A DNA stretch of 64,000 nt, counting the filler, from Sphacelaria rigidula (taxonomy: Eukaryota): the NCBI GenBank assembly GCA_964200075.2. It is 4 parts of 4 records of this genome, joined end to end, with 100 filler letters (N's around TTAATTAATTAA, not from the genome) between each part and the next. Parts side by side here need not be neighbours in the genome. Positions count along the whole stretch, not along the records: positions 32,229 to 48,241 come from CAXNAA020001518.1; 3 more parts are not named here. One strand, given 5' to 3'. The notes under the pieces are model-generated. The model saw only the letters and a list, made by a program, of their open reading frames with translations, was not told the DNA's origin and did no database searches. Positions within the stretch are counted from its first letter, which is position 1. Every line of letters begins with the position of its first letter. A program made the translations under genes and the position numbers. Shown here in pieces: positions 1-64,000 of this stretch.

Positions 1-835
1 TCCATGTGAGGCCACACACAGTATTCTTTCAAACGAAACAGAGTCGGCGCCACACCACGGTGACCAGCCGACCGTCTGTGAGTGCACCCTATCAAGCGAG
101 TTTGTAGAACCTTATCATCCGACGGAACCCACAAATCACTACTGCCAACACGCACGCGAAACAAACCATCGTCAGCCAAAGTAGCTTGACCGAAAGTCGA
201 AGGAAAATAATGAATACCGTCGCCGACTGTTTTGCGCTGCGCGGTACGAATGACATCTAACGAGGGCAGCAAACCATCGGCCTCACACGGGCTGTACACG
301 GCAATAAAAAGAACAGGCACGGTAGGAACCTTCACCAAGCGAGGTAGCAAATCTCCCAAAAAATTGCGCTCTCCAGGAATAAGTTCACTGACATACCGAT
401 ATTGTTGTTGGGCTACCAACAACTCCCGCATGTCTTCTAGGCTTGGCATCAGCCCCGAAGACTGTTCCACTTGCGCGTTCACCGCCTGATAGTCGCTGAC
501 CAAGCGGACTGTGTCCCTCTTCAGCACCGCCATCGCTGGACTCGCCCATACAGCCTGAGTATTCCTAACAAACAGACCAAATGCCACCAAAACTACGATG
601 CATGAAGCAAGCCACATGGTCTTATTCGGATCGCAGCGGCGAAGCTTAGCCTTCACAGCCTCCTTCATTGACTCTACGCGCGCTGGCGGATCACCACGCG
701 GCGCACGTCGAAATGTATCTACGCGACGAGCCAAAATATCGCGCAGACAATGTGCGCCATCGGCGCTCAGGCTCTTCTGCTCGGCCTGCCGCACACTATC
801 CTCAAGCGCACGTTCCCGTGCACCTCTCTCCTCTG
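1..835 (-). pseudogene. gypsy pol fragment: RT N-terminus fused in frame to RNase H C-terminus and integrase N-terminus
   Basis: Manual translation gives an open frame ERGARERALEDSVRQ...GDPPARVESMKEAVKAKLRRCDP...WASPAMAV...MRELLVAQQQYRYVSELIPGERNFLGDLLPR...GHRGVAPTL...WPHM that runs off position 1, which explains its absence from the ORF track. No YxDD motif is present. Confidence 0.85.
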
Positions 836-931
836 CTGGGTTTCCGGCCCCCGACCGACCAAGCGTTCCACCGCTTCATCAATAGGAGCGTCCTCCTTAA
901 TGGGCGCTCTGGAATGACCGTATGGATACGA

Positions 932-1468
932 TCACACGCCTTGCAGCAAAGTAACGGGGTTTTCCACGCCGGTTTGCACCGGCACAGCACGCGGGTGTGA
1001 CTTCTCCAACGCCAGCGGATATAGATCAATCCCGAGCTTCTTCATTGTCGCCATCCCAAATAGAGCCACGTTGTCCCTACCGGGCATGACAGCGAACATG
1101 ATGGGCTGCAACTGCACAGCTCCCCACGGCGTACGCACGCTAACAGTAATTGGCACCGTTGTGTGTGTAACCGTCACGGGAGCACCCGTGGCGGTCTGCG
1201 CCGTTTGCGGTCCGTTTTCGAACGGAATCTGAAGCTGAGCGCCGCCAAACTGCGAAGACATCTGTTCTAGCAACCCCACACCGATCGACGTGAGCGCGGA
1301 CCCAGAATCCAGAATAACGCGGGCCATGAACGAACCTACAGAACCAGGCAAGGCTAAATCTGCGCGTGAGCATTCAGCCTTGCGATCGGCAGGTACCACG
1401 CCTGCCGAAGAACCCTGTTCTGTCCCAAGAGTCACCTGACGCCAGGTCTGCCCTCCAGCACTTGGCAT
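932..1468 (-). pseudogene. retropepsin-like aspartic protease of the gypsy element
   Basis: ORF contains ARVILDSGSALTSIG and the C-terminal ALFGMATMKKLGID motif typical of retroelement proteases. Confidence 0.85.
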
Positions 1469-2529
1469 CGGTAGCTGCGAATCATCGGCCCAACCAGATC
1501 AAGTCGCCGAATATGCAGACGGCGCTATAACAGCCGTCGCAGCAGTAGGGAATGCACCAGACACGGATCTTGCCTGGCCGATGGGTTGCGAGCTATTCGC
1601 TCCAGCACTCCCCACCGAAGTATTTGCAGTTCCCACGTACACTGTCCGCCCCGCTACGGACGAACCATGAGACCCAGAGTCACCACCTGATGACGTAGTG
1701 GAAGAAACAGCAGCGGAGGAACCACCATCCGCCGCCGATTGCTTGCTACCGTGGCCGCCGCGCCCGCGTCCCTGATAAGCACCACCCCGTCCACTATGAC
1801 GACCGCCCCGAGATCGACTCGGCCGGGCCAGGCAACCAACTCCTGTCCTCCGCACGGTACATGGCTTGCACCATCAGGTTCTCTGCAAAACCCCGTTCTA
1901 CATCTGAACTGACCGTCAAAGCACGATCCCTGGCAGTTTCCCCCCCGTTTTGCTTCATCGTAAGTACCCTACGCAGGTCTGCTGCAGCCTGCGTAGCGTC
2001 ACACTTTCCACCGGTTGTAGTATACCCAGCATGCTGCTTCACAGCATCAAGCAATTCATCGGGGGTCATAGCCCGACCGTCCTTGTACGTGTCTTCGAAG
2101 CAGCGGTGAATGTAGACAGGAATGAATTGCCCTATGATGATGTACAAAAAAGTGTCGTTTCCGGCCGCGCGTGTGGTGGCTATTGGTTTCTCTGTAGGGG
2201 GCAGGGGGTGGGGCGGGGGGCGACCATGTTCACACGTTGTGACGGGTCGTCATGCCCAGCCCGTCATTGAATGTGCGACGTCTGTGGTGTCCTCCGTATC
2301 TCGGTCAGCGAAGTGATGGTAGCAAGTGGTTATCGAATGACGCGCGGTCGGCGGGAGTATGTGATTGGTCCAAATAGGGAGTTTTTTTTCGTTGGTTTGA
2401 CTTCGTGTCAGTATGCACTTGTTCTCCAGCAAACTGTCGACGCGCTCCGGCTTCGACAGTTGAACAATCCGGCGACCTCCGCTTGTATTCCGGGGGGTCT
2501 AGTTAAAAATGCACAGTGCATGTGGCCTT

Positions 2530-3960
2530 GACCTTAGCGTCTCACAACAAACGGAGAAATTACGACTTGAGATCGAGCATTGAGATTCGCAGAGGCATCC
2601 TATGAACCAAACAAACCAGGCCCGGGTTTGTGGTGATGACTCCAGCTCGTTCTCGCGAAAACAAATGATCGCTACCGCAGTAAACGGTCGCAATGTACTG
2701 TGCCAAAAATAGACCGGCCCTGATTGTCACTCATCTTTTATCGCGCCAATGCCGAGGGTTGGACTTCCGATGCTGGCCTGGAGAGTGAAGAAGACACAAT
2801 AACCAAAGCTTTTGGTACGTCAGCGTTATTTCTGTTGAGACCCTGCGGTGATTTCACTGAAAACTGCTTCATGACATTTTGCCTCAGCATTTTGCGATGT
2901 ACTTTGGAATTATGTATGGAGAGTCGCCAGGACATATGCAACAGGCATCTTCAGGTCCTTGAGAACTGTTCACTACTGTTTTTGCATGCCTTAGTCTGTA
3001 CGTGTGTCCAGGGGGTCTTGGTATGCCCACGGTTTTAGCCCTGGCCTGAGTGTATCAGTTCAATTTTTATAAGTTTGACTTGAAATCGAGTATTAAGACT
3101 CGCAAGGGCGGATCGAAAACAAAACTAAACAGGGCCTTCTTGGTGTAGGTCATTTCAGCTGGTTCTTGTGAAGAAAAAGAAATTTTACGGTAGTAGAGCG
3201 TCCTTAACCCTTCTCTTCAAACTAACACACGAACGTCTTCTTCTTCTTCGGTGGGCGCTAGCGATTTTCCACTCCGATATTCAAATCGAAAGTACCAAAA
3301 CCGGGTCGGTAAATGGGCTGCAATATAATCTTCCAAGAATCGACCAGCAGTGATGCTGAATTGCCCATTCTCGCGTCAATTTCGAGGGTTAGACTTCCTG
3401 AGTTGGCGTGGAGAATTAACAGGACACGATTACAAAAACGTCTTGGGGCGTGAAAATTATTTGTTGTCGATGACCTACGGACATTTCACTGCATGTTGGC
3501 GTTTGAAATTTGCCACAGATTTTAAGGTGCTTTGGAATATCGCACGGAGAGTCGATACTCGTAGGACATACTGACTGAAAGGATTGCCCAGGTCATGCAC
3601 AAATTGTCACGATTTTGAGTTGTGCTTGTGGCGTCTCTATCAAACATGCGAATCGTTTTTAGTCCTGACCTCAGTATCGCAGGTCATTTTCGCAAACTGG
3701 ACGCAAAATTGAGTGATGCGTACTGCAGGGACTTATCACACACAAAAACCGGTACCTTTGTGGTATTGGTGCGTTGACGTCGTTCTCGCGAGGAAAAAAT
3801 GTTGTTGACCGTATCAAAGCGTCCCAATTTTTTCGCCATGTGCTAGCGATTTCCCATACTGAATTTCAAGTCCCAAAAACCAAAAACGGGGGGTAAGAGG
3901 CGCTCAGTGTGATGTGCCGAAATTGAACCAACCCTGGTTCTTGAGGAGTTCATTCTCGCG
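2530..3960. repeat. degenerate tandem repeat, ~3 units of ~0.5-0.63 kb
   Basis: Homologous blocks recur at ~2566, ~3078 and ~3701 (acttga(g/a)atcgag...ctcgttctcgcga) and at ~2899 and ~3527 (gt(a/g)ctttggaat...ggagagtcg...ggacata). The block at ~3300 resembles ~16235. Confidence 0.6.
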
Positions 3961-4115
3961 TAAAATGCGAGGGTCGGTCTTCCAAAGTTGGCTTGGAGAC
4001 CAAAGAGAACACGATGAGAAGACACTCTTGAGATGTGAACATTATTTAATCACAAGCTACGAAGAACTCTCCTTCCCGACGTTGAGTGCTTTGTTCTGCC
4101 CCTTGAGACTGCCAC

Positions 4116-4718
4116 CTACGTTTTTCTGTCGCCTCTCAGCTGCGCGACCGTGAGGTTGGCGAACGACATCTCCGTCAACTTGAGTGCAACGAGGTCTGCC
4201 TCAGCACGGGCGATCAGATCCGTACTCCCACCTGCGGCACTGCCGCCGCCCTCGTTGGTCTGTTGTTGCGGAGGCTTTGCGACAGCGCGGGCGGCATGCA
4301 GTGTAGCATGCGGGGCCTGCTGCGTGGGCTTCTTCCTTTCAAGCAGATAGGAAACGATGCGTAAACGTCTACAGTATTCCGCTACCCTCACGTTGTGGAA
4401 CTTCCGGCACAGGAACTCGTACACCGACTGCTCTGCATCGAGGTCACGCTTCGACCCGAGTGTCGCATAGACACACCGCTTCCATTGAACCTGAACTGCC
4501 TCGGCCCTTCCTGCTACACCCTTTATTTCATTCGGGAGGTTTCCCATGCATTTAGACTGGGGAAGAGGATCTGAAAAAGCATGGTGATAGTCGGCCTTCC
4601 AATACCGCAACAGCTGGAAAAACTCCGATGTGGTCAGCAACAGACTCTTCCCTCGAATACTCCATTCTGACGGATTGCTTCCGTCTCTAATCCACGTATG
4701 TTCGCCGGAGGGCGCCAA
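4116..4718 (-). CDS. uncharacterised 200-aa ORF, possibly transposon-derived
   Basis: Open 200-codon frame with globular-looking composition (EFFQLLRYWKADYHHAF...VYEFLCRKFHNVRVAEYCRRL), no ATG at the called start, adjacent to palindromic repeats. No family recognised. Confidence 0.35.
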   Translation of the reverse strand: MAPSGEHTWIRDGSNPSEWSIRGKSLLLTTSEFFQLLRYWKADYHHAFSDPLPQSKCMGNLPNEIKGVAGRAEAVQVQWKRCVYATLGSKRDLDAEQSVYEFLCRKFHNVRVAEYCRRLRIVSYLLERKKPTQQAPHATLHAARAVAKPPQQQTNEGGGSAAGGSTDLIARAEADLVALKLTEMSFANLTVAQLRGDRKT

Positions 4719-5024
4719 GCAGAATCATGAACAATGACGCGAACACTCCGACGAACGTCGGTAGAACCCCTGCTGAGGAGCCACCCCGACACGAGAAACA
4801 ACACTGCGGCGTGATCCCGCTGCAGTTCGAAGCCACCTCTTGGGATACCGGAAGATGACGACGTTCGCGTTATCGACTGTCGCCATCAGCGTCTCGTACA
4901 AGACTTGTGGTGCTGCACAATGACGACGGAGACGGGATGGTACACGTGAAGAAATGTCTACGCCGTGTCCCTTTGCGAAGGACAGTTACGCCGCTCCTTG
5001 TCGCAAACAAAAAAAGGTCCTGTC

Positions 5025-5843
5025 AAAATGCTTTCTGGTCCTTGTTCGTCGTTTTATGCCCTAAGCGATAGCTAGGCGAAGTTTGACACGATGGAATGAC
5101 TTGCTCAACTCGTTGAGACAGTTCCCGGACATCTTCGCTTTTTCTGATGACCGCAGTTTTTTAATTTTGGCCAAAGTTGCGTTTTTGCCCAAGAACGGTC
5201 GATGACGGTCAAATCTAGAAAAAGCTTCCATTCTTGTCTGGACTTGACCGTCTTTGGTAAATAAAAACTGCGGCCACTGGAAGACGCGAAGATGACTTGG
5301 AATCGCCTCAATGAGTGGAGCAATTCATTCCAAGGTGTCAAACTCCGCCTAGCTCTCTTTCACGGCGAAGTATGACAAAGAAGGACCAAAAAAGCCTTTT
5401 TGCAAGACTTTTTTTTGTTCCCTGTAAAGGCCGCTTCTTATAGCAAAAACAATAAGCTGCATAGATGCTTTTTCGGTCCTTATTCGTCGTTTCACGCCCT
5501 AAAAGTGAGCTTGTCGGAGTTTGACACCTTGGAATGACTCACTGTACTCGTGTAGGCGGTTCCAGGACATGTTCGCGTTTTCCGATGGTCGCAGTTTTCA
5601 TCTTGGCCAAACAAACATTCTTCTCCAGACACGGCGAGGTCCAGAAAAAAATGGCATTTTTTTCTCTCGATTCGACCGTTCTTACTCTCTTTGGACGAAG
5701 ATTCAAGTTTGGCCGAAATAAAAACCGCGAAGATCTCCGAAAACCGTCTCAACGTGTAGAGCAAGTCATTCCAAGGCGTCAAGCTCGGCCTGGCTCTCTT
5801 TCTGGGGCGTAAAATGACGAAGAAGAGTAAGAAAAGCTTTTTC
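5025..5843. repeat. two tandem ~380-bp imperfect palindromic (fold-back) units
   Basis: Units ~5025-5403 and ~5465-5843 each contain ...tttgacac(ga/ct)tggaatgac near the start and the reverse complement ...tcattccaagg(t/c)gtcaa... near the end. A third copy lies at 61172-61556. Confidence 0.8.
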
Positions 5844-7277
5844 ACAGCACCTGTTTTTGCTTACTGTAAGGTGCGACCTTATAAAGACAGCAGATATGTT
5901 TGCAGCGACACCCATCAGTGTGGACGACGAAAACAATAATTGCTATCCAACGAGGGCAGCGGGATGACCTGCTTCGCTGCTTCCCCGTGCCCCCAACTTG
6001 GTGCTGTGCATGCGGTACAACAGACGGTCTAGTACAGTACATTTGTACTGCATAGTCGGACCGGTGCTCAAGGTAAAAGCGTAAACCGTACTTCGTGCAC
6101 AGCATATATACATCGTCGAAAACGAAAGCGTCGAGAAATTGGAGTATGTAACAAACAGTACAGACAGTATGATAGCACATCAAGACGATACAATACGAGA
6201 GTCATGGGGCAAAAAGGCGACTCGTTTCACTGTTTTTCAGGGTCCTGTAGCGTGCGGCGAAAATCCTGCAGGGTTTGAGGCAGATAATACGCGCCGTTCT
6301 CGCTGCACCGCGGGTCGATCGTCCCCAAAATTTGCACAGCATCGGCCAAGTACATGACAAAGCACGTGGCGCCGCCGTGTGTTCGGCCCACTGAAAGAAA
6401 CGCGAATACACCGATTGCACGCGAGGGGTATGCGGCTGCGGACTGCTGCGCGTAGAGCACACACATGCCGCTTTAGGCGACGCTCTCGCCACTCACCGGG
6501 TGTGTTGAGAAGTTTCCACTTGCCCAGTTGCTTCCACACGTTATAGCAATAGTCTTGTGCACTCCCCACGCTCTTCCATCCGGTAGTGCTGCTGCGGTAG
6601 CTGATGATGTGATGTGCTACTACGCGCGCGGTCTGCGGTGCTTGCCGCATGCGATTGTCATGTTCTAACAATCCCAACTGCAGCGTCTGTGTATCACGAA
6701 TGATGACGAATATCCCAGCGAGTGCACTATCTATGTATATATGTCATGAACTTTGATTGTCAGAACTTGCTTGCGGCAAGAAGAAAAATATGCGCACCGA
6801 CATGTTTTTATTTGCCATCTTCGACCTCGAAAGATGCTACTGATCCTCAACTCAAAAGTGCCGATCGCTCAAAGCTTATATCTCGGTAACAAAGCGGGGG
6901 ACTGAAATGCGGATTCTTGCGTGCGCTTCCCACACATCCAAGCTATTTTGCCTAGCTTGTTTTACGCGTTTGCGCGTGATACTGACTCGCAAATAATCCA
7001 AATATACTGAAATAAGGTGTTTTCCGCTCTGGGGGGGGGATTCTGGGCCGCTGACGCGACGCCAGCAAAATATGAATCTCGGTCCCCTAGATTGTGTGTA
7101 TACGGGCGGCTGTCAAGTACCGTGGATCGGCTTGCTTCCTGTGTCGAGAACCAGCATGTGTTCTGGTCGCGAGGGCCCCGGCACAGGTCCGACCACCTGC
7201 TGACCTGTCCATTATTCGTCCGCGTCATTTTCTATTTTAAAGCTTGTGTAGGTTTTTGGTCGTAAGAGCCCCCATTC

Positions 7278-7525
7278 CTACCCATAACGGTGGAGAGCGA
7301 CTACGTCGTGGGTACACAAAATTCGACTCCACGGTCGATGAAGGAAAGGGAGTGATGAACCCCTCTTGCGATAAAAAAAATAAGGCAAGCACCGCAGAAG
7401 GAAGGTGGAGAACTAAAAAAAAAACTCCTGTATTGGCCTTCTTCCTGTGTGACCCCGGCTAGTGCGCCCACATATTCCCGAAGGCGAAGATTGGCGTCCA
7501 GAATGAATGGGATGATAACACGACA
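7278..7525 (+). repeat. dispersed repeat, copy 1 (copy 2 at ~48552-48810)
   Basis: Shared gtggagagcgacta...gtcgtgggtacacaaaattcg...aaggcaagcaccgcagaaggaag...cttcctgtgtgaccccggct...ggcgtccagaatg. Confidence 0.8.
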
Positions 7526-10500
7526 AACACACACATACCACCCCAAAACGCGCAGTATAATCTCGTTTTCTTGTCGAAAACCGGTTCCAATGTGGAGAAG
7601 GACCGGTCACAACGCGAACAAAAAACTCTGAACAGCGGTTACGCTGTTCGATGTAAAGTTGTTTCCTATGACATTTTGACACGATATGCATGAGCTATGT
7701 TCAAAGAACCCCCCCCCCCCTTGACTTTCTTTTATGAATGAGTTTTCGAGGATTCTGTCCCGAAAAATGTTCCAAATTTCTGATTACCGATAAGCACAAG
7801 AAAAAAAAAGTGAAGGCGGAACAATAGGGGCTTGGCACATACCCCATGTACATCGTGTCAGAATTTCGTAGTGAACGACTCATAGTATTGAGCAGCTCAA
7901 CCGCATATTTTTATTGAGAACCGGTTGACTTGCCTTTAGAGTACAACCTTAGCCGGAACTTTGACGTTCTCTACAAGCTTTCTTCGCCTACTGCTCACCG
8001 GGTCGCACACGACTACCAGACGCCTTTGCGCGCTGGAGGTCTTGTCTGCGTACCATCTCAGACACTGCGCGCCTACAGTACGACATGCATTGTTGTTCAA
8101 CCACAACTTGTACGGACCACCACTTTGCGGCCGCGGCACAACCGACTGTGACCAAAATTCGATTCCAGCCGTTCCCCCCCCCCTAATTTCGCCGCACGTG
8201 TCAGCCTCAGCTATCTACACTTCGCAGCTGACTACAGTTTGATGTGTCGTTTGATGGGAACTTGTCGGGTTGCAGTGCTACGTGGATTGAAAGACGCGCG
8301 TTCATTTGCAGATTACCACGATGTGTCACGGTAGGCGCAACTCGCGATGCATCGTCAGTTAGAACTGGCGGAGGGAAAGTGGGCTACTTGGGCGGCCTGG
8401 CCTGTACGCTGCACAAGCAATCTAGAAAAGCCGCAATTTGCGGGCGGTTTTGCGGCTGAATCGTACCCCCAAACCCAGATGGTCTTTTGGTATACCCTGG
8501 TAGGTGGAGGTACAAATGACAGGTGAAAAAGAAGCTGGGCATTTTGGTATCTCTGTGTGCACATGGGAGTAAGGAATATTGGCTTGTCAACTGGTTCCTC
8601 ACATAATTACTTGAATTCGATTGCTAAGCTCAACGCGGAATCAACTAAGCAAACTATCTCATATCAAGAACGAGTAAATAGATGCATCAACGTGCCCCAT
8701 GTTGTACGTGAGGGTCACTATCCAGATGACGTCCAAGAACACGTGTACCCGCGACGGGGAAATGCCAATATTTTTTTAGTACATGGGTTGAGAGTCATTT
8801 GGTCTTCTATGGTCAACGCATGTAGGATATATATTCGCAACGAACGCCTTGAATGTACGGATATGTCAGCCCACGAACGGAACATGGCAAAAGCAAGAGG
8901 TGCGAGGGGGATCGAGTGGAGGTAGGATCAGATCACCGCCGATTTCGTGTCGTCTCGTTGGGTGCAGCTTTTGGCAAGTTATGAACAGTCGCCAAGGCTG
9001 ACCAGGCAGACAGGGATAGACAGACAAACCGGTCAGTGGTGTATTTCTCACCCACCCTGTGGGTGCACATTTTCCACTTACGTCGTTGAATTCATTATTC
9101 CGTACGAACAATGGGCAGGGCGGTTGCGCACCTCCACGAGTTCAGTCTCCTAGCATGGTGCTGACGTGAAAATGTATCAAGGTGTTGACAACAAACCGGC
9201 GGCACGATGCGCACTGATATGCCCTATTTCGTTACAGACGGTCATGGTTTCTCGAAATGAAACGCTATCTGGAATACGTAGCTAGAAGAGGGCGAAAATA
9301 TCACGATCGGTATCATTAGCGTCACTGCTGAAGTGGTTGATCGGCGGTTTGATGCCCTATGGAATCACAGGTACAGCTTCCGAAACCGTCCGGTAGGAGT
9401 GATGCTACGGTAGGGGTACACAAATATTTTCTGAGGCTAGAATTGTTAGGAGCGCTTTATCTCATCCCAAACACGACTTATGAAAATATGCGAAAGCACG
9501 CCAGGATTACTATTCCAATGTGCTGGGGATATCCCGAATGAGTCTACAAACGGGGATGCCCTGACCCATCTCCTTTGGGAGCCCCTGAACCAGACAAAAT
9601 TTCGCAAAGAAAGTGCACCCCTACCGTAGCATTGCTCGTAGGCCAGTACCGCCACATGACAGTCGTGATGAATACTCATGATATCAACATATTCTGGATG
9701 CCGTCCTCTACTCGTTGGCGTACAATAGCTCGTGGCACATTGTTTTACACTGGCCACGGCTGTCGGAGGATATCCCATCCTCTGCTCGTGAGTGATTACT
9801 GCATTGACCCAGTCTCCCGCACGATGTCGATTCGCACGTCTGCAATCTCAGGTGCGCACAAGTGACTCATATCACGCCGAAGAGGGTTCCCACGTGTGCC
9901 AAACGCTTTGCTACCTGCAGACTAAAGGTTTCGGCGTGAGCTGCTGAGCAATGGTGCGTACTTGCGGCACAATTTCGGTCGCCGATGGTTCGAAAGTTGC
10001 ACATACTGGTGCCGCTGAGACCGGCGTCGACACGGCAGCAGGTGAGAAGGGTCCCGGCGTTCCCTGGAATGTACGCATGTCTTCAAAAACACGAGGCATG
10101 CACTGAATACCTTTTTTATACAAAACTTATGGCCCAGCGCGTTGTCGCATGCTCGCGCATGAATGATTTCACGCGAAAATAGCTTCGTTTGACTTGCGAT
10201 TTGTGATGGGGCTCGCTTACCAACGCGCATCAGACAGTAGTCAAGGGCACATGATGGATAGGCCGCAGGCATGAAAGACCACGAAGTGAACGCTCAGAGT
10301 TCACCTCACGGCCCATAAACAAACCTGCAGTGAGTTGAAATGGTACGAATACCGCGTGTCGCCGTAGGCGAGTCGGAAATAGTATAAATCGCCATCATGA
10401 CCTTCCCGCCAGGCAAGTGGCGGCGGAAACAGGCTCAGGAATGCTCGCAATGATTTTCGCATTGTATCGTATAGTAGGTTGCAGCCGAATTAGGGGAGCT

Positions 10501-11585
10501 TCATAATATTTTGGTAATCGGCGATTTTAAAAAGTGTTTTCGCGTGCCACCGCTCATTCCATTGATCGTTTGATCTCAACGTTTGGCGATCGCGAGACAC
10601 TAGGCATCCACTTCACATTCCGATACAAAATCATCTCTGCACTTAATATTGAACCACTGACGGGCTGACCGGTTTTCGGGGGGTCCTGCGACTACCTAAC
10701 TGTCAGGTTTTGGCCCTTGGGTATTTGAACTCGATTGAAGTAATCCCCGTTGTTCTCGTGAACAAATGAAGAGGAATGCATTTTTGAAATTCTATCCCTT
10801 CATTGCGCTAGACCCCAAAAATTGTGTTTTTTATCATTGACGGTCGATAACACCCCCCTGGCGAACGAGAAACGTACTCGCCAGCCTGACAACAACAGTG
10901 GAGGATTGTGTCCTAAACGCCATCTGCCACTTTTTCTAATATCTATCGACGCTAGAACTTTCGAGTGCTGAGGAAGAATAATTTGAGAAAAATCAGAAAA
11001 GTACCCAAGAACGCAGATTGCCCAACCGAGCTCTGCATAACACAAGGGGGAGTGAAACATCCTAATCGCCCACGTGAATAAGGTTTCAGACCCTTATGTT
11101 TGATTTCTACCTGTTTATTGCGCTACAGCCGGAAATAATTGTGTTTTGAACGAAAAACGGCCGATAACACCCCCCGTTAGTTTAGCCCATAAGTCGTTCA
11201 CTGTTGAGCGCAGAGGTGGTTTTTGTCGCGGAATGTGGAGCGGATGCCCTGTATCTCGCCATCTCAAACTTCGGGAGCAAGCGTTCGCTGGGATGAGCGG
11301 TAGAATGTGAAAAAAATATTGAAAATCGCCGACAGCGAAAAAATTACAGAAATCCCCAGTTTCAGCTGAAAACAACTCTAGTCCGATTCCTTCGCGCGTG
11401 CCTCATGTGCGCTGGCCCCGGTTGTGCCATCTAGTCGCGATGGGTTGTACGTGTTCGTTACTTGATTACCCACACGAGCTGAACCACCGAAATGCTCGTT
11501 TCATGCTCTTCTCCCAGGTGGTGGCCTTGCTCTGGAGGCTTTCACCACTGCCCTCAACCAGACTTCCTCCGCGGGTGATCCGTAT

Positions 11586-13553
11586 TTGCCGACGAAGCAG
11601 TTACAGCTGACTTCACTACAGCTCTGCATTGCTTGTCGCAGCGTGTACACTCTGCGTGTGATATGTAAAGAGTCTATACCGCGCAGACTATGGACGAATA
11701 CGGCCGAGTATTCTCCGACTGTCATAGCTGGAAGTAGGGGCCGCACTGACGGAGGTCGGGTGCCGTCGTTACGAGCACATAGCGTTGTGTGGATGTCGCC
11801 TACTCATGCAGCATTCATGTCGTGGGAGACCAACCTCTTGGCTAACGTGCGAAACGTGTACTTTGACAGCATGTTCAATGATTGTCTGGACAATGTGGTC
11901 TGGCCCCTGCAGATCAGGAAGATTGTGTTTTGGAGGAGTTCCGTCGCGAAGTTCAATCAGTCTTTTTCGGGAGTGATTTGGCCTGTGTCGCTGCGGAATC
12001 CGACGATCGGCAGATGCTACAACCAGCCGATAGAGGGCGTGGCATGGCCTGCGTCGCTGCGGCAGCTAACGTTTGGAGATGACTTCGACCAGCCGATTGA
12101 GGGTGTAGCATGGCCTGCGTCGCTACAGGAGCTAGTGTTTGGAGACCACTTTGATCAGCCAATCGAGGGTGTGGCGTGGCCTGCGTCGCTGCAGCAGTTG
12201 CTATTCGGGTATGGCTTCAACCAGCCGATCGAGGGTGTGTCGTGGCCTGCGTCGCTGCAGAAGCTGACGTTCGAAGGTGACTTTAACCAGCCGATCGAGG
12301 GTGTGACGTGGCCTGCATCGCTGCAGAAGCTGATGTTCGGGTATTACTTCAACCAGCCGATCGAGGGTGTGTCGTGGCCTGCGTCGCTGCAGAAGCTGAC
12401 GTTCGAAGGTGACTTCAACCAGCCGATCGAGGATGTCTCATGGCCTGCGTCGCTGAAGAAGCTGATGTTCGGATATTCCTTCCACCAGCCGATCGAGGGT
12501 GTGACATGGCCTGCGTCGCTGCAGAAGCTGATGTTCGGATATCACTTCAACGAGCCGATCAAGGATGTGTCATGGCCTGCGTCGCTGCAGAAGCTGACGT
12601 TCGGATATTCCTTTAACAAGCTGATCGAGAGTGTGTCATGGCCTGCCTCGCTGCAGAAGCTGACGTTTGGAGATGCCTTCGACGAGCCGATCGAGAGTGT
12701 GACATGGCCTGCGTCGCTGCAGGAGCTGGTGTTTGGAAAATTCTTCAACCAACCAATCGAGGGTGTGGTGTGGCCTGCATCGCTGCAGAAGCTGACGTTC
12801 GGATATTCCTTCAACCAGTCGATCCACAGTGTGGTGTTGTCTGCCTATCTGCAGGACCTGATGCACGAAGGTATAATCAACCCGTTGAATCGTGGTTTGG
12901 TGTTGTCTACCAGCCTGCAGGAGCTGACGTGCACAGGTATCATCAACCGGTCGAATCGGGGTGTGGTGTGGCCGGCCTTGCTGCAGACGCTGAGTTTCGG
13001 AGGTGACGTCAACCAGCCGCTCGGGGGGGTGTCATGGCCTGGGTCACTGCAGGAGCTGACCTTCGGAGAAGCCTTTGACCAGCCGATCGAGGATGTGTCA
13101 TGGCCTGCGTCGCTGCAGAAGCTGACGTTCGGAGAAGCTTTTGACCAGCCGATCGAGGGTGTGTCATGGCCTGCGTCGCTGCAGAAGCTGACGTTCGGAT
13201 CTTGGTTCAACCAGCCGATCGAGGATGTGTCGTGGCCTGCGCCGCTGCAGGAGCTGACGTTCGGAGAAGCCTTTAACCAGCCGATCGAGAGTGTGTCATG
13301 GCCTGCGTCGCTGCAGGAGCTGACTTTCGGACATTCCTTTAACCAGTTGATCGAGAGTGTGTCATGGCCTGCGTCGCTGCAGAATCTGATGTTCGGAGAA
13401 GCTTTTGACCAGCCGATCGACGGTATGTCATGGCCTGCGTTGCTGCAGGAACTGACGTTCGGATATTCCTTCAACCAGCCGATCAAGGGTATGGCATGGC
13501 CAGCGTCGCTGCGGGAGCTGCGTTTGGGACGTTTCTCCAGAAATCTGATTTAG
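11586..13553 (+). CDS. FNIP-repeat (22-aa LRR-like) protein, ~25 repeats, intronless
   Basis: 655-aa ORF with 66-bp units, consensus FNQPIEGVSWPASLQKLTFGxx, which fits the FNIP/IP22 repeat. The true start is uncertain: the ORF opens at TTG and the first ATG is at ~11793. Confidence 0.9.
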   Translation: MPTKQLQLTSLQLCIACRSVYTLRVICKESIPRRLWTNTAEYSPTVIAGSRGRTDGGRVPSLRAHSVVWMSPTHAAFMSWETNLLANVRNVYFDSMFNDCLDNVVWPLQIRKIVFWRSSVAKFNQSFSGVIWPVSLRNPTIGRCYNQPIEGVAWPASLRQLTFGDDFDQPIEGVAWPASLQELVFGDHFDQPIEGVAWPASLQQLLFGYGFNQPIEGVSWPASLQKLTFEGDFNQPIEGVTWPASLQKLMFGYYFNQPIEGVSWPASLQKLTFEGDFNQPIEDVSWPASLKKLMFGYSFHQPIEGVTWPASLQKLMFGYHFNEPIKDVSWPASLQKLTFGYSFNKLIESVSWPASLQKLTFGDAFDEPIESVTWPASLQELVFGKFFNQPIEGVVWPASLQKLTFGYSFNQSIHSVVLSAYLQDLMHEGIINPLNRGLVLSTSLQELTCTGIINRSNRGVVWPALLQTLSFGGDVNQPLGGVSWPGSLQELTFGEAFDQPIEDVSWPASLQKLTFGEAFDQPIEGVSWPASLQKLTFGSWFNQPIEDVSWPAPLQELTFGEAFNQPIESVSWPASLQELTFGHSFNQLIESVSWPASLQNLMFGEAFDQPIDGMSWPALLQELTFGYSFNQPIKGMAWPASLRELRLGRFSRNLI

Positions 13554-13792
13554 GGTATTCCCCAGCTGAAATATGAGGGATGTTGATGATTTCAATAGTC
13601 ATCAGCGTTGTAGCATCGCCCACCGGTCACTTGCTGTGCATGTGATGGGGTTGAGGGGGTGGTGAGCAGATGTTTTCTTCGCTTGGTCGGACCGCGGGTG
13701 CGATCAATTTCAAATCCATCTAGACAATGCCGCCTACATATATTTTGTGTGAATAAAGTTTCTTCGGCAAATAACACGGCATTTTTCAAATC

Positions 13793-14043
13793 GGGGATGA
13801 ATTTTTTTATTGGGGATGAGAACCCGAAGAATTAAAATAGTCGTATCCACACCGAATCGGACCCCAAAATTGTTTTTTCACCTAAAACCCCGACTTTTCG
13901 CTTCTCGGAATCCAACTTGGTATGGCGTATAGCGTCAAGAGTTACCAGCAAGTGAAGAAATGAAACCATAATTCGAAGATTCGGTATGGATACGAAGATT
14001 TTAATTCTCCGGGTTCTCATTCCCAATAAAAAAATCCATCCCC
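13793..14043. mobile_element. MITE-like element with ~66-bp inverted repeats
   Basis: Left arm ggggatgaatttttttattggggatgagaacccgaagaattaaaatagtcgtatccacaccgaatc versus the reverse complement of the right arm ggggatggatttttttattgggaatgagaacccggagaattaaaatcttcgtatccataccgaatc. Confidence 0.8.
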
Positions 14044-14415
14044 AATAAATAAAATCCCCTGCTAACCCTTAGACCGCGACCCCCCCGGTAAAAGACTGAG
14101 TGAGACTATCCATGTTCTAGGCTCAGAATCATTCCCTTGTCCCAAACCTACGCTACGGCGGGAGGGACCGGGGGTGCAAATGTGGCACATAGCTGTGAGA
14201 GTCATAGCACAGGCGCCTGCAAACAGTGCAGTAGTGGTCTGGAATCTGAAGTGCTGCTATTATTACATTACGCCGCATAATTGGGCATAGCAGCAGTCTG
14301 TAGTGTTTTGTGCCGCAGCTCCACGTACTGTCTACAGCGTACTAAATCTTACAGTTTTGCACGTGTTGAGAGTACGCAGCGTGCGTGTGTGGTTTCGCAC
14401 CATGAACACGCTTGC

Positions 14416-14595
14416 AGCACGTGCCGCGCTCATCGGCGCAGTTTCACGTGGGCTATTGTTACTGAGAACTCTCACAGAGCAACACGATCCGCTGGCATTG
14501 AGCCCAGCACGTGTCGCGTTCATGGGCGCAGTGTCAATTGGGTGGTTGGTGACGATAATTTTCACTGGGCAACACGATCCGTTGCCATTGAGTCG
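14416..14595. repeat. two ~90-bp tandem units
   Basis: cagcacgtg(c/t)cgcg(c/t)tcat(c/g)ggcgcagt...gcaacacgatccg(c/t)tg(g/c)cattgag occurs twice in tandem. Confidence 0.7.
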
Positions 14596-16014
14596 CGGGC
14601 AGTACATTGTTCTACCCTCTCCCGCAGGCGCCTAGATATTCAGCACGATTAAAACCTCATTCGCCGAACGTCGTGCGTGGCGTCAACTATTTGAAGAGAG
14701 CTACCAGGAATGTGTAAACCCTCGTTCCAGCAGGGTTCCAGAGGTATTTTAAGCCCGAGGTTCCTGGTATATTTGACCGTAAATTACTATGAAATATATC
14801 AGGAACCTCGACTTTCATACACCTCTCCTAACTCCGAATCATTTCGACATCCATTCATTTCCCGGCAGGAATTCTCCACCCCGACGTTCATAACCTCCGA
14901 CTAGAGGGGGAATTAAGAAATAGCGGATTGTGCGAAATCAAAATGTCGCCATCTCGCGACCGGAGCGTGCATTAGAAGTTAGTTTATAATTACTGTGATT
15001 GTTATACAGGTTCCCACGACCCATCCTCAACAATACCTGCTCGCGCAAATTATCTAACCTCCTGTTCTATGTTCCCGATACTGTTGAAATAGCACGGGGT
15101 GGTCTCCGCGACGCTGATTTGCTCGAATCTGCTTATCGCCATGAACGCTTGATTCCGAGAAAATATGCACTTAAATTTCTGCGGGCAAGATGGCTGACAC
15201 CATCACCATCATTTTTCGTTGGATTAGAGACCTTGATCACAGCGGGCGAATTATGCTGTAGGATGAAAGCAAGTCTCCCAATTACGGCGAAGGACCCCCT
15301 CGCCGGGGGAGGGGGGGTGCGTCCTCATTTTTTGCTTGCCTTAGTCGTCCGGGAGGGGCGGGGCATTTTTCATGAGGGGTACCTCCCACGGCTGTGGTAA
15401 TTTGGCGCCGGATTGCACCGACACGAGAATAATGCACAGCCGACAACAAGCTGGCACACTAAGCCCCATCGATGCATACCCGAAAATGATCCTCATCGTC
15501 CATTTCAAGGAGTCGCCCACCGGGCACACGGCATCGGGTTGTCGCCAGTAGATGAGTGAAGAACTTCGAAGGCGAGCCGGACGCTCGCCAACCACTGGAG
15601 CCCCCGTCACTTTAGAGGTCACATATGCCGATCCAAGAAAACATCTGAACACGCGCCAGGACCACTCGCACGTCGGCGGAGTAACCGCCGGGTGGAGAGA
15701 CCGTGACCCTGCGTGCATGCCGCAGCAAAGCACGGTACGGGAGCACTCGGGTGCCAAAAGTGCACAAATGAAGAAGGTCGGACCGTGGAACGATTGCTAC
15801 TGGAATATTCGCACAGGTTGTCCAAGGATCAAGCAAAGGCAACGAAAAACCGTCGTCGTGGAACAAACGGTCTCTGCGCTGTCGCTTCGGCGCGTATCAT
15901 CGTGCACCGAAACCCAAGTCCTACGAAAAAATTAAAACACAGCAAACAGTGTTTTCGTGCGATTGAGAGTAGTAGATGATACGATTGAGAGTGGCTTTGA
16001 TCATTCGCTTTAAG

Positions 16015-16114
16015 NNNNNNNNNNNNNNNNNNNNNNNNNNNNNNNNNNNNNNNNNNNNTTAATTAATTAANNNNNNNNNNNNNNNNNNNNNNNNNNNNNN
16101 NNNNNNNNNNNNNN
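16015..16114. other. assembly linker (N44-TTAATTAATTAA-N44)
   Basis: 100-bp spacer whose core has stop codons in all six frames. Identical linkers occur at 32129 and 48242. Confidence 0.98.
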
Positions 16115-16746
16115 ACCATACTAAAACGCCCTCAATCAGTGAAAAATAGGAATAAAAATCAACGTCACCTGTTTTTCTTGGTTCATCATGATCTAGCGAG
16201 GTCCCGCACAGAGTTTCAACCCACGAACACCAAAGGTGGGCCGATAAACGGCCTGCAAAATACTGTTCCGAATTTCCGCTGGCCCGGTTTTGCGAAGGTA
16301 AATTCGCATTTTTTTTCTTGCAGATGGACAGTGAAATTTGGTATGGTCAATCAATAGGACATGAAGAAAAGCTGTCTGCGAGGTCCCGAAGTTTTTTTTC
16401 TTCATGAGTTAAGGGCAATAATCAGTTTTGAGGTTTTAGTAAAATGCACTTAACTCATGAAGAAAAAAAACTTCGGGACCTCGCAGACAGCTTTTCTTCA
16501 TGTCCTATTGATTGACCATACCAAATTTCACTGTCCATCTCCAAGAAAAAAATGCGAATTTACCTTCGCAAAACCAGGCCGGCGGAAATTCGGAACAGTA
16601 TTTTGCAGGCCGTTTATCGGCCCACCTTTGGTGTTCGTGGGTTGAAACTCTGTGCGGGACCTCGCTAGATCATGATGAACCAAGAAAAACAGGTGACGTT
16701 GATTTTTATTCCTATTTTTCACTGATTGAGGGCGTTTTAGTATGGT
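16115..16746. repeat. long near-perfect inverted repeat (~300-bp arms, ~35-bp spacer), plus a more diverged third copy at ~16935-17080
   Basis: 16115-16413 is the reverse complement of ~16449-16746 with only a few substitutions. The ORF track shows the same peptides on opposite strands (16139+/16722-, 16405-/16457+). Confidence 0.92.
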
Positions 16747-17227
16747 AACGACAGTTTTTTACGAGAACGCCCGAACCTCTCTTGAAGACAAAAAAAAAAT
16801 GAAGGCCTATTTTTGTTTTACTCAGCATACCTCTGTCGTTCTCCGTGCCAAGTTTCAAATCACAATTCTAAAAGTTGAGCTGAAAAATTGAGATGAGGCC
16901 CAAGAGTAATGTTTGTTTCTCGTCAAAACTCCTGTCTCCTCAAAACTGATTATTGCCCTTGACTCATGAAAAAAAACAAAAACTTCGGGACTTCACAGAC
17001 AGCTTTTCTTCATGCCCCGTTGATTGCCCATACCAAATTTCACTTTCCAACTCCAAGAAAAAAATTGCGAATTCGCCTACAAAGTACATATCCGCTTTTA
17101 GGCCTGTAGCCCAAATTTATCAGAAAACCAGTACTTTCTGATAGCTTTGGGCTATCGAAAAATGTTATTGAAAACGCGTTTCAAATCCCGCCGCACGCCA
17201 ACACACCCTCCAGCCTACGACAGCAGC

Positions 17228-17822
17228 CATGATGGCTTGGCTGCAAGTACCACTGCTGTCGCTGGTGCTCGCGGGCAGTCAGCGTGATGCTTTATTGTCC
17301 TTCGCTCGCCAGTATCGTGGTGACCCTTTACCCCATGAAAACAGCACAGGGCAGGGTCGATGACGAGTGCTGTACAACCACTCTGTATGTAGTTTGCACA
17401 GACAGTTTTGTAGCTCGCAGTTCAGGTTGTGCATGCAGCGTGTTGCGAACAGCACTCGCAATGTAGTACAGACTGCCCACGCACCCAAGACTTACAGAGG
17501 CGGGACCGTACTGACTCTACACACAAGACCAGTTTGAGCAGTGCTACTGCTGTAGTATCTACAGGGCTTGGATGCGTGGGCAAGTCTGGACTGTATTCGA
17601 GTGCTGTTTGCAACACGCTGCATGCGCAGACCTGAAGTGAGCTACAGTGCTGTGCAAATTACATACAGAGCGTCTGTACAGCACTCGTCATCGAACCTGC
17701 CCTGTTCTGTTCTCATGGGGGTAAGGGTCATCACGCTACTGGCGAGCGAAGGGCAATGAAGCAACACCCTGACTGCCCGCAAGCACCAGCGACAGCAGTG
17801 ATGGTGGCAGCCAAGCCATCAC
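17228..17822. repeat. diverged inverted repeat (~270-bp arms, ~60-bp loop)
   Basis: gatggcttggctgc...cactgctgtcgctggtgctcgcgggcagtcag pairs with ctgactgcccgcaagcaccagcgacagcagtg...gcagccaagccatc, and gcatgcagcgtgttgcgaacagcactcg pairs with cgagtgctgtttgcaacacgctgcatgc. Confidence 0.85.
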
Positions 17823-18241
17823 TACAGCCAATGCATACAATGCAGTACTGTTGTGTGTACTGCCCTTTCAGTCAAGTACTACCGTGGAGTGAAAAGGCAC
17901 AACCGTCACTTCTACAGTCAGTTCGTACAGCAAGGCGGTGTTCGTATTGATCGTCTTGCGTCACACAACCCCCCATGTATTGCTCAGGCAGTGTATCACA
18001 GTAGTACAGAGAGTTAGTACCGACCGTACACCATGACGCGACAGCAGAGTGCTGTGTCTCTCTCGCGCGCCCCAGAATTTGAAATTACGCCTGCACACCT
18101 CACAGAAGACGATGAACACTGCGTCTCCAATTTTCATAGTGCGTCGATCACGTACGAAGGGCTACTTTGGAAAATTATGTGGAACATCGCGCTGTTGAAA
18201 ACGGCTTTTCTGACAACGTGTTTTTTTCTACATAGGAAGTA

Positions 18242-19078
18242 GCCTAAGGGCGTGTCTTCGCACTTTTTTCTCGATCGAAAAAATGGGGCGGTGGAATCGA
18301 TTTGAGCGATTTTTTCTCCTTTTGATGCAGTTGGGTCCAGATGGATTTTCAAGTTTTCGATCGAAAAAATACAGAGGAATTCGTGAAACGGTACATCGCC
18401 ACTCGTGTAAAGTACAGACAATCTGTACTGTCTGCACTGCTTGCAAGCAGTGTCTTGAGTGCGTGTGTGCGTGTTTCGTACAGGAGGATTTTAAAGAGAA
18501 GCGAGGAACGCGCAGTGCAGACAGCCCAGGATTGTATCAGTTTTCGCTGCTTCAATGCGACGTGCAGACGACTTCAGCAACGTGCAGCGTTGTACTGCAT
18601 GCACTGTCCATGAGCGTGCACGCAACTCGGTTGCCCACCGTACCGCGCAGTTCTGTTGCTGATCCCAACCATGAGAGATGCGCAAGTTTTCGCCAACAAA
18701 AAATAAACAAAGCACACCCGACTACTGCAGTTTATCTATCCCTAGGCTCAACTCGTGCTCTAGGCTTCAGGGTTGCGGTGGTAACCGAGAATGAGTTGGA
18801 TGGAGTTTGCATGGTTCTGTGAACAGGTGTCATCTGGCGTGGTGGTCTGTAAGATAGGAGCCAAGTGCCGCTTCGTGCCTTCCGACCGCATGTTTTCGAT
18901 CAAAAACGTTTGTTTTTTAACTCGATGTATTCTTCTCCGCGATCCGCTAATTATAATTTTGAATTGAAGCCTTCTGGGAACAAAAATACGGTGGACCTAC
19001 GGTATCAGATCGGCGAAAAATGATTCGACCGCACTTTTTCGATCGAAAAAAGAAGGTGCCAAGACACGCTCTAAGGCA
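18242..19078. mobile_element. non-autonomous DNA-transposon-like segment bounded by ~60-bp imperfect inverted repeats
   Basis: gcctaagggcgtgtcttcgcac...tcgatcgaaaaa...gcggtggaatcgattt versus aaatgattcgaccgcactttttcgatcgaaaaa...gtgccaagacacgctctaaggc. No TSD identified. Confidence 0.55.
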
Positions 19079-19912
19079 CGCCCTAAGGGAGAAAAAGAAG
19101 TCGATCGGATAAAATTCTCGTTTCAATCTTCAACACTGATACATATGCCATATGACACAGCTTTTCGTGCATAAAGGACACCCAGCAGCAAATTGTCGTC
19201 ACATCATGGTTTGAATACTAGCAGTGAGGAGTGTACGGATATTTCAGCCCACACAGCATAGCGATGGTGTATCAACAAAAAACTGCACCGCTTCCTTAAA
19301 CAATGGCAGAGGACTTCTGCCCATCTACTGACCGGGCCATTCTTTTTTTGCATCACTGCTACTAACCGTCGATGTCCGTTTACTGCAGCATCCATTTGCG
19401 CGTCCAAAACCATCCTCCAACATGTCACGGGACCGTCCTTTGTCAGCGAACGAAATCTCGGAACAGAAAGCATGGGCGTTGGATTGAGGGGGTAATTTGC
19501 TGGCTCAAGCCTTTGGATGACCGTTTTCCGTGCCTCCAGCTCAAGTGACAGGACGGCGCAGTATGCTCAACGAGAACAACCACCAACCACAGCACTACAC
19601 TGTTCCTGTGTTCAGATGTATCGGTTGCGGCTCGACTGCAAGACGTGTTGGTTCCAAGTGTGACGGTTTCATGCGGCGGAATTGTTGGTCCATGACAATT
19701 GAGTACAGGTCATGCGATGCGTTGTTTTTCCATGGAGGAGGTCGCCAACCTCCTCACTCTGCTTGTCTGCCCAAGACTTCACAGCCACAGGCTCTACTGG
19801 TCGATACAATTCCTGTCCAACCGTCACCGGGTGTCTGATTCATCCAACATACTAGTATGCTGGATGACGAGCTGTAGGATCGGGTCTTTGTCACAATAGC
19901 CTGACGAGAGAG

Positions 19913-20723
19913 GTGGACCAGGGCATCCTGTACCGAGAGGTTTTCCCGAGTGCTGCCTGGCGTGCGCTTCTCCAAATGCATAGTCCGAAAAACCAAGGTG
20001 CTAGGCTGGCTTTGCTAAACAAACTCGACAATGTAGTGATAGATTCTGACAAAGACCCGATCCTACAGCTCGTAGACCTCGAGAGTACTGCCCGAATGCT
20101 AAGGAAGTACGAAGAATTCAGACACCTGAATGATGCCCTGATACTTTCTAAGATCATCAACGGTCTCCCACCGGAATACGAAATCCAGAGAAGGATGTTG
20201 GAGGGGATGCGGGGAGATTTATCACGGGAGGTTGTGGTAGCAACAGTACGTGGTAGATCCGAGTCCAGCGCATACCAACAACTGATAGGAAAACAAGGTG
20301 CGGCACTCATGTCCAGAGGCCAGAGGTATGAGCAAAAGGTAACACACCGTGGTGATGGGAAGTCACGGGGGAAGAAGGGGTGACACGCGGGGGGAGGGAG
20401 AGAAAGGTGATGGTGCGGTGGAGGCGGCATTACAAAACCCCAACGCAATTAGTCCACCGCTGTTGCGCTGTCATGTATGCAAGGAGACTGTAGCGCATAG
20501 GGCGAGAAATTGCCCGAAACGTGTATGCTTCAGGTGCGGAGAGATGGGGCATTTCCTGGTGGAGGGTCCGAAATCTAAAGAAAAGGTCGAGGACGTGGCC
20601 CTGGCTGTGTGGGGCACAGACGAGGAAAGTCCGGTGTGTTCGGACGCGGAAAGAAAGATGTTCTTAAACTCGATTTATGCTATGCGTAAAGGTTTATATT
20701 TCCTCGAACATTATTTTTTGTGA
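19913..20723 (+). pseudogene. copia gag fragment with two zinc-knuckle remnants (frameshifted)
   Basis: LILSKIINGLPPEYE (copia gag UBN2-like) in 19913-20383; CHVCKETVAHRARNC and CFRCGEMGHF in the next frame (20349-20723). Confidence 0.8.
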
Positions 20724-21037
20724 GATTTCGGCTTGCAGGGAGATTTTTGATTTCTTGTGAGGGAGCACGCGGGTACAGTACGAGAGAAGTTATTGATTGT
20801 CAAGGTAGATACGAATCATACAGTTTCGTGAGGCTGACCGTTGGGATGCAAAAACGCTCGTGGACCCTGAAATTGAGGACGGTGTAAAATTGTTGAATGT
20901 GAAGCAAAATCCGGTAGTGTGACGAAATATAGTCGACAAAAACGTCTGGTGAACACAGTGTTTGGTAGCTGTTGACGATGGAGGTGGACGCGTAAAATAA
21001 TAATGCCTGGGTTGACCGCTGATAACGTACGTAGTAC

Positions 21038-21285
21038 AAAAATAATTGACTGTTAGACGAACGAACTTGCTCAGAAATGGTGACTGACTTGGAGAAACGT
21101 AGGAGCCCAGCAAAATAATTGACTGTTGGACGAACGAACTCGCTCAGAAATAGTGCTTGACTTGGACGGACGTGGAAGTACAGCAATTGACTGTTGGACG
21201 AACGAACTTGCTCAGAAATGGAGATTGACTTGGACGAACGTAGGAGCACAGCAAAAGTTTTGACTATACGGAACGAACGAGGAAG
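21038..21285. repeat. ~70-bp tandem repeat (3+ copies) inside the Copia element
   Basis: aattgactgtt(a/g)gacgaacgaact(t/c)gctcagaaat...tgacttgga...acgt...cagc repeated. Confidence 0.85.
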
Positions 21286-24200
21286 TGCAGGAAAGAGGTT
21301 TGATTTTTCAGCGAGCACGAAAAAGGTTGACAAGGCTGGTATCCAATTAACTGTTTCGGCGAAATGAATACTATCTGCACTGATCGGTGTGGCATAAACC
21401 GATTGAAACCTTATTTTTCTAGTAGAGTGGTAGCAGAGGTACAGCGACTGTTGGATGACTTGACTTTAGAGGCGATTGAAATGCTCCGAGAACGACGGGA
21501 TGATGTTTGCCAAAAATTGGGGTACTGGAGTGTGGTTCGTGGAGAGGAAGTACAGCTTGATATGATCTCGTTTTTCTGGTGAAAAAAATATGAGTACTTT
21601 AGATGGACCGTAGGTGGGGTAGGGGAAGATGTTTTCGACGAGGTATACCTACGCGTGGATGAGGAAGATGCGATGTTCACGGTGGCTAACGTTCGACTCG
21701 ATGGCATTCTACTACCATGTCTGTTTTGAGCCCACAATTATGTGAGGCAAAGTGATTTCAGGTGCAACCCTTCGTGGGAGGGGTGTGTACGATCGAGGAA
21801 TCTCGGAAGGGTCGTGACGGAAGATGAGGATCTTTGGACGGTGACGAACGATCAAGCCCAGCCCCCGCCTGCACAGTGGCATCTCCGACAACGAGTGCTA
21901 GGGAGATGACGCTCGCCTACTGCAGTGCCCTTTTCCCGCGATGGGAATGCTGAAAAAGGGGGATGAAAGCCTGAAAATGGGGGGGGGGCAGCGGGTCGAT
22001 CTTTGTGTGGGTTCGATCACAGAGAGAAAGCTTGGATTGTTTGTAGTGATGAGTAAGGTGTGATTTTGATTGTTTTTGGATTCTGTTTTTTTTAATTGTG
22101 TTGGTTTTGAGTGATGCGAGTATGAGTATTGTGATTGACTCCAGAAATTGAGCATCATGAACAACGGAGTGTGTCTTCTGTTTGTGTTCCGAAAAATTGT
22201 TTGCCGAGAAATTGGACGAGATGGTTCGAGATTGCCCATGTTGGCTGGACGCTGAACGTCTGTGATCTCGTTTGCGTGATTTGTGTGTGTTCGCTAGGCA
22301 TGGACCACCCACGCTGCTCTGAGGGGCAAGATTTTTGTAGGGGGCTTCCCAACATGAGGTGTCTTTGCCTGGGCTGGCGGGCCGGGGGGGGTGCTTGAAG
22401 ATTTGAATTGTGTTCGATATGCTGTAGTGTATGGCACGGTGAATAACACCTGTAGCGCTGAAGGTTTGCTCCGTACTTGGACGTTTTGATTTTGTGACTG
22501 GGAATGCTCATCGAGATTTTGAGCATTCGCTTACTTGCCGACTTGATAGTTGATAGTTGATCACAGTGTCGAGGGACTGAGTGTTGACTATCTATCCGTT
22601 GACTGAGTGTTGGTTGCTTTTGTAATGGACACTGAGCGCTGATTGTCGTGTGTTTGCATGAGGAAAGAAGTTCTGTTGGGGCGGTTGAATTTTCATCGTG
22701 AAGAAACTTTCTTGCGATGAGAATCTCCAACAACCGATGTCCCTGATAAGGGGGGATGTTCCTGTGTTCAGATGTATCGGTTGCGGCTCGACTGCAAGAT
22801 GTGTTGGTTCCAAGTGTGACGGTTTCATGCGGCGGAATTGTTGGTCCATGACAATTGAGTACAGGTCATGCGATGCGTTGTTTTTCCATGGAGGAGGTCG
22901 CCAACCTCCTCACTCTGCTTGTTTGCCCAAGACTTCACAGCCACAGGCTCTACTGGTTGATACAATTCCTGTCCAACCGTCAACGGGTGTCTGATTCATC
23001 CAACATACTCGGCCCTGTACTGCCTGCTGTGTTTATTCCAAGCCCGAAGAAGTTGTCTGGAAAAAGCGCAACAGCATATCGTAACGTCTTCGTGTGTTCC
23101 ACGGTTTTCGCCACAACGGTGAACACTGACAGTACATGTAGTATATTACAGTCAGTACACCAAAAGCGCAAGGTTACCTATCGTATGACCACCACCGCAA
23201 ACTGATGAAATTGTGAACGTTGCGGCGCAATCTTCTCTTTTTAGCTCTCTCCCTGGCTGCTCCCAGGCTCCACGGGACGACAGTACCATACAAGAGACGG
23301 GCAGTACAGCCGTAGGATGAACACCGTAGTATCGAACAGCAGGGACGGTATGGTACCTCAGGGACAGTGGCGTACGTACCGAACGGTACTGCGCTGACCA
23401 ATTTCCGGCTTATGTCAGCTACGCCCTCAGACTAAACCGTTGGTGAAAGTTTGGACAAAGCACACAGATTCCGGAACTATTCTCTGTGCCGCCATCCAGC
23501 ACTCTAGCGCTATGCTGCCCAGTTTTACTCCGACACCAAGCTGTGCCGTGCTATATGCTCGATTTTCACTAAATACAAGAATACAGAAGTGTCAAAAATC
23601 ATGATCGAATACTCACCTCTACGGCAGTCTTGCTATCCTCCTTCGCAGCCTCCTGTACAATGTCAGAGGGTGACGCCGATTTCATCGCCTCAATATAGGC
23701 CACTTCACCCCTACTACGTCCTTCTCAGCCTAATACCCGTGTTCCCCCTTCCGTGGCACACACCGACAGGCGGGGGGGGGTGGGGTTGGGGGGGGGGCGG
23801 GGCGTGTCGTCCCTTTACAAATTATGTTATTATTCATTGTCCCGCAATCATTGTCATTCTCATGTTTCACTTCTGTGATGTCGAAGATCTCTGATCTTTG
23901 CGATCTTGGACGACTGGGACAATCTCAAGGTTGGACCGTCACACCAGTGAGGTCAGGGGCAATGTTTCACGAGAGCAGTAGTCTCTCGTAGCATCACGGA
24001 GATCTTCCGCACAGTTGGGTACTGTAAATACCAAAGCAGCGACAAAGTTCGCCCTTTCCCGTCCCACCTCCGGCCGACGTGAATCTGCCTGTTCAGCCAA
24101 AGTTTAAGAACCTATCACAAAAAGTAGAACTGGTTCCAACTGAATCGCTGTGCGTTGTGCAGACCTGTAGGTCAAACCGACACTACACAGAATCTTGGAT

Positions 24201-24339
24201 CTGCACGCGCACAAGATAGCTAACACATAGTGCGCGCGCAAGACACGGCACGGTACTCACACGCACAGAACCACCGTTCACACACGCGCGCGAAGACCGC
24301 TCACATATATGCGCGAAGACGAATCACCACCAGCTAGCG

Positions 24340-24465
24340 GCAGAAGCAGCAGCAGCAGTAGCAACAGAACTATTATTGTAGAATGGCAGCAGTGATGGAA
24401 ATCGCGAAGAGACAATAACAGCAACAGCAGCAGTAGCAGCAGTAGCAGCAGCGGCAGTAGTAGCG
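24340..24465. repeat. (CAG/TAG/CAA)n microsatellite tracts
   Basis: gcagcagcagcagtagcaacag and cagcaacagcagcagtagcagcagtagcagcagcggcagtagtagc. Confidence 0.85.
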
Positions 24466-24834
24466 GAGACGGCCGCTGCTGCTCATGATGAGAGCGTTGG
24501 TGAGGAGGGCGTAGACCCCTGGCATGCAGCCGAGACAATCTGCATATCTTTTTCGTAATCCTGTATGGTGGCATACAGTAGTAGAGAGTTTCGGGAAACG
24601 TTTTTCTCCAACCTTGTGTGGCAGCCAATCCCGAATCTGGCGGGACGCGAATCTGTGCCAAATCGGGGGGACCCAGATTCGTGAAACTCAGATTCGTGTG
24701 TACCCCTGTATAGCTTCACAGATTTGCTAAAATTGTTCTGTACACGAGCGGTCATTTTCTGGGCGGGTGTGGTATCACAGTGAAGGCGGAGAACAGGCAG
24801 GCGGGGAATCATCCTTCAAAGAGCAGCGTCGTAC

Positions 24835-25400
24835 TGTAATGGGGTTACGGTGCTATTATGGCAAGCACAGGCTCACTAGGCAAGGCTAGGGGGTCAGTCC
24901 TCAAAACTGAACGGCCAGGCCAAAGAACAAAGCACCGTGTCACACAGGACATGCCCGACAAATACCAGATATGTCGTGGTCTGATCACGAGGTAATACTG
25001 GTTTCACTCTCGAAGAACATGCTAGGCCAGGGGTGACACGGGGTCAGCGGCTGGCTACGGTGAACAATTGCAGTCGAGAGGAATGGCCCTTGAACTCGTG
25101 AGTAACAGACCCTCGAGTCCGGCCAGCACTGCACCATAAGGCCAAGCAGGGACTCACTTTCACGTGCAGAAGAGGTGCTCTTGACTTGCTTGCAAGCGAG
25201 ATGCCTCCAAATGGCGGCTGATAGCTCCGTTATTCATTAGTCTTAGCTGGGTAGCTAAACACAAGTGACCAGGCTGGGTTGATACTGCAAAACCCCACTG
25301 AAATATAACCACACTAACGTACAGGTGGAATGCGACCTATCGCCCATATCACGCACATCGAGAACGTCTTCTATATAAGCGACTGATATCCGCCGTCACA
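24835..25400 (-). mobile_element. candidate LTR (~566 bp) preceded by a polypurine tract
   Basis: Minus strand reads agagaggggga-TGTGACGG...CCATTACA. Part of it (24973-25121) recurs with 2 mismatches in 149 bp at 31980-32128, where the contig breaks. Confidence 0.55.
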
Positions 25401-28269
25401 TCCCCCTCTCTTGCTTTGTGTGCGCTGTAATGCAAAGTAGGGAATGTCACGACTTATTTCATACCTAAAAATATCCACTCAAATATATGCCATCAGCCTA
25501 AAATCGACGAGAAAACCGCGGAATTTTCAGGGCTAGCGATGACCACGGGAAAAACTCGTCATGAAATCAAAAGATGTGCCAAACCTGGTAGTCAGGGGAA
25601 AAGCCTCATCGTTTGGGGAAAAAATCTCTCACGCTCTTTCGGATCATAGCGCGTGCTTTCGCATGTGCTATGTCGTCCCGGGATCCCAGATACACTGGAA
25701 ACAGAAACCACTGAGAATGGCCAGAAACCATCCTCAGGTGGTAACGGCGCTTTGACACCCGTGATTGATTAGATCGATCCTGGGTAGTGTGGGACTCGCA
25801 AAAAGCTGACCCACTAAAAAACCCCAAAGAAAACGCTGACTGGTTGATGGGAGTGCGTAGGCTTTTCTCTTACCAACCAGCAGCCACTGACCTACTGGAC
25901 ACCGGGGGGCTCCTAAATCTTGGATCAACAGTTCCGTCATGGTACAGTGTCCAAGCAGGTACTCGGGGCCCACTTTTTTGTACAAAGCTTACTCCACGAT
26001 ATGAATTGCTCTACTCGAGAGGGGTGGGGCAGCCTAAAAATCGGATCAACGTTCTCCAAGGACGAAGCGACGTGATGAACGAACCGGGTACGTGAAACTA
26101 AGGGCGGGATCAGGTCTGACAAAACCAAGAAATAAATAATCCTCATGGAATGCAAGACCGGGAAAAAAAACAAAGAGCGAGACAAGATCACTCCGTGAAA
26201 AGGTGGAAAGGAAAAGAGAAACCAAAAAAGTAGTGCTGGAGGAACGAACCAGGCCCGCAACAAAAAGAGAAGGGGAGGAAGTAAAGTGAAACATGAAGGA
26301 AAACTAGAAAGGACATACCACGTCTCTAGTACGACAAAAAACAACTCATGAAACATGAAAACAACAAAGAATAAAAAGGACTGACACGAGAAAGAGGACC
26401 AGGTCCTACGAAATCAAAAGAGAAAAAACGATTGAGGGAAAAAGAACAAATCCAGACTCCAGACTAGAAAACCGAACAGAGAAAAAAATGAGGGCCTGGG
26501 GAGGAAGTTTTGATTAAAAAAAACGAGCCAAACAAATCGAGAAGGCAGTCTCCCCCCCAAAAGTCAAGATCTGAATCAGCTGTTCCGATGAAAAGAAAGA
26601 ACCAGTACTGAACTACTGCTCATTATTATATAAAAACACAAATACGAATCCAAACACAAAGCGCTGCTCGCCCCTGCAATGCACCACAAAACGGCCTCCT
26701 GCTCTTCCCTTCGTACAAAATTTTACTTTTCTCTGCTTCGTTTGCTCAATGCCATCGGCTCGCTCGTCTGGGCCACTTGCTGGAGCTCTTCACTCGAAGA
26801 CTCCACGCAGTCTTCGTCGTCTCATCACTCTTCCGAAGCATTCACCGTCGTCGAACACTTGTCTGTTTTGCTGAGCCCCGTCAAAATCCTCTCGGAATGC
26901 GAAACCTGTGGAAAACAAAATCAGAACATCACTGCGCGACAGAGGGACATGGCGTGCTCGGGCGGGATGGCATACTTGATGCCTTGACTGGGTGGTGCAG
27001 ATGCCAAAGGGTGTGGAACCTGTCCACTCGGGAAGCATCAAGCTTTCCAGGACTCTGCTTCCTGGTAGCCCCTCTGACATTGCTTCATCCTGGAATTTCC
27101 CCCTCTATTACCAACCTGTTTTTTCTGGATTTGGACTCGCGACGGTGTTTGAGGGTGAGGAGGTGGGGTGTGGGCTATTAAAGGTTGGCGTTGCCTGAAA
27201 GTCTAGTGTTCAAGCAAACTAGGCGGACCTGCCAGCGATTGAATATCTCAAGTGGGGCGGGTAACGTTATGCGGTTCGACCTATGGCGGACTATCTTGCG
27301 CCTACGTATTTTGTGTCCTTGCATCACCACCTCCAGACCGCGTGCCGTCATCTATCCTTGCCAACCTTCATGTACCGTGTACTGGTGCTACAGTTTCCTG
27401 CCGATGCCATCCCGATGTTGAGATCTCACCTTCCGGGTCCATCACCAGTCTTACCTCGCATAGGTGCTATTCGCCCTGTTATACGAAATGATCCGGTTGT
27501 ATACTCGGTTCGCTTCTTGTGATTCAAGTGGAAGTCAGCTCAAATATATGTGTGGTTTTGCGTTGACACGGCAACTCCGGGCGGGGAGCAGCGTATCAAG
27601 GAATGTGCGCTTGATTCAAGGAGTCAATGAGTTCACCCCACATGACTTGCAGAGCTCTGAAAACATATCCAGTAGCCATCCTCCAAGTCTTACGGCTGCG
27701 TCCGTACCGCGTGGGAGATCTGACGCTTCGGAAAGCGATGCCTTCTTTCAGTCACCTGCCCAAATGGGTGACTATTCCACGCCAAACTCTTCGCCTCTGT
27801 TCAGCGAATCTTTCGAGGGGTACCGGAAGTTAGGCACATTCTGCTGACAACCCCGTTGACTTGTTTTGAAGGTTGTGAAAAATCAATTGGGGATGAGAAG
27901 CGAGGTCAAGTGCCTGCAGATGTATGTGTATGTGAGTGCAACACTACCTCAATTGTTGGCAAGTTGATCACCTCGTCCCATGGGTCTATCGCACGCCCCC
28001 ACCTGATGGCCGTCCGGTGATTGCTTGACCTCTCGGGCCTCCTACAACGGCATGTCAGCACATCTTGTCTGATATCTTTCGTGCTTGTTCACGAAAGGGA
28101 GCGGTCACGTATCGTGGAAAGGGTGGTGCCTACTGCTAAATTTTCGAGTGCTAATCATTATTTTGGAACCGTAGACGGGTCCTTAGCATCGACTCCCAGG
28201 TATCACTTTTATTTCGTACTCAGATCGCCTCTCACCTACCGTTTCGGCAGTCGTTTCCCCCTCAGGTCC

Positions 28270-28757
28270 AATGATTGTGTGGGGATTTCAGAAACAGTAG
28301 AAGGATTGCGAAAACAGATAGACAAGGCACAAGAATACACTAGGCAATGGAGAGTGACAGCGAACAGCGAAGGAGAGTGATAGCGAATGTGAAAATATGC
28401 GCGATACTCGTCTGTAACGAGAATGAGAAAAATCCACGAGGGTTCAGATGGAAGTGGAAAGGAGAGGAACTGTCGATTCTAGACCAATATACAAACCTTG
28501 GCGTGGAGATCTCAAAGCACTGTTCTTGGGATGCACACATAAAAAAGGTAATATAAAAGGGTAAGGCACAGATAGGAGGGATGAACGGGATCCTCAGAGA
28601 CCCGCACCCAGACACCGGGATTGAGTCATGTATCCTGACGAACTTGATCGTACCACAGCTGGAATATGCAGAAGGAGTATGGGAGTGGAACGTGAAATTG
28701 GTGAAGAAGCTAGAAACAGTACAAAGAGCAGCAGCCAAGAAGATATTTGGATGCTCG
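28270..28757 (+). pseudogene. LINE (non-LTR) reverse transcriptase C-terminal fragment
   Basis: DCVGISETVEGLRKQIDKAQEYTRQWRVTAN...DQYTNLGVEISKHCSWDAHIKKVI*KGK...LIVPQLEYAEGVW...KKLETVQRAAAKKIFG matches post-YADD and thumb motifs (YLG, W..HI, P.LEY..VW, LE.VQ). It contains a stop and a frameshift. Confidence 0.88.
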
Positions 28758-28770
28758 GACCTCCCAGAAA

Positions 28771-28795
28771 GATTGATTGATTGATTGATTGATTG
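28771..28795. repeat. (GATT)n microsatellite, possibly the tail of a minus-strand retroposon
   Basis: gattgattgattgattgattgattg interrupts the LINE fragment. Confidence 0.75.
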
Positions 28796-31700
28796 TCGCA
28801 CTTCAACTGACCCCCCAGGGGTCCAGCCGTGGTCTCATGATAGACGTGCCCACGAAAAACAAAACTGAAACACGCTCTGAGAAAAAGGAGGAACAGAAAA
28901 AAAAGAAAGAAGTATACCAGTAATCGGGAGGAGGAGGAAAATGATAGACAGAACTACCTTTGTGGCAAAGCAATCGAGAGCAGAAGTCACAACGTGGTGC
29001 AATGTGAACTGTGCAAGGAGGAACAGCACGTGCTCGAGGGGGGAATGCGGGACGTGAACGAAGGAGGCATGAAATTATCTCAAGTATCAGCTACGTAAAA
29101 GGTTTTTGCGCAGAGTATGGGAGAAACGTAATGAGCCATGGAAGAAGCGTAATGCGCGCCGGAACGTTGAAGGTATCTCCATTAGGAGTAGGAGCGGTGC
29201 TCCGTCTCGAAAGTGATGCGTGGTCAATGGTCAAACGACTAAGGCAAGCAACAAGTGAGTACGCCCCCCCTCAGATTCGATTGCACATGTTCTCGCAAAG
29301 GGTCTCCTTGCTGGCGATCAGATTGGATGCGTTGGTAAGGGTCTACAGGCACGATCATTCGCCACTGTGTCCAGTTCGAGGTCTGTTGGATGAAGTAGGC
29401 GTGTCCCCCCCTGCGGAGAGCACTTCGCCTACCTTCGTTCCTTCGCTAGCTGTGCGGAATAACCAGTACTCACACCTGTTACAGAACCTTGATCGGTGCT
29501 GTTCGAGCGGTCTCGGGTCTACCACTTGGGGGGCTACGTGATGCTACTCGACAAAAAAGGTGGTGTTGATGTGCTGCGAATGGAGTACAGTACTCTCAAA
29601 CAACGAATGGAGTACAGTACTCTCAAACAAGGGGGTATTTGTAGCTCACCGTTGATGGTGACCAGAACCTACTTCGGGTCTGTGGAGAACAGCCCAATCT
29701 CCAGAGAGCCCAGCAGAACGCCGACCAGCTCCCGTTTCTCCGATTCACCCACCTCTTAGCTTTATGCTACAACCTTCCCGATATATGGTTACACCATCTT
29801 CTCAGATGTCTAGCAAACCGCCATTGACTACGATTGGTGGAAACCTGTCGATGCCCGATCTCACCCGTTATCCCGAGCTGGCTTTCGTTGCGCTTAGTGG
29901 TCGTCCCTGGAGTTTGCCACCGCAGGCTTCTCAAGACAAATGTACCTGGGGTGTACTTTCGTGCGTCAGGCAATGGCTCTAGCAAAATATTGACAAAAAA
30001 TAACACCATGGATGGGCGGGACTGTACGCTTGCAACATGGAAGTAGCGAAAAACAAATGGCGAAGACGACTGTAGAGTAAAATTGCCACGGGGAGTAGAG
30101 AGAATATAAATGAACATGTAGAAGGAGAGGAGAAAAACGGCAAAAAATCAAAGGGTACCATACGGCAGACAGGGGGGCAAAAAGGGAAAAAAAGTCATTG
30201 AGTCGGTGAAAGGAGAAAATTACGCAAATATTGCACCGTGGGCTACGACTGCTAAATGCAGACGATGAGAGAAGGGGATCACCAGTATAAAACAATTGAT
30301 AGCGAAAGAGAAAAGAATCAACAGCAAGAAAATACCAGCGGTGAAGGATATAAACATGGTGTGATGGGATACCAACGACCATGATATGACTCGCGGTATT
30401 ACGCAGGCACGTTCGGGGCGACAGGAGCGGGCAGAATCGAACAGCAAAAGCGGCAGGGGCGGACGGGGGGGTGTAGTATTAGTGCGTGCTCTTCCGATGT
30501 TCGTGTGCAATTGAAAACCTCAAAAATAAATAAGGACGTAAAATAGTGGATAAAAATAGAATAGAGAATGGAATGGAATATAATAAAATAGAACGCAATC
30601 GAAGTATGGGTCACTGTGAAGGGAAGAGTCAAACGCAGCGCTACGGTAGAGGAAGGGTGGACAAAACGACATGATCAAGGTGTGAGCCACGCATACAATA
30701 ACTTTACAATCGGTGTGTCTACAGCTGCCGAGCAACGGCACTGGTTGCCCCCAATTTCCCGACGTGGAGGAACCCATGTAGTGACGGTCCTCTGAAGTCT
30801 AGTGACGGTGCCATGAAGTGTTGTGACGGTCCCATGTAGTGAAGTGACGATATGATGTGTCGAGATGTAGACCGATGAGAAGATCCCAATGTAGTGGCGA
30901 CACAATGGCAATGCAGTGGCGACATGTTGTGGCGTGGAGCGGAAGCGAATCCATACGACTTGACCCGCGCAATGACTTTTCACAATGCCGCACATCAATC
31001 AATCATACTAGGGGCCATTCGCCGATTGCCGGGCGTTGAACATGTTTCGCCGCCAGGATGACTCCAGCATAGATGCCCCGTATATTGGTCAGAAATTCAG
31101 TCGGACTCACACAGAATGATCCGAACAACTGCTCGAGCAGTCCTGTTTGGTACAAAGTTGCACAATGCAAACACGCTGCCATAGCACAGAGTACAGTGCA
31201 AACACCATGCGATCACGTACCTGGCTAACATGGTAGGAACCGCCGCACCAGATCTAATGGGAGCGTGATATGAAAGACACATCTGAACCGCGCACATTGC
31301 ACGCGAAGTGCGGTCTCCCAATATCTGACTGTTCGCAAGCAATCAACAGCCTGTGTATGTACCTACCTCCAGGTGGATTTCACCCCCAACTGCTGGCCAT
31401 GTGCACCCTGCGCACGCATGTTCGCTGGTTACCGCCTCGGGCCCCTTCACTTCACTCTCTAGTAGTGGGACAACATCACTCACCTGCAGCCTACAAAGCA
31501 CTTTGTACACGATGCGCACGTGGTGACTGTGACATGTGATGGGGTCGTCTGTACAGTACAGGGTACTGCAAGATTTCTGAACGGAAATGTTTAAACTTTT
31601 GAAAAAACTCAGTTCTCGTACACGGAAGCAGGCGCCCTGCCGCCCACCGTCTGTGTGATTATCGGGGTGCGTGGGGTACTTAGCCATGCGCGGGTAGGCG

Positions 31701-31979
31701 CACAGGTGCACGTGAAAGGATGAATCACAGGACGTACCTATGCTGTCGTGTTGGCACGGAAGGTAGCAAGCATACGCTACAGCCAGGTGCTCCAGCTCCG
31801 TTATGTCGAGCTGATGGGTCACTTCGAGGGACCAGCAGGCATGTAAGATTTTGAAGGACCCCAGACTGAACAGAAAGGACGATTGTTGCGCTACACCGTT
31901 TGCAGATACAGCGCGAAACAGTGCAGCCCTACAGCGATGCGATTATGCAGTACTGGTTGTCTTCTCGATTGGTCACCAG

Positions 31980-32128
31980 GTCGTGATCTGATCACGAGGT
32001 GATACTGGTTTCACTCTCGAAGAACATGCTAGGCCAGGGGTGACACGGGGTCAGCGGCTGGCTACGGTGAACAATTGCAGTCGAGAGGAATGGCCCTTGA
32101 ACTCGTGAGTAACAGACCCTCGAGTCCG
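31980..32128. repeat. near-identical copy of 24973-25121 at the contig end
   Basis: 149 bp with 2 mismatches. Confidence 0.92.
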
Positions 32129-32228
32129 NNNNNNNNNNNNNNNNNNNNNNNNNNNNNNNNNNNNNNNNNNNNTTAATTAATTAANNNNNNNNNNNNNNNN
32201 NNNNNNNNNNNNNNNNNNNNNNNNNNNN
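32129..32228. other. assembly linker
   Basis: N44-TTAATTAATTAA-N44. Confidence 0.98.
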
Positions 32229-32269
32229 GGTGGTTCCTCTTCTGATTTTTAATGCTATTGCCAGCCATT

Positions 32270-32374
32270 TTCAGGGGTCCCCCCCCCCCCCCCGAGCTCT
32301 GGAAATCCCCGGATATCTCGGGACGGTCGGCCTGTACAACTGTTCCGAGGCGATGCTCGCTGTCTAAGGGTTAA
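32270..32374. mobile_element. piggyBac-like element end (...AAGGG-TTAA); homologue at ~51820-51913
   Basis: ggaaa(t/c)ccccggat(a/g)tctc...gcctgta(c/g)aactgttccgaggc...gtc(t/c)aagggttaa in both copies. A related ttaacccatagacagcgag lies at ~52556. Confidence 0.65.
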
Positions 32375-33749
32375 CTTTCACAATGTGGGAGGAAACTGTT
32401 TGTTCGGTAAGCGAAGGTCACCGCGAATTCCACAGTATGGCATGACTGATACTCGGAGTATATACGTTTCTCTCCATGGATCAATTGGCATTTTATACGT
32501 GAAAGATCGGAGCGTAGCGGGATCTGCGGTTTGTGGAACGGGTACGAATGTGAACAATATAGGCTAATGTGAGGGCCATTGTGTAACGGTCGATGCAACA
32601 AATAGGCCACAGAGGTTGAGATTTGCGCTTGGGGCAACGGGGAAAGTCGGGCCGGCAACTTAGCTTCTTTTTTTTTCCCACCCACCCACCCACCTCGAGG
32701 ATGTTAAGGCGTATGGGTATGCATTATGCTCATGTGTGTGTATGTTTGGTTCACATAGTATATTCATGAGCGGGGTAACTAATGCATTCATACCGTAGTC
32801 GGACCCGGAGGGACAGGCATCGAGCTTTGCGTGTAGCACGAGTTTCAGAGGAAATTAGAACAGGCGTGTAGTAGGGAATGGAGTAGCAGCGATGAATACA
32901 TGCACAAATGTGCATGTTACGGTCTGACTCGGATTTGCGTTGCGTCACATTTGATATTAATAATAATAATAATGAGTAATACTCCGGAGTGTTCCACATT
33001 CATGAACGGTACTAGAAACACACACATGTCGAGAATATCGCCGAGAATACGTGCGAAAGATTATATACGCCATAGAGATATGCGGTAGGGGCGTATTTTT
33101 CAACGTGAAACAGGCGATCATCGAATTTGAAGATCAGTCGTTTTATTGGGGATTAGAACCCGGAGGGTTAAAATTTCCGTATCCACGCCAAATTTTTGAA
33201 ATATGTTTCCTTTCCTTCACCTACTGGTGGTTATTGACAAGTACTACACGTCATACAAATTGTGATTTCGATAACCGAAATGTTGGGGTCCTAGGTCAAG
33301 AAAACATTTTGGGGGTTTAGATGATCCGCTCGGATCGCCGAAATTCCCCGAGACTGTTTTTTCACGAAGAACCAAACCTTTCGGTCGTCGAAGTCACCAT
33401 TTGTACGACGTGTAGTACTTGTCAAGAGCTACCAATAGGTGCAGGAATGGGGACTGGATTCATATTTCGAAGATTTGGTGCGGATGCAAACATTTTAATC
33501 CTCCGGGTTCCCATCGTCAATGAAAAGCTCCATCCTCAGTTGCGATGACCGGCTGTTGTAACGGACGGAAAGAAATTTAGGGACCAAAAGCGACTTGAGG
33601 GGCCGAAAAGAAAAGTAGGGGCAGAAAAATGTATACATAAAAGATAGAGCAGGAAAGTAGAAAAGGCGCAGGAAAAACGCAGGTAAACGAAGAAAAAACG
33701 CAGGAACAAAAAAGAAAAAGCGCAGAAAATCAAGCGTTTGTCGAGATAA

Positions 33750-34320
33750 AAAAAATCGGAGACGGAGCCCCCTCCTCCCGGAGGGCAATTTTTCGGGAAT
33801 TGTCATGATTTCTTGATTTTGTTTTGTGATTTTTTTGTGATATTTTGTGTTGAGATTGTTGAAAGAAATTGATCAACAAACACTGACAAAAACCGAAAAG
33901 CTGGCGAGCTTTGCGAGGTTCAATTAGTTGCTTCTGCTCCTTGCCCGCCTTCTCTCGACAACCTCGGATGCCGGCAACGCTCACACATATATATGTACAA
34001 TACACGAGCGCACGGTAGCGACAGCCTGTCGGCGAAGTATAAACTTTATTTCACGCCTCGCCAAATTTGCCCGGGCTACTATCGAGAGATAGTCAAGGCG
34101 CACGACATGGAACATGATGCCATAAATGTAACCATGGTATGTGGTGACGAGCTCGAAGGGGTGGTGTGTCCGTCATCTCAGCGGCAGCTGATCGCATCCG
34201 CCAACGCCTCGGCGAAAAACTAGGGGACAGCAGGCTGGATGACCCCCCACCCCTCAAAAACTCGAATTTTCGATCTTGGGGCCCACGTGTCCCGAAATAT
34301 ATATTTGACAGACCTTGGGA
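33750..34320. repeat. dispersed repeat; inverted and permuted homologue at 53683-53960 and 54450-54762
   Basis: acacgagcgcacggtagcgacagcct pairs with aggctgtcgctaccgtgcgctcgtgt (53696); cgccaacgcctcggc...ctaggggacagcaggctgg pairs with ccagcctgctgtcccctag...gccgaggcgttggcg (54533). Confidence 0.8.
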
Positions 34321-36443
34321 AAAAAGCAACAAAAAAAAACAGATGGAGTTATACTGTAGTCTAACTCTGTCACACATGGTTTTCCCGGTCTTCTGGTGCC
34401 CGCAGCCGCAGTACAGTACCGTACGGAGGCAGGATGATATCCAAGACAACGACGGCCTCACAAGCGGTGCTCTGTCCATTGATTTACGCGTTACTGTACC
34501 CACCGTTTGCTCTTAGCTTGCTACTGCCTCCTGCGCGGCGTTGGATACGAGGCATGATTTAACATAGCTCCACCGTCGTTGTTGTGTATTTTTTCGTGCT
34601 GCTCGGACGGAACATAACCCGAGAAAACGACTGCACCCGCATCTATGCCGTGTTCAGGAAGCGAACAGATATATATATATATAATATAATATATATATGC
34701 TGTGTGTTCGGTCCGTCCCCGCATGACACGTCACTGATCTCTGCGGCCTCTTGCAGAAGAACGAGTTCGATACTCGGCGCGATCACTTCTTCTTTCCCAC
34801 AGGCGAGGAAAGATATCTCCTATAGTTGAGGAGAGATGTTAGAACGTGCACGCCCACCCTGAACACTTCGACAGCGTTGGCGAAGGGCAACCCGGAGAAG
34901 GCGCCGAGAGTAAGAACTCAAAAATACTTCTTTTGTTCGTCAGAAAGAACTTCAAGTGGTGGAATTCTCTCTGATGAACATGCTGCTAACTCCCTCTGGT
35001 GGGCTGCCGTGCTGTTGTTCTAGATGGCTCGCTTCAGTTGATGCGGTACAGACATGAAAAGCATTGTTCCTGCAACTGACTGGCCAGCTCTGGCGCAATC
35101 TTCTTGCGATACAAATACAGCCAGTATCGCGACAGACAGTTGTTGAGGTACAACGCTGGAAACAGCCAAGCACTCTACACGGGATAGCAGACAGCTAACG
35201 CAATCATACATCTTTCTTGCGTGTACGATCCCGTGTGCTACAGCGCCGCTTCTTTTCGAAAGTAAAACTTTCAATTTCTCCTCCGCTTGCTTCGTGACTT
35301 GGTGCTTATGAACACTAGTATCGATTGATTGATTTCTCACGTGTTGACTGCGCATCTTCCTTTCAGCTCTCCTCCTGCTACTGTCCTGGGCTGTAGCAAA
35401 CTAACAAAGGGGAATCAAGCCTGGACTGTCCTGGGCTGTTGTAAGCTATCAAAGGGGGATCAAGCCCGAACCAGGCCCGGACAACAAACAACAAAACAGT
35501 GCAATCTTGTTGACCTCTCTGCCCAAGCTCTGCGCCTCAAAATACGCGACAAGCATCATGGAAAACAACGAAAATATCTCTGATCCAGTTTAATTTAGTT
35601 ACAGCGACCCATATCTCCTATGAGCTCAGTCCCAAACCGGGCATAACGGTACTCATACAATTCGTGAGATCAGGCAGGGCTTCGAGGCTCAGTTCTTTGT
35701 GAAGCTACTGCAGTACGAATCAGGTGAGACCATTAAATATATTCGTACCTTTCTCGTCTTTTTGCCCTTGTATCACGCTCGACGTGGAGCCTCAACGGGT
35801 GCATCGGAGGACAGTCCTGTTACTCCGCCCTGTCTGTGTACTGTCTGTCGATCCACACCCGTTTTTGCTCTGTTCAAATGCTTGTTGTGAACGTACGTAC
35901 GAGTACAGGCAGACAGTGCATAACATATCGCCCCATAGGGCTCGTGTGCCGTGAAATTGGAATGGAAAGCGAAGGATCGGTATGGTGAGCCAGCAGCACT
36001 CACTTATTTGGCCTACCAGTGTTATTCCTTTTCAATAATATAGAGGCGCTGTTTTTGAAGGTTAGACGCCAAGAAAATCCGCACCTCGCTTGTGATGACG
36101 CCGAAACTTGGATGGTGTGTTGATTGGTACTACAGCAAGGTGTTGGAGCCGCAGCCGTGGCTGCACAAGGCGCTGAAGGCCCGGTCTGTATTGAAATGGT
36201 GGATACCATTCTCATCAGATTATTTTTTTGTTTACCACCTCCTGTCTGATGACGATTATAGTATGTACAATCTCGGTCAGACTCGCCGACCGCAATGGAT
36301 CCTTGCGGCTTCATCGTCAATCGTCGCCCAGTTAGGGATGACCGCTCGCGCAAAACCGGAAAAGAAGCAGCATCTATCCCCCACCATATATGTGAGGGTC
36401 TAGGCTGAACGTTTGCCGGTCCGAAAAGCTCGACACGTGAAGG

Positions 36444-37509
36444 TTAACCCTTTTGGGACTGGGCCTCCGGAACCACCAATAAGGCTGGTCAGGAATGACG
36501 TGGCTTGCATATGCATGAAAAAGTGGACTCATGTTGCTCAAAATCCACGCATTTATGTAACCGCAAGCTTAGAGGAAGACCGAAAGTCCATCCAATCTCT
36601 TTTCAGGTGCAGGTACAAACTATACTGTAGTTCGGGTGTTGTGCGCATCAGGTGATGTGCAGATCTATCAAGCAGTACTGTATGAGTCGCCGTGGAGAGC
36701 TCTCAACAGGATGTGGCAACCGCCGCCCGCCACTCGTGCCCCTGGATATTATCCCCATCACCTTGCCACACAGCCCTTTGTGGTCGGGCTGGGCCGCGAT
36801 TTCCCTCTTTGTTGCAAGCGGCAAATTCTCTTCGAACGGCATGGGCGTTGCGCCGCACATACAGTACAGTACGCCTCTTGGAATGCAGCAGCAGCTGCCG
36901 CTGCATACGCCCTCACACGTTCTGGGCAGTTCTCCGCGACGGAGATCAGCTGCCTGTACACAGCTTGCTCGTTCCCGTCCATTACTTACGACCTCACCGC
37001 CGCTTGTACCGCCTCGACAGAGAGATCCGCAAAACTCATGCCTCCAGCTCCGTCTCCGTCTCTCGTCCCACAGCGTTGCTAGATTCAGTCGCCTTGTGAA
37101 TATGACTACATATTTAGTAAGGTACATATATCCCCGAATTTCCCCCGAGCGCCCTGTGCTAGTTTAATCCATGGGTTTAAATATAAGATGGTAAGCCAAA
37201 AAATCGGGGGGGTGGAAGTCAGACCTATAAGTGCACGTAAGTAATGAAAACATCGGGGAACCGAACCCCGACCACCGCGGCTGTTTTTTGCTTCGAAGGT
37301 ATTTTTGTGGGCCAGTGGCAGGGTACACACACCAACTTGGCAGCGACATCACTCCCGGCGACAGCTCCCCCCCCCCACTGGTCGTTCGAAACTGGTCGAT
37401 AAATCCCGCCTTGCCGTGATTGGGCAGATCGCTCCCAGACTTGTTTATTATTATTTTGCTAATACATGATGAAGCCCTTGTTACTGAAGATCAGTCCCAA
37501 AAGGGTTAA
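36444..37509. mobile_element. complete non-autonomous piggyBac-type element (1058 bp) with TTAA target-site duplication
   Basis: TTAA(36444-47) CCCTTTTGGGACTG ... CAGTCCCAAAAGGG TTAA(37506-09): perfect 14-bp TIRs and no recognisable transposase. Confidence 0.88.
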
Positions 37510-39613
37510 GCTTCTCTGACGCGACCGCTGCGTTCTGCCATGCGACCCTTCCCCACGTACCCGACAAGTGGACAACATCCCCGTACAGACAGTAGCAATG
37601 CTAGTGGATGCAAGGTCCTGACAGTCTGGCAGCCGGTAAGGTACAATAGTAATGGTGGCAAGGGTCGGACGAATTAATGATTCATCCGGACAACTTGATT
37701 TTAGTGTGATTGATTCGTACGGTACGAATAAATCTTCACGCTTTGTTTTCAGCATTGCAACCCAAGTACGCGAAGCCCAGGCACGTGGATTGGCGCAAAC
37801 GTTGCGTGGAGATCTGTTTGACGAGCGATTGACTTCTCCTCTCTCTTTCGATCAATCAGGCCTAAGAAATCGTGGATTTGGTGATTCGAACCGGCGATGA
37901 TTCGTCCGAACCGTAATGATAGTGTCCTTCTGGGGATATCAACTTACAGTGCACTGGAGCAGAGTTTGCAGGTGAATATTTGGCGATTTCCTCACCTGAA
38001 GTTCGCCCACATGTTGCGGATTTTTCACGATCTCACAGAGTAACATTATATTTGGAAATATACCAGACTCTGGACAAGGAGAATTAAAAGATTGTACAGT
38101 CGGTACGAACACAATGTTGAAAGTTTACTGCACACAGTATTAAATATATTGCCGACTATAATATTGTGTACTGTACGACGATAGGTGGCGACCACGCTTC
38201 GCGTTCCAGCGCATCACCACGCCAAGGGCGTAGTATATGGAGTGTGAAATCCGCCTGAGAAGGAAGCATTTCAATTGCTTTTGAAGAAAACGAGAACGGC
38301 ACGATCGTTTGTACCCATGTCTGGCGGCGCAGCTGATGGCTTTGAAATTAGAAGACTCCGTCATTACCAACATGAAGTGCAGTGTAATACGCTGATGCAA
38401 TTTATGGTATACAGACAGTACCCATACCGCAATACTACGTAATCGAATCTGATATACGGCGTAACCGGGGCGTAACCGCATCTAGTATTTATTTGGATAC
38501 TTTCCCAAGATACACTCCCAATTTCCAGAGCAACTTCGCTGTGGATTTCTCGCCTGCGCCTGCGCGTTCCATATTGAAACTTTGCACACTATTCAAACAC
38601 AACACAAACAGCAAATGCGCGAAGTATCCGCGCGATTGGGCCCCACTCTTTCCCACAACATGGCCACAGGCGACTTCGGGGAATGCCGTCCATGCGCCCT
38701 CAAATCGGCTTTACAGGAGCGCAGACTTTGCGTACTACAGGCGAGTGCTTACATGCACGCGCAGGTGCGCAAAGTTAGACATGTTGAGCGACTGGGCGGC
38801 CAATTTGGTAGCAGACTGACACCGGTCTGTACTGCGACCCATTGTGGATCATAACCATCTGTAGTGTACCGATCGGCACACAGTCTGTAGAGCTGCGCAG
38901 GTCAAGGTCTAGGTGCTAAGGGCCGCCCCCCCGCGTGATGTGCGTGAAAAATTCGGAGCGAAAACGTTCAAAATGGCGTGTTGAGCTGTTTTCGCGTTTC
39001 TGGCCATTTTTCGTACCTTTCTTGGGCAGAAGACGAAAATGTGCACCTTTTTTAGGCCATTGCTGTAAATACAACACTGTTTTCTTCTCGTCCATTATCA
39101 ACTTCCACTCCTACCTCACGCCTTTGTTTTCTCGCCACTGTTGCAGTATCATCACCAATTTCCTACATGGGGCGTAGTTTCTATTTCCATCATGTGTCGA
39201 CAAAAACAACATCAATAAGTGCTCTGCCGGGATTCAAACTTCGGTCTCCGTTTGTTTCGACGCACTCTGTAACATTCGTCACGTTGAGCACATTTCCACG
39301 CCTGCAATAACACAGTAACGGCCGAAATTCGTCACGTTCTGTTCACCGTGTCCTCGCCGACCCTCCCGCCGGGAGCGGCGCCGAAAACGTCTGTTTTGTT
39401 TTTCTCGTGCGATTGAAATACTGCACCCGCAATTGCATCGTTTCCGGCAGAGAATAGTAGTCCCAGCTTCCGCAGAAAAACAAGAATACCACAACTCTAG
39501 TCAAGGACCAAAACATCACGAGAAAAATATATACGTGCGCCTCACTTCATCACGGTGACGTCAATATAATCCCAACGAATCTTTTACTGCCGTATTATGA
39601 TGTAATACTATTT

Positions 39614-41280
39614 CCGCACATTAGTCTGATCTCTCAAACCCGTGGTGACACGTAGGCTCATCGTTGAATACCTTACCTGCTATTGCTTACAAGACATATG
39701 AGTCCTCGTTATTTTTTCTTGACATTCCACACCAATTACGAAAACAAACACAATGAAGTAAAATCCCACCAAAACAAAGATAAGATGGGAGACGCCAGGG
39801 AAACACGTGAGAAATAGCTTTCCCGAGTTCAACGGGACAAGAAAGAAAATAAAACTTCAGATCTGCTGAAAAAGCACACCGAAATAAAAGGTGAAGAGAA
39901 TAAGAGGTAAGAAAAGACAGATGACACAAGGGGATTAGCATGACCACCAAGCGAGGGTCAAGTCAGAAACAGCCCCAGGCACCGTCATGGATAACTACCA
40001 CAGCTGTTCGGAAGACGGCAGATGTACCAGCGAGTGTACCACCCGATGGACTACTGCTCACCTTCCGGAGGTCCTCGGTAGGCACTGGGAGAGCTCAAGT
40101 GGCAGCACAGCAGGCAACTCCTTAGCATGGCGTGCTTTGCTCCACGTTGCCATGTACGCGTTAGCCCCCTTCTCTACAACTCGGGGCCATTCGGACACAT
40201 CTTGGGCAACCTGCGTCCACGATGTCGCGTTTATTTTAAAGTACGAACAGTAGTCCGTGATACAGTGTTGTAGGCGTCTTGCTGGTCGGCCTTCCCTCGT
40301 CTTTCCTCCAACCGTCACTCCACGCATGACGATGTTGGGCAGGCGTTCATCGTGCTTGCGCACAGCGCGGGCGGCGTGTAGGAGGGTCCGTTTTATCACG
40401 GTGGCCTTAACGCACTCGCAGCTAGTTCTTTCGAGGACCTCATGGTGTGACAGCATGTGGTTGTCAGGGGCGCTGCGGCTTGACGTACGCTCATTGATGC
40501 ACCTTAGCAGGAATCCTCGATGGGCCTCTCGTAACGCGCCGAAAATGTCGTGTGCGATCGTCCAGATCTCACTGCCGTACAGCATTACTTCGATCATTCC
40601 AGTCTTCAGGAGACGAACCTTGGTGAGCAGGGCGATGTACGGGTTAACGTAACCGCTCTGCTGTACTTGTAGAAGCACGTCCACGCCGAGCCAACGCGGG
40701 TGCGGATCACCGATGCTGCTGATTTTTTCGCCAAGGTAGAAGAGAGACTCAACTTGCTCGTATCTTCGGCCCGCCCCCTCCACCTCGACCGTATCCGTCC
40801 CCATGTTCGGAGAGCGCATGTGCATGGTGACCGTCTTCTCTTCCGCCATGACGAGGCCGAATACCGCACATACTTCGACGATGTCCGCATCATTGCCACC
40901 GCTTCATTGATCGAGAAGCGGCCGAACGTCACCGTCAGTACTGCCGCTAAGATGTTGAACAGACCGGGGGAAAGCACACAACCTTGACGAATCCCCAATT
41001 CGCGTTAAACCACAGATGTATCGCCGCTGTCAAGGCGTACGCATGCCCGCATACCGTCGTGGAAATGGCGAATGATGGAAATTACCTTGGCGGGGATACC
41101 GTAGCGTGCGATAACTTTCCAGAGAAGAGAGCGGTCCACTGAGTCGTATGCCTTTTGGAGGTCGATGAAGCACATGTCCAGAGGAAGACTCTTCTCTCTG
41201 GCCAGTAAGTTCTTGGAGCCTGCTCACAACGAACATCATGTCGACTGTGGACGGCCCAGGTCGGAAACCGCACACAGATA
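39614..41280 (-). mobile_element. RTE-like LINE, 5'-truncated and decayed, with 3' UTR
   Basis: CGFRPGPSTVDMMFVVSRLQE, CFIDLQKAYDSVDR, GIRQGCVLSPGLFNI, VESLFYLGEKIS, VMLYGSEIWT and RLPNIVMRG...GRP across several frames; the YADD region is lost. The 3' UTR (39614-39945) recurs at ~63178-63455. Confidence 0.92.
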
Positions 41281-41439
41281 AACATTACAAAGAAAGCGCA
41301 GGATTTTCAACGGGTACCAGGCGACGGTCGTCTCGACTACATTTTCCTTCTACTTCAGGAGGACTTGGCTGTCAACAACGCATCCCCTTGAACACCTCTG
41401 ACCACGTTGACGTCATCTCCGTGACACGTCAATAAAGGG

Positions 41440-41474
41440 ACCGCAGCCGGCCGAAGGCCGGTCAAGACCCTGGT
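41440..41474 (+). mobile_element. Helitron-like 3' terminus (GC hairpin + CTRR-T)
   Basis: ccggcc-gaa-ggccgg hairpin (41447-41461), 8 nt, then CTGG followed by T. Confidence 0.5.
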
Positions 41475-41692
41475 ATATATACGTCCTCTGTCTCATAATG
41501 GTGGTGTTGTTGCTTTTGTTGTTATCACTGCTCCCTTTCTTCTTTCCTTTCTGAGGCCGTTGCTTCTGTCTTTTTCTGTTCCTTTCTTTCTTTTTTCTTT
41601 TATTTTTCTGTTTTTTTTGCTGCTCCTGACCACGGGCTGGATTGCTGCAATCAGCTAATGTGAGATATTCAATCGTCAATGAATCAATAAGT

Positions 41693-42237
41693 TAGGGTAC
41701 CTAAATTTGTACCGGCCCTCAACCGTGTCCGATCTGTTTTTCGATGTCTTGTCGAAATCTTCGGTGTTTTTCGAGTAAACAACACGTGTTTTTTTCAGCC
41801 AGTGCTTGAACCATGCGGTTGAACGGCTGAAGAAAAATCAGCCGGCCCCAAAATGGCCGTATTTCACGCGTTTCCCACGGGAAATAAAATGTCGAAAACC
41901 ATTGTCGCCATTGCGTAGCGGTTACCAACCGATATCTCGGCTCCTCGTTTGCAGGTGGGGGTGTGATGGGGAGCGAGTCTATCGCTAGAATGGTGTAGTG
42001 GGCAGGTAGGGTACTAAATTTGGACGCTTTCGAGATTTTCTCGAGAATTCGAATCATTCTCAAAAGGATTCTCGAAATAGACCAAAACAGGGTATATTTT
42101 ACCCCATTATGGGTAAATAGACCCCCCCTTTTTTCCTTTCTCTCGCTTCGTCTTGGTTTTATCTTTTTAACGAACCCGACTATAGTATCCTCGCTATTTC
42201 GGTTGTACCCACACAACGTTTGCCCATAGGTACCCTA
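41693..42237. mobile_element. MITE-like element with short TIRs
   Basis: ta-gggtaccta ... taggtaccc-ta (9-bp TIR plus TA flanks), non-coding interior. Confidence 0.45.
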
Positions 42238-43879
42238 TCTCATGAGACGGAGGAAGTATATATATTACTTGAAGGAAGGAGGAAACCTCACCCAACACGC
42301 ACCACACGAACTGGGTCGTGTGCCGATTACCCGAAGGGTCGGCTTGATCCCAATGAGTTGTGCATAAAAGAGGGGTTTATTCAATATGCTGCTGGATCGA
42401 CAGGTACAGTATATGCCGACATGCACCATACACCGTGTCTTCGATACAACAGATGGACCTATCGAAAGGTGGAAATCAGTGTGAAGTGAAGTTCATGGCT
42501 CGCCGGCGCTATTCGACGTGTTCGATATAGCATAACGAAACGTATGCGGAAATGAGTGAAGTGCACGCTGAGGCTCGCCAGTGCTGTTCGACAGATATTG
42601 CCATGTGCAGAGCATCTCCATATTTTCCTCGGTACGCCTTCCGTGTAAAGTGTTTTCACAACATATCGATGGCCCGTGGTGTAAATTATGTACATTATGG
42701 TGATGATACTCTTTGTATAGTTCGTGCTTTGGAGGTAGAAGAGAGTTTTGTGAAAAAAACTGAACTCAGCGATAAGCCCAGGCTAGTTTTGTTTTATTTT
42801 ACCAGGTAGGTATGGACCGTGGCCAATTCTCCAGGGTTTAGTACTTCGTGATCCGAATGCCACGTGGCCGGTGTCATGAGTTGAAGAGGTGAAACTTGTG
42901 CGGTGCTGTTCTGTGTTTGTACTCTGCGCTTACCAATGCGGTGCTACCCGGACAGCGCGGAAGAGCATGTACGAAGCCGTGCTACGATAGGTCGGGTGAT
43001 TGATTCCAGAGGAAGATGATTCATAGGTGTTTCGGACAACCTGACACACTCACCGTGCGCTAGTATTTGGGTAAAAATGCGTCAAGCAGTCTGAATGAGC
43101 GTTATTCATCGGTAACACACCCTTTCGGACGATCTTTGCTGCTTATAACGATGATTCGAACTTGAATTTCGTGAAAGCAATGGCCCAAAATACCCCCCGT
43201 CCTATCCAAGCATTTCTACAGTTGTCTGTGCTGTTCCCGTACCGTTGAATACGCGACAGCAGTGTCAACACAGCTTCTGGGGACGATCCTGGCACAGTAC
43301 ACAGCGTTGGGCACACAGGCAGTGCACCTCGGCGCCCGCTAGTCATAAGTCCTGCACTTGTCCGTTTGTGGTACAGCATTGGTTTATTGATTTATTGACC
43401 GCCACACATGAGCACGGTGCATGTGTATCTCCCTGCACAAGTCGGCCAGTCATTCGCGATATCGACATTAACTCTTCATGCATACCACGCAGGAACGGCA
43501 AGTAAATTTCGTGTATAACCGTCCCTTTTTCGATTTACAGTATATATTACAGCAATCTATCCTGTCTCCTCGTTGTGTTGAGTTCAACTTTGCTGAATAA
43601 CTCCAGCATCCAGTAAGGCTCTGAGTTTCGCTTATCGCATGGAGAGGCGGAAGTGCCAAGTATTTGCTGTACCTTCTGCAACTAGTTTCTTTCAGTCGCC
43701 CTCTCTTCAATGTTGTGGCTTTTCGAGCGATCCCTTGTTGTATAAGTCAATGCTGGGGAAGAAAACGTGGGATTTTGTGATTTTTCGGCAGAATTTGCTA
43801 GTCGTTCATGAGAAGGCATGCCCGGTTCTTACCCATTTTTTGGAAGTACGAATCTGCGTGTTTTTGCGATCATTTCCCG

Positions 43880-44827
43880 CCCTCGTTTCTCGCATGCATG
43901 CCAATGGGTGTTGCGGAAACAGGCCATTCGTAGCTGTCTGTCGCCGAGAATTTTCAATGCCTTTTTGGGCCTGGAGTCGTGGCCAGGTTGTATCAACGCC
44001 CAACCCTACAGCGCTTTACGCACTAGAGGGTCAGACATTCGCGGAACGGTATGACAAAGACGCTGAATTTCTCCTTTATCGTACCACTTCATGCGAGCAT
44101 TTGGCCCAAGTTGAGTGTGCCGGGTTCTCTTAGGTGTTGACATTTGTTGAGTATGTGTTGAAAATTCGTGATGCTATCCGCATAACACAACTCACGACAA
44201 CCCACGACTGGCTACAGAGTTCGTGTGGATGCTCCAGACCTTCTAACCTTCATGAATAATTTGGATGTGTTGTATTTTTTTCAATCGATGCCATCCTCCG
44301 ACACTGATGGTTTCAGTGCTCATGTATGCCATGGATTGGGAGCGGCGGCGCTGTCAGCAAGAAAAAAGGTAGGGTTATGCCAAGCTCTCCACGACGAAAC
44401 CAGCAGCACCATTTCATGTTTTGCAAAGTGAACGTTCGGCAGGGCAAACGCCTACCCATTTGGATCGTGTCGTAAAGGTCCACGCGAGATATTTGCAACT
44501 CGTACTCACCATTTTCTTTCGAAGTGCTGCATGTCGCATCCGACAAACACCGTTGACAATGTTCGACGCCGGTTTTGAATCCGTTCGGTGTTCTCAGGTA
44601 ACATCGCAGGGGACAACCACGAAGTGCTCATTTAGCTCGGCTATTCGACAGGGTATTCCCGGGCAGCAGCCGAAACTGTGTGCACTTGGCATGTGTCTCC
44701 GACGTTCCGGGGTGCTACTTCGGCAATGCACCTAGGATGGCTGCTTGACATGTCCATCGTATGGCGTAAGCGAGGCATACATTGTTGAGGTTCGTGCAAA
44801 CTACACCAGAGTGGCAACGGTCAATAC
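43880..44827 (+). pseudogene. decayed EsV-1-7-like repeat remnants upstream of the intact ORF
   Basis: QCT*DGCLTCPSYGVSEAYIVEVRANYTRVATVNT (~44725-44828) is a recognisable unit with a stop, out of frame with the ORF. Weaker traces are HANGCCGNRPF (~43895) and SARKKVGLCQALH (~44355). Confidence 0.5.
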
Positions 44828-47446
44828 ATGATCAAGAATAGCTGCAGCAAGGGCTGCTCCAAATGGCTGTCATATAGTGAAGCGAGAAGCTGGGAGCCGG
44901 AGTTTTGTGTAAACCATGCCAGGGCGGGGATGGCGAATATAGTGAGCAAGAAGTGCAATACTGAAGGCTGCTCCGAAAACCCAATGTACGGTACAGTGGG
45001 AAGCCGGAAAACGGGCTTCTGTGCAGGCCACGCCAGGCCGGGAATGGTCAATGTAGTCGACCAGAACTGCGGCAACGACTGCTGCTCCAAACGACCATCG
45101 AATGATGTAGTGGGAAGACGTACGGCAGAGCTCTGTGCCGACCACGCCAGGACAGGAGTGATCAACGTGGTGGACAAGAGGTGCGGCAACGACGGTTGTT
45201 CCAAACAACCATCGTATGGTGTAGTGGGAAGCCGTAAGGCAGAGTTCTGTGCCGACCACGCCAGGGCGGGAATGGTCAACGTAGTGACCAAGGAGTGCAG
45301 CAACGACGGTTGTTCCAAACGACCATCGTATGGTGTAATGGGAAGACGTAGGGCAGAGTTCTGTGCCGGCCACGGCAGGGCAGGGATGGTCAGCGTGGTA
45401 GACAAGAGGTGCGGCAACGACGGTTGTTCCAAACGACCATCGTTTGGTGTAGTGGGAAGCCGTAAGGCAGAGTTCTGTGCCGACCACGCCAGGCCGGGAA
45501 TGGTCAAGGTGGTGGGCAAGAGGTGCGGCAACGACGGCTGCTTCAAACAACCATCGTATGGTGTAGTGGGAAGCCGTAGGGCAGAGTTCTGTGCCGGCCA
45601 CGCCAGGGCAGGGATGGTCAACGTGAGGAGGAAGTGCGGCAACGAGAGTTGTTACAAACGACCATCGTATGGTGTAGTGGGAAGCCGTAAGGCAGAGTTC
45701 TGTGCCGGCCACGCCAGAGCAGGGATGGTCAACGTGGTGGACAGGAGGTGCGGCAACGACGGTTGTTACAAACAACCATCGTATGGTGTAGTGGGAAGCC
45801 GTAAGGCAGAGTTCTGTGTCGGCCACGCCAGGGCGGGAATGGTCAGCGTGGTAGACACAAGGTGCGGCAACGACGGTTGTTCCAAACGACCATCGTATGG
45901 TTTAGTGGGAGGCCGTAAGGCAGAGTTCTGTGCCGACCACGCCAGGCCGGGAATGGTCAACGCGAGGAGGAAGTGCAGCAACGACGGCTGCTCCAAACAA
46001 CCATCGTATGGTGTAGTGGGAAGCCGTAGGGCAGAGTTCTGTGCCGACCACGCCAGGGCGGGAATGGTCAACGTACTGGGCAAGAGGTGCGGCAACGACA
46101 GCTGCTCCAAACGACCATCGTATGGTGTAGTGGGAAGCCGTAGGGCAGAGTTCTGTGCCGGCCACGCCAGGGCGGGAATGGTCAACGTGGTGGCCAAGAG
46201 GTGCGGCAACGACGGCTGCTCCAAACAACCATCGTATGGTGAAGTGGGAAGCCGTGGGGCAGAGTTCTGTGCCGGCCACGCCAGGGCAGGGATGACCAAC
46301 GTAGTGGACAAGAGGTGCGGCAACGGCGGTTGTCCCAAACAACCATCGTATGGTGTAGTGAGAAGCCGTAGGGCAGAGTTCTGTGCCGACCACGCCAGGG
46401 CAGGGATGGTCAACGTGAGGAGGAAGTGCGGCAATGAGGGTTGTTCCAAACAACCATCGTATGGTGTAGTGGGAAGCCGTAAGGCAGAGTTCTGTGTCGA
46501 CTACGCCAGGGCAGGAATGGTCAACGTGGTGGACAAGACATGCGGCAACGACGGCTGCTCCACACAACCATGGTATGGCGTAGCGCGACGCCGTAAGGCA
46601 GAGGTCTGTGTCGACCACGCCAGGGCAGGGATGATCAATACACCGAGGAAGAAGTGCAGCAACGACGTCTACTCGAAACAACCATCGTATGGTGTAGTGG
46701 TGGGAAACCGTAAGTCAGAGTTCTGTGCTGACCACGCCAGGGCAGGGATGGTCAACGTAGTGACCGCGAGGTGCGGCAACGAGGGCTGTTTCGAACAACC
46801 GTCTTATGGTGTTGTGGGAAGCCGTGAGGCAGAGTTCTGTGCTGACCACGCCAGGGCAGGGATGATCAACGTTGGAACCAAGGGGCGCGGCAACGAGGGT
46901 TGTTTGACTGCCGTATCCCGAGCAACCAAGAGTCGACAGGGAGACATCTTCGATGAAGATTCTACACAAGACGGACAACCTCATCATCCTACCAGTGACA
47001 ATGACGGTGCGGGTGATGTTGAATTCGCCCCTCTTTCGCTCGCAAGTTCCGAACTTGGTAAAACACCGTCACAGCCGGCCGAGGATGCCGAAGAACGACC
47101 GCGGGTGAAAAGGTCGCCCACGAGGGTGAAAGTGGAAGATTTCGCCCCTCTCGATGGTTTTGGGCAGAGCTGGCAAAAAAAGATTGATGTGGCCGCCTGC
47201 GCTGGTGGGGGTGGGAGTAGCAGGATTGGCAGTAACTCCAGCGGTGGTTGTCATGAAAGAAAAAAGAAGCGTATTTGCATCAGGCCGTCAGTGGTTCGTG
47301 CATACCCTCGGGCAGAAGACGACGTTGCGATGGGCGCTTCTTCAGTGGTACTTGACGGTGGGAATGACGAGGACGTGAAGGTGCAGCTGACAGTTTCAGC
47401 TTCGTTTCCCCCGTCGTGTAAGTTTGCCAACACGAACTCGAGCTAG
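44828..47446 (+). CDS. EsV-1-7 cysteine-rich repeat protein (18 C-x4-C-x16-C-x2-H units) with a disordered C-terminal tail, intronless
   Basis: 872-aa ORF from ATG to TAG. Units are mostly 114 or 111 bp, consensus CGNDGCSKQPSYGVVGSRKAEFCADHARAGMVNVVDKR. The tail has RPRVKRSP, RKKKR (NLS-like) and VKVE (SUMO consensus). Confidence 0.93.
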   Translation: MIKNSCSKGCSKWLSYSEARSWEPEFCVNHARAGMANIVSKKCNTEGCSENPMYGTVGSRKTGFCAGHARPGMVNVVDQNCGNDCCSKRPSNDVVGRRTAELCADHARTGVINVVDKRCGNDGCSKQPSYGVVGSRKAEFCADHARAGMVNVVTKECSNDGCSKRPSYGVMGRRRAEFCAGHGRAGMVSVVDKRCGNDGCSKRPSFGVVGSRKAEFCADHARPGMVKVVGKRCGNDGCFKQPSYGVVGSRRAEFCAGHARAGMVNVRRKCGNESCYKRPSYGVVGSRKAEFCAGHARAGMVNVVDRRCGNDGCYKQPSYGVVGSRKAEFCVGHARAGMVSVVDTRCGNDGCSKRPSYGLVGGRKAEFCADHARPGMVNARRKCSNDGCSKQPSYGVVGSRRAEFCADHARAGMVNVLGKRCGNDSCSKRPSYGVVGSRRAEFCAGHARAGMVNVVAKRCGNDGCSKQPSYGEVGSRGAEFCAGHARAGMTNVVDKRCGNGGCPKQPSYGVVRSRRAEFCADHARAGMVNVRRKCGNEGCSKQPSYGVVGSRKAEFCVDYARAGMVNVVDKTCGNDGCSTQPWYGVARRRKAEVCVDHARAGMINTPRKKCSNDVYSKQPSYGVVVGNRKSEFCADHARAGMVNVVTARCGNEGCFEQPSYGVVGSREAEFCADHARAGMINVGTKGRGNEGCLTAVSRATKSRQGDIFDEDSTQDGQPHHPTSDNDGAGDVEFAPLSLASSELGKTPSQPAEDAEERPRVKRSPTRVKVEDFAPLDGFGQSWQKKIDVAACAGGGGSSRIGSNSSGGCHERKKKRICIRPSVVRAYPRAEDDVAMGASSVVLDGGNDEDVKVQLTVSASFPPSCKFANTNSS

Positions 47447-48241
47447 CGCTATGATGGCGTACTTGCTGCACGCTGATCTAAAGTCCAACGCCAGTATCTC
47501 TTGGGGGTTTCTTCACATGCGCCGCTGTCGCCCATATTTTCGCGTGTGTCGTTGCAACAGGGTGAAGGTGTTGTTGCGTAACGTGGTGCCTGTGCTTTGC
47601 GGTTCCCTGTTGTTGTAAGTTCTTGCTTTGTGGAAGGACCTATTGGAACTTTTTTTTCTTGTGGCGGATATGAACACCGCTACACATGTCCTGTTGATTA
47701 GCGAACGTACTCATGATCTTGCATGCCAGTGACAGGGGTGGGTGGGTGGGTGGGTGGGTGGGACGTACTCATTTTTTTCAGTGCCTTTGTCGTTTGGCCA
47801 TTGACAACGCTGTAATGCGTGAGAGGACCGCGTGCTTAGAGGACCGCGCCGTAGCTCGAAACACCTCACGATCGACGTTGTCCAAAACCAATCGGGCCAG
47901 TCCCTGCAGGAACCACGCCCCTGACCCCAACCCCAACACTAACCCTAGCCCTGACCTTCACCATAGGGATGTTCAAATTCCGATGCGGTCCTCCATGCAC
48001 GCGATCCTCTCACGCATTGGGACGCACCCCTTTCGAGACGGAGCACAGGGTGACGGGGTGGGGGGCATTGGACGATTGTTTTCACGAAGGAACCACTGTA
48101 AACAGCAAATTGTGCGAATTGAGGTTTACCTTTGAGATGAGGTTCAAGCCTAAAACAGTGTTTTCCCCACACTTTCAGCGATAGTGCCCAATGACGTTTT
48201 TGTCGGCCTAATGCTCCTCGATCGCGTAGATACTTTTTCAG

Positions 48242-48341
48242 NNNNNNNNNNNNNNNNNNNNNNNNNNNNNNNNNNNNNNNNNNNNTTAATTAATTAANNN
48301 NNNNNNNNNNNNNNNNNNNNNNNNNNNNNNNNNNNNNNNNN
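48242..48341. other. assembly linker
   Basis: N44-TTAATTAATTAA-N44. Confidence 0.98.
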
Positions 48342-48551
48342 GACACATACACGCTGGTGAGTAGCCTAGGTACGCCGTGGTTTGTAGCCCGGGACAACGA
48401 AAATGGGAAATCGTCAAGTGGAAACCCCACTCAAATGACAAGTACTTGGGGGGATTTTACGGCGTGCACAATCAGGGGATGAACGAGATCTTCGGTCTGT
48501 TCGTGCTTTTGGTCGGTGACACTTTTTTGGTTCATTTTTGGGGGTCAGGCG

Positions 48552-48810
48552 CACCCATAGCAGTGGAGAGCGACTATAATATGTCGTGGGTACACAAAAT
48601 TCGGCTCCAGGGTCGTCGACGGGGAAAAGGGGCTGCTGAACCCCTCTCGCGAAAAAAAATTAAAGGCAAGCACCGCAGAAGGAAGATAGAGTGCTCAAAA
48701 CAAACAAAAAAGAAAAAAAACTCCTGTGTTGACCTTCCTTCCTGTGTGACCCCGGCTGATGCGGAAAGGTGTAGACCGGCGTCCAGAATGGATGGGACGA
48801 CAACACACGT
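48552..48810 (+). repeat. dispersed repeat, copy 2 (copy 1 at ~7278-7525)
   Basis: Colinear similarity to 7278-7525. Confidence 0.8.
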
Positions 48811-49429
48811 ACTGTAGTGCGAGTACCATGTGTGTACTCCGTGCGGATTGAAAATGTTGCTTTTTGGCGGGTTCGTTGATTTTCACATGCATTTTGGCTG
48901 GAGGGCAGGCTCGTAAGAGTAGGGCAGCGAGTGCACTGCACCACGCTAACAGGGGGGTGCTAGTGGGCCGGACCCTGAGACTGCCTTGAGCAGAGCTTGC
49001 GGAAGCTCGAGGCGCCTACCCCACATGACTGCCATGAGGCAGTCTACCCGAGTCCCCGGGAAATCGGCACGCGAGCCCGTTGGCGAGGGAAGTGGTGGGT
49101 CAGGTTTACTCCATCCTCTTCAAAGAAGAAAAAAAAACTGTATGTTGGCGCCGCCTGTGGACGTGCGTGTACAAGGCTTTTATAAACGTTTGGTGAAGTG
49201 CTGCAGAGTGAGTTTACCACTACTGTCAACGTAGTGCCTGTCGCGTTACTTGTGCACCATGCGTATTTACGTGACGTGACGTTGTGTCCTTGTGCCCCGT
49301 GTATCGTTGGAAGAGTCAAAGCTTCATCCCTCCTTTTTTTTCTGACGTTTTTTTCGCCCCGAGTTTGGAAGTCGACGATTGAACCTCTCGCCTCGATGCG
49401 GACGCATTCACGGTTTGTGGTATATCATT

Positions 49430-49783
49430 TAGCGATGGGTATCGAATCTCGAGTCTCGATATATATGTACCCCGATGTACTCAGGATATATCTCATCGAT
49501 ATCGTCTAAAATTGAGTGATATCTCGATTCCATCTTTCATCTCTTATCCCGTGATATATCATGCGATATCGTGTACCCTACGATCTTTCGCGGGATACGA
49601 AGTATGATATATGTGCAGTTTCATGTGTGAAACTCAGGTGGGTTGTAGCTTTTGTACGTTTTGGGAAAGTTTGGAGGCGAAATATCCCGACCTCGTATCC
49701 GATATCGTATCGATACCGCGCATTTTTGACCACAGATATCAGATATCGTATCCCGTCGTTGTCCATCTCGATACTCATCACTG
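49430..49783. mobile_element. hAT-like MITE with GATATC/TATCG-rich interior
   Basis: Left tagcgatgggtatcga versus the reverse complement of the right end cagtgatgagtatcga; dense gatatc/cgatat motifs inside; no clear 8-bp TSD. Confidence 0.55.
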
Positions 49784-50870
49784 ATCTGAGCGCCACGCGT
49801 ATGTCAAGGTCATTTTATCGCACTGTCTGTCAACGTCGTATCACCAAGTGTTTTGATACGTGGCAGGTAGATATATTGCACAATAAATAACACTCGGTGT
49901 GAAACCGCATACTGGCGTATCGTGCAGATGGACGAAGCGGTCATGTATATAGGCGTCATGACCGTACACGCTATGTGAAGTTTTTTGTTCGCCTTCCTCA
50001 TGTGTGGCCGTCTGTGGTTGTGTGTTTGGGGATTCTGGTCCGACTGAGGTGCCAGCTCTAACAGATCCACGGGGGTGTGTCTAAGTACAACAAGCCTTGA
50101 GCAGAGCAGAGCAGATGGCAAGAGTGTTCACTGCTTTTACAGTAAAGTGTTTCGAAAAGTCCATAAGTACTGAGTTCGACTTTGCTTTCTGCTTCCTTGC
50201 TTCTGGCGCTTTTTCGTGTCACAATATTACTCAGATCAAACGAGTAGCTCGAGCGAATCTGATGTTGAGCCATCCACCGCATCGGTCGGGCGACGCCTCG
50301 TGTCTAGTCCCTTGGAAGGCGGTTCGCGTCTCGGAGCAGCGGCATCTAAAGCGGCTGCGGCTGGAAACCCCAAGGGGGAGGTACGCCGTTCCTTAACTTT
50401 GTTTAGCTTGAGTTTTTTTCTAGCTGCATGCAGCACTGTCGACATGTATGTATAATAGTCGGTGGAGTGTGAACGGCACAGCGTGGGCTATACCGAGAGT
50501 CCCGGTGCGTAAGTCGTTTGCTCGTTCGTTCCATTTCGTTCTAGTCTTGTGTTCCTGAAAGCGCTCCACCACACTATGAACAAACGATTGCATCGTCAAA
50601 AATTGTACTGCGTATAGTGTCGACTATTGCGTCTATTGTAATATAAAATAGATTCCATACCGTGCGGAGTACATTTTGACAATGTAATATTGTGTCATTG
50701 TCCAGAGTGTGAACTGCTCGCAGGCACCCACGAGTCTTTTTCTGCAGTTCGACCGGGCGGGCGATGACTATACAAAAGAGTGATGGTATAAAACCACACT
50801 CTCCCCTTTTTTATGTAGCGTGAAAGTTGTTTGTTTGTTTTTCCCCGTCGGGCGGTGTTTGGTGTGTACA

Positions 50871-51036
50871 TTATTGCTTGCGGCAAAGGGCCGTCAAGCC
50901 CGACAGGCGATTGCAAACATGTCCATCAACGTGGTGGACGGTGGGGTCGAAGATGTCAGCCGTGATGGAGAAGTGGGCGAAGATGATCAGACTGCGCTCG
51001 CAGAAGCGACTCCCGTCGGAGAGGTGAGGCTCTTGA
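50871..51036 (-). other. candidate exon or remnant with an HNH-like motif
   Basis: After tatacAG the frame reads QEPHLSDGSRFCERSLIIFAHFSITADIFDPTVHHVDGHVCNRLSGLTALCRKQ*. Confidence 0.35.
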
Positions 51037-51989
51037 CTGTATATTTAGTTTTACAGCGAGTGTGGTAACACCGGACGGGGTTGTACCGAAAAGTTTTCAT
51101 GTGATTTGCAGAGTGACACCGCGATAGTCCCTTCACCCCCCCCCCAGCAATGGTCATAACACAGACGGTGGTGTGATTGTCGACCACCTGATTATTTTGC
51201 CTCATATATTTGCTGTGCAGCCTGTAGTGTATCGTGCCGCGGCTGCACGTGCGGTCCGTAGCGTACTATAATAGATCTTACAGTGTTGAACGTGCCGAGT
51301 GTACGCAGCATGCGTTTGCATATCGCACCATGACTACCGCCGCGAACGCCCCTGACGACCGGAGAGTAATTGCTCGACGATGGCGGTCGCCTCACCGTCG
51401 AAGTACTTGTCTACATCTACGTGCGTCGGGTACTCGTGGCCGCCGCTCGCGTGTTGCGCCATAGCGTTGTATACCAGATGGAGGTGTGGAGCTAGTACGA
51501 CGCTCAGACAGTACTGAACAGACAGACACAACAGTGTACCGAAGATGCTCAAACACCTACGTGTTGGTTGAATAATCTATGGTTGATTAGGAATGGTCAA
51601 AATGGGTTATGAGGGCAGACAGCGAATGTGTTTACCAGGTGTCCACCTCTACCGTAACAAAAGTTCTCATTTTGACGACCGTGATTAGTCAGAATGGCCA
51701 TCCCGCGCCTTTCGGGCCTCGTGCACGATTCATAATTTTCTGCGGGAAACTTCAAAACACACATGGTTGACTCAGTGAGCTTCTCCGACACTCCGAGGAG
51801 AGACACCCCCCCCTCAAAAAATCACCCCCCCTGGGCTCAGGAAACCCCCGGATGTCTCAGAACTGTCAGCCTGTAGAACTGTTCCGAGGCAACGTTCGTC
51901 GTCCAAGGGTTAAGGCTTCGAAGAACGCGGCAGAAATGACAATATACATGAACATATATCACATGTACACCATCCTGTCACAGCGAAGG

Positions 51990-52220
51990 GCCACCCCGGT
52001 GGCTCAGTGAAATCCCCTACACCCTCTGACGGTTGGGTGCGGATTCGAACCTCGGTAAAGTGGCATGATCTGAGATTTTTCTTGTCACATTATTTTCGAC
52101 AGTCGAGGGTGACGACGCGGTGAGTACCGAGTTGATCCCTTGGGTCACAAACCATTACCTTCACCAAATCGCACACTGTGCACCGGAAGTCGGGGTAAAT
52201 TTCGTGCCACCACGAGAATT
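51990..52220 (+). mobile_element. tRNA-derived SINE-like element
   Basis: A-box-like TGGCTCAGTG (~52000) and B-box-like GATTCGAACC (~52042) at Pol III spacing; no cloverleaf; 3' boundary uncertain. Confidence 0.45.
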
Positions 52221-53682
52221 ATAGTACAGTGGTGAGTGTTGGTGAAATATAATAACCCATTCGGCCTCGATCCCGAACGGATGGCGGGTGGAGGAGACGG
52301 TCCAACCGCTTTCGGAAAAATGCCTACCTGCTCCAGGGTGTTCTTATGGCGATGCAGGTAGTCCATCTGGAACTCACATATTTTCCAATTGAAATTGATG
52401 CCCATTCAGCACGTGACGTACCGTCGCGGTCATGGAGATGACCGCCAGATGGGACATCTGTCGAATCGGCATCATCTTCACTCGACAAGTGGGTCTACGA
52501 CCCATATGATATTCAACACATCTGACGGTGGAAGGTAACCTCCGTGACTGCGACATTAACCCATAGACAGCGAGAGTAGGTCATCTGTTGAATTGACATC
52601 AATTTCATTTCGAAACGTGTACATCTGACGTTGAAAGGTAGCCTCCGTGACTACGACAAGGTCAACGCGTGTCAGTCTGCCCGGTGAAGGTTCTTTGACA
52701 ACGACGCTCCGAAGGTTGAAGAGCCCGGTCCCAAAGGTTGGACACTCTTAAAAAAATGGCGAAGAGCCGGATCCAACCTATGCGGCGAAACCCAATGACC
52801 GCCAGGGTGGCGTCATCTCTTGAATTGGCATCACTTTCGCTTTGATGACGGAGCCCTAATTAAAGATCCGGATTTCGCGTGTCTACACTAAAAACTAATC
52901 GGACAGTCTCACACATACCACGTGGTACACTCTACTGGACCCAGGTTGCCCACCCTACCGGTCGAAGCCTCATCACCCTCCGTCACAACGCCACCGGCGG
53001 TCCATTTGTGACTCGGAATAAATTATCTTGTCTTCAATTGAACGGAGTGATGCTGATGCACGAATGAACCACTGTTCGTGGTCCAAGGGAGGAAAGGGTT
53101 CACAATGCGGGTACCGGTGGAAATTTTCAAATTCTACATTTGAAATATAAAGGATATTTTGAAAATGTTTTGCAATTTTCCGTGTGAAAAGGGGAGAACG
53201 AAAAGCATCACCTACACGGTTTTGCCCAACGTCCTGTATACTGCACTCCACGTATCATCCTATTTAATACCCAGTACTACTAGCGACATGAAGTAAACAT
53301 GCAGTGTAGGAGTCGTGTTGTGTGCGTCATCCGGGGTATGCATGTTGTGTGCGGCATGAAACACGCAGCAGTACTGATGATCAGTGATGCCCCAGCTTCC
53401 GAATTTGAAAACGGAAAACGGGCAACTATCGACACGATTGAGAAAAAGCCCTGTGCGTTCGTTTCCTGGGTAAAAAAACATGACGTTTATAATAGTAAAA
53501 TATGCGTGGGAAACATACAAGTATGAAAACATTGAGGGTATTTCCAATACTCGTAGCTGAGGAGGGCTCCCGTAGTTCAGTTGATAACCTCGGAACCTTC
53601 AGACGGTTGGTGCGTGCATGGGTTCAAATCTCAGTGAGGTCACACAAACTGGCATATGCGATGTGTGAGATGATGTTGCGAC

Positions 53683-54762
53683 GTACTTGGGCTGTAGGCT
53701 GTCGCTACCGTGCGCTCGTGTGCATACATGTGTGTGAGCGTGGCCGGCCTCCGGGGTCATCAGGACAGAGCGGGCAAGGAGAAGAAGGAAATATACGCAC
53801 CTCGCAAAGCCCCCGCGAGGCCCACCAGACTTTTCGGTTTCGGTGAGTGCTTCTTGATTGACTTTTTCAACAATTTCAACGACCCAAAAAAATTAATGAC
53901 AATATTCGAAATGATGCCCACTGGGAGGGGATGGGCGGGGGGCTCCGTGTCCGAAAACCTTTTCCCAACAAACCCCTGGTATGGCGTGAAATTACATACG
54001 CGACACTTCCGTATTGAACGCCTATTATTTATGTCCTTGCACGAGGCGTGCGTGTAACATGTACCGTATTTTCCCGATTGTGGTCAATCGACCGAGTGAT
54101 TGGTTGTCACATATTTCCAATCCCTTGGCCGCGGGAATAGTCCTTCTGGGTCATGCATACCTTTTCCAAGGGAAATGAAAGCTGATTCAACAGATGACCT
54201 GTGCTCGCCGTCAAAGGATTAACGTGGCTCAGGACCATGACGCGCTCGGAAGGGATTGCGGAACCCTTTCGTGGTCTTTCACGAGGTGTCGAATCGAGTA
54301 TCGAGGGAACGCTACCCTGCGAGCCGTTTCGATACGCCTCAATGAAAGATAGATTTATTGGTCTAGGGTGTATGATCACAAGATGGCATTGCGATATTGA
54401 TTGAGCCCACAAACCTTCCGATACGCCTCGCGGGTTTCCATACATGTAACCAAGGATCTGTCAAAAAAATATTTCTGGACACGTTGACCCCGAGATCGAA
54501 AATGCGAGTTATGAGCGGAGGGGGGGGGGACCCCAGCCTGCTGTCCCCTAGATTATTGCCGAGGCGTTGGCGGGTGCGGTCAGCTACCGCCTACGGAGAT
54601 CCTTGGGAGGAAGACCAATGACATGGCGGACACGCCGCCCTCCCAAGCTCATCACTTACCACGATTACATTTATGAGATCATGTTTCGTGTCGCGGGACT
54701 CGACCACCTACAATTAGTCCGGCAAAGTTGGCGGGGCGTGAGATAAAGTTGCTACTTCGGCT
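53683..54762. repeat. permuted inverted copy of the 33750-34320 repeat, bounded by tactt(g/c)ggctg direct repeats
   Basis: The two halves of the 33750-34320 repeat occur in swapped order with ~490 bp between them. Confidence 0.65.
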
Positions 54763-57700
54763 GCGTTTGCCGCGCATTATTGATGGTGGACATTGCACTG
54801 TTGTTGATGAGAAGTTTACCTCGTATCTTTTGGCATCTTGTCGTATTCATTTCACACCCTAGACAAAAGGTTATTTTGTACAAAAATGTAGTGCGTACAG
54901 CATGGAATCTTTTGTCTAATGCAATAGGCGCAATAGTCGATACTGTACGCAGTAGACTTTTTGACGGTGTATTCTCTTGTCCAGGGTGTGATTTGTTTGT
55001 GTTTGATCCAGAAGCCCCTTCTGTCTTCAGGATAGGCATTATCACTGTTGCGTTGAAGGTACGCATGCGGTGATGACAGATTGACAACGTACAACAACTT
55101 TATATATACATGCTGGAAAATAACAGCACTACGCTGTGCTGGACAGCGTCAGACAGTTGGTAGTCTGGGGGGGGGTGTATTTTCCAATTTAGGGACATTT
55201 GACAAAGCTTTTGGCCCCCAAGCAGGGACATGGAAATCCACTACGAGTACACGCGCCCTGTCCTGATTACATAAACAGGGCCGAGGGGGAAAAAGCAAGA
55301 ACGCCGCAATTTCAGCGGGAACTGTCTTGTTGGTATTAAAACTTGGCTATAGGAACATGTGCTCGGTTTGGACAGGCCAGGAAGCCGTGAGCCTCGCACG
55401 AAAGAGAGTTTTTCTCGGTTGCGGCCCCATTATCGCGCTTTTTTCTTAGTGTCGAGTTGCCCCTCTGACCACTGGCCGGGCAGTACATAGATCTGAAGCT
55501 TTGGTCATACTAATTGTTGACAACATGACTACTTGATTTTAGTCTCGAAAAAGTTCTCAGAATTTTTATGGTTTGGGGCAGGTGATCAGTGGGCCCAACT
55601 CATCGAAGAAAAATAAAACAGATATACTGTATACGACCATCGACTTCACTTGACAAATGACTGCATGACCAGACCACCTACTCGTACACTCGTGGCCTGT
55701 AAGGGAGCTGATCGAAGTGGTCCAAGTGTCGAGTGGTTAATCGAAGGGTTCAATGGTCGATCAAATTTGCAGCTTCAAAGATGCTGAGGGGGGGGGAAGC
55801 GATCCCGCGGAGCTTTCAGCCGATCCCACCACAAGAACGCTTGCTGATGGCACTGATATGTCACTGTGGGATAATCTGCTGTAAATAGAATGAGGGGCGG
55901 GAAGGGACGGTCTTAGGGCCGTTATTATCGACACAGTTTTTTGGGAGGTCGTCCTAATCTTGGGCGTCTTGAAACTTTTTTTCGCACCTTCTCCCGAAAT
56001 GAGGCGGCGAGATTTTTTCGCCAAGCCTTCATGTTTGGCGAAAGTCCGATTTTTCGCACTCCAGAACAACACTCTGTAGAGCTGCCCTTGGCGCACGCCG
56101 TGGCGCTCGCAAGCATGCGATAGTCTCTAGGAACCTTGCTAGTAACACCCTGGGCTATGTCGTAGAGTAAAAAGCACCGCGGGGCGGCGGTATCCATCTC
56201 CTGAGACGGTCTGTGCCCCGGCAGCGGTGTTGGAGCTTTGGGGGTCAACCACGGTGTTCATCGTTTGCAGACGTACGCACCTTCGAAGTGAACAGCAGAA
56301 ACAATCCAGTAGCTATCTACTTGCCTGCTGTACTATCATGTGTGTACGCTACCGCGCCGTCTGAAGAGTGTATAGCTGGTGGTTTAATAGGGTGTATCTG
56401 CGCATACAACTCACAGAAAGCAAGCATGCTGCAATCTATCTACGGGACTGCTACAGTCGGCCTTTTCACTCATGTGTGCTGCTCCACTTGTAGCACTCCG
56501 AGAGAGCCGGTCGATCACGCCCTAGCCTGTCCGACTGCCCCCCCGTGTCACAGAGATACCACAGTTATAAACGCCATACACAGGTAGGTAGAATAACACT
56601 GTCCTTTATTTTGCCGGCGAAGGNNNNNNNNNNGCAAGCAAACGACGAGATCAGCACCATCTGTAATGAGATATCTAACAGCAAGAGTAGATCAAGATAA
56701 TAATGAGCCCTCGGCGATTGCCGAAATTTCACACCTTCTCTCATTTTTTCATTTGTCGATAATAACGGCCCTTGGACCACGAGGATGGATGATTTGATCG
56801 TTGAATTGACATCCTTTTCACTTGAAGAATGAGCCATACGTGCAGATGATCAGTGCCCTTCATCCACTTGAGGACGGTGCCACGATACTGCGGGCATCAT
56901 GGGTTTTGGGGCAGGCACTACCCCTTCGCGAGGAGCAGGACACTAAAAAATCTGCGCTGTTTTTATATTTTCCTTTTAGGGGGTGATCGAATGTCGACAT
57001 CGGCAAAATGACTTGGTTGAATCTGCATACAGAAGTGCACCGCTGAGAAGGAAGGTAGTGTGTCCGCAGGAACATGCTCGTTGGGGAAAAGTTGAACTTA
57101 CGCAGTCGGTTTGACGGTGGCAAACAACCCAAAATCGTACGTACATGGCTTGTACTCGGTGGTCCGTCTCCCAAACTTACATATCATATGTCGACACATC
57201 AATCCCCCAGAGTGCCCTGTATGGTGCATACGCAGCCGCAGCAGTCGGAGCCTGTGTGAGATCGCCCTTTTCAACACGTCCACGGGGCAATATCATACTG
57301 ACTATCCTGACAGACCCAGGTGTACCAAATCCGACAACCATGTGTGTATGATAAAACATGGTTGGCGCAATTCCAAGATTAATCTGCTTGAATATATCCT
57401 AATGGAATGTGCAGATTGTTTGTTGTATGAAAAATGCCATGCGGGGTTTCAAGCCTGACCGGCCTCCTTGACGCAAGGCGGGGGGGCCCAGACAAACGGC
57501 CCAGACAAACTCAATATCGACCCCGCACCTTCGCAGGCTGAGCCGTGTACACAGCAAGGAATGCCACATACAGGACCACTCTTATTCTGCACCGACTTTG
57601 CAATGAATGTCATACGATGAGACTAATCCGTAACGACGATGTTTTCGGTCAACAGTACAGTGGAACAGTACGGCACCGCGGTCTGCAACGTCGTGCACAG

Positions 57701-58394
57701 CACCAACACCTGGGTCATACTGCTTTACAGAGTCAGTGCAACAGGAACACATTCGAACTACGGGGTATGATGTCCGCACGCCCTCGCAACAGTACAGGCA
57801 GCTAGCGCCGTCTGTAGTCACGTCTCCAAGGCGATGTTGTCGCGTTACAAAATAGTCCGCGGAGTGTCTCGGAGTGTTGCAGAGGTCTGTGCCGATGTTT
57901 TATGATTGGCGCTGCATCAGACGAGTCATGGTAATGTGACTGTAGTATCTATTGCATCCAGTGTACACAACAGTCAGTAGACAGATAGCGGGTGCAATCT
58001 TTTCGCATGGGTTTGTTGCTCACCTGCCACGCCCATAACTCGGACGCCGCTCCAAGGTGCCTGCTCATCATGGGTAGATCCATGGCCCGAGATACGTCTA
58101 TACTCCCCTCTTCTTAATAATATTTAATGACAGGATACTGACGGTGGGAATGTTAAGCCCGGCACGCGATATCCTGCACTGCTGGCGATTCTGTGAGAGG
58201 AATGTGGGGCGTATCAGGTCGTTAGCTGCAGATTTCGGATTTCACCTGCGAATAGAAGTCGTGTTTTTAATGGTCATACTCGCCAATGGTTTATATCAGA
58301 ACCCGTTTGCCGATAGACAATATAATTCTTCTGAATCAAACGTGGCTGGGATTGGTCGTTTGTGTTCAACTGTCTAGGTGCGATGCCATCATAG

Positions 58395-58448
58395 GGCATA
58401 ACATCATCATCATCAATAACAACAACAACGACGACGATGACGACAACA
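58395..58448. repeat. compound (CAT)n(AAC)n(GAC)n microsatellite
   Basis: catcatcatcatcaataacaacaacaacgacgacgatgacgacaac. Confidence 0.8.
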
Positions 58449-60233
58449 GCTCCCCTTCGACCAACCCTCCTTTGATGTCGGCAACCTTGAAGCGAAGCCG
58501 GGCGGCTCCTTTGCGTTTGCGAGCACTACCCCCCGCCACACTATACCATACTGTTCAATCCTTTCGACACGTGTGGAGCAACAACATGAACGGTTTCCCT
58601 GCGTTGTGAGTGATGCAGGGAGATCGGCACAACTTATGGATGATACTCACGAAGGGCCTGATATATAGTATTCGCCATCCATTCGATACAAGGATTACCG
58701 TGCGCCCAACAGTAAATACACTCGTGCTCCCAGGTAAATGTTCAGTACGATTATGCTCCGATACATGGCCTTTTCATTTGTGCTCTCTTCACCTCGACAC
58801 ACTTGCTATTCGTGGGACTATGGTGTTATCTTGACCGCAGGAAGGACGTTCAGGCATAGTCCACCACTAAAGGGATGGATATTCATATCTCAAGTGAAAT
58901 AGCATACTTTTTACCGACCACCCGCAAAAAAAAAAAACTCTCCAACGTAGATCCATGTCTGATGACCCATCGGTCCCGCGGGGTTGTTACCTGTTACTAC
59001 TTGGAAAACAGCTTTTTTGGCGGTTGGAAGATCGCAAGTATCGGTCGAAACTACTTGCCATGTGTGGACCAGAGCGCACGTACCTACTAAGTTTAAAAAC
59101 TATCATTCGAATCGTCATTTCCGCACGTGATGGATCTCTCCAGGTGTGCCCGGTCAGAACGCTTGGGACGCTCAGATAACAGCCGTTCCACTTTGTATAC
59201 AGAGTCATTGTCCCTGCATTCTGAAATTTCGGATTTAGACCACAACAACGTACGAGTCGCCTGCAGAACAGCACACACCCCTGGCATGCAATGTCGACTA
59301 TTGTTCGCGTAAACGCATGTATCTTGCATTACGACCACCCAGATCAGACCATGTATGTTGCTCGGCGACTGTCTGCCTATACAATCGTTTCTGACGCACA
59401 AGCAGTATCCACCTTTGGTACAGTATCATACTCATGTCTACATTTTTTCGCTACGGGCTCTAGATTTCTGGAAAATGGCTATAATAGTGGGAGAAACCAT
59501 GAACTAATGAAGGATATCATTGTTGCGTTCATGGTACGCAGCTTCAACAGCAAGTCAGTAGCTCACGAGCGTCTCTTTCCGTACAGAGTGGCCCTCTCGA
59601 CCGAAACATGACACATCGCTACATACAGGTGGTACGCTGGAACTTCCGGCACTTTAGAATAGTGTTCTGTGCTTTTGTCCGAAACATGACACAGTGAGAC
59701 GTACAGGCGGTATATCACATAGGTTTGAAAACGGCGGGAGTCACTCGTATCGACGGTTCCCTGGCCTCTCACGAAAAACGGACGCGAGTCATACTCCGCA
59801 TATGGATACAAAAAAAAGGCCCCACTTCCTGAGCGATCCAAGGCCATTCACGAACGACGTCGTTGGAATCAAACTGCGAACACCACTCAATTTAATTTGG
59901 GGTTTGGGATGCCATCACCTGCACCACGGTGCAGATCATTGATAGTGATATCATGGAACTGAGTAGAGTAAGCTTTCTTGAGTGAACACGCAATACCGTT
60001 GGTACACAGGGCAGCAGTTTACAGCACACGAGGAGGGTGCTGGTGCCTTGCGCGAATGCAACTCACCATCACATGTGTGGCTCTCTAATTAGGCAGGACT
60101 CACGCCCTTGCTGCTCAACAGCAGACAAAAATACACAAACACGTTGTCGAACCGAAAATGCTCATCCTACACAGAAAGAGCAAACTGCGGGAAACACGAC
60201 CACAATTTCCTTCTCTCTCCGTCATTTGTAGCG

Positions 60234-60356
60234 TCAAACTTCCTTCAAGTCATCATCGTCCACGACCTTTACTACGTATTCCCTTGGTAACGCTGCTAGA
60301 AGCGTGTCGACAGCCGCAGCCACGTCCGCCTCTATGGCGCTCTCCAGAGTTACCAC
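60234..60356 (-). CDS. terminal exon of an FAD synthase/CinA-like molybdopterin-binding-domain protein
   Basis: ctacgcAG|GTGGTA...GTT TGA, 123 bp, VVTLESAIEADVAAAVDTLLAALPREYVVKVVDDDDLKEV*. It continues the 61762-61890 exon in phase 0 and is absent from the ORF track. Confidence 0.82.
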   Translation of the reverse strand: MVTLESAIEADVAAAVDTLLAALPREYVVKVVDDDDLKEV

Positions 60357-61171
60357 CTGCGTAGCAACGCATAGCACGAATCGAGGGACACGAACAAAAA
60401 TGAGGCATACTGTGATAACGGGATATTGCCTCGGGTCGCGTTAGAGTAACGACATACACAACACGAGGATCGCGGAGGACCGCCATATTGTGGCAAGTTC
60501 ACTGAGAACTCTCAAGGCCTCAGTATGTTCACGAGGAAATGCGTCTCCGTGAGCATATTAGCAAGACGAAAATTTTTTTGAGCGAAATTGGAAGCTTTAC
60601 GGCAAGTCATCACAAGCCATCATTGCAGCTGGTGTCAGTGGGTACTATTAAAAATGCCTTTGGAAGTCCATACATGATGCTTTCTTCTGTGGAGAGAGGG
60701 GGGATGACTGGCGAATGTCGTCGGCTGCTTTTTCTTGCCAACACGTGTCGCCTCTCTGCCGCTGAATTTCTTGCACGGAAATCTGACTCTCGTTTCTGGC
60801 CCCCAACTACACAGCACAAGATCTTTGTGGTGACGCTCGTGAAGTACGTTCCTCTGACTTCCCGGTGTACATACAGAATGTCTGCACAAACAGCCTCGGT
60901 GCGGACAAAAAACTGGGTGCTGAGGCTTGCTGGAGTTTTCGTTGGTGATGGCGAGCGACCATACCCTTTCAGAGATGCACTCCGAGCAACGCCGAGCACA
61001 CCACACCACCACTCTTCGGAGGGCATTGGATTGGAGGCACAACTGTTCACCCCGTTCACCGCAAGCACAGGTCGGCTGTTGCATCGGCATTAATTTCTCT
61101 TGAAAAATTACTGTATTGCCAGATGACCTACTCAAACGGTAGTAGGCCGCTCCTTTCAACAGACAAGGATG

Positions 61172-61556
61172 GAAATCTGGTGAAGTGCCTTTTTTTAGCT
61201 TCAGCGTCGTTTGACGCCCCGGAGTGACTTGCTCTGCTAGCTGGGGCGGTTCCAGGACATCTTGCCGTTTTCCGGTGGCCGCAGTTTTCATTTTGGCCAA
61301 ACAAGAACTTTCGTGCAAGAACGGGTAAAAAACAGTCAAGTTTGGCATTTTTCTAGATTTGACTCTTTTTTACCGTTCTTCGACAAAAATACTTGTTCGG
61401 CCAAAATAGAGACTGCGGCCACCGGAAAACGGGGAGATGTCCTGGAAACGCCTCAAGTAGTGGACCAAGTCATTCCAAGGTGCCGAAATTCGCCTAGCTC
61501 TCTTTTGGGGCGTCAAACGACGCGCAGAAGCTAAGAAAAGGCACCTTTCCAGATTT
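61172..61556. repeat. ~385-bp imperfect palindrome in an intron, same family as 5025-5843
   Basis: gtgccttt...tagctt...gcgtcgtttgacgcccc...ccgttttccggtggccgcagt pairs with actgcggccaccggaaaacgg...ggggcgtcaaacgacgc...aagctaagaaaaggcac. Confidence 0.85.
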
Positions 61557-61761
61557 TTATTGTTGTCTGTTATAAGGATCGGCCCAAAGGTTGTTGTTGC
61601 GGTAGAGTTTACCGGCGTTGAGCTACAAATGTTCATGATTAATATTACTTTATTTGAGTCTGAACAACGAGAATCAGATTCGCCGGTGAACTAGCCTCAG
61701 GGGTTGAGCGAGCAAGTACACTCGCAACAGGTGGTGTTTGCGACTGCTCCGCTTTTCTTAC

Positions 61762-61890
61762 CGTTTTGAACGCTGGGTTTTCCATGTAGGGATAGCTGCC
61801 AAACTGTACGTTGGGATGTGCGGACACCGCTTCATTCAGGCTGTCGACGAGGAGGAGCTCGTCAGCCGACAGAACGATTTTTTTCACATG
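61762..61890 (-). CDS. internal exon of an FAD synthase/CinA-like molybdopterin-binding-domain protein
   Basis: ctcgcAG|CAT...ACG|GTAAGA, 129 bp, phase 0/0, HVKKIVLSADELLLVDSLNEAVSAHPNVQFGSYPYMENPAFKT. The DE...L......P.V..GSYP pattern followed by V.TLES resembles the KH-like subdomain after the MoCF_biosynth domain of FLAD1/CinA. Upstream exons were not found in the window. Confidence 0.82.
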
Positions 61891-62644
61891 CTGCGAGTAC
61901 GGAACAACAACAACAACAACGGCGGCAGCAGCAACGACAAAGGGCAAGTGATGGGGTGGTACCCAGACCAGGGTATGCAGCCGAGTAGTTCGCAATATTT
62001 TCCCCTCCCGGACGTTTCCACGAAGGGCAACGCTACAAGAGCAGCCTGAATACTTCCTTGATAATACAATTAACCCTTAGTCTTTCTGGATCATGCATAC
62101 TTTTTTTCACTCGAAATTGGTGCCAATTATACACAAGACTAACCTCGCGGTCTAAGGGTCAAGGGAACGTTTGGTAGACACAAGTAGGATGATGCGGCAC
62201 CTTATCATACTCCATTCATCGACGATATTCACTGGAAATCAAGCGCTGCACGACTACTATACGGGGGAAACAATCGAGCACGAGTTCGGGTCGCGCGGGC
62301 AGCACCGTTTAATGTGAATCCTGGATGTGCAAGTGCCCTCACTGGAGATTTGCCGCAAGCGGCAAGTCAAAAGGCTCGGCAAAGGACAAGCTACATCATG
62401 AGTTATGCACGGAAGTTCTGTCTCGTTCATGACAACCTGGAACAAATCAGAAGACATTACAAGGGTAGTAGATCCCCACCTCTCGCACCCCCCCCCCGTG
62501 GTGGGTCGAGAAAAATGCTGTTCATCTCTTGAAATTGCCTCCATTGACGCGGTTCAGTCATACCCAGTACAAGTAGTCTGCCTCCTTTACTTTTCCCTCA
62601 CTCTCGCTTCAAGTAAATTACCCTCCCCACCAACCACGTGCCAA

Positions 62645-63690
62645 TATAAGATCAAGTGACCTGCCTAAGCTAGTCTAATATCGAGTGATTTGGTCTGTCC
62701 ATACTCAGTTCAACTAACTTGCACCTCCCACTTTGAAATCAAGCAACTCGTTTCAAAAAGAGACTTTCGGAAAGCGCTGTTTTGTTATTTCAGAGTGCAA
62801 GTTTCTCAGGATCAGGTTGCAGAATAAAAAAGAACTCCTCATCGAAAAGATGTTGAGGGGATACTGCATTTGACGGAGGGTGAAATAATGTTTCCTTACA
62901 TTATGATCCTGAGAAATTTGCACTCTGAAATGACAAAAATACGTTTTCCCGGCCCACACTTCGTTTTTTCGTTTCTTGTGCTCCAGGGGGCGGGAGCACG
63001 GGGGTGTACTCGCTTCTAAATAAATATAGTTCTGCATTAATTCCTCTACGAAATGAGTAACTTGATCCAAGAGTAGTGGAAGCAAGTTGCTTGACCTGAA
63101 TATGGGTGAACCAAGTCACTTGATCTTGGCAGGAGATAGCTGAGGTAAGTTACTTGAATGAAGACGTATAATTTTTTCGGCACATTAGTCCGATCTCTCG
63201 AACCCGTGGTCACAGACGTAGGCTCATCTACCCGATAACGTCCTTGCTATTCCTTACAAGGCAGAGTTCTCGTCATTTTTTCTGAGACTCCAGACTAATT
63301 ACAAAAACAAACACGATCAAATAAAATATTACTAAACTTGAAATAAGAAGAGAGACGTCGAGAAAATATGTGAAAAGTCGCTTCCCCGAGTCAAACAGGA
63401 TGAAGAGGGGGAAAAAAAAAAAGACAAAGGGAGGCAAATTACAAGGAGTGATCATGGGTAACTAAGTCACTCGATTTTGACCCTTTGACCGCGAGGGTAG
63501 GTCACCTGCTGAGTCGGCATCGATATTCACTTGAAAAAAGTGTAGGTGATCCGGATGGACTACCCGCACCGCGGTCGAGGAGTTAAACTAGCTGAGGCAA
63601 GTTGCTCGAGCTGAGCATAGATGAGCCAAGTCACTTGATCCTACATGTGATGCTTGGCTGGTAAGGCAAGTTACTTGCTGCAGCGACAGA
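62645..63690. mobile_element. DNA-transposon-like remnant with repeated AAGT(C/T)(A/G)CTTG motifs, interrupted by a LINE 3' end
   Basis: gatcaagtgac (62650) faces multiple aagtcacttgatc/aagttgcttga/aagttacttg copies at 63055-63160 and 63460-63680. Confidence 0.5.
63178..63455 (-). mobile_element. 3'-UTR fragment of the RTE-like LINE family seen at 39614-41280
   Basis: gcacattagtc(t/c)gatctctc(a/g)aacccgtggt...acgtaggctcatc...tgctatt(g/c)cttacaag...aattac(g/a)aaaacaaacac is shared with 39614-39945. Confidence 0.8.
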
Positions 63691-64000
63691 GACTGAATTT
63701 TGACACTTTCAATCGTTCTGATCAGCTACATCAATTACGCGCGGAAAACGGTGATGACAACAAATTTTTCGACCTGGTCCCCTCTGCTGTCGCCATGCAT
63801 GCACGCAATCAAGTCATGGTACCGGGTAGCGCTCTGTCGTAGATGCCGCGATGCAATGTAATGCATCACGGTCGAACGACCGGAGCCACGACAATGAGCT
63901 GTCAGCTCGTTGAACTCATCCACCAATAAACGGTGCTTTCAGAAGACAAAATCGGCCTACTAGGGGGGTGTACTCATGATCCTACATGCCATAGTCATCA

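Follow-up and report, generated by a model that had tools for sequence, protein, structure and literature searches.

The window analyzed here, a stretch of 64,000 nucleotides from Sphacelaria rigidula, contains at positions 44828..47446 of its plus strand a complete open reading frame (ORF) of 872 codons followed by a TAG stop. The stop-to-stop frame opens at 44789, and its first ATG lies at 44828. The preliminary description of this DNA had called it one intronless ORF, which agrees with the single continuous ATG-to-TAG frame of 872 aa as long as "intronless" is taken to mean an uninterrupted frame. The encoded protein, P0001, consists of 18 EsV-1-7 units, a degenerate 19th unit, and a tail of 190 aa. 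No in-frame stop occurs in the ORF, compared with the 1.9-5.2 expected without selection (P 0.006-0.15), and all length changes between units are in frame. The locus is surrounded by retroelement remnants, and a very high-copy repeat adjoins it downstream. A Pfam scan of 94 window ORFs (16 of at least 150 aa at E ≤0.01, and 78 more of at least 110 aa at E ≤1e-4) matched retroelement remnants, an FNIP-repeat ORF, and a FAD-synthase exon, and recovered no giant-virus gene families; nor were any close relatives confirmed in viral or metagenome contigs. The exact P0001 protein was not found among 15 billion predicted proteins. Across the unique tail region (46800..48241), comparison with four sequencing runs, all of which behaved like DNA assemblies, gave no differences in three runs from two studies and a K784R replacement in the fourth, from a third study; none of the runs that contain this sequence is recorded as RNA. 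On the strength of its sequence, the locus is taken to be an intact, single-exon gene of the host genome.

The array spans 44828..46873 (plus strand), as delimited by Pfam PF19114, a unit table, coordinates from a hidden Markov model (HMM) built from the array units, and an identity matrix. The 18 EsV-1-7 units that had been described were recovered: PF19114 (EsV_1_7_cys) matches P0001 in 18 stretches, scoring 788.4 bits (cut-off 25; E 4.3e-244), and Tandem Repeats Finder reports a period of 114 with 16.8 copies and 84% matches at 44995..46904. No further units were detected with the array-derived HMM elsewhere in a six-frame translation of the window, and hence no tandem cluster of EsV-1-7 genes is present there; genes of the family are reported to tend toward clustering in genomes (Denoeud et al., preprint). 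Most units are 38 aa long (37 aa in units 8, 11, and 15; 39 aa in unit 17), and the edge units 1 and 2 are the most divergent. The ligand pattern, Cys-x4-Cys-x16/17-Cys-x2-His repeated in tandem about every 38 aa, is canonical in 15 of 18 units, with 69 of 72 ligand positions retained. Unit 1 deviates as C-x3-C; in unit 15, Tyr replaces the His zinc ligand (aa 559; 46502..46504, plus strand, from the unit table and array-derived HMM); and in unit 17, Tyr replaces the Cys2 ligand (aa 615; 46670..46672, plus strand, a coordinate derived from the residue number). The degenerate 19th unit begins with GRGNEGC (46883..46903, plus strand), in which Arg occupies the would-be Cys1. The array is also basic, as had been claimed, with a net charge of +53 over 682 aa.

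From its ligand pattern, the 38-aa unit is predicted to be a small Cys3His zinc module. An AF2 model of four units, calculated without metal, shows a confident compact unit (pLDDT 90.2, pTM 0.50). When the model was compared with solved folds, the best Foldseek match had an E of 1.5 (none ≤0.001), and no Z of at least 2 was obtained among 48,161 chains; the weak Foldseek matches include protein-binding zinc modules (LIM, PHD, and B-box), RING, and DNA-binding modules. Searches by sequence for solved relatives were similarly unproductive, two returning no matches and a third returning one at chance level (E 2.3). The want of a fold match is to be expected for 38-aa beads whose mutual orientation in the model is uncertain (pTM 0.50), and it does not by itself point to a new fold. 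Membership in the SBP family (PF03110) was considered and rejected: the unit matches profile positions 1-34, covering the first zinc site, at 24.3 bits where 27 are required, a score that is summed over four units with every single stretch below the cut-off, and it lacks the second zinc site. The Cys-Cys-Cys-His spacing of the first SBP zinc site is presumably similar to that of the EsV-1-7 unit.

Beyond the array, a C-terminal tail module (aa 691-862; 46898..47413, plus strand) shares 36-47% identity with five unnamed proteins, the relatives recovered from a set of 1.84 billion representatives (E values of 9e-27 to 1.4e-7). The tail matches no Pfam family, is mostly of low complexity, and shows no homology with P0017 and P0004, both Sphacelaria proteins, beyond residual repeat units. 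Both of the motifs that had been noted in it, RKKKR and VKVE, were found. VKVE, a ψKxE-type motif (aa 767-770; 47126..47137, plus strand), appears as VK[SL]E, IKVE, or MKIE in the five relatives; the RKKKR basic cluster (aa 811-815; 47258..47272, plus strand) includes a K-R pair shared by all six sequences of the tail alignment; and a second conserved motif, VKVQL (47375..47389, plus strand), corresponds to ψK[VML]EL in the relatives, with K and L invariant. The tail is a conserved module. Its description as nuclear-type is partly borne out: all five relatives retain the basic cluster and both ψKxE-type motifs, which would be consistent with a nuclear location.

Within the known but functionally unexplained EsV-1-7 zinc-repeat family, which occurs in brown algae, where it is expanded, and in giant viruses, the locus is an ordinary, though unusually long, member. 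The assignment to this family and the virus-shared distribution, both put forward in the preliminary description, are correct and have already appeared in published accounts, which name no ligand in the passages concerned. The repeat of P0001 is that of Pfam PF19114 (IPR043822), the family that includes IMMEDIATE UPRIGHT (IMM), at a score well over the Pfam cut-off, and the named relatives closest to it come from Sphacelaria rigidula and Ectocarpus. Its 18 units compare with at most 12 in the 123 EsV-1-7 relatives examined; many members of the family have homogeneous arrays, and P0001 comes 10th of 97 when ranked by within-protein identity. Apart from PF19114, P0001 matches no Pfam family above its cut-off, as is reported for all Ectocarpus EsV-1-7 members, none of which is described as carrying an additional Pfam domain (preprint). 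P0001 also differs from other members in its tail module, found otherwise in just the five unnamed proteins. P0001 was also considered as an IMM ortholog, the published criterion for which is an IMM-specific N-terminal domain followed by five repeats (Denoeud et al., preprint); since unit 1 starts at Met1, leaving no N-terminal non-repeat region, and 18 units are present rather than five, it is not an IMM ortholog by that criterion.

Variation among the units had been described as restricted to certain positions, against a background in which units 4-15 were nearly identical in DNA. These units are similar rather than nearly identical, with DNA identities of 82.5-94.7% (mean 88.8% over 66 pairs) and protein identities of 62-89.5% (mean 78%). 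The individual variants listed are real: the residue after Cys2 is S in 13 units, F in two, Y in two, and P in one; two residues later are Q (10), R (6), W (1), and N (1); the K/R toggle comprises K9/R5 (plus E2/T1/G1) and the D/G toggle D10/G7/N1; and the linkers between units vary as claimed. Within this array, their concentration at particular positions is no greater than chance. Of the 38 columns, 23 vary in units 4-15, the count of replacement variants per column shows no over-dispersion (variance/mean 1.00 vs 0.99 simulated; P 0.49), and the 15 invariant columns observed compare with 14.7 expected under random scatter. Silent sites toggle at intermediate frequency too (GGC/GGT 7:7, TGT/TGC 9:8, GGG/GGA 9:9, and GCA/GCG 9:5 over the 18 units), there are 9 variants in 25 silent sites (0.36 per site) vs 36 in 89 replacement sites (0.40 per site), and shared and singleton variants show no difference between these classes (Fisher P 0.28). 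The Q/R column has two common states only (CAA/CGA), and all but two of the 18 units have S in the column two residues past it. Because the variation is statistically unclustered and mirrored at silent sites, this array, taken alone, lends no support to a fixed scaffold on which a few positions can be switched, and repeat-to-repeat differences by themselves do not show a programmable code. Constraint on the array is weak, given a pooled pN/pS of 0.80 between core units 4-15 (the sites being too few to test single columns) and two units that each lack a ligand.

The history of the array offers an account of this pattern. For every one of units 3-18 (16/16), the best match lies inside the array and not among the 639 units of 120 relatives, demonstrating amplification in place, and the variants common to units have a mosaic distribution. 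The array would have grown by tandem duplication in place combined with exchange between units, a history that would explain why toggles recur at both silent and replacement sites. A search for higher-order repeats was negative, mean identity by offset being flat at 0.83-0.87 (best P 0.036 at offset 4, uncorrected over eight offsets), and block shuffling left no sign.

A different picture of the Q/R column, the third residue after Cys2, emerges when other arrays are considered. The comparison comprised 27 other homogeneous arrays, which are mutually related and whose units were aligned to the HMM built from this array; in 25 of them the variability of the Q/R column exceeds 1.5 times the array mean, a count higher than for any other of the 38 columns. 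Its diversity resides almost wholly within arrays rather than between them, with R, Q, H, K, and I as the dominant residues and F_ST-like values of 0.07 (41 non-nuclease arrays) and 0.01 (37 nuclease-class arrays, described below), compared with about 0.1-0.4 for most other variable columns. In the nuclease class, the column two residues further on varies just as much (Hw 0.80), and column variability in this array correlates with that in other arrays (Spearman 0.59, P 9e-5). The idea of a few switchable positions, unsupported within P0001, thus receives some support from the family-wide alignment, in which the Q/R column would be the leading candidate.

Evidence regarding what the repeat may bind comes from relatives in which it is fused to putative nuclease domains. 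A C-terminal E.DE..H...NPD motif occurs in 68 of 120 relatives (regex count), and the domain concerned is not recognized by Pfam, PHROGs, or NCBIfam. For one relative of this class, P0102, an AF2 model (pLDDT 89.8) was examined; its C-terminal domain is closest to the catalytic domain of I-Bth0305I (3r3p_A; Z 8.5, rmsd 3.1, 93/97 residues), followed by Vsr (1cw0_A, Z 7.6, rmsd 3.4, 109 aligned; 1vsr, Z 6.8, rmsd 3.5, 108 aligned), and every top Foldseek match is a PD-(D/E)xK nuclease, an assignment that draws on one modeled protein with middling Z. I-Bth0305I, an EDxHD homing endonuclease (PDB 3R3P), carries NUMOD DNA-binding motifs N-terminal to its catalytic domain (PMC3239194). P0102 has the same layout of a DNA-binding or array N-terminus and a Vsr-like C-terminus, its EsV-1-7 array occupying the position of the NUMOD region, although the motifs of I-Bth0305I are of the NUMOD/HTH type and not zinc repeats. 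An N-terminal EsV-1-7 domain has also been described in the Ectocarpus Tc1/mariner transposase TcMar-2_Ec32 (PMC12477816).

Taken together, the nuclease-motif relatives, the Vsr-like fold of P0102, and the Ectocarpus transposase make DNA targeting the best-supported role for the repeat, and the nucleic-acid binding proposed earlier gains indirect support from the 68 motif-bearing relatives and the transposase. P0001 shares with the Vsr/EDxHD-like nuclease class, whose members are metagenomic (one is named from a viral metagenome), the same unit and the same within-array variable column. It does not belong to that class, however: the E.DE..H...NPD motif is absent by regex from P0001 and from its brown-algal named relatives, P0001 has no catalytic domain, and its tail, which matches no Pfam family, is unrelated. 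The case for DNA binding is therefore carried over from another class, and by this analogy DNA binding by P0001 is plausible.

Our preferred reading, to which we assign a probability of roughly 0.5, is that the locus is a single-exon host gene of the EsV-1-7 family whose array grew in place, whose product probably binds DNA, and whose tail is a nuclear or regulatory end. The basic array would act as a multivalent module binding DNA (or another nucleic acid), and the conserved tail, with its basic cluster and two ψKxE-type motifs, would serve as a nuclear or regulatory effector end; that the units bind zinc, that the array binds DNA, and that the protein is nuclear and regulatory are all inferences. 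The repeat might instead be a zinc-stabilized scaffold for proteins or other non-nucleic-acid partners, making no DNA contact and recurring in nucleases and transposases as a general adaptor. The LIM, PHD, B-box, and RING entries among the weak fold matches would suit such a scaffold, as would the wording of published passages in which IMM is termed a protein "of unknown function" and the reported want of any other Pfam domain in Ectocarpus EsV-1-7 genes; this reading is nevertheless unlikely, as the repeat recurs in DNA-acting enzymes (the Vsr-like nuclease and the transposase), the P0102 array sits where I-Bth0305I has its DNA-binding motifs, and the array of P0001 is strongly basic. Somewhat less credible still is a young copy, nearly neutral or decaying, that expanded recently under little selection at a possibly silent locus. 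The pN/pS of 0.80, the equal variant density at silent and replacement sites, the random scatter over columns, the two units wanting a zinc ligand, the retroelement-remnant setting with its very high-copy neighbor, and the absence of the exact protein from the 15 billion predicted ones are what decay would look like, but 872 codons free of stops and frameshifts, the retention of nearly all ligand positions, the tail motifs shared with five relatives, and a tail unchanged in three runs and altered by K784R alone in the fourth argue for maintenance.

The most ambitious proposal, that of a programmable reader resembling TALE or C2H2 proteins, in which each unit contacts one or a few bases through specificity residues and unit shuffling permits retargeting, appears improbable for P0001. 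It resembles those systems in having small tandem modules that form a basic array and in the column that, across the family, regularly varies most within arrays; the 25 of 27 arrays topped by the Q/R column, the within-array character of its diversity, the equally variable second column of the nuclease class, and the correlation of this array with the others all point in that direction. It differs from them in that this array shows neither clustering at fixed positions nor an excess of replacement over silent variation, and the four-unit model matches no solved fold of either kind. Moreover, many columns vary rather than two or three, the Q/R column is two-state here with the next candidate column nearly fixed as S, neither a higher-order repeat nor block shuffling is in evidence, and the 27 comparison arrays are interrelated and aligned to the HMM of this array; a least-constrained surface position would look similar. 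In its boldest form, which we regard as a long shot, EsV-1-7 arrays would constitute a third natural modular DNA reader, in which the R/Q/H/K/I and S/T/N/C/H columns flanking the conserved Pro after Cys2 would set base preference and the 18-unit array, its units alike save for the R/Q choice, would read a long periodic nuclear target such as a satellite or telomere-like repeat.

The EsV-1-7 repeat is described as forming the largest orthogroup across brown-algal genomes (preprint) and is counted among the most remarkable family amplifications of the brown algae (Denoeud et al., preprint); the regulator of development IMM contains it as well. Of the relatives detected for P0001, more than half have a C-terminal motif whose domain, in the one protein modeled, folds like a DNA-cutting enzyme. 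These nuclease-like relatives, together with the consistent Q/R column, provide a concrete hypothesis of binding and specificity that may be taken to the bench for both IMM and this gene, namely that the repeat binds DNA, with the Q/R column as the first candidate determinant of specificity.

The gene at 44828..47446 (+) is a single unbroken ATG-to-TAG frame of 872 codons, and its product, P0001, contains 18 stretches matching PF19114 (EsV_1_7_cys) in Pfam (E 4.3e-244; score 788 bits, cut-off 25). The single reading frame with 18 EsV-1-7 units given in the preliminary description is confirmed, and P0001 is a new member of a known family, unusual for its length. Tandem Repeats Finder reports the array at period 114, with 16.8 copies and 84% matches. 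The units (u1-u18), delimited by cutting P0001 at the Cys-x2-His anchor, are mostly 38 aa long (37 aa in u8, u11, and u15; 39 aa in u17) and are followed by the degenerate start of a 19th unit and then by a 190-aa tail extending to the protein end. The canonical C-x4-C-x17-C-x2-H arrangement is present in 15 of 18 units, the exceptions being u1 (C-x3-C), u15 (His to Tyr), and u17 (Cys2 to Tyr). No further unit copies were detected in the window beyond the array with a unit HMM in six frames, and long antisense frames over the array are a by-product of the stop-poor repeat. The array is the longest among 123 relatives examined, a set bounded by the search method (next 12 and 11 units), and its homogeneity is unremarkable (10th of 97). 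The nearest named relatives belong to Sphacelaria rigidula (at most 62% identity, covering 31% of the query) and to Ectocarpus, the best overall match in the searched collection reaches 43% identity over 54% of the query, and the exact sequence is absent among ~15 billion predicted proteins. In three long gene models (P0128, P0129, and P0130), 5-12 EsV-1-7 units follow domains of unrelated kinds (ubiquitin hydrolase, dynein-type AAA, and EF-hand), which may reflect either genuine fusion or the merging of separate gene models.

Within the 64-kb view, the locus resembles host chromosome rather than a provirus. A Pfam scan of 94 window ORFs (16 of at least 150 aa at E <=0.01 and 78 more of at least 110 aa at E <=1e-4) returned no giant-virus gene families; the matches were retroelement remnants, an FNIP-repeat frame, and an FAD-synthase exon. 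The remnants, at 3..1498 (-) and 19868..20720 (+), are weak or partial matches to integrase zinc-binding, gag aspartyl protease, copia-type gag, and CCHC zinc knuckle domains, and the frame at 61648..62076 (-) matches the FAD synthase middle domain (PF24102, E 9.9e-11) and probably represents a single exon of a housekeeping gene of the host. The FNIP frame at 11466..13553 (+) spans 695 codons stop-to-stop, with its first Met at codon 110, and holds 14 FNIP repeats (PF05725, E 8.2e-108); it shares with the EsV-1-7 gene a long unbroken repeat frame and high GC3 (0.69 vs 0.65). According to a 2026 preprint, FNIP and EsV-1-7 are the two largest brown-algal orthogroups of putative viral origin. Directly downstream of the EsV-1-7 gene lies a very high-copy repeat (47780..48241), with a summed contig depth of up to ~2 million vs ~70 for the gene, many contig breaks at 47810/47811, and telomere-repeat-like short loose ends (CCTAACCCTA) abutting 47960 in three of four sequencing runs (X1, X3, and X9). 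Between this repeat and the gene's 3' flank is a (GGGT)n microsatellite (47736..47762, 6.8 copies), just ahead of which contigs from two runs end. N runs occupy 16015..16114, 32129..32228, 48242..48341, and 56624..56633; the first three, which fall at the filler between parts, comprise paired 44-base runs ~16.1 kb apart and look like masking rather than assembly gaps.

Array edge units are usually the more divergent ones, and u1 and u2 are much more diverged here (60-77% in DNA). Units 4-15, which had been called nearly identical in DNA, are similar rather than near-identical (82.5-94.7%, mean 88.8% over 66 pairs; 62-89.5%, mean 78%, in protein). Each of u3-u18 finds its best match inside its own array (16/16) and none does so among 639 units of 120 relatives, which indicates growth in place, while the mosaic combination of shared variants across units indicates exchange between them; the array is built in place via duplication and exchange. 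Mean identity is flat across offsets, and no higher-order repeat was detected; the lowest P, 0.036 at offset 4, is without correction for the eight offsets compared.

The residue variants, toggles, and linkers catalogued in the preliminary description are all present in the units, but the position restriction claimed for them does not exceed chance within the array. In u4-u15, 23 of 38 columns vary, and replacement variants per column fit multinomial scatter (variance/mean 1.00 vs 0.99, P 0.49; 15 invariant columns observed, 14.7 expected), with the same outcome for units 3-18 and 1-18. Silent sites toggle likewise: 36 replacement variants on ~89 sites (0.40 per site) stand beside nine silent variants on ~25 sites (0.36 per site), pooled pN/pS is 0.80 (0.61 for all 18 units), silent alternatives occur at intermediate frequency across the 18 units (GGC/GGT 7:7, TGT/TGC 9:8, GGG/GGA 9:9, GCA/GCG 9:5), and the balance of shared and singleton variants does not differ between replacement and silent classes (Fisher P 0.28). 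The toggles are therefore the expected product of amplifying and exchanging a few unit variants, and alone they are uninformative about a code.

What the array may do is suggested chiefly by the company its units keep. The available parts of published work on the family give no ligand for the repeat, the IMM protein being a "protein of unknown function" in the wording of PMC7457493, and no binding study of the repeat was found among the papers retrieved for EsV-1-7 and for its Pfam and InterPro entries. A regex count placed a conserved C-terminal E.DE..H...NPD motif in 68 of 120 relatives (within P0009..P0121), and the consensus of these 68 proteins has extra conserved Cys pairs (C-x2-C ... 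C-x2-C) between the array and the motif domain, which has no match in Pfam, PHROGs, NCBIfam, or PDB sequence searches. The AF2 model of one such relative, P0102, which one source names as a viral-metagenome protein, has pLDDT 89.8. All of its top Foldseek rows are PD-(D/E)xK nucleases (best, Hjc resolvase at E 2.8e-3), with no row at E 0.001 or better. A second structural aligner put the catalytic domain of I-Bth0305I at rank 1 (3r3p_A; Z 8.5, middling by the aligner's own note, yet topping the list and spanning the whole domain; rmsd 3.1, 93/97 residues) and Vsr at ranks 2 (1cw0_A; Z 7.6, rmsd 3.4, 109 aligned) and 5 (1vsr; Z 6.8, rmsd 3.5, 108 aligned). The top match is consistent with the E-D-H motif described for the "EDxHD" enzymes, to which I-Bth0305I belongs and in which, for I-Bth0305I, NUMOD DNA-binding motifs are N-terminal to the catalytic domain (PMC3239194). 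The EsV-1-7 array of P0102 occupies the position of those motifs, ahead of the nuclease-type domain. Tc1/mariner transposases bind DNA by their N-terminus. An N-terminal EsV-1-7 domain is described for one of them, Ectocarpus TcMar-2_Ec32, in PMC12477816, and the two architectures together point to DNA. The net charge of the P0001 array (+53) and a sub-threshold match (24.3 bits vs 27) between a unit and the first of the zinc sites in the SBP domain, which binds DNA, both fit DNA binding. In the AF2 model of units 4-7 (87-row alignment; pLDDT 90.2, pTM 0.50), the unit beads are predicted confidently and their mutual orientation is not; each comprises two short strands (Y-G-V and M-V-N) and, at Cys-x2-His, a single helical turn. 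The four-unit model matched no solved fold, a result that is uninformative for 38-aa modules.

Five relatives of the tail, none bearing a name, were found among 1.84 billion representatives (E 9.3e-27 to 1.4e-7, identity 36-47%), one being a model of 615 aa in which residual EsV-1-7 units stand immediately ahead of the tail; the tail is absent from the Sphacelaria relatives compared (P0017 and P0004). Their alignment keeps an acidic QPAEDAE stretch, GGSSRIGSNSS, RVKxE, C-x-ER-x-KKR with an invariant K-R pair, and ψK[VML]EL-x-V-x-A (VKVQL in P0001). The VKVE and RKKKR noticed earlier were located at aa 767-770 and 811-815, where they represent RVKxE and C-x-ER-x-KKR, respectively. Judged by these relatives and motifs at the sequence level, the tail is not junk. 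It holds a basic cluster and two ψKxE-type motifs, a combination frequent in nuclear, SUMO-regulated factors, and may be of that kind.

In favor of a live gene are the absence of stop codons in units 3-18 (0 vs 1.9-5.2 expected given 80 distinct variants or 168 departures from consensus, P 0.006-0.15), in-frame length changes only, zinc-ligand positions kept at 69/72, and the conserved tail module, of which a stretch shows no difference in three runs from two studies and a single replacement (K784R) in a fourth, which comes from a third study; against it are pN/pS near 1 between units, two lost ligands, and a transposon-rich neighborhood. Multivalent DNA binding, in which a basic string of zinc modules would engage DNA and the conserved tail would be regulatory, is the most likely mode of action, with a confidence of roughly 0.5.

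The programmable code of the preliminary description, wherein units would read nucleic acid one by one, appears improbable: the P0001 array's own variation gives it no support, and what speaks for it is one family-wide hot column. When 639 units from 120 relatives were aligned to the unit HMM (built from the P0001 array), per-column entropy correlated between this array and the family (Spearman 0.50, P 0.0013), as it did with relative within-array variability in the 27 other homogeneous arrays (at least 5 units, mean identity at least 0.60; Spearman 0.59, P 9e-5), although the compared arrays are mutually related. The Q/R column, the third residue after Cys2, exceeds 1.5x the array mean in 25 of 27 such arrays, the most of any column, followed by the first variable linker residue (17/20), the column two places after Q/R (17/27), and, in the Cys3-His interval, the D/G column (16/27). 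In the Q/R column R and Q are the prevailing states, ahead of H, K, and I, and its diversity lies almost wholly within arrays (F_ST-like value 0.07 in 41 non-nuclease and 0.01 in 37 nuclease-class arrays), whereas the residues lying between Cys1 and Cys2 vary chiefly between proteins (0.21-0.33). The proposal of a few switchable positions is not supported by P0001, in which variants are unclustered, but gains some support family-wide at this column. A least-constrained polar surface site would give a similar pattern, and the column may best be regarded, from alignments, as a real lead rather than evidence for a code. If a code does exist, 18 near-alike units would imply a periodic DNA target, and the data would bear no bolder interpretation.
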